Part shown: in pieces, positions 1 through 64,000 of the stretch | Layout of the letters: each line of letters begins with the position of its first letter | How positions within the stretch are numbered: the first letter of the stretch is position 1 | DNA from: an uncultured delta proteobacterium | Lineage (GTDB): Bacteria > Myxococcota > Myxococcia > Myxococcales > Anaeromyxobacteraceae | DNA: 64,000 bases | NCBI GenBank assembly: GCA_963766715.1 | Contig: CAVYBH010000014.1 | Span: 1-64,000 of the forward strand | Direction of reading: 5' to 3' | Notes under the pieces: model-generated | What the model was told of the DNA's origin: nothing | The model's input: the letters and a program-made list of their open reading frames with translations, nothing else | Database searches by the model: none | Program-made: the position numbers and the translations under genes

Positions 1-6
1 CCCACC

Positions 7-570
7 ATGGCAATCGAGAAGCCCCCGTACCGCGTGGCCCAGCAACTCCCGGGTATCGAGGTGCGGGAGTACCCGCCCTACCTCGTGGCCGAGACGGAGG
101 TGTCCGGCTCGCGGGAAGAGGCTGGCAATGCCGGCTTCCGCCGGCTGGCCGACTACATCTTCGGCAAGAACCGGGGGGAGAAAAATCGCCATGACGGCGC
201 CCGTGGCCCAGCAGGCCGGAGCGCGCATCGCCATGACCGCGCCGGTCTCACAGCAGGAGCGGCCGATCGCGGGCCGTCCACCTGGGTGATCCAGTTCATG
301 ATGCCCTCCGAGTACACCCGGGAGACCTTGCCCGAGCCGCTCAATCCGGCCATCCGGTTCGCGAGGTCCCGGCGCGGAGCGTGGCCGTGCTCCGGTATTC
401 GGGGACATGGTCGGAGGAGCGCTACCTCGAGAAGCTGGCCGAACTGCTCGCCGCCATGAAGAAGGAGGGTCTCCGCGGGGTGGGGAGCCCGTCTGGGCGC
501 GGTATGACCCTCCGTTCATTCCGTGGTTCCTCCGGACCAACGGAATCCTGATCGAGGAATCGCGCCGTGA
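7..570 (+). CDS. SOUL family heme-binding protein (frameshifted; end approximate)
   Basis: IEKPPY..IEVREYP..AGFRRLADYIFGKN, repeated IAMTAPV, FMMPSEY..LPEP, and C-terminal ARYDPPFIPWFLRTN..I, spread over several frames. Confidence 0.85.
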
Positions 571-576
571 CGGGCC

Positions 577-2413
577 TCAGGCGGCCCGCGGCAGCTCGCA
601 CTTGACCCTCCCGAGCAGCTCGGCGAGCTCGCCGTCGGAGAGGGTCTCCTTCTCGAGGAGGCGGCGGGCGCCCTCGACGAGCAGGTCGCGGTTCTGGACC
701 AGCAGGAGGCGGGCCCGCTGGAAGGCGCCGTCCACCAGGTCGCGCACCGCCATGTCGATCTCCCGCGCCGTCTCCTCGGCGTAGCGGCGCTGCGGGCCGA
801 CCATCTGGCCCAGGTAGCCGCCCTGGTCGGCCTCGTACGTCACCGGTCCGAGCGGGCCGCCCATGCCGAAGCGGGCCACCATCGAGCGGGCGATCTCGGT
901 GGCGCGCGAGATGTCGTCGGACGCGCCGGTCGAGAGGTGCCCGTACACCACGTGCTCGGCGGCCCGCCCGCCCATGAGCACGGCCATCTTGTTGGCGAGC
1001 TCGTCCCGGGTCATCAGGAAGCGGTCCTCGGTGGGGCGCTGGATGGTGTAGCCGAGCGCGCCGATGCCGCGCGGGATGATGGAGATCTTGTGCACGGGGT
1101 CGGCGCCCGGCAGCGCCGACGCCACCAGGGCGTGACCGAGCTCGTGGTGCGCGACGATCTCCCGCTCCTTCGGGTTGAGCAGCCGGTTCTTCCGCTCCAG
1201 CCCGGCCACGATCCGCTCGATGGCCACGTTGAAGTCGGCCATGGAGACGGCCAGCGCCTCCGGGCCGCGCCGGGTGGCCGCCAGCGCCGCCTCGTTGACG
1301 AGGTTGGCCAGGTCCGCGCCGGTGAAGCCCGGCGTCAGCGCCGCCACCTGCTCCAGCTTCACGTCCGGGTCGAGGGTCACCTTCCTGGCGTGCACCTCCA
1401 GGATCTGGACGCGCCCGGTCCGGTCGGGCCGGTCGACCAGCACCTGCCGGTCGAAGCGGCCGGCGCGCAGCAGGGCCGGATCGAGCACCTCGGGCCGGTT
1501 GGTGGCGGCCAGCAGCACGAGGCCGGTGGAGACGTCGAAGCCGTCCAGCTCCACCAGCAGCTGGTTGAGCGTCTGCTCCTTCTCGTCGTGGCCGCCGCCC
1601 ATGCCGCCCATGGCGTTGCGGGCGCGCCCCAGCGCGTCCAGCTCGTCGATGAAGATGATGGCGGGCGCCTTCTTGCGCGCCTGCTCGAAGAGGTCGCGCA
1701 CCCGGGCCGCGCCCACGCCCACGAACATCTCCACGAACTCCGAGCCGGAGATGGAGAAGAAGGGAACGCTGGCCTCGCCGGCCACCGCCTTGGCGAGCAG
1801 CGTCTTGCCGGTGCCCGGCGGCCCGACCAGCAGGACGCCCTTGGGCATGCGGGCGCCGAGCCGGCCGTAGCTCTTCGGGTCCTTCAGGAAGGCCACCACC
1901 TCGGCGAGCTCGGCCTTGGCCTCGTCCACGCCGGCCACGTCGGCGAAGGAGGTCTTGGTGTCGGTCTCGACGTAGACCTTGGCCTTCGACTTGCCGATGG
2001 CCATGAGGCCGCCGCCGGGGCCGCCGGCCCGCCCTGCATGCGCCTGGCCAGGAACATCCAGACGCCGAAGAAGAAGAGCACCGGCAGGATCCAGGAGAGG
2101 AGCATGGGCAGGAAGTTGCTCTCCAGCCGCCCGGCGTAGGTCACCCCGGCGGCGTCGAGCTCCTTCGAGATGTCGGGGTCGACGCGGGTGGTGACGAACC
2201 GGCTCTTGCCCTCGAGCGGCTTCTTCAGGGAGCCCTCGATGCGGTCGGGGCCGATGGTCACCTTCTCGACGTCGCCGGCCCGCACCAGCCCCTGGAACTG
2301 GCTGTACGGGATGTTGGCGACCTCCTGGGAGCGCGCCCAGAGGCCCTGCAGCAGGAGCACGCCCATGAAGGCGAGGGCGACGTAGAACAGGTTGAAGCGG
2401 GTCTTTGGTTCAT
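577..2413 (-). CDS. ftsH: ATP-dependent zinc metalloprotease FtsH (frameshifts near 2410 and 2020)
   Basis: Two N-terminal TM segments, Walker A GPPGTGKT, Walker [26 protein letters not shown] zinc motif. Confidence 0.95.
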
Positions 2414-2483
2414 GACGGACAGGATCTAAGGCCGGGAGGAACCCGGCGAAAATTAGATAATGCCGACATGACACTGCGAAAAA

Positions 2484-6088
<3,605 letters not shown>

Positions 6089-6186
6089 CGAGGGGGTCGT
6101 ATAGGTGCGGCGACCCCACGGGCAAGGGGCCCGCTCGACCGGACGAACCGGCGAGCAGGCCCCCCGGAAGCACTCCCCGCCGGTTG

Positions 6187-7124
6187 CTACGGGGCCGGGA
6201 GGATGACCCGGTCGATGACGTGGATGACGCCGTTCGAGGTCAGCACGTCGGTGGCGACGATGTTCGAGGTGCGGGCGCGCTTGTCGGTGATGGCGAGCGC
6301 GGGGCTGATGGAGAAGTTCTCCCCCTGCACGGTGTTCGGCTGGGCGCCGGGGACGACGTCGGCCTTCAGCACCCGGGCGCCGAGCACGTGGTAGGTGAGG
6401 ACCGCGGTGAGGAGCGGCTTGTTGGCGAGCAGGTCGGCCTTGGAGACGCCCAGCTCGGCGAGCAGGGCGGCGAAGGCGGCGTTGGTCGGGGCGAAGACGG
6501 TGAAGGGACCGGGGCCCGAGAGCGTGGCGGCGAGGTCGGCGGCGACGACCGCCTCCACGAGGATGGAGAAGTCGGGCAGGGCCTGGGCGGTCTGGACGAT
6601 GTTCTTGTTGGCGGGGAGGATCACCTTGTCCACGACGTGGACGAGCGCGTTCGAGGCCGGGATGTCGGTGGCGATGATCCTGGCGGTGCGGTTCCGACCG
6701 TCGGTGATGACGACGTCGGCGCCCGACCGTGTCGATCTTGAAGAAGCCTCCGGCGAGCGGCGTGATGGCCTTGCCGAGCGGGATCTGGGCCTTCGCGACC
6801 CGGGCGCCGAGCACGTGGTACTGGAGCACGGCGGTGAGGAGCGGCTTGTCGGCGAGGAGCTGCGCCTTGGTGACGCCGAGCTCGGTGAGCAGGGCCGCGA
6901 AGGCCGCGTTGGTCGGGGCGAAGACGGTGTAGGGGCCGGGGGCCGAGAGCGTGCCCGCCAGGTCGGCCGCGACGACCGCCTCCACGAGGATGCTCAGGTC
7001 CGGGTTGCCCTGGGCGAGCTGGACCACGTTCTGGGTGGAGGGTTCCGGCGTCGGCGGTCTCGGAGCCGCAGGCGACGAGCACGGCAGCGAGCGTGAGGGC
7101 GAGGGAGCTTCGGGTCAGCGTCAT
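6187..7124 (-). CDS. Fasciclin (FAS1) lipoprotein with two tandem FAS1 domains (frameshifted)
   Basis: Lipobox VLVAC; two copies of GP[YF]TVFAPTNAAF..L.YHV; SNGVIHVIDRVILP. Confidence 0.92.
6370..6995. repeat. Intragenic tandem duplication of the FAS1 domain
   Basis: About 6370-6565 and 6800-6995 are highly similar in DNA (e.g. gcgttggtcggggcgaagacggtg and cgacgaccgcctccacgaggatg in both). Confidence 0.9.
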
Positions 7125-7176
7125 GGGGTGCCTCCAGGTTTTCGGAGCGCTTCATGCGATCCGGTGTACCTGGCAC

Positions 7177-7203
7177 TTCGCTGGCCAGCGCCGTCCTGGA
7201 TGC
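7177..7203 (-). promoter_or_regulatory. Putative SigK-type ECF promoter for the fasciclin-sigma-anti-sigma operon
   Basis: Minus strand GCATCC-N17-CGAA about 53 nt upstream of the fasciclin ATG; resembles the mycobacterial SigK ATCC/CGAA motif. Confidence 0.6.
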
Positions 7204-7325
7204 GCGCTGGACGCAGCAGACCCTGGAGGGGAGCGGGTGCATCCAGGATGGCCCGGCGTACGAACCGGGGCCGTGGCCTGCGTCCGGCGGGTAAACGAAC
7301 CGCGCCGAGATCGTTCGACTTCCCG

Positions 7326-7919
7326 CTACTTCGCAGCGGGGTACCGTTCCTCGGGGGAGACGTCGGGCTTCTCCCCCCAGTGCTGGGGAACCTTGCGGAG
7401 CTGGGCCACGTCGTAGCCCGCGTCCTTCACGATTCCGGTGAGGCGGGCCCAGTCGGCTTCCGTCACCTCGGGGGTCCGCGCCATCACCCACACGTAGTCC
7501 CTGGCGCTGCGCCCGATGACGGTCTCCCGGTACTCGGGGTCCACGTGGACCACGAGGTACTCGAAGCGGAACGGCCCTTGCCACCAGTAGAACTTCATCC
7601 CCCACTCCGCGCCGAATCCCTCCTTCACGTAGCCGGTGGGGCGCATGGTCTCGAGGGGCCCGTCGAATGCGCCACGACGAAAGGTGAAGGTCGTCTCCAC
7701 CACGTCCGTCTTCCCCTCCTCCAGGCGGTAGGACTCGACCGCGTTCCAGGCCTCCTTCTCGGCTGGGGCCGGGATGTGGGCCAGGACGTACCAGTCGCCC
7801 ATGAAGCGGGGGATGTCGACGTGGTCGGCGATCTTCATGGGTGCGGTCGCGCAGGCGGGGAGGAGGGAGAGAGCGAGCGCGGCGAGCGGAGCCACGCGAG
7901 CGCGGCGGAACGTGAGCAT
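7326..7919 (-). CDS. blc: Blc-like outer-membrane lipocalin lipoprotein
   Basis: Lipobox LLPAC; VDIPRFMGDWYVLA (GxW); Y.V.HVDPEY..VIG.SARDYVWVMARTP. Confidence 0.88.
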   Translation of the reverse strand: MLTFRRARVAPLAALALSLLPACATAPMKIADHVDIPRFMGDWYVLAHIPAPAEKEAWNAVESYRLEEGKTDVVETTFTFRRGAFDGPLETMRPTGYVKEGFGAEWGMKFYWWQGPFRFEYLVVHVDPEYRETVIGRSARDYVWVMARTPEVTEADWARLTGIVKDAGYDVAQLRKVPQHWGEKPDVSPEERYPAAK

Positions 7920-7975
7920 TCCGATGACTAACCACCCGGGGATGCGAGCGCCACGGGCCGTGGGGCAAGCCCGCG

Positions 7976-8539
7976 TCACGCACCTTCCTCCGGAGTCGAA
8001 TCCTCGGCCTCGGTGTAGAGGCGGAGCAGATCCTTCGCGCGCCCGACCCGTCGATCGCTTCCTGGCAGGCGGAGCCGGGTCGCATCGAGATCGCCGAGGC
8101 GCACCCGATCCAGGCCGTCGGCATCCTTGAGGATGCGAAACACCAGCAGCGCCGCATCGGACCTCTCGAGGAACTCCTCGGCGGCGCGTTCGCCGTGGCT
8201 CTCGCCGCCCGAGTGGTGCGTCACCGCGAAGAGCGCGAGCTCCACCATCGGAAGCGGGAGCCCGCGGTGCAGCCCGAGCCCGACCACTTTTCCGGCGCTT
8301 TTCCCCCCGTGGTAGTAGTCCCGGCCGTCGTCGGTCCTCCCGATGTCGTGCCAGAGCGCCGCGAGGATGACGGCCTCCCGGGTCGACGGCTCCGCCTTCA
8401 GGGCGGCGGCGATCTCGTCCGCGTGGATCATCACCCGCCGGGTGTGCATCAGGCCGTGAATGCCCCTGGATCCGTCCTCTCCGTCCGGGCGCAGGAACCA
8501 GGCCGGGTCGGGGGAGGGGAGGCCAGCGCGGGCGGTCAT
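7976..8539 (-). CDS. HD-domain metal-dependent phosphohydrolase
   Basis: HG..HTRRV, AALWHDIGR, HG..SA, HH, LKDADGLDRVR. Confidence 0.85.
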   Translation of the reverse strand: MTARAGLPSPDPAWFLRPDGEDGSRGIHGLMHTRRVMIHADEIAAALKAEPSTREAVILAALWHDIGRTDDGRDYYHGGKSAGKVVGLGLHRGLPLPMVELALFAVTHHSGGESHGERAAEEFLERSDAALLVFRILKDADGLDRVRLGDLDATRLRLPGSDRRVGRAKDLLRLYTEAEDSTPEEGA

Positions 8540-8970
8540 CGGATGGAGGCCAGCGTTCGCAGCGAGCGGAGGTACTTGGAGATGCGCTTCGCGTCTCGTT
8601 CCGTGACCTCCTGGAGTCGTGTCACGTCGAGGTTGTCGCGGAGGTCGGCGATCTTCACCGCCCGCGCGATGGCGTTCCCGGCGAGGCGCGAGACGTACTC
8701 GTCGTAGTCGTCGCCGTCTCCGTGGGAGAGGAGGCGGAGGGCCGCCTCCTCCTCCGAGGTGAGGCCGTGCGCCGCGTCGAGCGATTCGAGGGTCCAGGCC
8801 GAGTCCTCCACGACGTCATGGAGGATGGCGACCTTGCGGGCGGAGTCGAGCGACGGGCTTTCCACCGTCATCATGACCCGCAGCGGATGGAGGATGTAGG
8901 GCTTGCCGGCCTTGTCGATCTGGCCGGCGTGGGCGTCCACGGCGACGCGAATCGCTTCGTCGAGGGTCAT
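8536..8970 (-). CDS. Small alarmone hydrolase / Mesh1-like HD protein
   Basis: AHAGQIDKAGKPYILHPLRV, AILHDVVED, VKIADLRDN; AGGAG RBS before ATG 8970; 4-nt overlap with the next HD gene. Confidence 0.85.
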   Translation of the reverse strand: MTLDEAIRVAVDAHAGQIDKAGKPYILHPLRVMMTVESPSLDSARKVAILHDVVEDSAWTLESLDAAHGLTSEEEAALRLLSHGDGDDYDEYVSRLAGNAIARAVKIADLRDNLDVTRLQEVTERDAKRISKYLRSLRTLASIR

Positions 8971-9100
8971 GCAGACTCCTTTCTGTGGGGTTCCGGGCGG
9001 CGGTCTTCTCTCCGCCCGCCCAGGATCAGAGTACGAGGCGGACGGACATCCCGAGACCAGCCACCTCCCGTGTCCGACCGCAGCGTAGACTCCCCTTCCC

Positions 9101-10247
9101 ATGTCGCTCCGCATCCTCCACAGTTCCGACTGGCACCTCGGCCGAGCCTTCTTCGAGGAGTCGCTCCAGTCCGACCAGGTCTGGGTCCTCGACCGCCTCC
9201 TCGAGGCCCTCCGGGATGCCCGGCCGGACGTGCTCGTCGTCGCCGGCGACATCTACGACCGGGCAGTGCCCTCGAAGGAGGCCGTGGAGCTTCTCGACGA
9301 CGTGCTCTGCCGCGTGGCGGCGCTCGGCATCCCGGTCATCGCCATCGCCGGAAACCACGACTCCCCGGAGAGGCTCTCCTTCGGATCCCGGCTCCTCGAG
9401 GCCAGCGGCGTTCACCTCCGCGGAGCCCTGGACGAGGTCGCGAAGCCGGTGGTCATTCCCGGGAAGGGGTTCGTCTACGCGGTGCCCTTCGTCGATCCCG
9501 ACGTCGTCCGCGGGATGACCGGAGACGACTCGCTCCGCGGCCACGCCGCGGCCACCGAGCGCATCCTGTCCGCCGCCCGCGCGGACGCGGACACCCGCGA
9601 CCTGCCCACCGTGCTCGTCGCCCATGCCTTCATCCAGGGGGCGATGGAGACCCCGGACAGCGAGCGCCCCGTCTCCGTGGGTACGGCAGGGTCCGTCCCG
9701 GTCGCCACCCTCGCCGGCTACGACTACGTCGCCCTCGGCCACCTGCACGGTCCGCAGGAGGTGGCGGCTGGCGTTCGCTACTCCGGCTCGCTCCTCAAGT
9801 ACTCGTTCGCCGAGGCGGGTCAGGAGAAGGCCGCCCTCCTCGTCGAGGTGGATCGCGGGAGCGCGCGCGTGGAGCCGATCCCCCTCGGGCAGAGGCGGGA
9901 CGTGGCTCGCATCCAGGGGACGATGGCCGACCTCCTGTCCCGGCCGGACCTCGAGCGACACCGCGGGGACCTCGTCGAGGCCACCCTCGAGGACGAAGGC
10001 TACGTCGTCGACGCGCGCGTGAAGCTGCAGGAGCGCTTCCCCCACGTCCTGAACGTCCGGCGGAAGGAGGTCCACTCCTGGTGGACGTGGCACCTTCGCG
10101 AGCCGGGTGGCGGGGGCGGCGGGCGACGACCAGGCGCTGTTCCGGGCCTTCCTCGAGGACGTCGTCGGCACTCCGCCCAGCGAGGCCCAGTCCGCCTGCT
10201 TCGCCGACGCGGTCGAGAGCGTGGCCAGGAAGGAGCGCGCGTCGTGA
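9101..10247 (+). CDS. sbcD: SbcD / Mre11-like exonuclease subunit (frameshift near 10080-10140)
   Basis: [37 protein letters not shown]. Confidence 0.93.
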
Positions 10248-13200
10248 GGCCTCTGCACCTCGAGCTCACCGCCTTCGGCCCGTACCCCGGGAAGCAGCCC
10301 ATCGACTTCACCGAGCTCGGCGGGAGCGACCTCTTCCTCATCCACGGCCCGACCGGCTCCGGGAAGACCTCGATCTTCGACGGGCTGACCTACGCACTCT
10401 TCGGCGAAGCTCGCCGGCAGCCGCGGCGTGGACCGCATCCGCGCCGACCGGGCCGACAAGGACCTCCAGACGCAGGTGGTCTTCCGGTTCCGGATGGGCG
10501 ACCTCGTCTACCGCGTGGAGCGGACTCCGGAGTGGGAACGGCCCAGGAAGCGCGGGGGAGGCACGACGACCCAGCCGGCCGGGGCGAGCCTCTGGCGAGA
10601 GGGCGACGACCTGCCCGTCGCGACCGGCGCCACCGACGTCACGAAGGCGATCGTCGACGTCCTGGGCATGGACGTCGACCAGTTCACGCAGGTGGCGCTG
10701 CTTCCCCAGGGAGAGTTCAAGCGGCTCCTCTGCGCCGATTCGAAGGAACGCGAGGTCCTCCTGAAGCGCCTCTTCGCGACGGATCGGTACGTCGACGTCG
10801 AGAACATCCTCGTCGAGCGAAAGAAGAGGCTCGAGGCCGAGAACGAGAAGCTGACGGCGCACCGTTCCGAGGTGCTCGGAGGGGAGACCCGGGAAGCGAT
10901 CCTCGAGCGGCTCGGCGAGGCTCGCGCCCAGGTCGATTCGGCAGGAGCGAGGGCGACCGAGCTGCGCCTGAAGGCCGCGGCCGCCTTGAGCGTGCTCGTC
11001 GAGGCGAATCAGGTCTCCGTCCGGTTCGACGAGCGAGACGGGGCCCGGACCGAGGAGTCCCGGTCGAGCGTGGAGGCCCAGGCTGCGAGGGTCGACGGCG
11101 AGCGGCTCGGGCGCGCCCGGTCCGCGGAGCGCGTCCGCGACCGGCTCGCCCGCGTCCTGCAGGCGGAGACGGACGAGGGGGCTTGCGTCCGCGAGGAGCG
11201 CGGCGCCGGCGAGACCGAGAAGCAGGCCACGGAACAGCTCGCGAAGGCCGAGGTGCTGGCCAGTGCGGCGGAGGCCGGGAAGCCCGAGCGGTCGAGGGTC
11301 TCCACGCGCATCGGGCAACTCGAGGCCGCGATGCCGGACCTGCAGCGCCTCCTCGCGCTCGACGCCGCCTGCGCGGCGGCCGAGGCGAAGGCCGGCGAGG
11401 CGAAGGGGAAGGTCGAGAAGCTGGGCCAGGCGCTGCTGGCTGCCGAGCAGAGGACCCGGGCGCTCGCCGAAGAGGGCGTGAAGCTCCGGCCGCTCGCGAT
11501 GGACCTGCCGGCGCGCCAGGAGGTCGCCCGGTCGCTGGGCGAGGCGCTGCGGGAAGCGCGGGACCGGGAGAAGCTGCGCTCCGAGGGGGCTGCCCAGGCG
11601 CGGACGTCGGACGAGGCCAGCCGCTCGGCGGCCAATGCCCGGGAGGCGGCCACGAAGGCCGCGAGGGGCGCGGAACGGCTCCACGCCCTTCGGGAAGAGG
11701 GGCTCGCCGCCTGGCTGGCGCGAACGGCCCTGCACGACGGCGAGGCCTGTCCGGTGTGCGGATCGCTCGACCATCCCGCGCCTGCCCAGGCCGAGGGGCA
11801 CATCCCGGACGAGCGAGAGGTGAACGAGGCCAGGGCCAGGGCCGAGGCGCTGGGCCGTTCGGCGGCTGAAGCCGAGTCGGCCAGGGACCTCGCCGCGGGC
11901 CTGCTGGAGGAGCTCCGGCGAAGGCTGGACGATGCGAGCCGGCGGGAGGCGCGAGACGTCGCGGCACTCGAGGCCGAGCACGCACTCGCCGTCCGGGGGC
12001 ACGCCGAGGCCCGCTCGGCGAGCGACCGGCTCGCCAGGCTGGAGGAGGAGCTGGCCGCGTGCCGGGCAGAAGCGGAGGACGCACGGGTCCGGCGGGATCG
12101 GGCTGGCGGGGATGCGTCGGCGGCCCAGGAGGGCGCGGCCAAGGTCGATGCCTCCCGGGCGGAGCTTCGGCGGCAACTGGATGCGCTCGGCGTCGGTCCG
12201 GCCGCAGCGGAGGAGGTCCGGAAGCTCCGGGACGACCTCCAGGGGCGCGAGAAGCGGGCCAAGGACGCCTTCGAGCAGCACCAGGCCGCGATCACCCGGC
12301 TGGCCCAGGCCGGAACGCGCCTCTCGCTGGTCCGGAAGGCCCTGGGCGACTCCAGGCGCACGCTCACCGAGGCGCGCGAGGCGGCCAGCTCCGCATGCGC
12401 CGCCGAGGGGTTCCTCGACGTCGCCTCGTGCACGGAGGCGCTCCTCCCGGTCGCCCGGCAGGACGAGCTCCAGGCCTCGATCGACCGGCGGATTTCCCAG
12501 CACCTCGCGGCGGTGAAGCGGCTCGAGGAGCTCGAGGCCGCCCTTTCCGGTCTCACCCGGCCCGACGTCGGTCGCGCCCAGGCGGAGCGGGACGGAGCCG
12601 AGAAGGCAGCCCGGGAGGCCGGGGAGGAGCGCGTCCGGTTCGAGCAGGAGGCTGCGGCTCTCACCGGGCGCGTGAAGCGGCTCGAGGAGCTGCAGGCCCA
12701 TGCCGACGACATCGCCGAGAAGCTGAAGGTCGCCGGCCACGTCGCCGAGCTCGTGAGGGGCAGCAATCCCAAGGCGATGAGCCTGCACCGTTTCGTTCTC
12801 GCGGCCCGCCTGGAGGAGGTGGCGGAGGCGGCCAGCGAACGGCTGACCGTCATGACCAAGGGGCGATTCCGGCTGCTCCACGACACTTCGGTGGCCCGGA
12901 GGAACTCCGCCGCCGGTCTCTCGCTCGTGGTCGAGGACACGTGGACCGGGACCCGCGATCGGCCGGTTGGCGCGCTGTCGGGAGGGGAGAGCTTCCTCGC
13001 CAGCCTCTCGCTCGCCCTGGGGCTCTCCGACGTGGTGCTTCGTCACTCCGGGGGGCGACGGCTCGATGCCCTCTTCGTGGACGAAGGGTTCGGCACGCTC
13101 GACGAGGCCACGCTCGACGTGGCGATCCAGGCCCTGGAGACCCTGCCGCAGGCCGGAAGGCTCGTGGGAGTGATCTCCCACGTGGCGGAGCTCCGGCGGC

Positions 13201-13268
13201 GGATACCGGCGCGCATCGAGGTGACGTCGACCGAGGGGGGAGCCGTGGCGACGGTGAGGGCGGGATAG
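10244..13268 (+). CDS. sbcC: SbcC / Rad50-like SMC ATPase (frameshift near 10410)
   Basis: AFGPY, Walker [15 protein letters not shown], zinc hook CPVCG, LSGGE, Walker [17 protein letters not shown] overlap with sbcD. Confidence 0.93.
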
Positions 13269-13356
13269 TCGGCCTCGATGACCATCCCGACCGTGTCGTG
13301 TCCGTCCCCCGCGTAGAGTCCTGGATGTGACCAGCAACTCCGCGAAGCCGAGCAAT

Positions 13357-13445
13357 TCCATCACGACGAGCGGTAGGGCCACGGCCCCGAGACCCTCGGC
13401 CAGCTCCCGGTCCCCCGGGGATGTGGCAATGCCGTGTGCGATGGA
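13357..13445 (+). ncRNA. SAM-I-clan riboswitch-like aptamer lacking P4 (copy 1)
   Basis: P1 UCCAUC/GAUGGA; J1/2 ACGA; P2 CGAG-C-GGU/ACC-CUCG with GGG/CCC; loop CACGG (13380-84) complementary to CCGUG (13432-36); P3 GCCAGC..CCCGG-UCCC-CCGGG..GUGGC; upstream of an operon containing metK. Confidence 0.7.
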
Positions 13446-13567
13446 GCCCGAATGACGCCCAAGCCGCCGTAACCCTTCACCCCGACGTCGCCGCGGCGCC
13501 TTCCCGCCGCGCGAACCCCATTCCACCGGTGACCTCGTCGCCGGGCGGGACACTTCCGTCCCGCGAA

Positions 13568-13582
13568 CCTTTCACGGAAAGG
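13568..13582 (+). promoter_or_regulatory. RBS-sequestering hairpin before the TPR-like gene
   Basis: CCTTTC-ACG-GAAAGG, whose 3' arm is the likely SD 8 nt before ATG 13591; preceded by a second hairpin GCGGGAC-N6-GTCCCGC. Confidence 0.45.
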
Positions 13583-13590
13583 CATCACCG

Positions 13591-14202
13591 ATGTTCGACA
13601 AGCGCGTGAAGCATCTCCTCACCGGATCGAAGCGGGGATTCGAGCTGCTCGACAACCGGGAGCCCGCGGAGGCCCTGAAGGTCTTCCGCGAGGTCATCAC
13701 CGAGGCGCGAAAGGCGGGCATCGAGTCCGCCAACCTGTACTGGGGGTGCGCCGTCGCCAGCGACTACACGGGAGAAATGGAGATGGCCTTCGAGAACGTG
13801 ACCGCAGCGCTCGCCCTGGATCCCCTCGCGGGCCCCATCCATCACTCTTTCGAGGTCATCACCCGCCGCATCCGCGACGCGCTCTCCGACCCGGAGCGCG
13901 CCGTCGACGACCCCTCCACGCCGCGCCTCTACGCCATCCTCGTCGGCGCCGGGGAGGCCGAGGTCGAGTCGCACGCCGCCATGACCCGCTACCACCTGGC
14001 CGCGGGAAACGTCCCGGCAGCCGCGGCCATCGCCGACGCGGCCGCGCTCTTCTACCCGAACGCTCCCTCGGCCTGGGAGGCGAAGGCCGCCGTGGCCACA
14101 GCCCGCGGGGACGCGGAGGGCGCCGAGCAGGCCCGCATCGAGGCCGCCGCGGCCGGGGCGGGGAATCCTCCCTTCGGGATTCCGGGCGGGGCGTGCGCAT
14201 GA
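13591..14202 (+). CDS. TPR-like helical-repeat hypothetical protein
   Basis: Helix pairs ending A..ALALDP and A..LFYPNAPSAWEAKA typical of TPRs; ATGA overlap with metK. Confidence 0.65.
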   Translation: MFDKRVKHLLTGSKRGFELLDNREPAEALKVFREVITEARKAGIESANLYWGCAVASDYTGEMEMAFENVTAALALDPLAGPIHHSFEVITRRIRDALSDPERAVDDPSTPRLYAILVGAGEAEVESHAAMTRYHLAAGNVPAAAAIADAAALFYPNAPSAWEAKAAVATARGDAEGAEQARIEAAAAGAGNPPFGIPGGACA

Positions 14203-15353
14203 CGCTCCGCACCAGCGAGTCGGTGTCCGAGGGGCACCCGGACAAGGTCTGCGACCGGATCTCCGACGCCATCCTCGACGCGGCGCTGCGCCAGAACCCG
14301 GGCGCGCGCGTCGCCGTGGAGACCCTCGTCACCACCGACCGATGCATCGTGGCCGGCGAGATCGGGGGCGTCGGCTTCCTGGACTACGACGCCATCGTCC
14401 GCAAGGCCATCCGCGACGTCGGCTACCACGGCGGCCTCCCCGGCTTCGACGCCGACACCGTCGAGGTCGAGGTGCTCCTTCACCGCCAGTCCGCCGAGAT
14501 CGCCGCTGCGGTCACGGCCGGGGAGGGGAAGCCCGGGGAGGTCGGCGCCGGCGACCAGGGGATCATGTTCGGCTACGCCTGCCGCGACACGGTCGAGCTG
14601 ATGCCCGCGCCCGTCCACTTCGCCCACCGGATTCTCGAGCGGCTCGCGGCCATGCGGAAGGGAGGCGAGGCGCGTCTCCTCCCCGACGCGAAGGCGCAGG
14701 TCACGGTCCGCTACGTGGATGGAGTCCCGGTGGACGCGAACACCGTCGTGGTCTCCCACCAGCACGCGGCGGGATTCGAGAAGGAACTCCCCGACCTGGT
14801 GAGGGCGGTCGTGGCCGAGGCCCTGCCCGCAGGCTGGATCACCCCCTCCACGAAGATCCTGGTGAACCCGTCCGGTTCCTTCGTGCAGGGCGGTCCGGCC
14901 GCCGACACCGGCCTCACCGGCCGAAAGATCGTCGTCGACGGCTACGGCGGCGCCGCTCCGGTGGGCGGTGGGGCCTTCTCGGGAAAGGACCCGACCAAGG
15001 TCGACCGCTCCGGCGCCTACGCGGCCCGGTGGCTCGCGAAGAACGTGGTCGCATCGGGCATCGCCGACCGTTGCCTCGTCGAGATCGCCTACGCCATCGG
15101 CCGGGCGGAGCCGGTGGCGGTGCAGGTGGACACCTTCGACAGCGTGGAGAACGGGCCCACCGTGGCCCGGGCCATCGGACGGGCCCTCTCGCTCACGCCG
15201 GCTGCGATCCGCGACCGGCTGCGGCTCGAGTTGCCGGTCTACGTGCCCACCTCCTCCTACGGCCACTTCGGGCGTCGCGGCGGGGAGAGGGACGGCCTCT
15301 TTCGCTGGGAGCGGCTCGACCTGGTCGAGGACCTGCTCCGGAACCTGGGATAG
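14199..15353 (+). CDS. metK: S-adenosylmethionine synthetase
   Basis: TSESVSEGHPDKVCD, GAGDQGIMFGYA, DAKAQVT, GGPAADTGLTGRKI, GGGAFSGKDPTKVDRS, YGHFGR. Confidence 0.97.
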   Translation: MTLRTSESVSEGHPDKVCDRISDAILDAALRQNPGARVAVETLVTTDRCIVAGEIGGVGFLDYDAIVRKAIRDVGYHGGLPGFDADTVEVEVLLHRQSAEIAAAVTAGEGKPGEVGAGDQGIMFGYACRDTVELMPAPVHFAHRILERLAAMRKGGEARLLPDAKAQVTVRYVDGVPVDANTVVVSHQHAAGFEKELPDLVRAVVAEALPAGWITPSTKILVNPSGSFVQGGPAADTGLTGRKIVVDGYGGAAPVGGGAFSGKDPTKVDRSGAYAARWLAKNVVASGIADRCLVEIAYAIGRAEPVAVQVDTFDSVENGPTVARAIGRALSLTPAAIRDRLRLELPVYVPTSSYGHFGRRGGERDGLFRWERLDLVEDLLRNLG

Positions 15354-15362
15354 GGGGTGGCG

Positions 15363-15884
15363 ATGGAGACGAGAGCGATGCCGGAGGTGGGGCAGGGGGC
15401 CACCGTGATGATGAACGGGAGCGAGTGCCCCGCCACCATCGTGCGCGTGGCCTTCGACGGGCTGGTGGTGTGGATGCAGGTCGACCGCGTCGAGGAGGGG
15501 GACGACGGCCAGGCCCGCTTCGTCCACGACCCCACCGAGTGGGTGCTGCGCGCGGTGCGCAAGGACGGCGAGTACCGGCTCGACCCGGACATGCAGCGGG
15601 TCGAGATCGGGCGACGGCGCTACCGGCGCACGACCGGTCCGTGGGCGATGGGGTTCGAGAGCTTCCGGGAAAGGGTCGAGCGGATCGAGCCCTGCCTGCT
15701 GCGCCGCCGCTGGTACCCCATGACGTACATGGGCATCCCGAGCCTGCTCCGCAGCGCCGACGACCTCCTCGCCGAGATGGACGCCTACCGGGGGGCGGAC
15801 GAGGCGGCGGTGCGGGTGCTGCGAGAGCGCCTGGCGGTGCGGAGGGACGGGTTCAAGAGGGCTCCCCGCGATGGTCTTGCATAG
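15363..15884 (+). CDS. Hypothetical protein, phage-like
   Basis: Clean ORF 9 nt after metK; N-terminal PEVGQGATV..PATIVRV pattern recalls phage hypothetical proteins (recollection, not searched). Confidence 0.7.
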   Translation: METRAMPEVGQGATVMMNGSECPATIVRVAFDGLVVWMQVDRVEEGDDGQARFVHDPTEWVLRAVRKDGEYRLDPDMQRVEIGRRRYRRTTGPWAMGFESFRERVERIEPCLLRRRWYPMTYMGIPSLLRSADDLLAEMDAYRGADEAAVRVLRERLAVRRDGFKRAPRDGLA

Positions 15885-15910
15885 CGGAGGATCATCCGTC
15901 ATGATGGAAC

Positions 15911-15999
15911 CACCATTCCGATGGGACGAGGGCCGCGGCCCGGCGACTCCCAGCCAACTCCGGCAGCAGCCGGCTCGGTGGCAATGCCGCGCGATGGTG
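15911..15999 (+). ncRNA. SAM-I-clan riboswitch-like aptamer lacking P4 (copy 2)
   Basis: P1 CACCAUU/GAUGGUG; P2a UGGGA/UCCCA; kink-turn GA..GGC-GA; loop CGCGG (15934-38) complementary to CCGCG (15987-91); P3 GCCAAC..CCGGC-AGCA-GCCGG..GUGGC; P1 3' strand overlaps the SD of ATG 16005. Confidence 0.72.
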
Positions 16000-16004
16000 A
16001 CCCG

Positions 16005-16963
16005 ATGAACCAGCCGAAGCTCTCGCTCGCTCCCATCCCCCAGGAGCCGTCCGGTCGCGCGCCTCGAGTCCGCCGCCTGGGTCTCCGCGCTGGCCAGAAG
16101 AAGATCCAGCTCACCGCAGTCATCGGCAGGGGCCGGAGGCTCCGCCTCGTGTTCGCCCGGACGAGGGCTGGCATCGAGTTCTGGCGCTCCTTCGACGCGG
16201 AGAAGTCCCCGCTCGTACGGGTCGGCGTCTTCCCGGGTCCATTCACGCCTCGCGCGGTGGCGAACCTGCTCGCCTCGGGCCAGGCGGGACCGGCCATCGA
16301 CGAGTCGGACGTGGAGGACGCGGTCGCCGACGGCGTGGACGAGCGGTGGTCGAGCCTCATCCGCCTGGCCTGGTCGAGGGTAGCCGGCAGGCCAGACCGC
16401 CGGGTGAGCGCAATCCTCGCCGTCGATGACGCGATGCTCGAGGAGATCGAGGGCGCGATCGGGCTGGAAGGCGTCGAGGACTACCTGAAGCTCGGTAGCG
16501 ACATCGAGCAGCAGAACCAGGCCTGGCTCGCGAACTGGCGCACCGAGATCGACGAGGAGGTGGCGCGCCGCGCGGAGCTGGAAGGGCGAGCAGGGGACGA
16601 GGTGCGGTGCCGTGCACACCGGACCTTCGTGCAGACCTGCCTCCTCACCCTGGGGCGCATGCCGTACGGGAGCGAGAACGCGGAGGCCTGGGCGGGCGCG
16701 GGCCTCGCGGGGCGGACCGTCGGGAAGGCCCAGCGGAGAAAGCTCCGCCTCCTGCAGTCGGGTCGCGTCGGGAAGTTCCGCGTCCGGGTCCTCTTCTGGA
16801 CCGCCGCGTTCACCTCCCGCTCCGGGGACACCTCGCCCGGCCCCGGCTGGTACTGGGTGACCTGCAATCCCGACCCCGGGTGGATGGTCGACGGCGACAT
16901 GGGTCCGTACAAGTCCGACCGGACGGCGTGGGAGGACGCGAGATGCCTGGACCAGGAGGATGA
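16005..16963 (+). CDS. Hypothetical protein (3' end uncertain)
   Basis: ATG directly after riboswitch copy 2; protein-like composition to about AWEDA; the next gene starts at ATGA 16960; as sequenced the frame stays open to 17354. Confidence 0.55.
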
Positions 16964-17641
16964 CGGCGTTCGAAGGCTTCCCCTACCTGGTCACCCGCAT
17001 CGGCCGGACCACCCTGCAGCACATCTCGTTGCTCCCGGCCGACTGGCCGCGCGAGCGGCTCGTGGAGGCCGTGCGTGGCCAGGCAGCGGCCAACCGGCTT
17101 CGACACCTGTCTCTGCCTGGGGGCGGCCGAGGCCGTGTACGTCGCCGCCGAGGGTGCAGAATCGACGAGCAGCGAGCTGCCCCGGGGCGCGCCGGTCGTC
17201 GGCGCCATCGCGACCGCCGAGACGCCCGAGGGGACTCCCGAACTCCGAGCCCGGTGGGCCGACCTTCAGGCCTTTGCCAGGCGCCACCCGGGCCGCGGCT
17301 ACCTGGTGGGCGACGGTCTCGAACGCGGCCACCGCGCCACCCCCGAGGACGTGAAGCGCCTTTCCGGCGCGGGCGAAGACGGCATTCCCGGGGGCCTCCA
17401 GCGCTGCGACGGCTGCGGCGACTTCCGGGGCGACTACCTGGCCGTCCGGGGGGAGGGGAACGGCGACATGACTCCGCGTGTGGTCCCGGTCCACTGCCGC
17501 TGCGACAACCACAACCGCTGCGCGCGGTGCGGCGGAACGCTCGCCGAGTGGAGGCTCTCGGCCTACCACTTCGCCGAGGCCGACCGGGCGGTGCGTTACG
17601 CGGCCGCGTACATGGCGCTCGGCCACCGGTGCCAGGGTTGA
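16960..17641 (+). CDS. Hypothetical protein with Cys/His-rich putative zinc-binding C-terminus (frameshift near 17097)
   Basis: GGAGG RBS; MTAFEGFPYLVTRIG joins FDTCLCLG; CDGC...HCRCDNHNRCARC...HRC. Confidence 0.6.
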
Positions 17642-17801
17642 AGCCCAAGCGGCCCTACTCGAACGCCTACCGATTCCCCCCGAAAGGACGCGCGCCGCTG
17701 GTGGCCCGGCTGCGAGAGCGCCTGGTACGACGCCGGCGCACCCAGTACGTCGTTTACCTGGGGGGCGCGCCGGTTAGGGAAGCCGCGGGAGGAAGAACCC
17801 C

Positions 17802-18645
17802 ATGCCCGCCGAACCCGCCGTCCTTCGCGCCACCTTCCGCCGCCTCCACGAGCGCGGCTGCTTCGTCATGCCGAACCCCTGGGACGTGGGCTCGGCCCGC
17901 GCGCTTCAGCACCTGGGATTCCCGGCGCTGGCCACGACCAGCGCGGGGATGGCCTTCTCGCTCGGCCTGCCCGACGGCGGCGTGCCCCGGGCCGTGGTGC
18001 TGGATCACGTCCGCGCCATCGCCGGCGCGGCCGACGTCCCGGTGAACGCCGACTTCGAGTCGGGGTTCGGGGCCGACGCGGCCGGCGTGGCGGAGAGCGT
18101 CCGCCTCTGCGTCGCGACCGGCGTCGCGGGCCTCTCCATCGAGGACGCCACCGGCGACAAGGCGGCGCCCCTCTTCGAGCTCGACGTGGCGGTCGAGCGG
18201 CTGAAGGCGGCCCGGAAGGCCATCGACGAATCGGAGTACCAGCGTGGTCCTCACCGCCCGGGCCGAGTGCTTCCTGGTCGGCCATCCCTCCCCGCTCCGC
18301 GAGTCGATCCGGCGCCTCACCGCCTACGCCGAGGCGGGGGCCGACTGCCTCTACGCGCCCGGCCTGCGCACGTCCGAGGAGGTGGCCGCGGTGGTGAAGG
18401 CCGTGGCGCCGAAGCCGGTGAACGTGCTCGCCGGAGGAACCGCCTTCACCGTCGCCCGGCTCCGCGAGCTGGGCGCTCGCCGCATCAGCGTGGGCGCGGC
18501 GCTCTCGCGCACGGCCTGGGGCGCCTTCCTTCGTGCGGCCGGCGAGATCGCCGAGAAGGGCTCCTTCGACGGGTTCGCCGCCGCGGAGCCCTTCTCCCGC
18601 CTGAACGCCTTCTTCGTCGAGGACGGAAAGCGCAGGGGCGGGTAG
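17802..18645 (+). CDS. Isocitrate lyase / PEP mutase family protein (frameshift near 18240)
   Basis: PNPWDVGSA, ATTSAG, NADFESGF, SIEDATG, LTARAE, AGADCLYAPG, RRISVG. Confidence 0.9.
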
Positions 18646-18649
18646 CGCC

Positions 18650-19509
18650 TCAGGACCGGTTCGGCGACCAGCCCGAGGGCGGCCGGGCGTAGCTGGCGTC
18701 GCGGCGGAAGGGATCGGCGTTCCGGCGAAGCTGGGCGTCGTTCGGGTCGCAGCGGTTGCCGTCCACGTTCACGCCGGCGGCGAGCAGCCCGGCCCGATCG
18801 TCGTAGCGCAAGCGAGAGCGTCACCTCCGGGCGCGAGCTCTCCCGCAGGAAGGCGACGTGCTGCACGTGCGAGTCGTGCTCCTCGCCGAAGCTCGTCCCC
18901 AGACCGGGACGCCTCGCCTCGGCGGTGGCGCCGGCCGCGGAGGGAGATGGGGGAGCACGAGGCCGGCCGCGCCGAGTCCTGCATCGACTCGGCCTTCGCG
19001 CTCCGCTCGGCGGGCGCCGCCTCCCGCAGGGGAACGGCCCGGACACGCCGCTCCGGGAAGACCGCCACGCCGATCACGCCGACGTCGCGCGCGTCCCCCT
19101 CCAGCGCCGCGTAGGACCGCGACACCGTCCCGAACCTGAAGGCCGCCACCGCGTCCTCGGAGAGCCGGTAGCCGTCGATCACCACCTGGCCGTACGGCTC
19201 CACCAGGTAGCCGCGCTTCTCCAGCGCCGACGGGCCGCCGTCGATCACGTCGCGGCCGTCCACGCTCACCACCACCTCGGCGCGCCGTCCCGACTGGTTG
19301 CGCACCCGCACCCGGTAGCGCTTCCCTGCCGTGCCCAGCACGTAGCTGCGATCGCGGTGGAAGAACGTCGGGAGCGCCTGCCCCGAGTCGTCGATGAGCT
19401 CGAAGGACCAGCTTCCCCGGGCGGCCGGGGAGTCCTCCCGCGCCGGGGTGGCTTCCGGGAAGGTGCAGCCGAGGACGGTGGCGAGGACCAAGAGTGTCGT
19501 GACGCGCAT
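18650..19509 (-). CDS. Conserved hypothetical lipoprotein, divergent from the ECF sigma (frameshifted; end approximate)
   Basis: Lipobox VLGC; RYRVRVRN..EVVVSVDGRDV..RGYLV..IDGYRLS..VAAFRF..SYAA..VGVIGVAVF; AGGAGG RBS. Confidence 0.75.
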
Positions 19510-19597
19510 GTGAAGCCTCCTTTCCCGATGGAACGGACGAGGGCCGAAAAGGATCTGGAGGATTCGTCCTTCGACCCGGGGAGTAGGATGGGCGCGG

Positions 19598-20167
19598 GTG
19601 ACGCAGGACACCGACGAGGCGCTCGTGGCGCGCTACCGGCAAGGAGACGTGGCGGCGTTCGAGGTCCTCCTCGATCGGCACCGCCCGGGCGTGTTCCGCT
19701 TCCTGGCCCGCTTCACCGGCGACCACGCCCGCGCCGAGGACCTGGCCCAGGACTGCTGGATGCGCTTCATCGACGCCGCCCCCCGCTGGAACGCCGATGG
19801 CCGCTTCAAGATCTGGCTCTACGCGGTGGCCCGCAACCTGGCCACCGACGAGGCGCGGCGGGCCACCCATCGCTCGCACGCCTCGCTCGACGCCCCGGTG
19901 CGCGGACGGCCGGTGAGCGAGCTCGTGCCCGAGCGGCGGGCGCGCTCCCGGAGGACGCGGCCGGCGACGCCGAGCTCCGGCCGCGCCTGCTCCGCGCCAT
20001 CGCCGAGCCTGCCGGTGGAGCAGCGGGAGGTCTTCCTGCTCCGGGAGTACGAGGGGGTCTCCTTCGCGGAGATCGCGGAGGTCACCGGCTCGCCCGTTCC
20101 CACCGTGAAGAGCCGGATGCGCTACGCGCTCGAGGCGCTCCGCCGCGCGCTGCAGGAGGTGGCATGA
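19598..20167 (+). CDS. ECF sigma-70 factor
   Basis: TDEALV..GDVAAFEVL, AEDLAQD, FKIWLYAVARN, QREVFLLRE..SFAEIAEVTG..TVKSRMRYA. Confidence 0.93.
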   Translation: MTQDTDEALVARYRQGDVAAFEVLLDRHRPGVFRFLARFTGDHARAEDLAQDCWMRFIDAAPRWNADGRFKIWLYAVARNLATDEARRATHRSHASLDAPVRGRPVSELVPERRARSRRTRPATPSSGRACSAPSPSLPVEQREVFLLREYEGVSFAEIAEVTGSPVPTVKSRMRYALEALRRALQEVA

Positions 20168-21570
20168 CCCACGAGGAAGCGCGGGAGTGGCTGCTCGACC
20201 TGGCCTACGGAGAGCTCGAGACGGACGACCGGCGGCAGGTGGAGGCGCACGTGGCCGGCTGCGCCGAGTGCGCGGCCGAGCTGACGGTGCTCATGCACAC
20301 CCGGGCGGCTGCCGGCCGCCTCTCCGAGCCCGATCTCCCCGGGCGCCGAGAGGAGATTCGTCGAGGCGGCGCGCCGGGCCGTGGCGACGCCGGCGCCGAT
20401 CCGGCGGTCCTCCTGGGCGCGCCCCGCCGCCGCGATGGCCGTGGCGGCGCTCGTGCTCGTCGTGGGCGGGGTGACCTTCCGCTGGTTCGACGAGAGCCCG
20501 CGCCGGGAGGCGGCCGGGAACCAGGTGGTCGCGATCGGGCCGGCCGAGTCCAGGAAGGTGACCGAGTCCGCGCCCGCCGCGCCGCCTGCCGCACCGCCCG
20601 CCGCACGCGTCGCGCCGCCCCGGCCGATGGCCGAGGCGCCCGTCGTGGCGGTGGCGCCGGCCATGAACGCCTCGGCGCGAGGCGCCGGAGGCCCGACGCG
20701 CAAGGCACCCGTCCGCCGCGCCCGCTTCGCCGACCGCGTCGCCGACCGCCGGCGCCGTGGCCTCGCGCGAGATGGCCGACTCGAAGGCCGAGAGCCTCGC
20801 CGCCGCCCCCGCGGCCGCCCGCGCGGCCCGCGCCAAGGAGGCCTCGCCGTTCCCCCCTGGGACCGTCCGGCGCCTTCTCCAGCCTCGATCTGCGCACCGG
20901 CACGCCGTTCCGCGTGAACCCCGCCGGCTGCGCCACCCGCTACGCCCCGTTCTCCACCTTCAAGATCCCGTCGAGCCTGATCGCGCTCGAGACCGGCGTC
21001 GTCGCGAGCCCCGACGACCGCTGGCCCTGGGACGCGAAGAAGTACCCGCCGCCCAGCCCGTCCCCCGGTCCCGACTACGTCCGCGCCTGGAGCCAGGACC
21101 AGACCCTCCGCACCGCGCTCCCGAAGTCCATCGTCTGGTTCTTCCGCGAGGTCGCGACCAAGGTCGGCGAGCCGCGCATGAAGCAGTGGCTCGCCACCTT
21201 CGACTACGGCAACCAGGACGTGTCGGGCGGGCTCGACCGCTTCTGGCTGGGAAGCTCGCTCCGCATCTCTCCCGACGAGCAGGTGGCGTTCCTCGCCAGG
21301 CTCCAGCGCGGGCAGCTCCCGGTTGCGAGGAAGAACCTCGACCTCGTTCAGGAGATCCTCACCCAGGAGACGGGCCGCGGCTGGCGGCTGGTCGCGAAGA
21401 CCGGCTCCTCGGCCACCGGGGAGGGCTGGCTCGTGGGCTGGGTCGAGTCGCCGGGCGGAGGCTGCGCCTTCGCGCTTCATCTGGAGACGTCGAGCTACGA
21501 GGAGATGGCCCGGGTCCGTCCCGGTCTGGCGCGCGACTTCCTCCGCCAGGCGGGGTGCTTCCCGCCCTGA
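20164..21570 (+). CDS. Zinc-binding (zf-HC2) transmembrane anti-sigma factor fused to a class D beta-lactamase / BlaR-like penicillin-binding domain
   Basis: HVAGCAEC; TM AAAMAVAALVLVVGGVTF; Ala/Pro linker; STFK (20953), SIV (21127), YGN (21205), FWL, KTG (21397); no stop between 20164 and 21570 in the start frame. Confidence 0.72.
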   Translation: MTHEEAREWLLDLAYGELETDDRRQVEAHVAGCAECAAELTVLMHTRAAAGRLSEPDLPGRREEIRRGGAPGRGDAGADPAVLLGAPRRRDGRGGARARRGRGDLPLVRREPAPGGGREPGGRDRAGRVQEGDRVRARRAACRTARRTRRAAPADGRGARRGGGAGHERLGARRRRPDAQGTRPPRPLRRPRRRPPAPWPRARWPTRRPRASPPPPRPPARPAPRRPRRSPLGPSGAFSSLDLRTGTPFRVNPAGCATRYAPFSTFKIPSSLIALETGVVASPDDRWPWDAKKYPPPSPSPGPDYVRAWSQDQTLRTALPKSIVWFFREVATKVGEPRMKQWLATFDYGNQDVSGGLDRFWLGSSLRISPDEQVAFLARLQRGQLPVARKNLDLVQEILTQETGRGWRLVAKTGSSATGEGWLVGWVESPGGGCAFALHLETSSYEEMARVRPGLARDFLRQAGCFPP

Positions 21571-21580
21571 CCCCGCCGGC

Positions 21581-21965
21581 TCAGACGTGCAGGAAGCGCC
21601 CGCCGGCGAACGACCAGTTCTCCCAGGTGGTCTCCTTGAAGACCACCATCACGTCCTCGGGGTGCAGTCCGGGCGACCTGGCCAGCCCGGCGATGACGTC
21701 GGCCACGATCTTGCGCTTCACCTTCACGCTCCGTCCCACCGAGAGCAGCACCTCGACGAGGACGAAGTCGGCGGTCCGGCTCCGGCCCAGATCGGGCCAC
21801 TCCCCGTCGTAGCGGAAGTCGTCCTCGCCGAGCTCGAGGACGCGCTGGAAGACGTCCTTCTGCGGAACGCCCGAGGCGACCAGCGCCCGGTGGACGGCGC
21901 CGAGGACGGCCGACTTGAAATCGCGGCGACTTGGGACGGCGGACGGTCAGGGTGACGAGGGGCAT
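21581..21965 (-). CDS. Tautomerase family protein (frameshift near 21925)
   Basis: N-terminal Pro (MPLV), VHRALVASGVP..D.FQR, GRS..VK, C-terminal ENWSFAGG. Confidence 0.85.
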
Positions 21966-22116
21966 GGGGGCTCCTGTGCGGCGCCGCGGGCGCGGCGCCT
22001 GGGTGGCCCACTCTAGCGCCGAGCGGTGTCAACGGAGATGCCCGCCTCGGGAAGAGAGGCAGGCCATTCCCGTGTTCCCATGCAGGCGGCCGGTTTCTCC
22101 CGCCTTCGGGGTAGCC

Positions 22117-24041
22117 ATGCGACGCCTCGCCCCCGTCCTCGTCGCCTTCCTCTGGCTCGCCGCCTGCGGCGGCAGCGGAGGGGATCCTCCGCGGTGACGG
22201 TGTCGGTTGCACCCGCAACGACCACCCTGGCCGCCCTGTCCACCGTCCAGTTCGCGAGCACGGTGACTGGCGCGTCCAACACGGCCGTGACCTGGTCCGT
22301 CCAGGAGGGAAGCGCCGGCGGCAGCGTCTCCCCGAGCGGCCTCTACACGGCGCCCGCGTCGCCCGGCACCTTCCACGTGGTCGCGACCAGCCAGGCCGAC
22401 GCCGCGAAGAGCGGGCTCGCCACGGTCACCGTCACCCCGCCGGCCGCCCCGGCGGTGACGTTGACGCCGTCCGCCGCCTCCATCGGCGTGGGGGCGACGG
22501 TGCAGTTCACCGCCACGGTGACGGGCACGGCCAACACCGCGGTCGGCTGGTCGGTGCAGGAGGGCAGCGCCGGGGGCACCGTCTCCCCGACCGGCCTCTA
22601 CACCGCGCCGCTCGTGGCCGGAACCTTCCACGTCGTGGCGACCAGCGCGGCGGACCCGACGCGCACCGGGACGGCCACGGTCGCGGTCGCCCCTGCGGCG
22701 TGCGCATTGCCCGCGCCGCAGGCCTCCGCCCTCCCGGCGAGCCAGGTCCTCGAGCTGGGGATCCACACCGTCGGCGAGACGGTCACCTTCCAGGTGCCGG
22801 CGAGCACGGGCAGCGTCACCCTCCTGCAGCAGGGGGCGGATCCAGCGGCGGCCCGGACGATCACCTTCCGGGGCGCCGTCCTCGACAATACCGTCGTGCC
22901 GCTCACGGTGAGCGTGGGCGGGACCGTCTTCTTCGACGACAACACGGTTCCCCCGGCCGATCCGGCCAGCTGGGGAACGCAGAACGGCATCGGCGCCGTC
23001 TACTTCTTCTCCGAATCCCCCTGGACCGGGACGATGACCGTTCCCAACACCACCAACATGCTCGACTACGTCACGGCCCACGGGGGCGTGCCACAGGGAA
23101 CGTGGTCGGTGGTGGTGAACGACTGGGTCCAGGAGTGCAAGCAGATTGGCGCGTCCTGCGTGGTCGGCGACGGGACCACGAGCTATCCGCCGGGGAGATA
23201 CGACGTGAAGGTGCTCCTCAAGCAGGGCGCGGTGCCGGCCACCGGCGTCCTCGACGTGAACTTCTACCTGGTCACCGACACGCTCACCGCCGCCACCGCG
23301 GCGACCGATCCATCCGTCGCCCGCATGCGCCAGACCCTGGCCACCGTGCTCGCCGGCGCGGGGCTGACGCTCGGCACCGTGGGCTTCGTCGACGTGCCAC
23401 CCGCCGTGAAGACCAGGTTCTCGAACGGCGTGAACGTGGACCAGTCCGGCCCCTGCAGCGAGGTCGCGACCATCCTCCAGCTGTCCACGCCGGGAAACGC
23501 CATGAACCTGTTCCTGGTGAACCAGCTGATCTCGGCGCAGCCCGGCACCGGGGTCGTGGTCGGGATCGACGGGACCGTGCCCGGGCCCTCGTCGGCGGGC
23601 GGAACGGTCTGGAGTGGCGCGCTGGTCTCGATCCAGGATCTGACCGGGGGCGGGAGCGCCGCCTGCCAGGGTGCGGTGAGCCCGACCACCTGCGGCCCGG
23701 ACGCCACCGCGTACATCGCCGCCCACGAGACCGGCCACTTCCTCGGCCTCTACCACGACACCGAGTCCACCGGGACGCTCTTCGACCCGGTGAAGGACAC
23801 GCCCACCTGCCTCTGCAGCGCCTGCGCCCCTGCGTCCCAGGTGGCGAACTGCTCCGCCGCCGCGGTCACGGCCACGACCTACCAGGTGACCACCATCGAC
23901 TGCACGGCGCAGCTCGCCAACCCGTCCAGCGTCTGCGGGGGAGGGGAGAACCTCATGTTCTGGCTCCTGGGCTCCCGGTCCACCGGCGCCGTCACGCCGC
24001 AGCAGGCGCGCATCGTCCGCGCCAATCCACTCGTTCACTAG
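22117..24041 (+). CDS. Lipoprotein with two Ig-like (BIG2-type) repeats and an M43-like metzincin protease domain (frameshift near 22190)
   Basis: Lipobox LAAC; two copies of VQF.ATVTG..NTAV.WSVQEGSAGG.VSP.GLYTAP; HETGHFLGLYH; Met-turn NLM. Confidence 0.8.
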
Positions 24042-24050
24042 GAGCGGGAT

Positions 24051-24602
24051 ATGAACGACCTCCTCGCGCTCCTCGCCGCCGCGCTCCTCGCCGCTCCCCC
24101 GGCGACGACGACCCCACCCGCGAGCGCCGAGGTCCGGGAACGGGTGGAGGAGCTGCTCGGGGCCATCGACACCCCGATCTCCGCGGAGCGGTGGAAGGCG
24201 CTGGGCCCGGACGCCGTGCCGGTCCTGGCCGAGATCGCCTCCTCCGGTGATCGCCGGCCGTCGGTCCGGTCGGGCGCCCTCTCGGCTCTCGCGGGGGCGG
24301 ATCGCGGGCAGGCGGAGAGCGTCGCCCGGGCGCTGGTCGACTCGCCCGACGCACCGCTCCCGGTCCGCCGCACCGCCGTCCGGACGCTGGGGCACGTCCT
24401 CGGCCCGGCCCGGCTTCGCGCGGCGCTGGCCCCGGTGCTTCGCGCCGCGCCGGTGGCGCTCCGCTCGGTCGCGGCCGAGACGCTCGCCCGTCACGCCGGC
24501 CAGGAGGCCTGCGCCGAGGTGATGGACCAGATCTCGCTCGAGGCCGCCGCCGAGCTTCCGCGCTTCCAGCAAGCGGCGGCGCTCTGCGCCGGACAGCGGT
24601 AG
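24051..24602 (+). CDS. Exported HEAT-repeat-like protein
   Basis: Signal-peptide-like N-terminus; repeated VR..A..AL helices. Confidence 0.6.
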   Translation: MNDLLALLAAALLAAPPATTTPPASAEVRERVEELLGAIDTPISAERWKALGPDAVPVLAEIASSGDRRPSVRSGALSALAGADRGQAESVARALVDSPDAPLPVRRTAVRTLGHVLGPARLRAALAPVLRAAPVALRSVAAETLARHAGQEACAEVMDQISLEAAAELPRFQQAAALCAGQR

Positions 24603-24648
24603 ACTCCGCCCGCGCGGCCCGGCCGGCGGCGCGGGGAGGTCCGAGACC

Positions 24649-25162
24649 GTGTCCGTGATGCTTGCCGCCGTCCTCCTCCTCGTGGCGGCGGCCCCACCGC
24701 TCCCGCACTCCTCCATCGCGGCGGTCCTCGCCCAGCGCGACCGGCTGGGCCTCACCCCGGCCCAGGTGCAGGACCTCGACCGGCGGGACGAGGCGCTCCA
24801 GCGCCGGCAGCGGGAGATCCGGGAGAGCTTCGGCGACCCGGGCCGGACGCCGGGGAAGCCGCCGCCGGCCTACGAGGGTCCCGCATTCGACGGGCGCGCC
24901 AGGTCCGGATTGCCCGACACCGTCCCCGGCGACACGGAGAGCGGTCGAAGGGGAAGCCAGCAGGCCCAGGGCGCCCCGGTTCCCGGCTCGACTCCCGAGA
25001 GCCCCAGGGCGCGGGCCGCCCGGCTGCAGGAGGAGCTGGATGCCGCCGATGCGCACGCCTGGCTGGACGCAGCGTCCAGGCTCCCGCCCGGAGCTCCAGG
25101 ACAAGGCCACGGCCGTCGCGGAGAAGTACCGCGAGGAGCTGGTCGAGCAGCGGGAGCGCTAG
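24649..25162 (+). CDS. Exported hypothetical protein, Spy/CpxP-like (frameshift near 25085)
   Basis: Signal peptide; RDRLGLTPAQVQDL (LTxxQ motif). Confidence 0.5.
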
Positions 25163-25226
25163 GAAGGAACGAGGCAGGGTGCGTCCCGCTCCGGTGACGG
25201 GACGGCACCCCCCTCGGGACCGCGCG

Positions 25227-26903
25227 CTACTTCTTCGCCCCCTGCGCGGGCGCCGGGGCGGGTACCGGCACGACCATCGCGAGGGGCGCCTTCTGCAGCG
25301 CCGCGGCCTTGAGCTCTGCCTGGCGGGACAGGTCGATCGACTCCGCCAGGATGCGCGCGTTCTCCTGCGGGGCGTGGAAGCCCATGGAGTTCTCGGCGGC
25401 CACGAAGTCGAGCCGCCACTGGGCCGCCCGCTGGAGGTTGCCGAGCTCGGTGAGGGCCGGGCTCTTCTCCACGTCGGCCCGCCACATCGCGAGCAGGTTC
25501 GCCTTGGTCTCCCCGGCGAGCATCTTCTCCTGCTCCTCCTTCGAGGCCTTCAGGAACGCCTCCTTCTTCTCGAGCGTCTCCTTCGCCTTCGCCACGGCGG
25601 CGGGGCGGTTCCGCTCGTCGTAGGGCTTCCGCACCGCCACGATGGCGTCGATCATGTTCACCGCGGCCGCGCCGGCCCGGCTCATGAGCGCGAAGTGCCG
25701 GTCCTGGATGGCGATGACCCGGGCCTTCAGCTCCTCGTCGTTGTACGGGTGGCAGGTGGCGCAGGAGCGGTTGGCCGAGAGCAACGGGCTGCGCACCCAG
25801 TGCTCCGACACCTTGAGCGCGCCCTCGCGCTTGTAGGGCATGTGGCAGTCGGCGCAGGCCACCCCGCTCTTCGCGTGGATGCCCTGGCTCCAGACCTCGA
25901 ACTCGGGGTGCTGGGCCTTGAGCAGCTCCATGCCGGTCTCGGCGTGGGTCCAGTCCTTGAAGCGGCTCCCCTTCACCTGCATGTTGTCGTACAGGTGCTC
26001 CATCTGCTGCACCTGGAGCCCCTCGGCCCAGGGGAAGAAGATGGTCATGCCCTTGCCGCAGTAGTACTCGACGTGGCACTGGCCGCACACGTACGAGCGC
26101 ATCTCCTGGCGGGTGCCGTCCTCGTTCGGATCGTACGGGGTCTTCTTGTCGCCGCGGCGCCACTTCTCGATGCTGGGCAGGTGGGGCACGTCGGCGCTCG
26201 ACGCGGCCAGCTTCTGGATGCCGGTGATGAAGGCCGGCCGGGTCACCCGCAGCTCCATGGTCTTGGGATCGTGGCAGTCGACGCAGGAGACCGGGTGGGC
26301 CTTGCCGCCGGTGGTCTGCTCGAGCAGCTTGTGCGCGTCCCAGTAGTTCATCTCGCTGACGAGCTGGAGCCCCTTCTGGATCTGCTCGGCCTCCGGCGCC
26401 TTGGGAAGCGCCTCCGCCCCCAGCTTCCGGTAGAGCGGCATGATCGAGGCGTGGCAGTGGAGGCAGTTGCCCGACTGCTTGTTCTCCGCGGGGACGTTCC
26501 GCTTCGTCTCCGCCTGGTCCTGCAGCATGAAGGCGTGGCCGCGGCGGTCGCGGTAGTCGATGGCGAAGAGGTAGCCCGAGAAGATGCGCGGCAGCCACGG
26601 GTCGCGCACCGACTTCTCCGGCGTGGTGCCCTCGGAGCTCCGCTGCCCGCCGCCGTACTTGGTGCTGGTGGGCTCGGAGGTGCGCTTGTAGCCGTCGTAC
26701 TCCCGCGGCCAGTTGACGCCCCACTTGGCCGGGTCGACGTCGTTCTCCGTCACCTCCACCAGCTTGACGAAGGTGCTCTTCGCCTCCTGCTTGCGCTGGA
26801 AGATGTTGACGAGCAGTGCCGTGGCGCCGGCCGTGACGAGCGCCACCACGGCTGCGATCCCGATGTACGCGCCGATGGGCCGGCGATTGCTGGTGTCGTT
26901 CAT
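25227..26903 (-). CDS. nrfA: Pentaheme ammonia-forming cytochrome c nitrite reductase
   Basis: DY...RGH; heme motifs CLHCH, CVDCH, CGQCH(VEYY), CADCH, CATCH; KAQHPEFE; AENSMGFHAP. Confidence 0.95.
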   Translation of the reverse strand: MNDTSNRRPIGAYIGIAAVVALVTAGATALLVNIFQRKQEAKSTFVKLVEVTENDVDPAKWGVNWPREYDGYKRTSEPTSTKYGGGQRSSEGTTPEKSVRDPWLPRIFSGYLFAIDYRDRRGHAFMLQDQAETKRNVPAENKQSGNCLHCHASIMPLYRKLGAEALPKAPEAEQIQKGLQLVSEMNYWDAHKLLEQTTGGKAHPVSCVDCHDPKTMELRVTRPAFITGIQKLAASSADVPHLPSIEKWRRGDKKTPYDPNEDGTRQEMRSYVCGQCHVEYYCGKGMTIFFPWAEGLQVQQMEHLYDNMQVKGSRFKDWTHAETGMELLKAQHPEFEVWSQGIHAKSGVACADCHMPYKREGALKVSEHWVRSPLLSANRSCATCHPYNDEELKARVIAIQDRHFALMSRAGAAAVNMIDAIVAVRKPYDERNRPAAVAKAKETLEKKEAFLKASKEEQEKMLAGETKANLLAMWRADVEKSPALTELGNLQRAAQWRLDFVAAENSMGFHAPQENARILAESIDLSRQAELKAAALQKAPLAMVVPVPAPAPAQGAKK

Positions 26904-26911
26904 GATTCCCC

Positions 26912-27411
26912 CTAGCTCGAGGCCCCGTGCCCCACCCCTCGGTGGCAGTGCACGCAGCGGATGGCGTCGTCGGACCACGTGCTGCCGCGGACGACCTCGT
27001 CGACGAGGTCGCCGTGGCAGCGCAGGCAGTTGTCCTGCAGGATCTGGCTGTTGGTCGGCTTGATGCGGATGGGCTCCACGAAGTGGAGCGTCTCGTCCGG
27101 GTTCCCGGTGCTGGACGGCTGCAGCGTGAAGCCCACCGAGTGGTGCCAGCCGTTCCGCCCCTTCGCCAGGTACTTCTCCGGGAAGGTCACGGGCAGGTGG
27201 CAGTCGTAGCAGGTGGCGGCGGCGTGGTGCGGCCCCGCCGCCACGAGTCGAACTGGTCGTTCATGATGTGGCAGTTGACGCAGGCCTTCGGATTGCTGCT
27301 CAGGTAGGAGAGCCCGGCGGCGTAGTCGAAGGTGAACCCGGCGACGCCGACCGCCATGCCCGTCAGGCTCGCGATGACCAGCCAACGCTTCGACCAGCGC
27401 TTGGTGCTCAA
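26912..27411 (-). CDS. nrfH: Tetraheme NrfH (NapC/NirT family) (frameshift near 27240)
   Basis: N-terminal TM; YLSSNPKACVNCHIM, CYDCH, CLRCH, CVHCH..VGH. Confidence 0.93.
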
Positions 27412-27552
27412 GACCCGCCCCCCTGGTGTCTCGCCTGCGCTCGAGGCTGCACGCCTGCTGCTCGCTTTCCGTTCATGCTGGTCCGATGTCGGTTCTGGGA
27501 CAATGCGTCATTCATGTTCCAGCCTTGGGGGGAACCGATCCGGGGCGGTCAC

Positions 27553-28872
27553 TCATTGCACCTGCAACCCGGACTCCAGGTCTTCCGCGATGTTGGGCGC
27601 GGCTTCCCGCGACATGCGCCGGACGACCACCTGCATCCAGACGAGGCAGGTGACCGACAGGGCGAAGAGGAACGCGAAGGTGGTGGTGGGCAGGTGGGTG
27701 GCCTGGGTCATGGCCCCGAAGAGGATGGGCATGACGAAGCCGCCGAGCCCGCCGATGACGCCCACGAGTCCGCCCACCGAGCCCACCTTGTCCGGGAAGT
27801 AGTGCGGGATGTGCTTGAAGACCGCCGCCTTGCCGATCCCCATGGCGAGGCCGAGCACGAAGACGAGGACCGTGAAGAGGGTCGGGGTCATCCGCAGCGA
27901 CAGGTGCGGCGCCTCGCCCGCGCCCACGTACTTGGCCGGCACGATGAAGCCCAGGTCGACGTCGGGGAACGAGAGCAGGAAGGTGGTCGCCACGCAGATC
28001 GGAGAGCACCCAGTACATCACCGTCCGTGCACCGTAGCGGTCGGAGAGCCAGCCGCCCGGCGCGCGGATGATGCCCGAGGGGAAGACGAAGATGGCGGCG
28101 AGCAGGGCCGCGTCCTTCGAGCGGAGAGGCCGAAGACGTCGATGTAGTACTTGGGCAGCCAGAGCGAGAGCGCCACGTAGCCGCCGAAGACCAGGAAGTA
28201 GTAGAGGCTGAAGCGCCACACCCGCACGTGCCGGAGCGGCGAGAGCAGCTGCGCAATCGTCTCCTGCTTGTGGTGCGAGTGGTCGGTGTAGGTGAAGGTC
28301 CAGTAGACGGCGGCCGTCACGAGCACCGCGATGGCGTAGACGAAGGGTACGAAGCGCCAGCCGCCCGGGATGAGCCCGAGCCCGCCCGCCGGCACCACCG
28401 TCATGAGCCCCGGGGCGAGCAGCTTGGTGAGCGACGCGCCGGTGTTCCCCGCTCCGAAGATGCCGAGCGCGGTGCCCTGCAGCCGCTGCGGGAACCAGGC
28501 CGAGGTGTAGGCGATGCCCACCGCGAAGGTGGTCCCGGCCAGGCCGATGAAGAGCCCCAGCACGAGGTACTGCCAGTACTGGGTGGCGAAGCAGAGCAGC
28601 AGGAGCGGGATCGCGCTCGAGGCGAGCAGCGCCGTGAAGATGGGGCGGCCGCCGATCCAGTCGGTGGCCATGCCGATGGGGAGCCGCAGGAGCGACCCGG
28701 TGAGGATGGGGAGCGCGACCAGCAGCGCGAACTCGGTCTCGCCGAGCGAGAGCTCCTTGCGGATGGCGATCCCGACGATGGCGAAGATCACCCACACGGC
28801 GAACATCACCGTGAACCCGAAGGTGTTCATCGCCAGCACGCTGTTGCGCTTCCACTTCTCCGAACGTTCCAT
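27553..28872 (-). CDS. narK: NarK-family nitrate/nitrite transporter (frameshifts near 28120 and 28000)
   Basis: GSLLRLPIG, GTALGIFGAGNTG, YFLVFGGYVAL, GIGKAAVFKHIPHYFP, GVIGGLGGF. Confidence 0.9.
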
Positions 28873-28883
28873 GTGCGCGCTCG

Positions 28884-30293
28884 CTAGCAGGGCATCTCGG
28901 CGCGACGGCGCGCGTAGAACCACCAGGTGATGAGGATGCAGCTCACGTACACGGCGATGAACCCCACGAAGGCCCAGGCGGGCGTGTGGGCCGCCTTCAT
29001 CGAGATGCCGTAGGCCCGCGGGACGAAGAAGGCGCCGTAGGCGGCCACGGCCGAGCTGAAGCCGATCACCGCCGCCGACTCCTTGGCCGCGTCCTTGCGC
29101 GCCTGGGCGAGCCCCGCCGCTCCCTGCCCCCCCACCAGCCGCTCGTGGAAGGTGAGGAACATCACCGGGATCATCCGGAAGGTGGAGCCGTTCCCGATGC
29201 CGGAGGTGAGGAACAGCAGCAGGAACATGGTGAGGAAGCCCGCGAAGCTCCCCTCGTGGAGCCCCTTGTGCTTGCTCCACTCGGGCAGGAACGCGATCAC
29301 CCCGCCGGCCGCCGCCGCCATGGCCACGAAGTTCCAGAGGGTGACCCGGGCGCCGCCCAGCTTGTCGGAGAGCCAGCCGCCCACGGGCCGGGCCAGCGCG
29401 CCCACCAGCGGGCCGAGGAAGGCGTACTTCACCGGGTCGACGCCGGGGAACTGGGCCTTGATGAGGAGCGGGAGCCCGGCCGAGAAGCCGATGAAGGAGC
29501 CGAAGGTGCCGGTGTAGAGCCAGCACATGATCCAGTTGTGCTTGCGCCGGAAGATGATCGCCTGGTCGCGGAAGGAGGCCTTCGCCGACGCGATGTCGTT
29601 CATCCCGAACCAGGCCGCCACCACGCAGAGGGCCACGAACGGCACCCAGATGAAGCCCGCGTTCTGCAGCCAGATCGTCTCTCCCCTGGGCGTCAGCTGC
29701 GGCGGGCCGCCCAGGGTCCCGAAGACGCCGGCCGTGATGACGAGCGGCACCACGAACTGCATGGTGGAGACGCCCAGGTTGCCGAGCCCGGCGTTCAGCC
29801 CCAGCGCCGTGCCCTTCTGCGCCTTGGGGAAGAAGAAGCTGATGTTCGCCATGCTGGAGGCGAAGTTGCCGCCGCCGAAGCCGCACAGGAGCGCCAGCCC
29901 CAGCATGGTGGTGTAGCTCGTGGTCGGGTCCTGCACGGCGAAGCCGATGCCCACCGCGGGGAGGAGCAGCGACGCCGTGGAGATGGCCGTCCACTTCCGC
30001 CCGCCGAAGATGGGCACCATGAACGAGTAGAAGATGCGCAAGGTCGCGCCGGAGAGGCCCGGGAGCGCGGCCAGCCAGAAGAGCTGGTCGGTGGTGAAGG
30101 CGAATCCCACCTCCGGCAGCCGCACCACCACCACGCTCCACACCATCCAGACCGCGAAGGAGAGCAGCAGCGAAGGGATGGAGATCCAGAGGTTCCGCCT
30201 GGCGATGGCGTGACCCTCGTTCTCCCAGAAGGTCTTGTCCTCCACGTCCCAGGGGTCGAGCACCCGGGAGAGCATCGAGAGCGCGGACATCAT
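28884..30293 (-). CDS. narK: NarK-family nitrate/nitrite transporter
   Basis: ARRNLWISIP, GFGGGNFASSMANISFFFPK, GNLGVS, TFGSFIGFSA, GNGSTFRMIP. Confidence 0.95.
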   Translation of the reverse strand: MMSALSMLSRVLDPWDVEDKTFWENEGHAIARRNLWISIPSLLLSFAVWMVWSVVVVRLPEVGFAFTTDQLFWLAALPGLSGATLRIFYSFMVPIFGGRKWTAISTASLLLPAVGIGFAVQDPTTSYTTMLGLALLCGFGGGNFASSMANISFFFPKAQKGTALGLNAGLGNLGVSTMQFVVPLVITAGVFGTLGGPPQLTPRGETIWLQNAGFIWVPFVALCVVAAWFGMNDIASAKASFRDQAIIFRRKHNWIMCWLYTGTFGSFIGFSAGLPLLIKAQFPGVDPVKYAFLGPLVGALARPVGGWLSDKLGGARVTLWNFVAMAAAAGGVIAFLPEWSKHKGLHEGSFAGFLTMFLLLFLTSGIGNGSTFRMIPVMFLTFHERLVGGQGAAGLAQARKDAAKESAAVIGFSSAVAAYGAFFVPRAYGISMKAAHTPAWAFVGFIAVYVSCILITWWFYARRRAEMPC

Positions 30294-30970
30294 CGCGAGC
30301 CTCCGTTCGACGCCGGGCGGGGGCGCCGCCAGATGACCACCTGCGGCAGCCGCCACAGGTACTCGATGGGCGCGACGAAGATGTGGGCGAGCCGGGTGTA
30401 GGGGACGAGCGCGAGCAGCACGAAGGCGTTCACCGCGTGGATCTTGAAGGCCGCGGGCAGGTTGGCCATCAGCTCCGGACGGGGCGTGAACCGGACGATC
30501 GAGCCCAGCCAGGGCGTGGCCACGTAGGTGAACCAGGCGTAGCCCCAGCGGGCCGTGACCGACGTGTAGACGCCGGTGGCGACCTGGACGAGCAGGAGAG
30601 CCATCACCGTCCAGTCGAGCCAGGTGGTCTCGCCGCGCAGGGTGAAGCGCCGGACGCCGAGCACGAGGAGCCCCCAGAGCGCGGTGATCCCCAGCGCGAG
30701 CCCGGTCACCTCGACGGCCAGCAGCCGGCCGGGGGCGGAGAGGGCGGCCTCCATCAGCCCGGGCAGGAAGATGGCGACCAGGTGGGCGAGCAGGATGAGC
30801 AGGATCGCGTAGTGCCAGGAGACCGAGCCCCAGTACTGCAGCCGGCTCTCCAGCATCTGCGAGGAGGACGTGGTCACGGTGTAGCGCAGGACCCGGAAGC
30901 GCCGGAGGAAGCCGACGACCGTCACGCCCAGCGCCACGTAGGGGAAGACTCCGAACAGGAAGGCGTCCAT
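30290..30970 (-). CDS. narI: Respiratory nitrate reductase gamma subunit (cytochrome b)
   Basis: FGVFPYVAL, SSQMLE, WHYAI..H, KIH, PYTRLAHIF..P.EYLWR.PQ. Confidence 0.93.
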   Translation of the reverse strand: MDAFLFGVFPYVALGVTVVGFLRRFRVLRYTVTTSSSQMLESRLQYWGSVSWHYAILLILLAHLVAIFLPGLMEAALSAPGRLLAVEVTGLALGITALWGLLVLGVRRFTLRGETTWLDWTVMALLLVQVATGVYTSVTARWGYAWFTYVATPWLGSIVRFTPRPELMANLPAAFKIHAVNAFVLLALVPYTRLAHIFVAPIEYLWRLPQVVIWRRPRPASNGGSR

Positions 30971-31488
30971 CACGCCACCTCCTCCCGCAGGGCGGCCAGC
31001 ACCGAGCGGTAGACGTTCTCCGGGTCGAGCGGCGCCGCGAGCATCTTGTCGAGCGCCGGGACGAGCGCGTCGTCGAGCAGCGCCTGCCGGCCCGGGCCCG
31101 CCGGCACCGCCGACAGGTAGCGCAGCACCACCGAGACGTGGTCGGGGAGCTCGCCGTCCGGGCGGCCGTCCAGGAAGCCGTCCTGCCGGTAGACGTCGGC
31201 GAGCTTCGCCATGAAGACGCCGCGCTTCGGGCCCTCCCCGCAGAGGTGGTGCCCCACGTAGGGGGCGCAGGCGGGGTCGAGGTCGAAGGTGGCCGAGTAG
31301 ACCTCCTCCAGCTCGTGGGGGCGGGCCCGCTCGGCCCGGGCGACGAACCGGGCCAGGTGATCGGCCGAGTCGCGGGCCAGCAGGAGCTCCCGGCAGCGCC
31401 GGGCGGCCGGGGCGGGGTCCTTCACGGGATACGAGAGCAGCTCGGCGAAGCTCTCGAAGACCTGCCGCTGCCGTTCCAGGTCGGTCAC
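30970..31488 (-). CDS. narJ: Nitrate reductase chaperone
   Basis: LLSYP, YSATFDL, GELPDH; located between narH and narI. Confidence 0.9.
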   Translation of the reverse strand: MTDLERQRQVFESFAELLSYPVKDPAPAARRCRELLLARDSADHLARFVARAERARPHELEEVYSATFDLDPACAPYVGHHLCGEGPKRGVFMAKLADVYRQDGFLDGRPDGELPDHVSVVLRYLSAVPAGPGRQALLDDALVPALDKMLAAPLDPENVYRSVLAALREEVA

Positions 31489-31491
31489 GGG

Positions 31492-32966
31492 TCACCTCCC
31501 CGGGGGCGGGCGCAGGTAGGCGAGGCCGGCCGCGTTCTGCCGCTGCGGCTCGACGGTGGGCTCGGTGAACCCCTCGCGCATCATGGGCGGGATGACGATC
31601 CGCTCGTCCATGCTGGCGAGCGAGGTCAGGCGGTAGATGTCGTCGGCCGCGGCCGGCGTGAGGCCGGCCTCGGCCATCGCGCCGGCGACAATCGACGCGG
31701 CCAGGTCGCCCACCTGCTTCGCGCGGCGGTGCAGCCGCACCGCCATGAGCTTGCGGTAGGCGTCCTTCACGAGCTCCTCGTTGCCCGCCGTGAAGAGCGA
31801 CGCCAGGTACTTGAGCGGGAGCCGCGCCTTCTCGAGCGAGGTGAAGAAGCTCGCCTCTCCCTCGGCCGCGTCCTGCGCCATGGCGGGGAGGAGCGGCGGC
31901 ACGTAGAAGAGCATCGGCAGCGTGCGGTACTCGGGGTGGAGCGGCAGCGCGATCTCCCACTCCTTCACGAAGCGGTACACCGGGGAGCGCCGGGCGCTCT
32001 CCATCACCGCGTCGGGCACGCCGTTCTGGCGGGCCGCGGCGACGACGGCCGGATCCCACGGGTCGAGGATGACGTCCCGCTGCGCGGCCACCAGCTCGAG
32101 GTCGGTCTTCCCGGCCGCCTGGGTGAGCCGGTCGGCGTCGTAGAGCAGCACGCCCAGGTAGCGGATGCGCCCCACGCAGGTGTGGAAGCAGGCCGGGGCC
32201 TCGCCGGCCTCGAGGCGCGGGTAGCAGAGGATGCACTTCTCCGACTTCCCGGTGGACCAGTTGAAGTAGATCTTCTTGTACGGGCAGGCCGACACGCACA
32301 TGCGCCAGCCGCGGCAGCGGTCCTGGTTCACGAGCACGATGCCGTCCTCGCCGCGCTTGTAGATGGCCCCCGACGGGCAGGCGGCGACGCAGGCGGCGTT
32401 CAGGCAGTGGTTGCAGATGCGCGGCAGGTAGAAGAAGACCATCCGCTCGATGCCCTGCAGCTCCTGGCGCTCCGCCTCCGAGAGCCCGGCCAGGTTGGGA
32501 TCCTGCGCGGCGTAGACCGGCGAGCCGGAGAGGTCGTCGTCCCAGTTCGGGCCGCTCCGGATCTCCATGGGCTTGCCGTCGAGCAGCGGAGATCGGGCGC
32601 GCCGTGGGCTGGTCGTTGCCGGCCGGCGGCGCTGAACAGGTTCCCGTAGTCGTAGGTGAAGGGCTCGTAGTAGTCGTCGAGCACCGGGAGCAGCGGGTTC
32701 GAGAAGATCCGCGAGAGGCTGGCGATCCGGCCGCCCTGGCGCAGCTTCACCCCGTCGCCGTCCCGCTTCCAGCCGCCCTTGTACTGCTCCTGGTCCTCCC
32801 AGGAGCTGGGGTAGCCGGTGCCGGGCTTGGTCTCGACGTTGTTCCACCACGCGTATTCCATGCCGCGGCGGTCGGTCCACTGGTTCTTGCAGGCGACGCT
32901 GCAGGTGTGGCAGCCGATGCACTTGTCCAGGTGGAACACCGTCGAGATCTGAGAGCGCACGTTCAT
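31492..32966 (-). CDS. narH: Respiratory nitrate reductase beta subunit (frameshifts near 32590-32630)
   Basis: [60 protein letters not shown]. Confidence 0.95.
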
Positions 32967-32979
32967 GGCGTGTCCCCGG

Positions 32980-35900
32980 TCAGTACTGCGGCGCGCCGGC
33001 CAGCTTGCGCACGCGGATGAAGGTGTCCCGGTTGTTCCCGGTGGGTCCCCAGTAGTTGAGGGCGAAGGTGAACTGGCCGTAGCCGCCCAGCATGAGCGTG
33101 GGCTTGAGCCGAACCCGCGTCAGGCTGTTGTGGCCGCCGGCCCGCTTGCCGCCGCGCTCCGGGCTCCTGGGCACGCCGATGGTCCGCTCCGGCGCGTGGT
33201 AGAGCAGGCACAGCCCGGCCGGGATGCGCGCCGAGACCACGCAGCGCACCACCACCACGCCGTGGTCGTTCCAGGCCTCGACCCAGTCGTTGTCCTGGAG
33301 CCCGATCCGCGCCGCGTCCTGGTCGTTCACCCAGAGCGGATGGGTGCCGCGGGAGAGCGACAGCATGCGGAGGTTGTCGCCGAAGGTGGAGTGGATGCCC
33401 CACTTCCCGTGCGGGGTCAGGTAGTTGAGCTGCAGGCTCTTCTCGGCGCTGCCCGACGACGTGAGGTCGCGGACGACGTCGGCCGACGGCTTGGGCTTGT
33501 AGGTGGGGAGCGACTCCCCGAAGGCGATGAAGCCGGGGTGGTCCAGGTAGAAGTGCTGCCGGCCGGTGAGCGTCCGCCAGGGGACGAGCCGCTCCACGTT
33601 CAGGCAGTAGGCCGAGTAGGTGCGGCCGTTTCCGGTGATGCCGGTCCAGCACGGCGAGTCGATGAGGCGCCGGGGCTGGCGGGCCAGGTCGGCGAAGGTG
33701 GTCCGGACGTTCCGGCTCCCGGCCACGAGGTCGGTGAGCGGCAGCCCGACCTTCTTCTCCTCGGCGGCGAAGGCGCGGAAGGCCGATTCGCCGTTCGTCT
33801 CCGGGGCGAGGTGCAGGATGACGTTGGCCGCGTCCTTGGCGTTCGCGATGGACGGGTAGCGGACGCCGCCCCATTCCTCCCGGGCCCTGTCGCGGACCAG
33901 CTCGTCGTAGAGGTCGTCCACCGGCCAGGTGATGCCGTGGGCGCCGATGCCCTGGGTGCGCACCACCGGCCCGAACGACTTGAACCTGTTGGCCAGGTTC
34001 ACGTAGTCGCGATCGACGTAGGAGAGGCCGGGCATGGTCTTCCCCGGCTCCGGCTCGCAGTCGCCCTCGGCCCAGTCGCGAAGCTCCCGCTGCGCCATCT
34101 CGGCGGGGGTGTCGTGCTGGAGCGGGCGGGTGACGATCTCCCGCACCGGGTCGGGCAGGTGCACCTGGGCGAGCTCGCTCACCTTCTCGGCGATGGCCTT
34201 GAAGATGTCCCAGTCGCTCCTCGACTCCCAGCAGGGCGGGACCGCCGCCTGCAGGGGGTGGATGAACGAGTGCATGTCGGTGGAGTTGAGGTCGTCCTTC
34301 TCGTACCAGGTGGCCGCGGGCAGGATGACGTCGGAGTAGAGCGCGGTCGTGTCCATCCGGAAGTTGAGGTCGACGACCAGGTCGAGCTTTCCCTTCGGGG
34401 CGGGCTCCCGCCAGGCCACGTCCTCCACCTCGCCCTTGGCCGTCTCCGGGGCCACCGTGTTCGAGTGGGTGCCCAGGTAGTGGCGCAGGAAGTACTCGTG
34501 CCCCTTGGCGGACGACATGAGGGCGTTGCCTCGCCAGATGAACCAGAGGCGCGGCCAGTTGGCCGGCGCGTCCGGGTCCTCCACCGAGAACTTGAGCTTC
34601 TTCTCCTTCAGCTGCGTCACCACCCAGGCGCTCACCTCGGCGTCGGTCTTCGCGCCGGCCGCCTTCGCGTCCTTCACCACCGCGACCGGCGTGCGGTCGA
34701 ACTGGGGGAAGAAGGGAAGCCAGCCCATGCGCACGGCGCGGGCCTGGTGATCCATGGTGTGGCGGGTGGCGAAGGCGCTCGGCCCGGGCAGCGGGTTCAG
34801 CTTCTCGTCCTCGCCGGCCCGCTCGTAGCGCCACTGGTCGGAGTGGACGTAGTGGAAGCTGGGCGCGTTCTGCAGCCGGGGCGGGCCGGCCCAGTCGAGC
34901 GCGAAGGCGAGCGCCGACCAGGGCGCCACCGGCGCGAGCTTCTCCTGCCCCACGTAGTGGTTGAGGCCGCCGCCGTTCTTGCCGATGCACCCGCAGAGGA
35001 CGAGGCCGGCGATGGCGGCGCGGTAGGCGTGGTCGGAGTGGTACCACTGGTTCACGCCGGCGCCGATGATGACCGAGCACTTGCCGCCGGTCTTCTCCGC
35101 GGTGGTGGCCCATTCGCGGGCGAAGCGGATCACCTCGGCGGCGGTGACGCCGGTGAAGGCCTCCTGCCAGGCGGGGGTGTAGGCCGCGCCGGCGTCGTCG
35201 TAGCTCGCCGGGTAGTCGCCGGGCAGGCCGCGGGAGACCCCGTACTGCGCGAAGAGCAGGTCGTAGACGGTGGCCACCTGCACCACGCCCTCGAGCGTCT
35301 CGACGGTGCGCACCGGCACGCCGCGCATCGCCACCTTGCCCGAGGCGTACTCGTCGAAGGCCACCTGGGCGACGTCGGGGGTGGCGTCGAGGAGCGTGGT
35401 CCGGGCGTCGATCTCGCGGCCGTCGACCCCGTCCTTCATCTCCAGGTTCCACTGCCCCTTCTCGTGCTGCCAGCGGAAGCCCAGCGTGCCGCGGGGCATG
35501 CGGGGCGCCCCGGCGGCGCCGTCCCAGACCAGGAACTTGAAGTCGCCGTTCTCGACGTCCTTCGTGCGGGCCAGCTGGCTCGCGCGCAGCATCCGGCCGG
35601 GGCGCAGCGCGCCGTCGCGCGTCTCCAGCTCCACCAGGAAGGGCGCGTCGCTGTAGCGGCGCACGTAGTCGAGGAAGTACGGGGTCTGCTTCTGGTGGTG
35701 GAACTCCTTCAGGATGACGTGGTCCACCGCCAGCCAGAAGGCGGCGTCCTGGCCGGCGTGGACGGGGATCCACTGGTCGGCGTACTTGGACGTCATGCTG
35801 AAGTCGGGGGAGAGCACCACCAGCTTCGCGCCGTCGTGCCGGGCCTCGGCGGCGAAGTGGACGTCGGGGGTGCGGGTCATCCCCAGGTTCGAGCCCATCG

Positions 35901-36604
35901 AGACGATGAACTTCGAGTGATACCAGTCGGCGCTCTCGGCCACGTCGGTCTGCTCGCCCCAGACCTCCGGGGACGCGTTCGGCAGGTCGCAGTACCAGTC
36001 GTAGAAGGAGAGGTTCACGCCGCCCGAGGAGCTGCAGGAAGCGCGAGCCGGCCGCGAAGCTGAGCATCGACATGGCCGGGATGGGGCTGAAGCCGATGAT
36101 GCGGTCCGAGCCGTGCTTCAGGATGGTGTGGATGGTGGACGCGGCGGTGAGCTCGAGCACCTCGTCCCAGGAGCTGCGGCGCAGCCCGCCCTTGCCGCGG
36201 GCCTCCTGGTAGCTCTGCCGCCTGGCGGGGTCGTCCACGATCGACGCCCAGGCGGCCACCGGATCGGTGTGGTGCTTGCGCGCCTCGCGCCACAGGTCCA
36301 TGAGCACGCCGCGCAGGTACGGGTACTTCACCCGCAGCGGGCTGTAGAGGTACCAGGAGGCGGAGATGCCGCGCTGGCAGCCGCGCGGCTCGTAGGCCGG
36401 GACGTCGCAGGAGATGCGGGGGTAGTCGGTGGCCTGGGTCTCCAGCGCGACCACGCCGTTCTTCACGTGGATGTTCCAGGAGCAGCCGCCCGTGCAGTTC
36501 ACGCCGTGGGTGCTTCGCACGACCTTGTCGGTCTGGAAGCGGTTCCGGTAGATCTCCTCCCAGCGCCGCTCGTCCGGATCGAAGATGTCCTTCACCCAGC
36601 TCAT
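32980..36604 (-). CDS. narG: Respiratory nitrate reductase alpha subunit (frameshift near 36020)
   Basis: [59 protein letters not shown]; no Tat signal. Confidence 0.96.
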
Positions 36605-37113
36605 CGGGAGCCTCCGTCGTGCGAGGGGTACGCGCGGGCGATCAGGCGGGCCCGGGAGCGCGGCTTGCGCCGGCGCGAGTTCGCGGCCAGCCCGGCGAAG
36701 AGCAGGAGCGCGACGAGCGCTCCGCAGGCCACGAAGTGCAGGGTGGCGGCGGGCGGCCCGCGCTTCGCGGCGGGGATGAGGAAGGCGGCCAGGTCGGCCC
36801 GCTCGGCCTCCGTGAGCGCGTGCCCGTCGTAGACGGGAACCATGGTGGGGAAGGGGAGGGTGTCGAGCAGCCCCAGGAGCGCCTCGGTGTCCATGCCGGC
36901 GAGGCTCGTCGAGAGCTCCGGGCCGAGCGTGGCGGTGAAGGGCACCCCCTCGCCGCCGATGGCGTGGCAGGCGCCGCAGGGGGCGCCTCCGGCCTGGAAG
37001 GCGCGGGCCCCGATGAAGAGGGCCCGGCCCGTTTCCGCGGAGGGCTCGGCGGCGCCTGCGACGGAGGCGACACCGACGAGCAACGACAGGAAGCCAGTCC
37101 GGACGGCACGCAT
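36601..37113 (-). CDS. Membrane-anchored monoheme cytochrome c (NarC-like)
   Basis: Signal peptide, CGACH, distal PTM, C-terminal TM; ATGA overlap with narG. Confidence 0.85.
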
Positions 37114-37130
37114 GGGATCCCCCTCCCTCG

Positions 37131-37688
37131 CTACGCCGCACCTTCACCGTGGCGCTGCGCCAGCTCCGCCGCAAGACCCTTCAGGGCGTCACCCCCCGAT
37201 GCGACCTGCACTGCCTCGAAGGCGGCACAGTCGCGGTCCACCCGGGCGAGCGCCTCCACGTGCAGCCGCTGCCGGGCCATCGGGTAGAGGATCTGGTCCT
37301 CCTTGCGGATGTGGCTGCGGAGGAGCTCGGCGTAGCCCCGGGCGGCGGCGACGGCGGCGTCCCGATCCGCGTCGGTCCAGGGAGCGGGCTGGGCGGCGCG
37401 CTCCGCCATCCTGCCGACGAAGGCACGGCCGGACGCGTGGTCCATGAGCATGACCGCGATGGGGCCGGACTCCTGCGGGAAGCCGGCCGCCACCATGGCC
37501 CGGAAGAGGATGTCCTCCTCCTTGCCGTGGTGGCGCGCGTCGGCGAACTCGCGGATGAAGCGGACGAAGCGGCCGAGCTCGGCCTTGTCCTCGTCGCCGC
37601 GGGAGAGCTTCGCGGCGAAGGCGTCGAGCGCGTCGAGGGAGCGGAGGATGAGCTGGTGCTCGTCCATGAGGAGTTCGATGGCGTCCAT
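37131..37688 (-). CDS. Hemerythrin/HHE cation-binding protein
   Basis: [36 protein letters not shown]. Confidence 0.9.
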
Positions 37689-37690
37689 AA

Positions 37691-37706
37691 TGGATAAGTC
37701 TATCCA
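37691..37706. promoter_or_regulatory. Palindromic operator candidate, probably for the Rrf2 regulator
   Basis: TGGATA-agtc-TATCCA, AT-rich, in the divergent hemerythrin/Rrf2 spacer 2 nt from the hemerythrin ATG. Confidence 0.55.
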
Positions 37707-37768
37707 GAATCCCGATTGTGTGTCCAGGGGGATGTGTCTCCGGCGCGGGATCGGTTACCTTGGGCGGC

Positions 37769-38176
37769 GTGAACTTCTCCGCCTCCACCACCCACGCGCT
37801 GCGGGCCACGGCCTGGCTGGCGGCCCACGCCGACGGCGAGGCGGTGCTGGGGCGCGACATGGCGCGGAAGCTGAAGATCCCGCCCGACTACCTCTCCAAG
37901 GTGCTGGCCACGCTGGCCCGCAGCGGCGTGCTCACGGCGGCGCGCGGGGCCAAGGGCGGCTACCGGCTGGCCCGGGCCCCGGAGCGGATCAAGCTGGTCG
38001 AGGTGGTGACGCCCTTCGAGGGCAAGCGCGTGAAGGCGGGCTGCCTGCTCCGCCCCGACAAGCCGTGCCGGGAGACCGGCGCGTGCTCGGCCCACGTCTC
38101 CTGGGGCGGAGTGAACCAGGCCTACCGGGAGTTCCTCGAGAAGACCACGCTGGCCGACATCCGGGACCAGCACTAG
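37769..38176 (+). CDS. Rrf2 family Fe-S transcriptional regulator
   Basis: IPPDYLSKVLATL..G..RGAKGGYRLARAPE.I.L.EVV..FEG; C-x7-C-x5-C-x2-H. Confidence 0.92.
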   Translation: MNFSASTTHALRATAWLAAHADGEAVLGRDMARKLKIPPDYLSKVLATLARSGVLTAARGAKGGYRLARAPERIKLVEVVTPFEGKRVKAGCLLRPDKPCRETGACSAHVSWGGVNQAYREFLEKTTLADIRDQH

Positions 38177-38189
38177 CCAGGAGGCCCAC

Positions 38190-38543
38190 ATGGCGCTGCC
38201 GATGGCCACGAGCGAGACGACGCTTCCGGCGTCCGAGTCGCTCCGCTTCGAGGACCTGATCGCCTACGCGCCGCACGGCATCGCGAGCCGCGTGCTCGCC
38301 AAGACCGGCGGCGGCAACGTCACCCTCTTCGCCTTCGAGAAGGGGCAGGGGCTCACCGAGCACACCTCCCCGTTCGACGCGCTGGTCTTCATCCTCGAGG
38401 GCGCGATGACCCTCACCATCGGCGGCGCGCCGGTGAAGGCGCCGGCGGGCGGGGTGACGCGGATGCCGGCCGGGATCCCGCACGCCCTCGAGGCCGAGGA
38501 GCGCACGCGGATGCTGCTCGTCATGCTGCGCGAGCCGAAGTAG
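38190..38543 (+). CDS. Cupin domain protein
   Basis: VTLFAFEKGQGLTEHTSPFDA, MPAGIPHALEA. Confidence 0.9.
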   Translation: MALPMATSETTLPASESLRFEDLIAYAPHGIASRVLAKTGGGNVTLFAFEKGQGLTEHTSPFDALVFILEGAMTLTIGGAPVKAPAGGVTRMPAGIPHALEAEERTRMLLVMLREPK

Positions 38544-38591
38544 CCGGCCCGGTCCGTGCGAAGGGCTCCGCCCGCCGGTATGAGCCCCTCC

Positions 38592-39582
38592 ATGGCGAAG
38601 CCCAGCACCGCGATGGCAGGAGAAGGTGGCGCCCGACGAGGAGGAGCGGTTCGCGAGGTACGCCGCGGCCTTCGAGGAGATGCAGCGGCGCAAGTCGGAG
38701 CGCTTCGGCCCGGGCCGGGCGCTCCACCGCAAGCAGGTCCTCGGGATCGCCGGGCGGCTCGACGTGCTCCCCGGCCTTCCGGAGCACGCCCGCCACGGGC
38801 TCTTCGCCCTGGCGGGGCCGCACGACGCCTGGGTGCGGCTGTCGAACGGGAGCGCCGATCGCGCCCCGGACAAGCGCCCCGACGTGCGCGGCTTCGCCGT
38901 GAAGGTGCGCGGGCTGCACGGCCCCGGCGCGCTGGGCGGCGAGACGACGTGCCAGGACTTCCTGCTCATCAATCACGCGGCCTTCGCCTTTGCCCGGAGC
39001 GACGAGTTCGTGGAGCTGGTCCTCGCCGCCGGGAAGGGCGGGGGAGCGCTCGCCGCCCACGTCTTCCGGCGCTACGGCCTCGTCGGCGGGGCGAAGTTCC
39101 TGGCCCGGTTCGCCCGCAGCATCGGCCGCCCCTTCAGCGGCTTCGCGACCGAGAAGTTCTACAGCGCCGCCCCCATCGCCTGCGGTCCGTACGCGGCCCG
39201 GGTCCGCATGCTGCCGGCGAGCACCACCCCGACGCCGGGCGCGAACGAGGACTGGGCCGCCGACGTGCTCGGGCGCCTGTCGAAGGCCGATCTCACCTTC
39301 GACCTCCAGCTGCAGTTCTTCACCGACGAGCGGGTCACGCCCATCGAGGACGCCTCCGTCGACTGGCCCGAGACGGAAGCCCCGTACCTGAACGTGGCCC
39401 GGCTGGTCCTGCCCCGCCACGAGCCGGCGTCGGGGGACGCCGAGCTGTCGCGGCGCATCGAGGGCGCCGTCTTCGACCCGTGGTCGGCGCTCCTCGACCA
39501 CCGCCCGCTCGGCGATGTGATGCGCACCCGGAAGGTGGTCTACTTCTCGAGCGAGAAGGTGCGGGGAGCGGTGCCGGGCTAG
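38592..39582 (+). CDS. Small catalase-related heme protein (frameshift near 38615)
   Basis: RALH.K, WVRLSNGS, DVRGFAVKV, QDFLLIN, PIEDASVDW, HRPLG..R..VY. Confidence 0.82.
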
Positions 39583-39608
39583 AGGCGGTCGCCATCAAGG
39601 GGGAACGG

Positions 39609-39968
39609 ATGAACACTCGAGGGTGCAAGGCCCGCGCACGGGTGCGGTTCTTCATTGGCGCATTCACCCTGCTGGCGCTCGCAGGCGCAGGGGTCGCAGA
39701 GGAACCGGCTCAGGTCATGGTGGTGACGGGGACGCCGCCGGGCGCCTGCAAGAACCTGGGCAAGGTGACGGGGATGACCCAGCGCAGTCCTCTGGACGAG
39801 ACCGGGGCGATGAATGACGCGATGAAGCAGGCCCGGGATTTCGGCGCGACGCACTTTCGTTACTATTCCGAATACTCGGGCCAGAGGGGATCCTCCACGT
39901 GGATCTACTTTGGCGTCGCCTACCGCTGCCAGGCCCCGAAGCCTCCTGCTGCGGGCGGCAGCAAGTAG
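39609..39968 (+). CDS. Small exported hypothetical protein (DUF4156-like)
   Basis: Signal peptide; P..C..LG.V.G ... A..GA.H ... GVAYRC. Confidence 0.55.
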   Translation: MNTRGCKARARVRFFIGAFTLLALAGAGVAEEPAQVMVVTGTPPGACKNLGKVTGMTQRSPLDETGAMNDAMKQARDFGATHFRYYSEYSGQRGSSTWIYFGVAYRCQAPKPPAAGGSK

Positions 39969-39970
39969 GC

Positions 39971-40781
39971 TCAGGGCGCGGCGACGGTCACCTCGCCCAG
40001 GCAGTGCTCCACCACGGCCCGGATGGTCTCCTCGGGCCGCTCGAACGGGAAGGCGTGCCCCACGCCGGGCAGCTCCACGAGCCGCGCCCGCGGGATCATG
40101 CGCGCCAGCCGGCGCGAGTTCTCCACCGGCACCAGGCGATCCTGGTTCCCGCTGAGGACGAGCGTGGGGATGCGCAGCTGCGGGAGCCGGTCCTCCGCCT
40201 CGTGCCGGGCGATGGCCAGGATCTGCCGCCGCGCCGCCGTCCGCCGGGGGTGGCCGAGCTTCTCCAGCCACTGGACGAAGCGCCCCCGGTTCGCCGGCCA
40301 GGAACTCGTTCGAGACCAGCAGGCGCGCCATCCGCCGCGGGTTGCGGGAGGAGAGGGTCACGAGCAGGAGGTCGCGGGCCACGCCGAGGCCGGGCTTGTG
40401 GCTCCGCAGCTGGCTGCCGAAGGTGGCGCCCAGCACGAGCGAGCGGACGCGCGACGGGTACTGCAGCGCCAGCTCCTGCGCGATCATGCCGCCCATCGAG
40501 ATCCCGAAGACGCTGGCCTGCGCGATCCCCGCCGCGTCCAGCACGCGGGCGGCGTCGTCGGCGAGGTCGCGGATGCGGAAGCCGCCCGGAGAGGGGGAGG
40601 ACGACCCCATGCCCCGGTTGTCGAAGACCACCACGTGGAACCATTCGGCGAGCCTCGTGGGAAGCGTGTCCCAGGCGTCGGAGCCCATCCCCAGCCCCAT
40701 GATGAGGAGGAGCGGCGGCGCCCCCGGATCGCCGAAGGACTGGTAGTGGATGCGGTAGCCCGGCTGCTCCACGAAGGCCAT
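39971..40781 (-). CDS. Alpha/beta hydrolase (frameshift near 40290)
   Basis: LLLIMGLG, FDNRGMG, GISMGG nucleophile elbow, D.LVP, GH. Confidence 0.9.
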
Positions 40782-40784
40782 GCG

Positions 40785-42184
40785 TCAGCGCCCTCCCGCC
40801 GCGCTGGCCTTGGCCGCCAGCGCCGTCAGCTCGGCCAGCGCCGCCGGGATGGCCTTCGCCAGCACCGGCAGGTCGCGCAGCGCCTCCGCGTCGCCGAGCA
40901 GGCCGATGCCGATCCTGCCGTCGTAGCTCTGGATGGCGATCCCGAGCGTCTGCCCCTGCGCCAGCGGGACGAGCGGGTACCACTCGAGCATCTTCCGCCC
41001 GAGCAGGTAGATGGGCTGCTGCGGCCCGGGGATGTTCGTGACCACCAGGTTCATGTAGCGGAAGGTGGACTGGAAGCGAGCCACCTGGGCGAGCAGGGCC
41101 GGCGGCGCGAAGTCGCCGAGGTGGGTCCAGGCGAGCGCGCCCACGGCCTGGCCGCTCTCCTTCAGCGACTTCATCTCGCCGGCGACCGCCCGAAGCCGCT
41201 TCCAGGCGTCGGGCTCGCCCACCGGCAGCGCGCAGAAGAGGGCGGTGACGCGGTTCCCCAGCGCCCCCGGCGAGTCGTTCCCCCGGACGGAGACCGGGAT
41301 GAGCGCGCGGATCTCGGCGGGCGGCGGCTCGTCCCGCTCCTCGAAGAGCTGGCGGAGCGCGCCGGCGACCACCGCGAGGAGCACGTCGTTCACGGTGCCG
41401 CCCAGGCCGGCCCGGACGGCCTTCACCTCCGCCAGGTCGAGCGACACCATCTCCCAGCGCCGGTGCGGGCCGATGGGGCGGTTGAGCGAGGAGGGGGCGC
41501 GCGCCCCAGGCGCGAGAGGCCGAGGAGCGGCTTCAGCCCAGCCCCCAGCTCGAGCAGCACGCGGCGGGCCGGGCTCGAGGGCTGGAAGGCGCCGCGCACC
41601 AGCTGGAGCGGGTGGGTCACCTGGCCGGCGACCGACCGGGCCACGAGCGAGGCCGCGGCAGGGGCGGGGCGGGGAGTCCAGGGTGCGGGCTCGGCCGGCG
41701 CCACGTCGTCCGGATCGACGCCCAGGAGCACGGTGGCGAGGTCGGCGCCGGACACGCCGTCGAGCATGCAGTGGTGCGTCTTCGAGATGACGGCGAAGCG
41801 GTCGCCGGCGAGCCCCTCCACGAGCCACAGCTCCCAGAGCGGCCGGTCCCGATCGAGGCGCTGGGCGAAGATCCGCGCCGCCAGCTTCTTCAGCGGCTCG
41901 ACGCCGCCGGGGGGCGGCAGCGCCGTGTGGCGCACGTGGTACTCGAGGTCGAGGTTCGCGTCGTCGATCCACACCGGGCGCCCCAGGCCGAGCGGCACGA
42001 AGGCCAGCCGCTGGCGGTAGCGGGGCGCCCGGTCGAGCCGGGACGCGATGAGCGCGATCAGGTCGCGGTACGCCGGGGCCTTGCCCTCGAAGACCGCCAC
42101 CGCCCCCACGTGCATGTGGGCGGTGCGCTCCTCGATGTAGAGGAACATCGCATCGAGGCCGCTGAGCCGCTCGTACCAGGACAT
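40785..42184 (-). CDS. Wax ester synthase / diacylglycerol acyltransferase (frameshift near 41500)
   Basis: LSGLDAMFL..E...HMHVG, RPLWELWLVEGL, HHCMLDG, TVNDV.LA, NLVVTNIPGP. Confidence 0.92.
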
Positions 42185-42187
42185 GGA

Positions 42188-42635
42188 CTACTTGTAATAG
42201 CCCACCGCGCAGACCTGGTCGCCCACCTTGGTGACGTAGCTCACCTTCTGGACCTGCTCGGTGGTGCCGGGGCGGTACCACATGTAGGCGACCTCGCCGA
42301 TCTTGCCCGGCTCGGCCGTCTTGTAGATCTCCTCGCCCAGCGCCTTCCCCGTCTTGTCCTTCAGGTCCTTCAGGCTCTTGCCGGTCAGGGTGGGGTGGGC
42401 GGTGAAGTTGCCGTCCGGGCCGCCGCAGAACACGTACAGGTCGCGGTCCTTGAAGCCGCCCTCGCCCTTCTGGAACATGGCGAGCGCGGTGGCCTGGTTG
42501 GCCTTGAGCGCGACGACGGCCTTCTCCAGCATGGCCTTCGCCTCGGCGGCCGTGCCGTACTCGGCGGCGAGCGCGACCGTGGCGAGCCCGAGCGACAGCG
42601 ACGGCGAGTGAACGGATGAGGTGCTTGCGAATCAT
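42188..42635 (-). CDS. Stand-alone exported single Cache domain protein
   Basis: Signal peptide (frameshifted); [43 protein letters not shown]. Confidence 0.85.
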
Positions 42636-42798
42636 GCGAGCCTCCTTCGGCTTCTCCAGCGGGTTTTCCCCTCCGCGCACTGGCCCGGATCGTCCGGGAA
42701 CGCGAGTCGGCGAGGCCCCCCGAACTGGCGACGCCATGGGGTGCGCACGCGAGGCGGCGGGCCCGCGATATGCTCCGGTCCTGCGAAAGGCGGCCACC

Positions 42799-44404
<1,606 letters not shown>

Positions 44405-44410
44405 CGAGGG

Positions 44411-45190
44411 CTACTTCTTCGGAGGGCCGCCCGGAGGCCGGCCGCCCGGCACCGGTCCGCCCGGCCTGCGGGGTCCGCCGCCACCCGGGCGACCGCCGCC
44501 GCTCCGCTCGTTCTTGCGGTCGTCGCGCAGCGAGTCCATCGAGAAGCCGCCGGTCGAGGCGCCCTTGGCGCCGCGGTCTCCGCCGCCGCCACCGCCCCGG
44601 CCGCCTCCGCGACCCTTGCCGCGACCCTTCTCGTCCTTGTGGGCGTCGGCGACCTGCTTCATGTTCGAGGGCAGGTAGTCCACGACGAACTGGTGCTCGC
44701 CCACCGTCTGGGCGCCGCGGAGCGGCTCCTCGATGCCGAAGACGCGGACCAGGCGGACGTCGCCGGTGCGGCGGCCCACGATGGTGACCGCGGCGCGGAG
44801 CATGCCCAGCCGGTCGCCCGTGCAGCCGGTCGCCTTGGCGACGGCGTCGTCGAGGAGGGCCTTCACGGTCTCGCTCTCGGTCTCGACCTCCGCCTTCTTC
44901 GCAGGGGCGGCGGGCGCGATCGCGGCAGCCTCGGCGGTCTCGCCGGGGGCGATGGCCTCGGCGCCCTCCTCGGCGGGGGGCGCAACCTCGAGCGGGTCGG
45001 CGAGAGGGGCCTCCACGGACTCGGGCGCTGCCTCGGTCGCGGCGGCCGGGGCGGGCTCGGCCGACGCCGCCACGACGACGGCCGGCGTGAACGGCTTCTC
45101 CTCCTCCTTGGGAAGGGAGCGCCGCACCTCGGCGACTGCCGCGGCTGCCATTCGAACCAGGGATCCGCTGAGCTCGGTGAGGGTCTTCAT
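44411..45190 (-). CDS. Hypothetical protein: acidic Ala/Pro/Glu linker, small globular core, RGG-rich tail
   Basis: GGAGG RBS before MKTLTELSG; C-terminal GRGKGRGGGRGGGGGGDRG...RPGG repeats. Confidence 0.7.
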   Translation of the reverse strand: MKTLTELSGSLVRMAAAAVAEVRRSLPKEEEKPFTPAVVVAASAEPAPAAATEAAPESVEAPLADPLEVAPPAEEGAEAIAPGETAEAAAIAPAAPAKKAEVETESETVKALLDDAVAKATGCTGDRLGMLRAAVTIVGRRTGDVRLVRVFGIEEPLRGAQTVGEHQFVVDYLPSNMKQVADAHKDEKGRGKGRGGGRGGGGGGDRGAKGASTGGFSMDSLRDDRKNERSGGGRPGGGGPRRPGGPVPGGRPPGGPPKK

Positions 45191-45322
45191 GCGCCCCTCC
45201 ATACACCTACTTGGGTGGTCCGCGCGACAAGTCTTCGACCCGCGGAGTCGTAGCCCCGCCTGGAGGGTCCGCACCCGCACCGGGGGGCGGAAAAATCCGG
45301 AAAAAGCTGAGATGATTGCTGC

Positions 45323-47225
45323 GTGGGGGAACCGGGGGAAACGTCCAGCCTGCAGGGCCTGTACGAGGCCCTGTTCAAGCACAGCGTGGACGGGGTCCTC
45401 CTCGGGCTGCCCGACGGGACCGTCATCCGCGCCAATCCCTCCGCCTGCCGGATGCTCGGCCGCGGCGAGGCGGAGATTCTCCTGATCGGGCGGGCCGGAT
45501 TCCTGGTCGACGGCCCCGAGGCGCGGCAGCTGCTCGAGACGAGGCGAGACCGGGGCGCGGTCTCGGGCGTCGTCGAGTTCCGCCGGGCCGGACGGGACCA
45601 CCTTCCCGGCCGAGGCGACCTCGACCATCGTCCCGGGCCCCTCGGGCGAGCCCGTCACCTGCACGACGTTCCGCGACGTCACCGAACGGATCCGCTCCGC
45701 CGAGGCGCTCGCGGCCAGCGAGGAGCTCTTCCGGGTCGCCTTCGACGATGCTTCCGTGGGCAAGGCGCTGATGGCGCCGGACGGACATCCACTTCGAGTG
45801 AACCGGGCCGTCTGCGCGATGATGGGGTACCGGGCGGACGAGTTGCTCTCCCTGAACTGGCGGGACTTCACGCACCCGGACGACCGGGAAGCGACGGCTC
45901 GCGAGATCGAGCGGGCGGCCAGGATCCCGGACGCCATCGGGAGGCTGGAGAAGCGCTACATCCGCAAGGACGGCTCCATCCTGTGGTGCGACACCACCAC
46001 CCGGGCCGTGCGCGGTCCCGGGGGAGAGGTACGCCACTTCATCACCAGCCTCGTCGACGTGACGGCCCGGAAGCAGGCGGAGGAGGAGCTGAGGGCGAGC
46101 CACGCGCTGTTCCGCACGCTGGCGGAGGAAGCCCCGATCGGCATCTTCCAGGCCGACGTGTACGGGCACCTCACGTACGTCAATCCCGCCGGCGTCCGGA
46201 TCGCCGGCCTGGAGGCCGATCGGGCCGGCGCCATCGAGTGGAAGCAGTCGATCCATCCGGAGGATCGGGAGCGCGTGGTCCAGGAGTGGTACGAGGCGGT
46301 CTCCGCGGGTCGCGTCTACCTGAACGAGCTCCGGTTCCAGCTGCCCGACGGGAGCGTGACCTGGGTCCGGGTCTCGGGGGCCACCATCCGGAACCAGGAG
46401 GGCATCGTCACCGGGTACATCGGTGTGGTCCAGGACGTCACCCAGTCCCGGGCGCTCCATGCCCAGGTGGCCCTCACCTCGCGCCTGGCCGCGCTGGGGA
46501 CGCTCCTCGCCGGGGTGGCGCACGAGATCAACAATCCCCTCGCCGGGGCGCTCGGTGCGAAGGCCATCGCGCTCGAGGACCTGGAAGGGATCGGCCTGCT
46601 GCTCCGGCAGGACCGGCCCCTCGACCGGTCCGCGGTGGCCCGTCAGCTGGAGCAGACCGTCGACATCCTTCGTCGGGGACAGGACGAGGTCCAGCGCATC
46701 GCCGCCATCGTGCAGGACCTCAACCACTTCGGGCAGCCGAGCCCGGAGCGCGCCCGGATCCGGCTCGAGGATCGGTTGAAGGGCGTGCTCGAGGCCGTCG
46801 CCGAGTCCCTGCAGCCAGGTGTGACGGTCCGGGTCGAAGGGGGCGACGCCCCGCACGTGCTGGGCTCGCCCGCGCAGCTGGATCAGCTGCTGACGGCCCT
46901 CGTCACGAGCGCGGCACGCCCGCTCCCGGACCGGCCGGATCGCGTCGTCACGGTGCACCTGGGCCAGGGTCCCGCGGGCACGGCGCGAATCGACGTGACG
47001 GACGACGGGCCCGGCCTGCAACCCGGGCAGATCGACCGGGTGTTCGAGCCGTTCTTCGCCACCGGCAAGGACGGGCCGAGCGGGCCGAGGGGATTGAGCC
47101 TGCCCGTCGCCCACGCCATCGTGATCGCGCACGGCGGGACGCTCACCGCGACGAGCACGCCCGGAGAGGGCTCGACCTTCCGGGTGGAGCTCCCCGCCGC
47201 GCCCGCCCAGGCGTCCCCGCTATAG
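45323..47225 (+). CDS. Multi-PAS histidine-kinase-like protein with a degenerate ATPase domain (frameshift near 45595)
   Basis: Three PAS/PAC units (ANPSAC, THPDD, IHPED); H-box AHEINNPL; DDGPG; FEPFF; N-box reads LTALVTSA. Confidence 0.85.
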
Positions 47226-47237
47226 TCCGGGGCAGGG

Positions 47238-48619
47238 ATGAGCCCTCTCTCCGCCACCGTCGGCCGGACCCGGTACGCCTTCGCCGACCTGAAGGAGGTC
47301 CTGGCGCAAGGCCTCCCCGCTCCGTTCCGGCGACGAGCTGGCCGGCCTGGCCGCCCGTTCGGCGGAGGAGCGCGTGGCCGCGCGGACGGTGCTGGCCGGC
47401 GTGCCGCTCACCCGGTTCCTGGAGGAGCCGCTCGGTCCCGTACGAGGAGGACGAGGTCACCCGGCTCATCGTCGACGGCCACGACCGCGCCGCCTTCGAG
47501 CCGGTGAAGGGACTCACCGTGGGCGAGCTGCGGGAGTGGCTGCTCGCCTACGAGACCGACGCGACGCGCCTCTCGGCCCTCGCCCCCGGCCTCACGCCGG
47601 AGATGGTGTCGGCGGTGACGAAGCTCATGCGCAACCAGGACCTGGTGCTGGTGGCGAGCAAGTGCCAGGTGACGACCCGCTTCCGCAACACCATCGGGCT
47701 TCCCGGGCGGCTCTCGGTGCGGCTCCAGCCGAACCACCCCACCGACGATCCGGCCGGCATCGCCGCCAGCGTGGTGGACGGCCTCCTGTACGGATGCGGG
47801 GACGCCGTCATCGGCGTGAATCCGGCCACCGACTCGGTGGCCTCCATGGAGGCGCTGGTCCGTCAGCTCGCCGGCGTCATCGAGCGCTACGGGATCCCCA
47901 CCCAGTCCTGCGTGCTGGCCCACGTGACCACCGCGCTGCGCGTGATGGAGCGCGGCGCGCCGGTGGACCTGGTCTTCCAGTCGGTGGGAGGGACCGAGGG
48001 GACGAACCGGAGCTTCGGCATCTCGCTCGCACTGCTCGCCGAGGCCCGCGACGCGGCCCTGTCGCTCCGGCGCGGCACGGTGGGCGAGAACGTCATGTAC
48101 TTCGAGACCGGCCAGGGCTCGGCGCTCTCGGCCGAGGCCCACCACGGCGTCGATCAGCAGACCTGCGAGGCGCGCGCCCACGCCGTGTGCCGGCGCTTCT
48201 CGCCGCTCCTCGTGAACTCGGTGGTGGGCTTCATCGGCCCCGAGTACCTCTACGACGGCAAGCAGATCACCCGCGCCGGGCTGGAGGACCACTGCTGCGG
48301 GAAGCTGCTCGGCCTGCCCATGGGCGTGGACGTCTGCTACACGAACCACGCCGAGGCCGACCAGGACGACATGGACGACCTGCTCACGCTGCTCGGGGCG
48401 GCCGGCTGCTCCTACGTGATGGGCGTGCCCGGCGCCGCCGACGTCATGCTTCACTACCAGTCCACGAGCTTCCACGACGCCCAGTACCTGCGCCAGCTGC
48501 TGGGGCTGCGCCCCGCGCCCGAGTTCGAGGCCTGGCTGCGGGAGATGGGGATCATGGACGAGCACCTTCGCCTCCGGACCGTGCCCCCCGGCCACCGGCT
48601 CCTCCAGGGCGGGCCGTGA
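47238..48619 (+). CDS. eutB: Ethanolamine ammonia-lyase large subunit (frameshifts near 47310 and 47435)
   Basis: PYEEDEVTRLI, RLQPNHPTDD, GDAVIGVNPA, MYFETGQGS, VVGFIGPEYL, CYTNH. Confidence 0.96.
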
Positions 48620-49404
48620 CGGGCGAGATCCTCCACGTGGTCAATCCCTGGATCGGCCTGCGCGGCCTGACCCGGGCCCGCATCGCGCTGGGCCGGGCCG
48701 GCGGCTCGCTCCCCACCGCCGAGTGGCTCGACTTCTCCGCGGCCCACGCGGCGGCCCGCGACGCGGTCTGGACCGAGCTCGACGTCCCCCGGCTCGAGGC
48801 CGAGCTCGCGCCGCTCGGCCTGCCAATCGTGCGGGCGTCCTCGCGGGCGACGGACCGGGCCACCTACCTCCGGCGACCCGACCTGGGGCGGCGGCTCGAC
48901 GAGGCGAGCGAGACGGCGCTCGGCCGGGCAGCGCCGCCCGACGGGTGCGACGTGGCCGTGGTCGTCGGCGACGGCCTGTCGGCCACCGGCGTGCAGGCCC
49001 ACGCCCCTTCGCTGGCAGCGGCTCTCCTGTCCCGCCTGCGGTCGCGCGGCCTCCGCGTCGGGCCGATCGCGCTCGTGCGCCAGGCCAGGGTGGCGATCGA
49101 GGATCCCGTGGGCGCGGCCCTCGGCGCGCGGGCGGCGGTCATCCTGCTCGGGGAGCGCCCCGGCCTGGGGGCGCCGGACAGCGTGGGGGCCTACCTGGTC
49201 TTCGGACCTCGCCCCGGCCGCACCGACGCGGAGCGCAACTGCGTCTCGGGCATCCGGCCCGAAGGGCTGCCGGTTCCTGCCGCCGCCGAGCTGCTCGCCT
49301 GGCTCGTGGGCGAGGCCCTGCGCCGCGAGCTCACCGGGGTGGGGTTGAAGGACGAGCGGGCCCTTCCGGGGCCAGCCCCCGTCCGGTCGATTGGAGAGCC
49401 CTGC
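48616..49404 (+). CDS. eutC: Ethanolamine ammonia-lyase small subunit (no stop before the next gene as sequenced)
   Basis: ARIALGRAG, HAAARDAV, YLRRPDLGRRL, DGLSA, GERPGL, DAERNCVS.I. Confidence 0.93.
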
Positions 49405-50337
49405 ATGCTCCAGTTCTTCCTGGCGAGCTCGCCCATCTTCGCCGTCGTGGCGCTGGGCTTCGCCGCGGCCCGGATGCGACTCGTCGCACCCGCGGGCTTC
49501 GCGGCCTTCGCCATCTACGCCTTCGACCTGGCGCTCCCGGCCCTGCTCGTCAGCCTGCTCGCCCGGCAGCCGCTGCAGGAGGCCTTCGACCTCCGCTTCT
49601 TCGGCGCCCTCTTCGCCGCGGGGCTCACGGTCTTCGCCGCCACGGCCGTGCTCACCGCGGTCCTGGGCCGGTCCGGCCTGCGCGTCTCGGGTGTGCACGG
49701 GCAGGCCGCCACGAACGGCAACCTCGCCTTCCTGGGCGTCCCGCTCCTGCTGGCGCTCCTCGGCGACCGGGCCACCGGCCCGCTGGCGATGGCGGTGCTG
49801 GCCGAGGTCGGGATCCTCATGCCGCTCGGCATCGTGCTCATGAGCGTGGGGCGGGGCAGGGAGGGTGCGCCGCGCAGCCTGATCCGCGAGCTGGGGTCGG
49901 CGACGCTCGCGAACCCCATCGTGCTGGGGGTCTGCGCCGGCGCGGTGCTCGGGCTCACCGGCACCCGGCTGCCGCAGCCCGTCGATCGCTTCCTCTCCTT
50001 CCTGGGCGCCTCGGCGGGACCCACCGCGCTCTTCGCCCTGGGCGGATCGCTCGCCGGGCGCCGGCTGGGGGAGCACTGGCGCCCCGCGGTGGGCGTGGCG
50101 GCGATGAAGCTGCTCGTCTACCCGTCGCTCGCCTGGGTCCTGCTCCGGATGACCGGCCTGCCTCCCGTCTGGGTGGCGGCCGGCGTCCTCATCGCGGCCC
50201 TGCCCACGGCGGCGAACGTCTTCGTCTTCGCGCAGCGCTACGAGGCGGTGCCCGAGCGCATCTCGGCGGAGATCCTGCTCTCGACCGTGGCGGGGGCGGT
50301 GACCTTCCCCCTCGCCGCCTGGCTCGTGATGCCCTGA
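49405..50337 (+). CDS. AEC (auxin efflux carrier) family transporter
   Basis: P.F.VV.LG, ALPALL, GNLAFLGVP, NPIV, P.ALFALG, KLLVYP, LPTAANVF. Confidence 0.88.
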   Translation: MLQFFLASSPIFAVVALGFAAARMRLVAPAGFAAFAIYAFDLALPALLVSLLARQPLQEAFDLRFFGALFAAGLTVFAATAVLTAVLGRSGLRVSGVHGQAATNGNLAFLGVPLLLALLGDRATGPLAMAVLAEVGILMPLGIVLMSVGRGREGAPRSLIRELGSATLANPIVLGVCAGAVLGLTGTRLPQPVDRFLSFLGASAGPTALFALGGSLAGRRLGEHWRPAVGVAAMKLLVYPSLAWVLLRMTGLPPVWVAAGVLIAALPTAANVFVFAQRYEAVPERISAEILLSTVAGAVTFPLAAWLVMP

Positions 50338-50339
50338 AC

Positions 50340-50436
50340 GTCGGGCGTCCCCGGCGCCCCGTCGGGAAACCCCGACAGCGCCTCCTCGTAACCCCTTGAA
50401 ATGACGAGGCGCGGGTTTCTGGCAAGCCCGCTGCAA
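50340..50436 (+). promoter_or_regulatory. Sigma54 promoter with an IHF site and tandem enhancer palindromes
   Basis: TGGCAAGCCCGCTGCA (GG 50421-22, N10, GC 50433-34); IHF-like TAACCCCTTGAAA 50389-401; GTCGGG-N4-CCCG[G/A]C at 50340 and 50361. Confidence 0.75.
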
Positions 50437-50482
50437 TAGCTCTCCTCGTCTATCAACCCTGACCGAACCGAGGAGAAACACC

Positions 50483-50785
50483 ATGAACCGCAAGACCCCC
50501 ACCGTCGTCGGCGCCGCCATCGGACTCGCTCTCTTCCTCGCCATCGCACTGCTCCCGGCCCTGCTGTACGGCGGCTACGCGGGCGTGCTGCTCGCCGGCG
50601 GGATCTTCGGCGCCCCGGTTCAGCCCACCTTCCTCGTCCGCGCGCTGATCGTCTTCGGGATGGTGATGGGCGTGACGGGCGTCGGCGCCCTCTTCGCGGT
50701 CGGCGGCGCGGTGGCCGGCGCTGCGGTCGGCGTCCTCGCCGGGGCCCCGGCCAAGAAGGCCGCTGCCGAGGCGACCAAGGCCTAG
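50483..50785 (+). CDS. Small Gly/Ala-rich membrane protein
   Basis: AGGAG RBS; about three hydrophobic Gly-zipper segments; LLP..L.GG..G. Confidence 0.8.
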   Translation: MNRKTPTVVGAAIGLALFLAIALLPALLYGGYAGVLLAGGIFGAPVQPTFLVRALIVFGMVMGVTGVGALFAVGGAVAGAAVGVLAGAPAKKAAAEATKA

Positions 50786-50819
50786 TAGAGTTTGCCCGGG
50801 CCCGAGGCCCAGGGTGATG

Positions 50820-50857
50820 CGAGGCCGGCCCGGGAGGGGGTCGGCCTCGTTTCGTTT
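50820..50857 (+). terminator. Intrinsic terminator
   Basis: CGAGGCCGGCCC/GGGTCGGCCTCG stem followed by TTTCGTTT. Confidence 0.75.
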
Positions 50858-50875
50858 GGCGTACACTCCCCGCGC

Positions 50876-52056
50876 ATGATCGCTCACCCCCACCGACGAG
50901 TGCGCCCGCCGCCTCGCCCTGCTGCGACAGGGGCTCGCCGACCTGGGGCTCGAGGGGGCGGTCCTCCTCCAGGCCGTCGACGTGCTCTGGCTCTCCGGCA
51001 CCCGACAGAACGCCGCCCTCTGGGTTCCGGTCGATCGCGACCCCGTACTTCTCGTGCGCAAGAGCCTGGAGCGGGCCCGCGCCGAGAGCCCGCTCGCCCA
51101 CGTGGTCCGGTTTCCGCCCACCCGCGAGCTGGCCGGCGCGCTCGGGCCGGCGCGCCGCCTGGGGATCACCCAGGACGTCGTCCCGGTGGCGGTGCAGAAC
51201 CTCTGGACGAAGGCGCTCCCCGGCGTCGCCTGGACCGACGTCTCCGGCCTCGTCCGGGATCTCCGGAGCGTCAAGTCGCCCTGGGAGGTGGAGCGGATGC
51301 GCGAGACGGCGCGGATGCTCTCCGGCGTCTTCCGCGAGATCCCCACCTTCCTGCGCCCGGGGATGCGGGAGGTCGACCTGGCTGCCGAGGTCGAGGTCCG
51401 GATGCGCCGCGCCGGGAACGAGGGGAGCCCGCGGGTGCGCGGCTTCAACCAGGAGTTCTTCATGGGGCTCGCCATCGCCGGCGGCGCCGCCACCGCGCCG
51501 AGCTACTTCGACGGACCCGTCACCGGCCGCGGCCTGTCCCCCTCGTCGCCGCTGGGCGCCTCCGTGGACGTCATCGAGCGCGACGTCCCCGTGCTGCTCG
51601 ACTACACCGCCATCCGGGGCGGCTACATCACCGACATGACCCGCATCGCCGTGTGCGGCCGGCTCGCGCCGGAGCTCGTCCGGGCCTTCGACGTCGCGCG
51701 GCGGATCCAGGACGAGGTCGCGGCGGCCCTCTCGCCGGGCGCGGTTCCCAGCGAGCTCTTCGCGCGCGCCCGCGCGCGGGCCGAGGAGGCCGGGCTCGGC
51801 GACCGGTTCATGGGGCCGCCCGGGGCGCAGGCGCGGTTCGTGGGGCACGGGGTCGGCCTCGAGCTCGACGAGGTGCCGGTGCTCGCGCCCGGGTTCGACG
51901 CGCCGCTCCGCCTCGGGCAGACCCTCGCCATCGAGCCCAAGTTCGTCTTCCCCGGGGCGGGCGCGGTCGGGATCGAGAACACCTGGGTGGTGGGCGAGCG
52001 GCGGCGGCGAGCGGCTCACCGAGCTCGACGACGAGCTGCTCGTCGTGGACGCGTAG
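50876..52056 (+). CDS. Xaa-Pro aminopeptidase (M24) family protein (frameshifts at both ends)
   Basis: LRSVKSPWE, D...GGYITDMTR, GHGVGLELDE.P, LAIEPK, GIEN. Confidence 0.9.
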
Positions 52057-52080
52057 CGGCCCGGCGCCCCGGGAGCCGGA

Positions 52081-54448
52081 TCAGGGCGCGGCCGGCGCGA
52101 CGGCCACGGTGCGCCAGCCCGGCACGCTGCGGAGGAAGCCGGCCATCCGGACGTCCTCCTCGAGCACGTGGGCCTGCAGCCACTCGTCCATCCAGCGACC
52201 CAGCTCCACGAGCAGCGTGACCCGCGACGGGTGGGCCCGGTACTCGGCCTTGCGCCGGGCGACCTCCTCCACGAAGCGCCGGTGAAGCGCCTGGTGGAGC
52301 TCCAGGCCCTCGAAGCCGAGGACGCGCATGAAGCCCTCCTCGGTGGCGAAGTGCTCGGTCACGTAGCGCTCCAGGTACGCGAACACGTCGTCGCCCGGGA
52401 GAGGTTCCCGGCCCGGGCCGCCCCCTCCAGCGCCGCCATGTGGACGAACAGCTCCCGGTGCTGGTCGTCGATGGACTGGATGCCGGTGGTGAGCTCGGGG
52501 CGCCAGGACCGCCGGCTGGGCCGGCTCGGCCTGCGGGCAGGGCGCCCGGAGCGTCGAGCAGCCTGCGAACCCGCGCGACCAGGACACCCGGGGTGAAGGG
52601 CTTCGACAGGAAGCTGGATGCCGGCGTCGAGGATGCCGCGCTGGACGATGGCCTCCTCGGTGTAGCCGGAGACGAAGAGGACGGGCAGCTCGGGGTGGAG
52701 CTTCCAGAGCGCCTCGGCGGTGGCCCGCCCGTCCATCCCGGGCATCACCACGTCGGTGACCAGGATCTGGACCCGGGCCAGCGTCCCGGGGCCCAGCCGG
52801 ACGGCCTCCTCGCCGCTGCGAGCGGCGAGCACGTCGTAGCCGGCCTCGCGGAGCGCACGCACCGTGACGTCCCGGACCCCGGCTCGTCCTCCACCACGAG
52901 CACGGTCTCCGCGCCGCGCGTGTCGGGTCCGCCGCCACGGGCACGGGCTCCGAGGTGGACGCCTCGAACGAGCGGGGCAGCAGGATCTCGAAGGACGTCC
53001 CTCGGCCGGGCTCGCTCTCCACGCGGATCTCCCCGCCGCTCTGCTTCACGATGCCGTAGACGGTGGCGAGCCCGAGGCCGGTGCCCTTGCCCTTCGCCTT
53101 GGTGGTGAAGAAGGGCTCGAAGAGGTGGGCGCGCGCCTCGGGGGAGAGCCCGTGTCCGGAATCCTGGACCACGAGCGCGACGTACGAGCCCGGACGCATG
53201 GCGCCGTCGCGGATCTCCACGTTGGCGGTGGAGAGGGAGAGCGTCCCGCCGCCCGGCATGGCGTCCCGGGCGTTCACCGCCAGGTTGACGATCACCTGCT
53301 CCATCTGCCCCCGGTCGCAGCGGGCCCTCCAGAGGCCCGGCTGCGCGTGGACCTCGAGGGCGAAGTCCTCCCCGAGGACCCGGCGCAGGAGCTTCTCGCT
53401 GACGCGAACCACCTCGTTCAGGTCGAGCGGGACCTCGGCTGGATGACCTGCCGCCGGGCGAAGGCGAGGAGCTGCCGCGTCAGGTCGTGGGCCCGGTCGG
53501 CGGCGGCGCGGATCTCGTCCACGTCCTCGGCCTGTGCGGGCTGCCCGGCCTCCGCGTCCATCCGGAGCGACTCGACGCAGCTCAGGATCACCGTGAGCAT
53601 GTTGTTGAAGTCGTGGGCCACGCCGCCGGCCAGCTGGCCGATGGCCTCCATCCGCGCCGAGCGCTCCATGCCGTGCCGGAGCTGCTCCCGCTCCGCCTCG
53701 GCCCGGCGCCAGTCGGTGATGTCGCGGGTCATCGACAGGACGAGGGTCTCCCCCCTGGAGCCTGAAGAGGCGGGCCGACATGAGCCCCGTCAGGATCGTC
53801 CCGTCCTTCCTGCGGAAACGGGCCTCCAGGTTCTCGACGAAGCCGTCCCGCGCGAGGTCGGCGCGAAGCCGCTCCCGGTCGGCGGGGTCGGCCCAGATCC
53901 CCACCTCGAGCGGAGGTCTTCCCGGCCACTTCCTCGGCGGTCCATCCGGTGAGGCGGGTGAAGCCGTCGTTCACCTCGACGAAGGCCCCGTCTGCCAGCC
54001 GGTTCAGGTTCACCGAGTCGGGGCTGGTCCGGAAGGCGACGCGGAACTTGGCCTCGCTCTCCCGGAGCCCGCGGTCGTCCCGGCGCCGCTCGCCGATGTC
54101 GCGGAAGGTGACGTAGGAGAAGGGACCGGAGCCGTTGGCGGGGATGACCGCGCAGGTGAAGCCTACCGGGAACGAGGAGCCGTCCGGGCGCCGGAAACGG
54201 GTGAGACCGGTGGTGACCCCGTTCTCCGAGCGGGCCGCCAGCTCCACGGGGATCGGATCGCCGTCCACGATCCCCGCCAGCCCCAGGTCGATCACCCGGC
54301 CCTCGGGGATGCGCAGCGCCTGGCAGGCCGCGGAATTGGCGCGCAGGATCGTCCCGTCCGGCCGCGCGAGGAGCGTGGCCTCGCCGGTGTGCTCGAAGAG
54401 TCGCTCGTAGAGAGCGAGCGGGACGGGCGAGTGGCCTCCGGAGGGCAT
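52081..54448 (-). CDS. PAS-PAS hybrid histidine kinase-receiver with a C-terminal hemerythrin domain (multiple frameshifts)
   Basis: AHDFNNML, NLAVNARDAM, DSGHG, GTGLGL; receiver VVED..TDVVMPGMDG..SGY..KPF; then W..ELTTG...IDDQH..HF..EE..H...H..HVLEED. Confidence 0.85.
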
Positions 54449-54591
54449 GAACCCTGAGTGTGTGGGGAAGCACGGCAGGCGACAAGGGGAGGATGGTGTC
54501 GGAAGATGAACGTGAGTTCACGGGCCCATGAAGCCCGGTACCCATCCTGGCCGGGGCTGGCCCGGGTTCCGGCCCTAGATTGCACCATCCC

Positions 54592-55665
54592 ATGAAAGAC
54601 ACCAACCCTCCGTGGACCTGGATCGTCCCCCTCGCCGCCGTCGCCGTCCTGGGGCTCGCCCTCTGGAAGCCCAGCGGTCCCGTGCAAATCCTGGCCGCGG
54701 CCGCGCTCATCGGGGCGGTCTTCTCGGCCGTCCACCACGCCGAGGTGATCGCCCACAAGGTCGGCGAGCCCTTCGGCACGCTGGTGCTCGCGGTGGCGGT
54801 CACCGTCATCGAGGTGGCCCTCATCGTCTCCCTCATGATGGCCGCCGGAGCCGAGAAGGCGGGGCTGGCGCGCGACACGGTCCTCGCCGCCGTCATGATC
54901 GCCGCCAACGGGATCGTCGGCCTGTGCCTGCTCGTGGGCGGCGTCCGCCACCGGGAGCAGGGATTCCAGGTCCAGGGGGCGAGCGCGGCGCTGGCGGTGC
55001 TCTCCGCGCTGGCGGTGATGACGCTCGTGCTGCCGAACTACCTGGTGGCGACGCCGGGCCCCACCGTGTCCAGATCCCAGCTGGTCTTCGTGGGCGTGGT
55101 CTCCCTCGTGCTCTACCTGGTCTTCGTCTTCGTCCAGACCGTCCGGCACCGCGACTACTTCCTCGCCGAGGCGGGGGAGGGCGGCGACGTCCACGCGCCG
55201 CCGCCGTCGACGGGCGCAGTCCTCGCCAGCGTGGGGCTCCTCGGCGCGGCGCTCGTCGCGGTGGTCGGGCTCGCCAAGGTGCTGTCGCCCGCCATCGAGG
55301 GCGCCGTGGCCCGGGCCGGCGCGCCGCCGGCGGTGGTGGGCGTGGTCATCAGCGCACTCGTGCTCCTGCCCGAGGCGCTGGCCGCGATCCGGCAGGCGCG
55401 GGCCAACCGGCTGCAGAACAGCCTCAACCTGGCGCTGGGGTCGGCGCTGGCCTCGATCGGCCTCACCATCCCCGCCATCGCCGCGGTGTCGCTCGGGTTC
55501 GGGAAGGCGATCGAGCTGGGCGTGACCGGCAAGGACACCGTGCTGCTGGCGCTGACGCTCCTCGTGGGCGTCATCACCCTGGGCACGGGCCGGACGACCG
55601 TGCTCCAGGGGATGGTTCACCTCACCATCTTCGCGGCGTACCTGTTCCTGGCGGTCGTGCCGTAG
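54592..55665 (+). CDS. chaA: Ca2+/H+ antiporter, ChaA-like
   Basis: AVHHAEVIAHKVGEPFGTLVLAVAVTVIEV, LARDTV, VLLPE, NLALGSALASIGLTIP. Confidence 0.88.
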   Translation: MKDTNPPWTWIVPLAAVAVLGLALWKPSGPVQILAAAALIGAVFSAVHHAEVIAHKVGEPFGTLVLAVAVTVIEVALIVSLMMAAGAEKAGLARDTVLAAVMIAANGIVGLCLLVGGVRHREQGFQVQGASAALAVLSALAVMTLVLPNYLVATPGPTVSRSQLVFVGVVSLVLYLVFVFVQTVRHRDYFLAEAGEGGDVHAPPPSTGAVLASVGLLGAALVAVVGLAKVLSPAIEGAVARAGAPPAVVGVVISALVLLPEALAAIRQARANRLQNSLNLALGSALASIGLTIPAIAAVSLGFGKAIELGVTGKDTVLLALTLLVGVITLGTGRTTVLQGMVHLTIFAAYLFLAVVP

Positions 55666-55668
55666 GAC

Positions 55669-57969
55669 CTAGGGAGCGACGTCGAGCGCGTAGTCGTGCG
55701 CCTCGAGCGCCGCCTTGTCCATCTTGCCGGCCCCGACGCGCCGGACGACCTCCTCGCGGGGCAGGTCGAAGATGGCCTCCAGGATCTGGCCGTGCAGGGC
55801 GGGCTTCGCCTGCCCGATGATGAAGAGCACGCGCGCGCTGTGCTGGACGTAGCGGGGCGAGAGCAGCTGCCGCTTGAGCAGCTCCATGATCACCGGCGCC
55901 TTCTTGCGGTCGAAGCGCCCCGCCGCGCCGCTCCGGTCCTGCTCGGCGAAGAAGGCCTTCGTCCACTCGTCGTGATAGGCGAAGACCTTCTCGAAGAGCT
56001 GCCGGTCGAAGGGCGTCCCGGCGGCGACGGCCTCGGCCTTCTTCCCGAGCACCACGCCGTCCTCGGTGAGCTCCTGCCGGAGCAGGTGGCCGTCCTTGGT
56101 GATGGGGGCGCGGTGGTGGGCCAGCGACCAGAGCCACGACACGTAGATGCGGTAGGTGGCGAGGTCGTTCATGAAGCGCAGCTTCAGCTCGTAGTCGTCG
56201 ATGGCCGCCGCGAAGTTGCCGTTCAGGATCTGGAAGCCGTAGTTGGCCGCCATGTAGAACGAGTGCTGGACGTGCTCGATGGTGACCTCGCCGGTGGGCG
56301 GCTGGTAGATGGCGTCCCAGAGCCCCTTCGAGAGCAGCTTCTCCGGTGAGTCGAGCGACTCGCGGGTGATCACGGTGGGGGTGATGCGCCCCATGGCGTC
56401 GAGGACGCCGCGCGACTGCAGGAGCTCCCGCTCGGCCGGGGAGAGGCCGCTCGCCGGGGTGGGCACCGCCTTGCCGTTCGCGTCGGTGGTCTCGAGCGGC
56501 CGGTCGATGAGGGCCTGGAGGTCGGAGAGCCTGGCCTGCAGCGGGCCGTTGCCGGCCGCCACGTACTCGACCTCGGGGCTCGCCACCCAGCTCTGCCGGT
56601 AGCAGTCGTACAGCCGCCCCTTCTCGGCGCCGGAGAGGACGTCGGCCAGCGTGGGCCTCGCGCCGGCCGGCAGGCTCGAGGCGGGAACGAAGACCAGGCC
56701 CAGGAGCCGCTCGCGCAGCTTGTCGACCACCATGGCGCGGAGCGCGAGCGGGTTGTAGCGGGAACGGCCGTACGGATCGCCCTTCTGGTAGATCATCACC
56801 GCCGCCATGCCGCCGATGGGCGAGGCGTTGGAGAGCTCCCCGTTCTTCAGGCCGCCCATGAGCATGAGCAGCGCGTTGTAGCGCTGGTAGGCGATCATGT
56901 TGGGCGTGGCCATGCCCACCGACTGGGGATCGGGGAAGACGCCCTTGGGATCGTCCTTCCACATCTCGATGAGGCTGCCCAGGTAGTCCCAGCGACCCAC
57001 GTTCGTGCCCAGCAGGCGGCGGCGGAAGGTCCAGGCGATGGCGGGCAGGTAGCGGCCGCCGTTGCCCTCCTCGTAGAGCATCTTCACCTTGATGGTGCCG
57101 GCGGGAACGCCGATGAGCTCCTCGAGCCGGGAGAGCAGCCGCTCCACGACGAGCGCCTCGCGCGGCGTCTGCATCTTGGGGATGTAGAAGTAGACGCCGC
57201 TGCCGGCGGCCTTGAGCGTGTCGAAGTTGTTGAGCGCCCAGAGGACCGTGATGACCACCAGGCCCGGGGCCGGACGGCCGTCGACGGTGACGTGGTCGTA
57301 GCGGAGGTGGATGCTGGGCGGGCGGGCCAGCCGGGTGGGCCACTGCGCCGGCGCCTTGTCGATCTTGTAGCTGCGGGTCTTGCCCTTCTTCACCACCTCG
57401 TAGGGCTTGCCGTTCCACTTGCCCGCGAAGATCTCCTTGGCGTTCTGCATGGCGGCGAAGACGCCCACCGGCTCGGTGGCCGGCGCGCTCTCCGGGTGGA
57501 AGTGGGGCGGGGAGGCGTCCTCGAAGTCCGGCATGTTCATGGGCGCGGGGCTGTTGAGCGCGTTGAACGCCATGTCGAGCGGCGCCCACGGGCCGGTCAG
57601 CTCGAGCCCGGAGATCCTCGACGGGTGGACGTGTGCCGGGATCTCGACCTCGTCGTTGAGGCGCCAGCGCAGCGGGGTCTCGCGCCCCTGGAAGTTGTCG
57701 ACGAGCCCCTGCACGATCTGCCGGAAGGTGAAGGACTTCCCGGTGACCGGGTCCTCGAAGGACTCGTCCCACCGGGGCCAGGCGTACTTCTGCCCGACCG
57801 GGGCCGGCGACTGGAGGAGCTCGCGGCGGGCGGTGAGCGCCTGCGCGATGGCCGGGTCGATCTCCCGGGAGAGCCGCGTGATGGTGTCGTCCACGTCGAG
57901 GTCGCGGCCGTTCACGCGCTTGGTCCCGAAGAGCTCCGGGAACTGCTGGAGGACGTCCTGGCGGATCAT
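55669..57969 (-). CDS. aceB: Malate synthase, long atypical form
   Basis: ELTGP, MPDFEDAS, YFYIPK, NVGRWDY, IGGMAA, DKLRE, SWVASP, MNDLAT; near isocitrate lyase. Confidence 0.85.
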   Translation of the reverse strand: MIRQDVLQQFPELFGTKRVNGRDLDVDDTITRLSREIDPAIAQALTARRELLQSPAPVGQKYAWPRWDESFEDPVTGKSFTFRQIVQGLVDNFQGRETPLRWRLNDEVEIPAHVHPSRISGLELTGPWAPLDMAFNALNSPAPMNMPDFEDASPPHFHPESAPATEPVGVFAAMQNAKEIFAGKWNGKPYEVVKKGKTRSYKIDKAPAQWPTRLARPPSIHLRYDHVTVDGRPAPGLVVITVLWALNNFDTLKAAGSGVYFYIPKMQTPREALVVERLLSRLEELIGVPAGTIKVKMLYEEGNGGRYLPAIAWTFRRRLLGTNVGRWDYLGSLIEMWKDDPKGVFPDPQSVGMATPNMIAYQRYNALLMLMGGLKNGELSNASPIGGMAAVMIYQKGDPYGRSRYNPLALRAMVVDKLRERLLGLVFVPASSLPAGARPTLADVLSGAEKGRLYDCYRQSWVASPEVEYVAAGNGPLQARLSDLQALIDRPLETTDANGKAVPTPASGLSPAERELLQSRGVLDAMGRITPTVITRESLDSPEKLLSKGLWDAIYQPPTGEVTIEHVQHSFYMAANYGFQILNGNFAAAIDDYELKLRFMNDLATYRIYVSWLWSLAHHRAPITKDGHLLRQELTEDGVVLGKKAEAVAAGTPFDRQLFEKVFAYHDEWTKAFFAEQDRSGAAGRFDRKKAPVIMELLKRQLLSPRYVQHSARVLFIIGQAKPALHGQILEAIFDLPREEVVRRVGAGKMDKAALEAHDYALDVAP

Positions 57970-58130
57970 GGTCTTCTGGCTCCTGGTCCGGGGCCGGTCG
58001 TGGCCGGCGAGGTGGGGAAAGACTTCTTATCGTGGATTCGCACCGTTGCAGGAGCCCTTGCGGGAGTTCCGGAAAGGGCCCATCTTGGGGCTCCCCCCGC
58101 GCCGTTCTCCCCCATCAGATTGAGGAATTC

Positions 58131-59718
58131 TTGAACGAGGCCAAGCCCCGTCGTGTCCTGCTCGTGTACCCGCGCTTCGGCGGTACCTCCTTCTGGAACT
58201 ACCAGGCCACCTGCCAGCTTCTGGGCGCCCGCTACTCGGCGGCCCCGCTCGGGCTCATCACCGTGGCGGCGCTCCTTCCCCAGGGCTGGGACCTCCGGCT
58301 GGTCGACCGGAACGTCGAGGAGCTTCGCCCGGAGGACCTGGCCTGGGCCGACCTGGTCATGACGGGCGGGATGCTCCCGCAGCAGCCCGACGCGCTGCGG
58401 GTGGTCGGGATGGCGAAGGCCGCGGGCAGGCCGGTGGTGGTGGGAGGGCCGGATGCCTCCGGGTCTCCCGAGGTCTACGCCGCCGCCGATTTCCGGGTGC
58501 TCGGGGAGGCCGAGGAGGTGCTCGCCGACTTCCTGGCCGCCTGGCTGGGCGGGGCGAAGGGGGGCACCTTCACCGCGCCCCGCTTCCCCGACGTCACCCG
58601 TTCGCCCGTCCCCCGCTTCGACCTGCTGAAGCTCGAGCACTACCTGCACGTCGGGGTGCAGTACTCGCGCGGCTGCCCCTTCGACTGCGAGTTCTGCAAC
58701 GTCATCGACCTGAACGGGCGCGTGCCCCGCGCCAAGGCCACGGAGCAGGTGCTCCGCGAGCTCGACGCGCTCCACGCCCTCGGGTACCGCGGCCACGTCG
58801 ACTTCGTGGACGACAACCTGATCGGGAACCGCCGCGCCCTGAAGCCCTTCCTCCGCGAGCTCCGCGGCTGGCTCGAGCGCAGGAACTGGCCCTTCGAGTT
58901 CACCACCGAGGCGAGCCTCGACCTCGCCGAGGACGACGAGCTCCTCCGGCTCATGAAGGCGGCCAGCTTCTTCGCCATCTTCGTGGGCCTGGAGACCCCG
59001 GACGCCGCCGCCCTCCTGCAGGCCAACAAGAAGCACAACACGCGCAGCGACATGGTGGAGAGCATCCACAAGATCCACCGGGCCGGCATCTTCGTGAACG
59101 CCGGGTTCATCGTCGGCTTCGACGCCGAGAAGGCGGGCGTGGCGAACGCCATGGTGGAGTGCATCGAGGCCGCCAACATCCCGGTCTGCATGGTGGGGTT
59201 GCTCTACGCGCTCCCCGGGACGCGGCTCGCCCGGCGGCTCGAGGCGGAGGGGCGCCTGCAGCTGGACGCCCACGACGTGCTGGCCGACGACGCCGATCAG
59301 TGCACCTCGGGGCTCAACTACGGGACGCTCCGGCCCCGCGCCGACGTGCTCCGGGACTACCGGGAGGTGCTCTCGCGGATCTACGCGCCGGCGGCCTACT
59401 TCGGCCGGGCCCGGCGCACCGGCCGGCAGCTCGACCGCTCCGGTCACCGCCTGAAGCAGCCGCTTCGCCACGTCCTCCGGGAGCTGCGCGCCTTCGGCCG
59501 GATGGCCTGGCGCCTCGGCGTGAAGGACCGGAAGGTGCGGGGGGAATGGTGGCGGTCGGTGGGCGACGTGCTCCTCCACAACCCGGCCGCGCTCAAGATC
59601 GTGGTCTCCTTCGCCGCACTCTACGTGCACCTCGGCCCCTACTCGGCCGGGCTGGTGGAGCGCCTCGACCGGCAGATCGCGCGGGAGGACGGGATCGCGG
59701 CTCCGGAAGGCCGGCTAG
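58131..59718 (+). CDS. B12-binding radical SAM protein (DUF4070-type C-terminus; ends approximate)
   Basis: [48 protein letters not shown]. Confidence 0.88.
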
Positions 59719-59745
59719 GACGGGGAGGCAGGCCCCCGGAAATGG

Positions 59746-59775
59746 CTCGGCCGCCAGGTTTCCCTGGCGGCCGAG
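59746..59775. terminator. Perfect 13-bp hairpin between the convergent radical SAM and aceA genes
   Basis: CTCGGCCGCCAGG-TTTC-CCTGGCGGCCGAG (GAAA loop on the minus strand); no clear U-tract. Confidence 0.55.
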
Positions 59776-59803
59776 GTACGGCTCGAACGGATCGGGTCGG
59801 CGC

Positions 59804-62054
59804 CTAGCGCTCCACGATGAGCTTCGTGAGCGCCGCCTTGTCCGCGGCGAGCAGCTCCTTCACCCGGTCGGGGTTCACGTCGGCGACGATGATCTCGCCG
59901 ACCTCCTCGTTCACCAGGCCGTAGAGCCCCTGGCGCTTCATGCCCTCGGCCTGGTGCTTGTTGTCGTCGGTCGGGGTCACGTAGTGCACCGAGTAGATCT
60001 TGTAGCGGTGCATGAGGAAGAGCTGGAGCAGCGTCATGAGCCGCTTCTTGCGGAGCGCCAGGTCGAAGTTGTTCTGGTCGCGGACCGAGAGGATGTTCCG
60101 CCCCTTGCGGTCCTGGATGACCGCGAAGATGACGTTCGCCCGGGCCTTGCCGTCGGGGCCGAGGAGCGCGAGCTCCAGCAGGTCGGACCCGGCGCTGCGC
60201 GGCTTGAGCGACACCTTGAGCTTCTCGGTCGACGCCGTGCTGCTTGCGCCAGATGTCGATCCACTCCTCGAGGACCTTGGGCGGGACCTCGGTCTGGACC
60301 AGGTGCTGGTGCTGGGTCGAGCCCTGGCCCATGGCCTTGGTGGTGGAGGTGCGCCCCGAGATGGACATGAGGCCGGCGTCGGCGCGGGGGCCGCCCACCA
60401 GCGTCTGCGGGGTGCGGTAGCCCGACTCGAGGAGGCGGAACTTCCGCTGCAGCCGGGCCAGCGCCAGCATGCCGTCCTGGCGGAGCGAGGCGGCGAACTC
60501 CTCGGAGGCGAGCCCGTCGATCTGGTGTCCACCGTAGGTGATGAAGTTGAAGACGAACCCCATCTTCCCGAGCTCGATGGGGAAGGCCCGCATCTGGTCG
60601 TCGTTCATCCCGGTCGTGTCCCAGTTGAACGACGGCGAGAGGTTGTAGGCCAGCATCTTGTCCGGGAAGACCGCGTGGATGGCGTCGGCGAACTTCTTCG
60701 CGTCGTGCAGGTCGGCGGTCTTGGTCTCCATCCAGAGGATGTCGGCGAAGGGGGCGGCCGCCAGCGACTTGGCGATGGCGTAGTCGATGCCGCCGCGGAC
60801 CTGGTAGTAGCCGTCCGGCGTCTTGGCGTGCTCGCAGTCCCAGGTGATGTCCACGCCGATGGCGCGGGCCTTCTCGCGGGCCTTGTAGAAGGAGGCCCGC
60901 TCGGCGAAGGCCAGCCACTGCTCCTTCGTCATGGGCGGCGGGTCGCCCTCGTTGTGCCGGAAGGCGATGACGTTGCCGACCGCCTCGGCGTAGGTGACGA
61001 CCCCGGCCTCCTGCTGCCAGGTGTCGACGAACTTGTCGAAGACCTTGTCGAGCGCGGCGTCGACCGTGGTGCCGCCCTTCTTGTAGTCGGCGGCCGAGGC
61101 GGCGATGGCCTTCGTGAAGCCGGACTTCTCGAGCCAGGCGTCGGCGGCGGCGTACTCCTCGTCGGACAGCGCGTAGAACTCGTGGCCGGAGAGCTCCTCG
61201 ATGCCGGCCTTCTGGAACTGGCGCAGGATGGCGAGGAAGGCCGCCTTGAAGCTGGGCAGCGCCACGTTGATGGCGCCCAGGATGAAGGGCTGGTCGCGAT
61301 CGTCGCTGCGCCCGTCGAGCAGCGTGGCCGACTCGGCGTCGGTGCGGGCCACGATGATGCCGGGCACGCCCATGATGTCGAGCTGGAAGCGGGCCGCGGA
61401 GAGGCGCTTCACCTGCTCGTCCTCGGAGACGAGCACCTTGCCGCCCTGGTGGCCGCACTTCTTCACGCCGGGCTTCTGGTCCTCGATGTGGTAGCCGGGG
61501 ACGCCGACCTCCACGAAGCGGCGGATCAGGTTGCGGACGTGCGCGTCGCCGCCGTGGCCGGTGTCGGCGTCGGCGATGATGAAGGGGCGGTAGTCCACCT
61601 CGGGGGTGGCCTTGCGCTGCTCCTCGGTCATGCGGGCGCGCGCGAAGAACTGGTTCTTGTCGGCGGTGAGGAGCGCGCGGACGATGGGCGCGGCCTCGTT
61701 CGGCACCTGGCTGAGCGGGTAGCTGGCCAGGTCGGGGCCGGGGTCCTCGTGCGCGGAGCCCTTGGCGGAGGTGGCCCAGCCGCCCAGGTAGATGCCCTCG
61801 ATCCCCATCCGCTTCATGGCCACGGCCTGGCCGGGGGAGTAGGGGCCGAAGGTGGTGATGGACTTCTTCTGCTCGAAGAGCTGGCGGAGCTTGACGTGGA
61901 ACGCCTCGGCGGCGCCGCGAGCCACGGCGTAGTCCGGCCGGATCGTTCCGCGCTGCTCGACCACCTCGCGCGCCGAGTAGGCCCGCTTGATGCCCTTGAA
62001 GCGAGGGCTGGCGAACCACTCGCGCAACTGCGCGATTTCCTTCTCGAAGTCCAT
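59804..62054 (-). CDS. aceA: Isocitrate lyase, long ICL2-type (frameshift near 60230)
   Basis: [44 protein letters not shown]; extra C-terminal domain [25 protein letters not shown]. Confidence 0.94.
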
Positions 62055-62231
62055 GTATGGGCCTCCTGGGTTGAACGGATGCTTGTAGTGGGAGAGGCGC
62101 CCACTGTCCCGTCCTTCGCGGGAATTCGCCGGTCGCGGAGGAAAACCTCCCGAGGCTTTACTCGGTCGAGCCGTAAACCCTGTAAATGTCCTGGATCGGC
62201 AGGAGCGTTGAGAGGCCATGACGCGGAGCGG

Positions 62232-63608
62232 CTAGAACGCCTCTCCGGAGCCGAAGTAGACGCCGAAGGAGTCGGCCCCCCAGGCGAAGTCGAGCCGGAC
62301 GTTGGTCCGGGCCTCCTTGTTCATCATGAAGCGCAGCCCGAACCCCCCGGCAGGCTTGAAGGTCTGGAAGAGGTTCTCGGCGGCCTGCGTGTAGCCGTAG
62401 GCGGGCAGGCTCGCCGCCGGGCGGCTCATGGTCTCGACGTTCGCGAAGACGGCGCCGCCGAGGAGCCCGTTGTCGGTGATGCGGAACCGCCACTCGGCCT
62501 CGGCGTACATCTCGGCGGTGCCGCGGAGCCGGCCCTGCACGTAGCCGCGTCCCGTCGTCCCCTTCGCGTCCCAGCCGACGGACGGGAGCGCCAGGTAGGG
62601 CTGGTGGCCGCTCGTGACGCCCGTCCCGAGGAGCCAGAAGGCGATCACGTTGCGGGGAACGGCGTCGGAGAGCCCGAGGTACGTGCGGAACTCGCCCCAC
62701 ACGCGGCTGCTCGTCTGGCTGCTCCCGAGCCAGGTGGGAAAGAGGCCGACGGAGAACTGGGCGTAGTAGCCCCGGTACGGATTGATGGTCGAGTCGCGAC
62801 TGTCGTAGAGCGCCTCGAGGGTCACGCCGGAGACCGTGTACGCCGACGGGTCGAATCCGAAGTAGGTGCTGTAGGCGTAGTGGCTCGTGACCACCGGTGG
62901 AGTCGCGGCGAGGTTCAGGCTCTCGTCGACGATGGCGAAGTAGCGGTCGTAGCGGAAGCCCCCGCCCAGGTAGAGGTTCGGGACGACCTCCCGCAGCGCG
63001 GCCTGGTGGATGCGGATCAGGTCGAACTTCATGGGCTGGGCGCCGGGGATGGGCTCGGTGTCGCCCCAGCCGTTGATGCTGAACCCGTAGCTGACGGGAG
63101 GGATGCCGGTGCCCAGGCCGTAGGTGTCCTGGTTGTAGAGCAGGAAGCGCCAGTCGCCCTGCAGCTCCCAGTCGTTCCCCGCGGTCATGAGGGTGCTGTT
63201 GAGCTGGAGGACCAGCTGCTTCTCGGTGGTCACGAGCGCCAGCGCCGTCGCGCTCGAGATGGTCGTGACGTCCGGCTTCCCCAGGTACATCCCGAAGGTG
63301 CCCACCGCGCCGACGAGGAACCCGAGCGCCGGGTTGTAGCCGACCGCCGGGATGATGGCCGGGTAGAGCTTCCACGCCGCCGGCGGCGGCTGCTTCTTGT
63401 CCGTGAGGCCGAGGAGGTTGAAGAGGTCGGTCCGGTCCACGTAGTCCGCGCAGCGGGATTCCTCGCAGACGCTTCCGTACCCGTGCTGCTCCGCGCACGC
63501 GTGACTGCTGGTGCAGGCGTCCTCGGCGGCTGCCGGCGCGAGCGGGAGCGTGAGGGCGAGCGCCAGCGGGATCGCCAGCGCGACGGCAACCTTCGACGGA
63601 TTCGTCAT
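62232..63608 (-). CDS. BamA/TamA (Omp85)-like outer-membrane beta-barrel
   Basis: Signal peptide; YDSRD..INP..G, RGY..GR.RG, GGFGLRF, NVRLDFAWG, terminal GEAF. Confidence 0.85.
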   Translation of the reverse strand: MTNPSKVAVALAIPLALALTLPLAPAAAEDACTSSHACAEQHGYGSVCEESRCADYVDRTDLFNLLGLTDKKQPPPAAWKLYPAIIPAVGYNPALGFLVGAVGTFGMYLGKPDVTTISSATALALVTTEKQLVLQLNSTLMTAGNDWELQGDWRFLLYNQDTYGLGTGIPPVSYGFSINGWGDTEPIPGAQPMKFDLIRIHQAALREVVPNLYLGGGFRYDRYFAIVDESLNLAATPPVVTSHYAYSTYFGFDPSAYTVSGVTLEALYDSRDSTINPYRGYYAQFSVGLFPTWLGSSQTSSRVWGEFRTYLGLSDAVPRNVIAFWLLGTGVTSGHQPYLALPSVGWDAKGTTGRGYVQGRLRGTAEMYAEAEWRFRITDNGLLGGAVFANVETMSRPAASLPAYGYTQAAENLFQTFKPAGGFGLRFMMNKEARTNVRLDFAWGADSFGVYFGSGEAF

Positions 63609-63663
63609 CGGCTTTCCCCTCCAGGCGAGCGACGTCCCCCGGACGCCAGCCGGATTCCTAGCG

Positions 63664-63921
63664 TCACCCGCCCGAGAGGGCTTGAACGATCTGCACCTCG
63701 TCCGAGGCGGCCAGGGGATAGGCCAAATCCCGGACGGGGTCGCCGTTGACGAAGAGGCGGACGTGGGGGCGCAGGTGGTCCTGCTCGTCCACCATCCGGA
63801 AGCGGATGCCCGGATGGACGCGGTCGAGGTCGGCGAGCAACTCGGCCAGCGTGGCGCCGCGGGCGTCGACCTCGCGCCGGCCGGTGTAGGAGAGCAGCGG
63901 GCTCGGCACGAGGACCTTCAT
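63664..63921 (-). CDS. MoaD/ThiS family sulfur carrier
   Basis: LDRVHPGIRFR, FVNG, C-terminal ALSGG. Confidence 0.9.
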   Translation of the reverse strand: MKVLVPSPLLSYTGRREVDARGATLAELLADLDRVHPGIRFRMVDEQDHLRPHVRLFVNGDPVRDLAYPLAASDEVQIVQALSGG

Positions 63922-64000
63922 CGCCGCGGCTCCGCGGCCTCGACCGCGTAGATCTCCGGGAGGTGGCGGGCGATGCAGGTCCATCGCGCGCCCTCGTTGC
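63918..64000 (-). CDS. 3' end of a BNR/sialidase-like beta-propeller protein (partial)
   Basis: NEGARW...HLPEIYAVE; this family commonly precedes MoaD-like genes. Confidence 0.55.
   Translation of the reverse strand, partial: NEGARWTCIARHLPEIYAVEAAEPRR

Follow-up and report, generated by a model that had tools for sequence, protein, structure and literature searches.

SAM-I-type riboswitch RNAs lacking P4 precede a second metK and predicted conflict-island genes in a family of Myxococcota

In the window, by which we mean the whole 64,000-nt stretch analysed here, the same structured RNA occurs twice on the forward strand, at 13355..13447 (copy 1) and 15910..16000 (copy 2). The start-to-start distance is 2555 nt, in line with the ~2.55 kb given in an earlier note on this DNA. 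Copy 1 is followed on the same strand by a gene for a 203-aa TPR-fold protein (13591..14202) of a family found in Myxococcota records, by a second metK (14199..15353) and by a gene for a two-domain protein, 15363 (15363..15884), which combines a phage-type beta domain with a three-helix domain. Directly 3' of copy 2 lies the ORF of a ~319-aa protein, 16005 (16005..16963, forward strand), and then a gene for a Cys/His-rich protein (16960..17641, forward strand), both of unassigned families. Upstream of copy 1 are sbcD-sbcC (9101..13268, forward strand; TIGR00619 and TIGR00618) and, on the reverse strand, genes for an HD-domain protein (7976..8539; PF01966, E 3.5e-8) and an HD_4-like protein (8536..8970; PF13328, E 3.1e-5). 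The frame of sbcD is disturbed by an indel near 10075 that is absent from short-read contigs. The TPR-like gene, metK, sbcDC and the two HD genes all lie where the earlier note had located them.

SAM-IV and SAM-I/IV riboswitches have an additional 3' hairpin and a second pseudoknot and lack a kink-turn. Here P1 leads directly into a Shine-Dalgarno (SD) sequence and start codon, the sequence there is unconserved and a kink-turn is present, and an identity with either class was rejected; the contrast between SAM-I and SAM-IV-type features is touched on in parts of PMC7270179. The best match within the Rfam clan was SAM-I (RF00162), overlapping clan matches being hidden in the scan output. Both alignments cover model positions 1-108, with 32.9 bits (E 1.2e-4) for copy 1 and 39.7 bits (E 1.3e-6) for copy 2, each below the gathering cut-off of 44.4 bits, and the Rfam scan of the window at that threshold returned no match. 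Four relatives of the same variant do exceed it (47.6, 48.3, 53.1 and 58.1 bits). The SAM-clan identity proposed earlier is supported, with SAM-I as the class. In the RF00162 alignment the P4 segment is shrunk to 3-4 nt in both window copies; copy 1 has a 5-bp pseudoknot, its G43-C59 pair is inverted to C-G and a G stands in place of A46. Judged by these alignments, the RNAs are P4-less SAM-I aptamers, which we file as a variant of RF00162 because P4 is absent and G43-C59 is inverted, although P4 is dispensable in natural variants; P4-less SAM-I variants that exist and function in nature are described in sections of PMC12714719.

We built our own RNA model from 12 copies and searched it over 92 genomes of the bacterial family, of which 34 gave matches. 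In the genome of the window it matched only the two window copies at E<=1. A look-alike of the motif on C7 (C-numbers denote contigs of the assembly, L-numbers loci or records of relatives) was matched neither by the Rfam SAM models nor by our own and was discarded. L227, L228 and L230 are canonical P4-containing SAM-I. In another family of the phylum, P4-containing SAM-I lies upstream of metB-like, thrC-like and hom-metX genes. In a chance test on the 12 copies, 95.3% of the cells were paired, seven pairs were changed on both sides and the covariation score was reached by none of 500 shuffles. Helices P1, P2 and P3 are backed by covariation in two alignments, the second of which, being fitted to the model, is biased in its favour. 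The five pairs of the L2-J3/4 pseudoknot are 100% paired in the 12 copies, two of them with changes on both sides, and in the P2 kink-turn the GA and the opposing A are invariant in 12/12, the second G being substituted in some.

Conservation was counted over 36 distinct copies scoring at least 50 bits with our model, using the SAM-I conserved positions of PMC3764141 and base numbers transferred through the cmscan alignment. The pocket bases A6, U7, G11, A12, C44, A45, C47, G56, U57, G58, A87 and U88 are invariant in all 36. The same copies all have G43-C59 inverted to C-G and a G at position 64, and A46 is replaced by G in 16 of them, every one of the type that heads a short upstream ORF (uORF). 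These substitutions, together with the fact that the majority of controlled genes lie outside sulfur metabolism, could be read as a riboswitch with an altered ligand, such as a product of ADP-ribose or SAM turnover that carries adenosine. We consider this very improbable: all reported contacts to the adenine, sulfonium and methionine parts of SAM are invariant, and metK itself is a direct target in two genomes, as the first gene 3' of the RNA (L152 and L187).

Among the 36 copies P1 overlaps a Shine-Dalgarno that is followed by a start codon, and an SD-like stretch with a start codon lies 3-8 nt 3' of the RNA in 36/36. In copy 1 the 3' strand of P1 (13440-13444) overlaps the Shine-Dalgarno GGAG (13443-13446), and in copy 2 it overlaps the SD-like GGTGA (15996-16000), with ATG at 16005. 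Since P1 lies over the SD ahead of the start codon, a translational OFF switch is likely, in which P1 would cover just the first two or three SD bases. Ligand-free folding with the pseudoknot left out gave a formed P1 in copy 1 (0.89-0.94) and an unformed one in copy 2. The earlier note had copy 1 heading TPR-metK-15363; the gene order stands, but the RNA does not head the TPR gene directly, as a six-codon uORF (13452..13472, forward strand) lies between them and the TPR start comes 119 nt later. Half of the copies (18/36) head such a uORF, of 6-11 codons. The leader behind it (13473..13590, forward strand) is C-rich, with hairpins and no intrinsic terminator (54 C and 30 G in 119 nt), and may be a Rho-loading stretch. 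In some genomes a second promoter motif between uORF and TPR could bypass the switch. Four nucleotides before copy 2 ends a sigma70-like promoter, TTG..-17-.AT..T (15877..15905, forward strand), with a CGGA-N6-TCCG palindrome at 15885-15898; the same promoter-like spacing precedes 10 of the 36 copies. A scan for sigma70 consensus and terminators called no site, 15877-15905 included.

The second metK (TIGR01034, 439 bits against a cut-off of 309) shares 51% identity with the housekeeping copy at G000:C8:561167-562273 and falls outside the housekeeping clade in a quick tree without outgroup. It carries all nine catalytic MetK motifs looked for and by its sequence is intact. The earlier idea would have been abandoned had this metK been the sole, vertically inherited copy and had the neighbouring genes not co-occurred elsewhere. 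A separate housekeeping metK exists and co-occurrence is found in other genomes, so the idea survives. The TPR protein was proposed as a coupled partner or protector of MetK. An obligate partnership is not supported, because the TPR family is present in 26/92 family genomes and stands directly upstream of metK in three only (the window, L142 and L331); searches with the TPR model gave generic TPR matches only.

A metK gene lies within 5 kb of 7/33 RNA sites, and 26/33 have none in that range. No RNA copy was found near the housekeeping metK genes or most of the other second metK copies examined, and L331 has TPR-metK-15363 without the RNA. Another view is that autoregulation of a spare metK was the original role of the RNA, which island shuffling then put before unrelated genes, its SAM control there being incidental. 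In favour of it, the first genes 3' of the RNA are very mixed, the block is mosaic within the genus, degenerate RNA copies are present in L158 and L224, and related second metK copies elsewhere adjoin radical-SAM and sulfur genes without the RNA. This account nevertheless seems unlikely to us, since copies that lack a nearby metK retain the invariant pocket and the SD-start spacing, and the TPR and 16005-group families recur 3' of the RNA across genera. In support of the earlier note, the genes recur with the RNA in other genomes. Cultured strains are among the carriers (L151 and L159), and no RNA holder was found among the sequencing runs listed.

The genes that had been called ORFans, 15363, 16005 and the gene at 16960, all have homologues. 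PHROGs, Pfam, NCBIfam and PADLOC gave no family for any of them, and matches in the ESM Atlas, all below 0.9, are leads only. The three-helix domain of 15363 is also fused to ADP-ribosylglycohydrolase (ARG; P0093) and to DUF3293; structure comparison of this helical domain gave only common three-helix bundles (best Z 9.4). A homologue of 16005 with 50% identity also starts directly 3' of an RNA (L205). The 16005 frame is open to 17354 in the window, and its end most likely lies near 16963, because the homologue ends there; the longer frame probably stems from an assembly indel. The contig record of a sequencing run at this region has 0 mismatches and 2 gaps (positions not given), and no contig of four DNA runs spans the block. 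The gene starting at 16960, described earlier as a zinc-finger-like ORFan, codes for a Cys/His-rich protein. It is one frameshifted gene reaching to 17641, with the shift near 17075-17110, and it has a homologue: a 238-aa protein, the first gene 3' of the RNA in L220, aligns across both frames.

The beta domain of 15363 resembles gp668 of Bacillus phage G (E 3.1e-6), and phrog_33370 is matched by 10 of 12 stand-alone 15363 relatives scanned. Copies in L214 and L224 also have integrase or resolvase genes close by, and a VapE-like gene lies close to L216. Together this could speak for cargo of a selfish mobile element whose genes are timed to the SAM level of the host. Against it, TPR is encoded by 0/145 pattern-matching viral stretches; in viral contigs a loose DNA pattern gave 120 stretches with no full RNA copy by profile search, and a tighter one gave 67 loci with no RNA and one 22.6-bit match, phages of the host group being perhaps thinly sampled. 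Phage records held no RNA match and plasmid records one of 27 nt; the window has no tRNA, and its scanned genes include no integrase. GC3 at the locus is 0.90-0.94, versus 0.98 for the housekeeping metK. The earlier suggestion of mobile or phage cargo as the carrier is not supported, there being no true match in viral contigs, phage records or plasmid records, and we regard the selfish-element reading as improbable.

A promoter-like motif, TGTCCG-N9-TAnnnT, was found upstream of copy 1 (13299..13319, forward strand), 9 nt before the sbcD start (9071..9091, forward strand) and facing the HD genes (9028..9048, reverse strand). The genome contains eight occurrences of it, where 0.63 are expected; with other spacings the counts are 0, 1, 3, 0 and 0. 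Of the eight, five face sbcD, the HD genes, copy 1, a vWA gene and a TY-chaperone gene that follows a WYL triple; the WYL triple, a phosphatase and the TY-chaperone are on the same contig, 55 kb away, and vWA is on C15. The motif is near 21/33 RNA sites, compared with 5/410 control windows. It appears PafBC-like (compare PMC8635444), although the PafBC consensus is mycobacterial and departs from it in one base and one position of the spacer; of the exact TGTCGG-N10 form the genome has two occurrences. PafB/PafC-like WYL pairs are encoded on C8 and C14. Neither this WYL/PafBC-like promoter layer nor the uORF figured in the earlier note. Homologues of the HD gene (7976) adjoin the RNA in L158, L169 and L187, and those of the HD_4-like gene (8536) lie downstream of TPR in L148, L150, L151, L163 and L212.

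Around the RNA we found ARG, WYL, rhodanese-phosphatase, HD, HAD, vWA, TY-chaperones, ARPP, NADAR, Macro and helicases. An ARG-island marker lies within 5 kb of 20/33 RNA sites versus 9/410 control windows, a count made in kin genomes with controls from one genome and three markers first drawn from the loci; 13/33 sites have none. The earlier remark that, apart from metK, these genes fall outside sulfur metabolism is borne out by this conflict-type context. An ARG gene is in the neighbourhood in L142, L151 and L331, the last with ARG, NERD-helicase, TPR, metK, 15363 and three WYL genes in a single block, and L339 combines the motif, metK and Sir2. No ARG gene was found among the window genes scanned; the genome has two, unlinked and without the strict motif. 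Regulator, phosphatase and peptide-binding chaperone parts of the ARG system are present but dispersed rather than in one operon. The genes behind the RNAs are part of a set, patchy in its distribution, that serves stress or anti-phage functions, and this suggests that a fall in SAM may act in these bacteria as the trigger of the set.

The reading that we favor, and hold to be rather probable, is that a P4-less SAM-I lineage acting on translation initiation was grafted onto a patchy, WYL-controlled stress and conflict regulon of the family, as the SAM-gated arm of a WYL-activated regulon. Bound SAM would lock P1 over the ribosome-binding site, so that the genes would be silent while SAM is plentiful and expressed once it drops. 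At copy 1 the switch would gate the uORF; if this is left untranslated, transcription would stop in the C-rich leader by Rho-type attenuation, and TPR, metK and 15363 would require low SAM. The promoters of copy 1, sbcDC and the HD genes would also need a PafBC-like WYL activator responding to DNA damage or infection, which together with the low-SAM requirement would make copy 1 an AND gate. Copy 2 would be served by a separate sigma70-like promoter, possibly with an operator. The second MetK would refill SAM, and the remaining products would be accessory parts of ARG-type islands. Points against this grafted-regulon reading are the sub-cut-off scores in the window, the partial burial of the SD, the ligand-free folding of P1 in copy 1 but not in copy 2, the 13/33 sites lacking an island marker and the 26/33 lacking metK, the lack of an ARG gene in the window block and L331 without the RNA. 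To these come the mismatch with the PafBC consensus, the second motif that could bypass the switch, the limits of the site count (kin genomes, controls from one genome, markers drawn from counted loci) and the description of WYL proteins of ARG systems as repressors (Iyer et al., PMC9503650).

A narrower form, which we put forward tentatively, is an anti-phage guard: phage SAM lyases would lower SAM, the riboswitch would respond to that drop, and effectors would be turned on while a divergent MetK, not bound by the lyase, would restore SAM. According to portions of bioRxiv 10.1101/2023.02.27.530186, the T3 SAMase cleaves SAM and also binds and inhibits host MetK, and the divergence of the island MetK from its housekeeping counterpart fits an escape. 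ARG-centred systems are themselves predicted to counteract ADP-ribosylation by phages (PMC9503650, section 3.8). On the other side, the search for SAM-dependent defence in the assembly (84.6% complete) gave one weak N6-methylase match (22.5 bits) and no PglZ, and no block protein matched PADLOC models. It is conceivable, though doubtful, that the locus is an infection sensor in which the PafBC-like activator reports foreign or damaged DNA and the SAM-I RNA reports SAM-lyase collapse, jointly releasing a lyase-resistant backup MetK and ARG-type counter-ADP-ribosylation accessories.

The RNAs share with SAM-I (S-box, RF00162) the P1-P2(kink-turn)-P3 core, the L2-J3/4 pseudoknot, all SAM-contact bases and metK control; they differ in the lack of P4, the inverted G43-C59, the 5-bp pseudoknot, the SD directly in P1, the uORF in half of the copies and the conflict-island targets. 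The SAM-I riboswitch of the Xanthomonas met operon is likewise a Gram-negative SAM-I aptamer acting mainly on translation, the mode that we propose here from sequence; as described in passages of PMC7270179, it contains P4 as well as a separate expression platform, to which initiator tRNA binds too, and its target is methionine synthesis. The predicted ARG-centred counter-ADP-ribosylation systems (Iyer et al. 2022, PMC9503650, section 3.8) have the same accessory parts as found around the RNA. Here, in contrast, the window block has no ARG and the parts are spread over several sites with a common promoter motif. Riboswitches, MetK and TPR are absent from section 3.8, and 'S-adenosyl' from the main text. 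With the mycobacterial PafBC regulon, as presented in parts of PMC8635444, the locus appears to share a hybrid promoter, in which a -10 box is combined with an upstream element containing GTC; repair genes, here sbcDC, follow the motif, and PafB/PafC-like WYL pairs occur in the genome and beside TPR homologues. That regulon differs in phylum and in its tGTCgg-N10 element, tGTCgg(N10)tA(N3)T, as against TGTCCG-N9, and those parts mention no riboswitch layer. Searches of the openly accessible literature turned up no paper that connects SAM-I riboswitches with islands of Myxococcota, with SAM lyases or with defence islands. What is new here is the ARG-island neighbourhood of the RNA sites and the PafBC-like motif before copy 1, sbcD and the HD genes.

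What a riboswitch binds is commonly deduced from its target genes, and for SAM-I these normally indicate sulfur metabolism. In about one third of this bacterial family, a SAM-I lineage whose pocket is intact has been maintained before predicted conflict and repair island genes, apparently under a second, protein-based promoter layer. Because the RNA is shorter than 100 nt and cultured strains carry it, the claim is directly testable. Through it, ARG-centred systems gain a candidate promoter motif and a link to a spare MetK, several unknown proteins and a TPR family that has no name. If true, SAM shortage would serve these bacteria as a signal of stress or infection, and the host would have a possible answer to phage SAM lyases.

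Two related structured RNAs lie in the window, at 13355-13447 (copy 1) and 15910-16000 (copy 2). No Rfam family reached its gathering score in the window; at a looser threshold, both RNAs aligned along the whole SAM-I model RF00162, with a P4 arm of 3-4 nt and scores of 32.9 and 39.7 bits against a cut-off of 44.4. A covariance model built on 12 copies matched only these two RNAs in the source genome (G000). The structure shared by the 12 copies comprises 27 pairs and has a 5-bp pseudoknot; it is 95.3% paired, and seven pairs changed on both sides; 0/500 shuffles scored as high as the real alignment, and slid controls were 34-49% paired. The earlier note was thus right that one RNA of the SAM clan occurs twice here. 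Paired copies 1-5 kb apart were also seen at loci L169 (2453-2543 and 3422-3479) and L152.

With 46 candidates scored per genome, the model matched at least 34 of 92 Anaeromyxobacteraceae genomes (E<=0.01), and the family holds at least 29 sites of 60 bits or more besides the window's two; in Myxococcota, 15 of 151 genomes matched. From 49 matches in 63 sources we retained the 36 copies that reached 50 bits; the remaining 13 were truncated, degenerate, canonical or weak. All 36 keep A6, U7, G11, A12, C44, A45, C47, G56, U57, G58, A87 and U88, which PMC3764141 lists among conserved SAM-I positions, tying ligand contact to G11, C44, G58 and U7. The variant lineage differs from standard SAM-I in a flipped G43-C59 pair and a G at 64 (both 36/36), and in a G at 46 (16/36). 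Because the contact bases are invariant, P4-less SAM-I aptamers occur in nature and can be functional, though at lower affinity (PMC12714719), and four relatives pass the RF00162 cut-off, the window RNAs are best filed as a SAM-I variant that would work like SAM-I.

P1's 3' strand merges into an SD-like stretch in every one of the 36 copies, and a start codon (CTG in one) lies 3-8 nt beyond. The simplest reading of this arrangement is that SAM would shut off translation through the RNA. Two features count against a clean switch: only two or three SD bases lie under P1, and in predicted ligand-free folds P1 is already formed in copy 1 and unformed in copy 2. Half of the copies (18) open a long ORF and half (18) a short upstream ORF (uORF) of 6-11 codons, the latter including all 16 G46 copies. 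Copy 1 had been described as heading a TPR-metK-15363 unit; these genes do lie downstream, but its first ORF is a six-codon uORF (13452-13472), followed by 119 C-rich bases in which no intrinsic terminator was found. Translation of the uORF may be coupled to Rho-type termination. At L151:7720-7917, L158, L167, L170, L185, L212 and L213, a conserved ORF of 53-66 aa, matching no Pfam or PHROG family and often preceded by a TGTCCG motif of its own, separates uORF and TPR gene.

A TPR gene (13591..14202, + strand, in the window) is among the next two genes at 14 of the 18 uORF copies; the others precede a TPR after a WYL-type regulator gene, a phosphatase, unknown genes and a contig end (one each). 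Its closest relatives (79-82% identity) are in records titled Anaeromyxobacter or delta proteobacterium, and its confidently predicted fold (pLDDT 91.9) matches generic TPRs only. The metK gene (14199..15353, + strand) passes TIGR01034 and keeps nine of nine motifs checked. In a quick tree of 43 rows, left unrooted, it falls outside the 31-row housekeeping clade (SH-aLRT 100) holding the genome's other metK, so that a separate housekeeping copy, a point raised in the earlier note, is present. A sister clade of second metK copies (L143, L144, L333-L336) adjoins genes for radical-SAM proteins and sulfur uptake, and the RNA is absent there. metK directly follows the RNA in L152 and L187, and lies within 5 kb at only 7/33 sites genome-wide, in five genomes; in one case the gene is a strongly diverged MetK-like one preceded by MoxR and vWA genes. 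Locus L219 (6689-11036) has the RNA in front of an operon of MoxR AAA, vWA-like and highly diverged MetK-like genes, the last of which lacks most motifs checked.

metK is followed by gene 15363 in the window, L142, L152, L187, L315 and L331, whereas in L149 gene 15363 comes after the TPR gene with no metK. The beta domain of its product is similar to small phage proteins; the helical domain was also seen in fusions with ADP-ribosylglycohydrolase (ARG; record P0093) and with DUF3293 (three of 23 proteins scanned). The first gene that follows the RNA is a homologue of 16005 in L205 and one of 16960 in L220. The three genes are therefore not ORFans as first proposed (homologues occur in, e.g., L142, L205 and L220). 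No Met/Cys biosynthetic gene was found among the genes scanned downstream of the variant RNA, which agrees with the earlier view that metK is the only recognisable sulfur-metabolism gene of the block; in contrast, P4-containing SAM-I copies of another family precede metB-like, thrC-like and hom-metX genes (7/16 scanned).

G000 contains 8 copies of the motif TGTCCG-N9-TAnnnT where 0.63 are expected; neighbouring spacings yield 0, 1, 3, 0 and 0 copies. Three sites are in the window island (sbcD, HD gene, copy 1), two precede a TY-chaperone gene and a vWA gene, and three are unexplained. A duplicated stretch carries the motif at C2:280722 and C18:40995, with no gene called behind. The motif lies within 5 kb of 21/33 RNA sites against 5/410 windows, and also upstream of TPR homologues without RNA. 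It resembles the PafBC motif tGTCgg(N10)tA(N3)T (PMC8635444) but is one base shorter, and a PafBC-like pair may activate these promoters. A separate pafB/pafC-like WYL pair (C8:17.2-19.2 kb; L306:7265-9237) is an alternative candidate reader. In another family (L339:1950-4368), the motif precedes metK and then Sir2, and the RNA was not found. Copy 2 has a sigma70-like promoter whose spacing is common to 10/36 copies, and in most of these a palindrome separates the -35 and -10 boxes. This GGA-N6-TCC palindrome (window 15885-15898, L187, L190, L192, L194-L196, L205) may serve as the operator of a repressor; in one copy it includes the TGTCCG motif in reverse complement.

Over the loci, the RNA neighbours ARG, PARG or Macro, Sir2, dual-specificity phosphatase, HD, HAD, vWA, TY-chaperone, YbjN, ARPP, NADAR, WYL and NERD-helicase genes, a set corresponding to the parts list of predicted ARG-centred systems (Iyer et al. 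2022, PMC9503650, within section 3.8). An island marker lies within 5 kb at 20/33 RNA sites (16/26 when only sites on 8 kb or more of sequence are counted), compared with 9/410 ten-kb windows of G000. This is an enrichment and not a test, because the carrier genomes are related to one another, the control windows all come from G000 and three of the markers were drawn from counted loci. No ARG gene was found in the window block; WYL, phosphatase, helicase and chaperone genes matching the set lie at C14:67.7-74 kb. The set recurs just past the window, at C14:67674-80702 (L303), in another cluster made up of genes for an AddA-like helicase, an aspartyl-protease-like protein, a phosphatase, a NERD-helicase, three WYL proteins and a TY-chaperone; the motif occurs there at 68611 and, in relaxed form, at 80702. 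In L331, ARG, NERD-helicase and three WYL genes flank a TPR-metK-15363 unit with no RNA. Frame breaks interrupt a catalase-peroxidase-like gene (2484-4690), sbcD (9101-10400) and a PEP-mutase-like gene (17802-18645); several are probably assembly errors, since short-read contigs do not show the indel at 10075 in sbcD.

Within the genus the block is patchy and mosaic, and a small number of RNA copies in other places have integrases or resolvases nearby. Neither the RNA nor the TPR was found in the viral contigs, phage or plasmid records searched, which speaks against the proposed mobile or phage cargo. Besides cleaving SAM, T3 SAMase inhibits MetK (bioRxiv 10.1101/2023.02.27.530186), so a divergent spare MetK is a plausible counter to it. 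Against this, neither a PglZ nor a clear type I methylase was found in the G000 assembly (84.6% complete), and no PADLOC model covers the block proteins. We regard a specific response of the RNA to phage SAM lyase as rather unlikely.

No description of such a SAM-I lineage or regulon was found among the literature listings searched. Judging from sequence, the two RNAs belong to a real P4-less SAM-I lineage in these bacteria, which would act on translation and most likely gate part of a WYL-controlled stress or conflict regulon.

Follow-up and report, generated by a model that had tools for sequence, protein, structure and literature searches.

A class D beta-lactamase-like domain recruited into the zinc anti-sigma factor of an ECF switch: a candidate beta-lactam receptor

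In the 64,000-nucleotide stretch of DNA analysed here (the window), a gene that overlaps the end of an ECF sigma factor gene encodes, in a single chain, a cytoplasmic zinc anti-sigma domain (ZAS), one transmembrane (TM) helix, a long linker and a class D beta-lactamase-like (OXA) domain. Sequence comparison confirms that the fusion is real and establishes its coupling to the ECF factor, the exchange of one periplasmic domain for another and a conserved promoter. A class D domain has, on this evidence, been recruited into an ECF anti-sigma factor, yielding a ZAS with a new periplasmic domain and a narrow range. In members with an intact active site, the OXA domain may act as the receptor for beta-lactam-type compounds in an ECF anti-sigma switch, a reading that we favour tentatively and place a little short of an even chance.

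The ECF gene (19598..20167, + strand) is PRK12513-like: it matches Sigma70_r2 (E 4.5e-18) and r4_2 (E 1.3e-13) and scores 203.3 bits against PRK12513, under the cut-off of 206. Its end is joined to the start of the fusion by an ATGA overlap at 20164-20167 in the open reading frames, and the start frame of the fusion runs without a stop from 20164 to the TGA at 21568-21570, as the initial annotation had said. The parts of the fusion all lie on the + strand. The zinc domain (20164..20420) matches zf-HC2 (E 4.1e-7; 30.4 bits vs a cut-off of 22.2) and has HxxxCxxC at 20248-20271. An Arg-rich stretch precedes the single predicted TM helix (20423..20479, in the +1 frame), which is probably oriented N-in; an Ala/Pro-rich linker (20480..20845), predicted from pLDDT to be disordered, then leads into the whole mature part of a class D beta-lactamase-like domain (20846..21570; Transpeptidase, PF00905, E 5.5e-29 in the fusion frame). 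The active site of this domain is intact, with STFK (20953-20964), SIV (21127-21135), YGN (21205-21213), FWL (21241-21249) and KTG (21397-21405) in the start frame together with the late Arg. The architecture first proposed for the ECF-overlapping gene thus stands, with zf-HC2, Transpeptidase and five motifs in one frame.

The coding path exits the start frame and re-enters it after three +1 shifts, mapped with P0001, P0002 and P0014 through six-residue matches to 20358-20360, ~20666-20714 and 20865. GC3 framing agrees with these positions, and the compensating indels suspected in the middle of the gene have in this way been located. The ECF gene has three further extra bases, at 19930, 19950 and 20007, judged from public-run contigs of related organisms that omit one letter each; none of the public-run contigs listed covers the whole stretch. 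The extra single bases look like insertion errors, presumably from long reads, and those in the fusion gene happen to total three. The divergent secreted protein gene (18650..19509, - strand), the predicted ECF target, is also broken, P0276 aligning by tblastn in three pieces and three frames; it belongs to no named family. Split frames are seen in the neighbours at 17802-18645 (+), 18650-19509 (-) and 21584-21965 (-), and ORF calls are consequently unreliable across the assembly. Besides the divergent gene, the neighbours are what we take to be a mutase/lyase-like gene and a tautomerase-like gene.

Homologs carry the same architecture. HxxxCxxC, a hydrophobic segment (~residues 87-105) and the OXA domain are found in a single chain in 34 of 63 homolog matches, in keeping with the early statement that the lactamase has no start of its own, and 32 of the 63 are full-length in-frame fusions of 368-464 aa. 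A stop after the linker with an independent start, or a lack of any fused homolog, had been named as grounds for abandoning the fusion; the full-length in-frame proteins show neither. The proposed search for zf-HC2 plus Transpeptidase architectures returned both Pfam labels on 23 of the 63. The zinc-site residues His29, Cys33 and Cys36 are unchanged in 34/34 fusions, and the TM segment has a Kyte-Doolittle value of 2.16 across P0001 residues 87-105. Relatives are labelled as uncultured Anaeromyxobacter sp. (L022) and Anaeromyxobacteraceae (P0412).

The linker measures 65-122 aa in 33 full-length homologs; in an AF2 model of P0001 the zinc and OXA domains are confident and residues 100-206 have pLDDT <50. 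Foldseek with this model finds class D folds (5e2f, E 6.5e-19, TM(target) 0.78), matching BSU-2/YbxI and OXA-48-type folds at TM(target) ~0.78. The class D equivalog NF012161, with a cut-off of 250, is reached neither by the window (181.9) and P0002 (180.7) nor by sister proteins (179.0, 203.7), and the OXA domain, sitting behind ZAS, TM and linker, is not a stand-alone secreted form with a signal peptide. P0002 has zf-HC2 and Transpeptidase as its only Pfam matches, and the score for NF000326 is 139.9 vs 400, far from BlaR1. The fusion is therefore neither BlaR1, with no M56 and no SxN, nor an equivalog-level OXA, with a score below cut-off and no signal peptide. The databases label the fusion proteins 'beta-lactamase class D', which inflates environmental resistance counts, though about half lack key catalytic parts. 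Three Cys residues, in GCAT, GCAF and AGCF, are unchanged in 54/54 fusion-clade rows. Two of them could form a disulfide, the odd count leaving one free. No further independent ZAS-OXA lineage appeared in the best 150 of 12,058 profile matches, and the 26 longer or odd profile matches scanned were solely other kinds of OXA fusion. Nine such fusions (P0080, P0131, P0132, P0138, P0149, P0164, P0169, P0219 and P0253) have as partners DNA_alkylation, Metallophos, SnoaL/DUF4440, a metallo-beta-lactamase fold, a class A lactamase and a polysaccharide deacetylase.

The zinc domain is predicted to hold the ECF factor. The fusion lies directly downstream of the ECF gene in 17/17 loci holding the fusion start (among L020-L051), and a model of the complex between the ECF and the first 80 ZAS residues scores 0.82 vs 0.01 for the best control, with contacts on sigma2 and sigma4, a mark that is passed by 116/157 solved pairs and 2/215 mismatched pairs and that a textbook pair such as ECF-ZAS may pass through likeness to solved pairs. 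Contact agreement between runs is at least 85% and partner pLDDT at least 88. The cognate pairing assumed at the outset is upheld by the loci and the model alike.

The fusion belongs to a three-gene cassette comprising the divergent secreted Ig-fold gene, the ECF gene and the fusion gene. Of 13 other genomes of the genus, five carry the OXA domain, and these five also have the ECF ortholog and the divergent gene, with a clean fusion frame in four of them; with the same queries, none of the three components was found in the remaining eight. The divergent gene stands beside the ECF gene in 10/10 loci reaching far enough. Among 78 genomes of the family's other genera, the OXA domain is found in one, as a stand-alone protein of 49% identity. 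In these genera a ZAS-type gene follows the ECF gene in 24/24 loci, none with OXA, and most of 17 complete ZAS genes end in a small Cys-bounded domain, for which two proteins scanned gave no Pfam match. This ancestral periplasmic domain (L058-L081) is ~100 aa long, with two bounding Cys and a DxxG...YDxxG pattern. Because the ECF and anti-sigma factors of other genera end in this small, unrelated domain, comparison indicates that a mature OXA domain took its place; the OXA join lies at the point where, in sister enzymes made with a signal peptide, the mature chain begins. The closest stand-alone forms, the environmental class D-like P0034, P0047 and P0052 and their kin, share ~60-65% domain identity and an equally long P-loop with the fusions. 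They differ in having hydrophobic N-terminal leaders, and the Lys change and deletions seen in fusions (below) occur in 0/27 of their rows. In the tree all 54 rows of the fusion type fall together, with weak support (81).

A predicted ECF promoter, CAGATCC-TTTT-N-CGTT (GATCC-N15-CGTT; 19530..19557, - strand), faces the secreted gene, and of 17 loci examined, 15 have GATCC-N15-CGTT in this orientation. A second, ECF-facing copy is present in 4/11 fusion loci and absent in the window. In 7/7 loci without an ECF-facing copy, TAGGAT, a putative sigma70-like -10 box (19584..19589, + strand, in the window), stands 8 nt before the ECF start (GTG in the window), and the ECF transcript in these loci is probably leaderless. 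When the window is kept out of the training set, a PWM scores a single site in G000 (completeness 84.6%) highly, at 42 bits, the next reaching 20.9. The strict promoter pattern occurs once per genome in six carriers, always at the cassette, and in 0/8 non-carriers; it was derived from cassette loci, and other genera provide its independent test. A reversed-pattern control gave 0 occurrences in 92 genomes. A loose pattern, which matched all 92 genomes, was dropped as uninformative. Among the targets predicted from the motif in carrier genomes no beta-lactamase, PBP or resistance gene was found, nor any MuiA site. The ECF factor is predicted to drive a single secreted protein, with an Ig fold, and in some lineages its own gene as well.

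This secreted target is 270-286 aa long in relatives and has no Pfam or NCBIfam match. Its AF2 model is an Ig-like beta-sandwich, with a best VIA Z of 6.0 to generic Ig-like folds only; Foldseek gave nothing at E<=0.001, and an Atlas lead, DUF7918, is on 27% of one cluster. An enterobacterial hypothetical lipoprotein encoded between speA and speB (L082:2539-3267) shares a 66-residue stretch with the target at 47%.

Comparison with other genera indicates that target gene and promoter are older than the fusion. Of 38 promoter sites there, all but 5 were examined: 12 lie ahead of the secreted gene, which is unlinked in these genera, 12 ahead of an ECF gene, 7 of a MuiA-like gene, and one each of a VIT protein and a different secreted protein. 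The MuiA-like assignment rests for one protein on a scan (TIGR02231, 392.7 bits vs 112.6) and for six on visible similarity. The set of MuiA/DUF4139 promoters in these genera appears to define a small undescribed regulon. In Pseudomonas aeruginosa, D-cycloserine is reported to induce muiA by way of SbrI (PMC10418997), which hints at an envelope-stress role of the ancestral switch. MuiA/DUF4139-family genes lie behind the ECF promoter at L121:357-2012 and in L126-L128, L131, L144, L146 and L148. A 437-446 aa secreted protein, without Pfam or NCBIfam match in those scanned, does so at L122:1833-3170, L123:1869-3206 and L147:165-1475, and a VIT/vWA/TPR protein of at least 1049 aa in G062 (L120:354-3500).

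The fusion clade divides by the state of its active site. All catalytic residues are kept in 28/54 rows, the window included; these intact rows differ from their consensus by a mean of 15%, with the catalytic residues all invariant. Active-site parts are changed or deleted in the other 26. The SxxK (carbamylated) Lys is replaced in 20 of the 26, by Glu and no other residue (20/20 Glu). In-frame deletions of 22-55 residues over the P-loop are present in 25, at least five deletion types taking out the P-loop or more, and the whole SxV motif is gone in eight. At the third SxV position, the 46 rows keeping the motif have V, A, G or D and never the N of BlaR1-type SxN; the hydrolase-like SxV originally noticed is that of the window. 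The nucleophile Ser is retained in 25 altered rows; the late Arg, invariant in the 28 intact and 15 sister rows, is lost in seven, and the KTG Lys gives way to Arg or Asn in three.

These alterations recur. A tree of 32 full-length proteins requires five or more changes of the Lys/Glu state and six of the deletion class, counts that recombination could inflate; topologies with a single clade are rejected both for Glu rows (p-AU 1.6e-67) and for the deletion class (4.8e-61). The trees exclude the frameshifted P0056 and P0014 as well as P0068, which comes from the window itself, and quick-tree counts of 7 and 10 changes were set aside as overstated, P0073 looking chimeric. Where DNA is at hand for a Glu row (five loci), GAG stands against AAG, one transition. 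The dN/dS is 0.32 for altered (34 pairs) vs 0.26 for intact members (54 pairs), the pairs being non-independent and dS GC-biased; by this measure, altered OXA domains are still under purifying selection. Invariant core columns number 64/176 in altered rows and 66/176 in intact rows, and because the core is about equally conserved in both, retention of the Ser says little by itself.

Acidic residues at the same Lys and Val in OXA-24/40 (K84D, V130D) cause deacylation deficiency (PMC9293634), and a stable BlaR1 adduct forms through loss of the lysine carbamate (PMC5957439). Given the OXA-24/40 variants, the group with the 22-residue deletion, Glu and Asp/Gly/Ala looks like a trap. In two pairs of sisters sharing a deletion, Glu is found in one only (P0031 vs P0044; P0054 vs P0053), a pattern that compensation of the fold would fit as well as trapping. 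Rows without the late Arg (7), the KTG Lys (3) or the Ser (1) appear to reflect binding decay, and altered rows lacking SxV or the late Arg would hardly bind beta-lactams.

In the receptor mechanism, we infer each signalling step. The folded OXA domain would shield the linker and TM helix against RseP-type proteolysis; acylation of the active-site Ser would render the linker cleavable; site-1 and then site-2 cleavage would free the sigma factor, and the freed ECF would turn on the secreted Ig-fold gene. M50 proteases are encoded in G000. Several lineages have likely shifted from hydrolase towards a trap of longer lifetime (Lys to Glu, Val to Asp/Gly/Ala, loss of the P-loop), and some altered lineages may then have lost binding entirely, keeping the cap function alone. 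Two facts make a sensor role plausible: other genera have a different periplasmic domain in the slot of the OXA domain, and 28/28 intact rows keep the catalytic residues. It is preferred because active-site selection is strict in a regulator probably made in low amount, as the leaderless, non-autoregulated arrangement in 7/11 loci suggests; such selection in a probable low-copy regulator would fit sensing better than resistance. A disordered linker as long as 65-122 aa leaves no room for rigid transmission of the signal. The beta-lactam sensing first proposed is thus retained as plausible, for the slot and the intact rows, but not as a simple beta-lactam switch, since the predicted target is not a resistance gene and 26/54 rows are altered; the hydrolase-type SxV of the window also counts against a sensor.

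Nearly as likely is a tethered enzyme that doubles as a steric cap, the folded OXA domain blocking RseP and providing a degree of hydrolysis in the periplasm without ligand coupling, while the ECF answers general envelope stress via linker proteolysis. Catalysis would then have been lost repeatedly, with Glu replacing the lost carbamate and keeping the fold stable. The multiple deletions that remove the P-loop or more agree with this, as does the retention of cassette, promoter and purifying selection in altered lineages, and so does a promoter and target gene that predate the fusion. In Myxococcus xanthus, the bulky periplasmic domain of DdvA blocks RseP and its removal triggers cleavage (PMC11506125), and such an effect would explain the retention of dead OXA domains. 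Resistance from a low-copy anti-sigma factor should, however, be weak, yet every intact row keeps the catalytic residues; the enzyme would not be self-induced, the window lineage having no ECF-facing promoter copy (7/11 fusion loci); and the earliest losses hit the P-loop and the general base, not the Ser.

Distinctly less probable is a receptor for another ligand, be it peptidoglycan stem peptides, beta-lactones or some other natural product that acylates, with the widened pockets of altered forms reflecting changes in specificity. The clade scores 180-204 bits, below the class D equivalog cut-off of 250, and its P-loop segment has 32 residues vs 22-31 in distant enzymes; conserved motifs are, according to Lupo 2022, no guarantee of beta-lactamase activity. 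Against this, intact rows keep all beta-lactam-binding residues, the late Arg too, and no candidate ligand pathway is conserved near the cassette. An assembly artefact or two separate genes, to which the many single-base insertions in the window and the start of P0014, P0019 and P0020 inside the linker might point, is already refuted by intact homologs and barely worth entertaining: the 32 full-length fusions come from several sources, four of five carrier genomes have a clean frame, the three linker-start proteins have no hydrophobic N-terminus, and the cluster of P0067 contains the full fusion P0412.

The receptor mechanism has parallels in known systems. Bacillus thuringiensis SigP controls beta-lactam resistance; in SigP-RsiP-PbpP a separate PBP is the proposed beta-lactam sensor, with no RsiP contact detected (PMC8092216). 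Both systems have a membrane anti-sigma factor that holds an ECF, a penicillin-binding-type Ser domain and regulated proteolysis, the last presumed here; the fusion would work like SigP-RsiP-PbpP in one chain. Unlike that system, the fusion has its OXA-like domain inside the anti-sigma factor, and its ECF is predicted to act on a gene for a secreted Ig-fold protein; unlike the SigP regulon, the predicted motif marks no beta-lactamase genes, the only strong site in each carrier genome being the one at the cassette. With BlaR1/MecR1 (PMC5957439), the fusion shares a class D-like extracellular domain on a membrane regulator, but it has no M56, one TM helix, SxV instead of SxN, and an ECF output. 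DdvA-DdvS of M. xanthus likewise combines a zinc anti-sigma factor, one TM helix and a flexible linker with a periplasmic domain that has an enzyme fold; DdvA shields against RseP, as the OXA domain of the fusion may, and has its own TPR-CHAT domain and defence-island control, with no homology to the OXA part implied (PMC11506125). Similar to SbrI-SbrR-muiA of P. aeruginosa (ECF35) is a small envelope-stress regulon with a MuiA-family gene, here in other genera only; the SbrI promoter is TAACCCG/CGTCT vs GATCC/CGTT here, which sets the two apart.

Literature searches, and Lupo 2022 as far as covered, yielded no published description of a ZAS-OXA fusion, though further supplements and subscription papers may bear on the question; cluster 21 of Lupo 2022 holds three sequences extended at the N-terminus by as much as 423 aa. 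In the part of the Casas-Pastor 2021 supplement covered, 'transpeptidase' has 0 occurrences. A rather doubtful extension would make the one-protein beta-lactam receptor anti-sigma factor a third sensing route beside BlaR1 and PbpP/RsiP, a captured secreted OXA with, in one genus, at least four convergences on Glu plus P-loop loss and a natural hydrolase-to-trap series. Because intact, Lys-to-Glu and deleted forms all exist in nature, they offer a direct test of a passage from hydrolase to receptor or passive cap, and the one-gene regulon with its defined promoter permits a simple reporter test; a positive reporter would provide a compact beta-lactam biosensor for Gram-negative hosts.

Elsewhere in the window, a second, distant ECF-like gene (31% identity) lies at 6076-5549 (-). 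The region 22200-24041 (+) encodes a long secreted protein with Ig-like repeats, which is not kept beside the cassette in relatives and which contains HETGH, presumably a metalloprotease-like motif.
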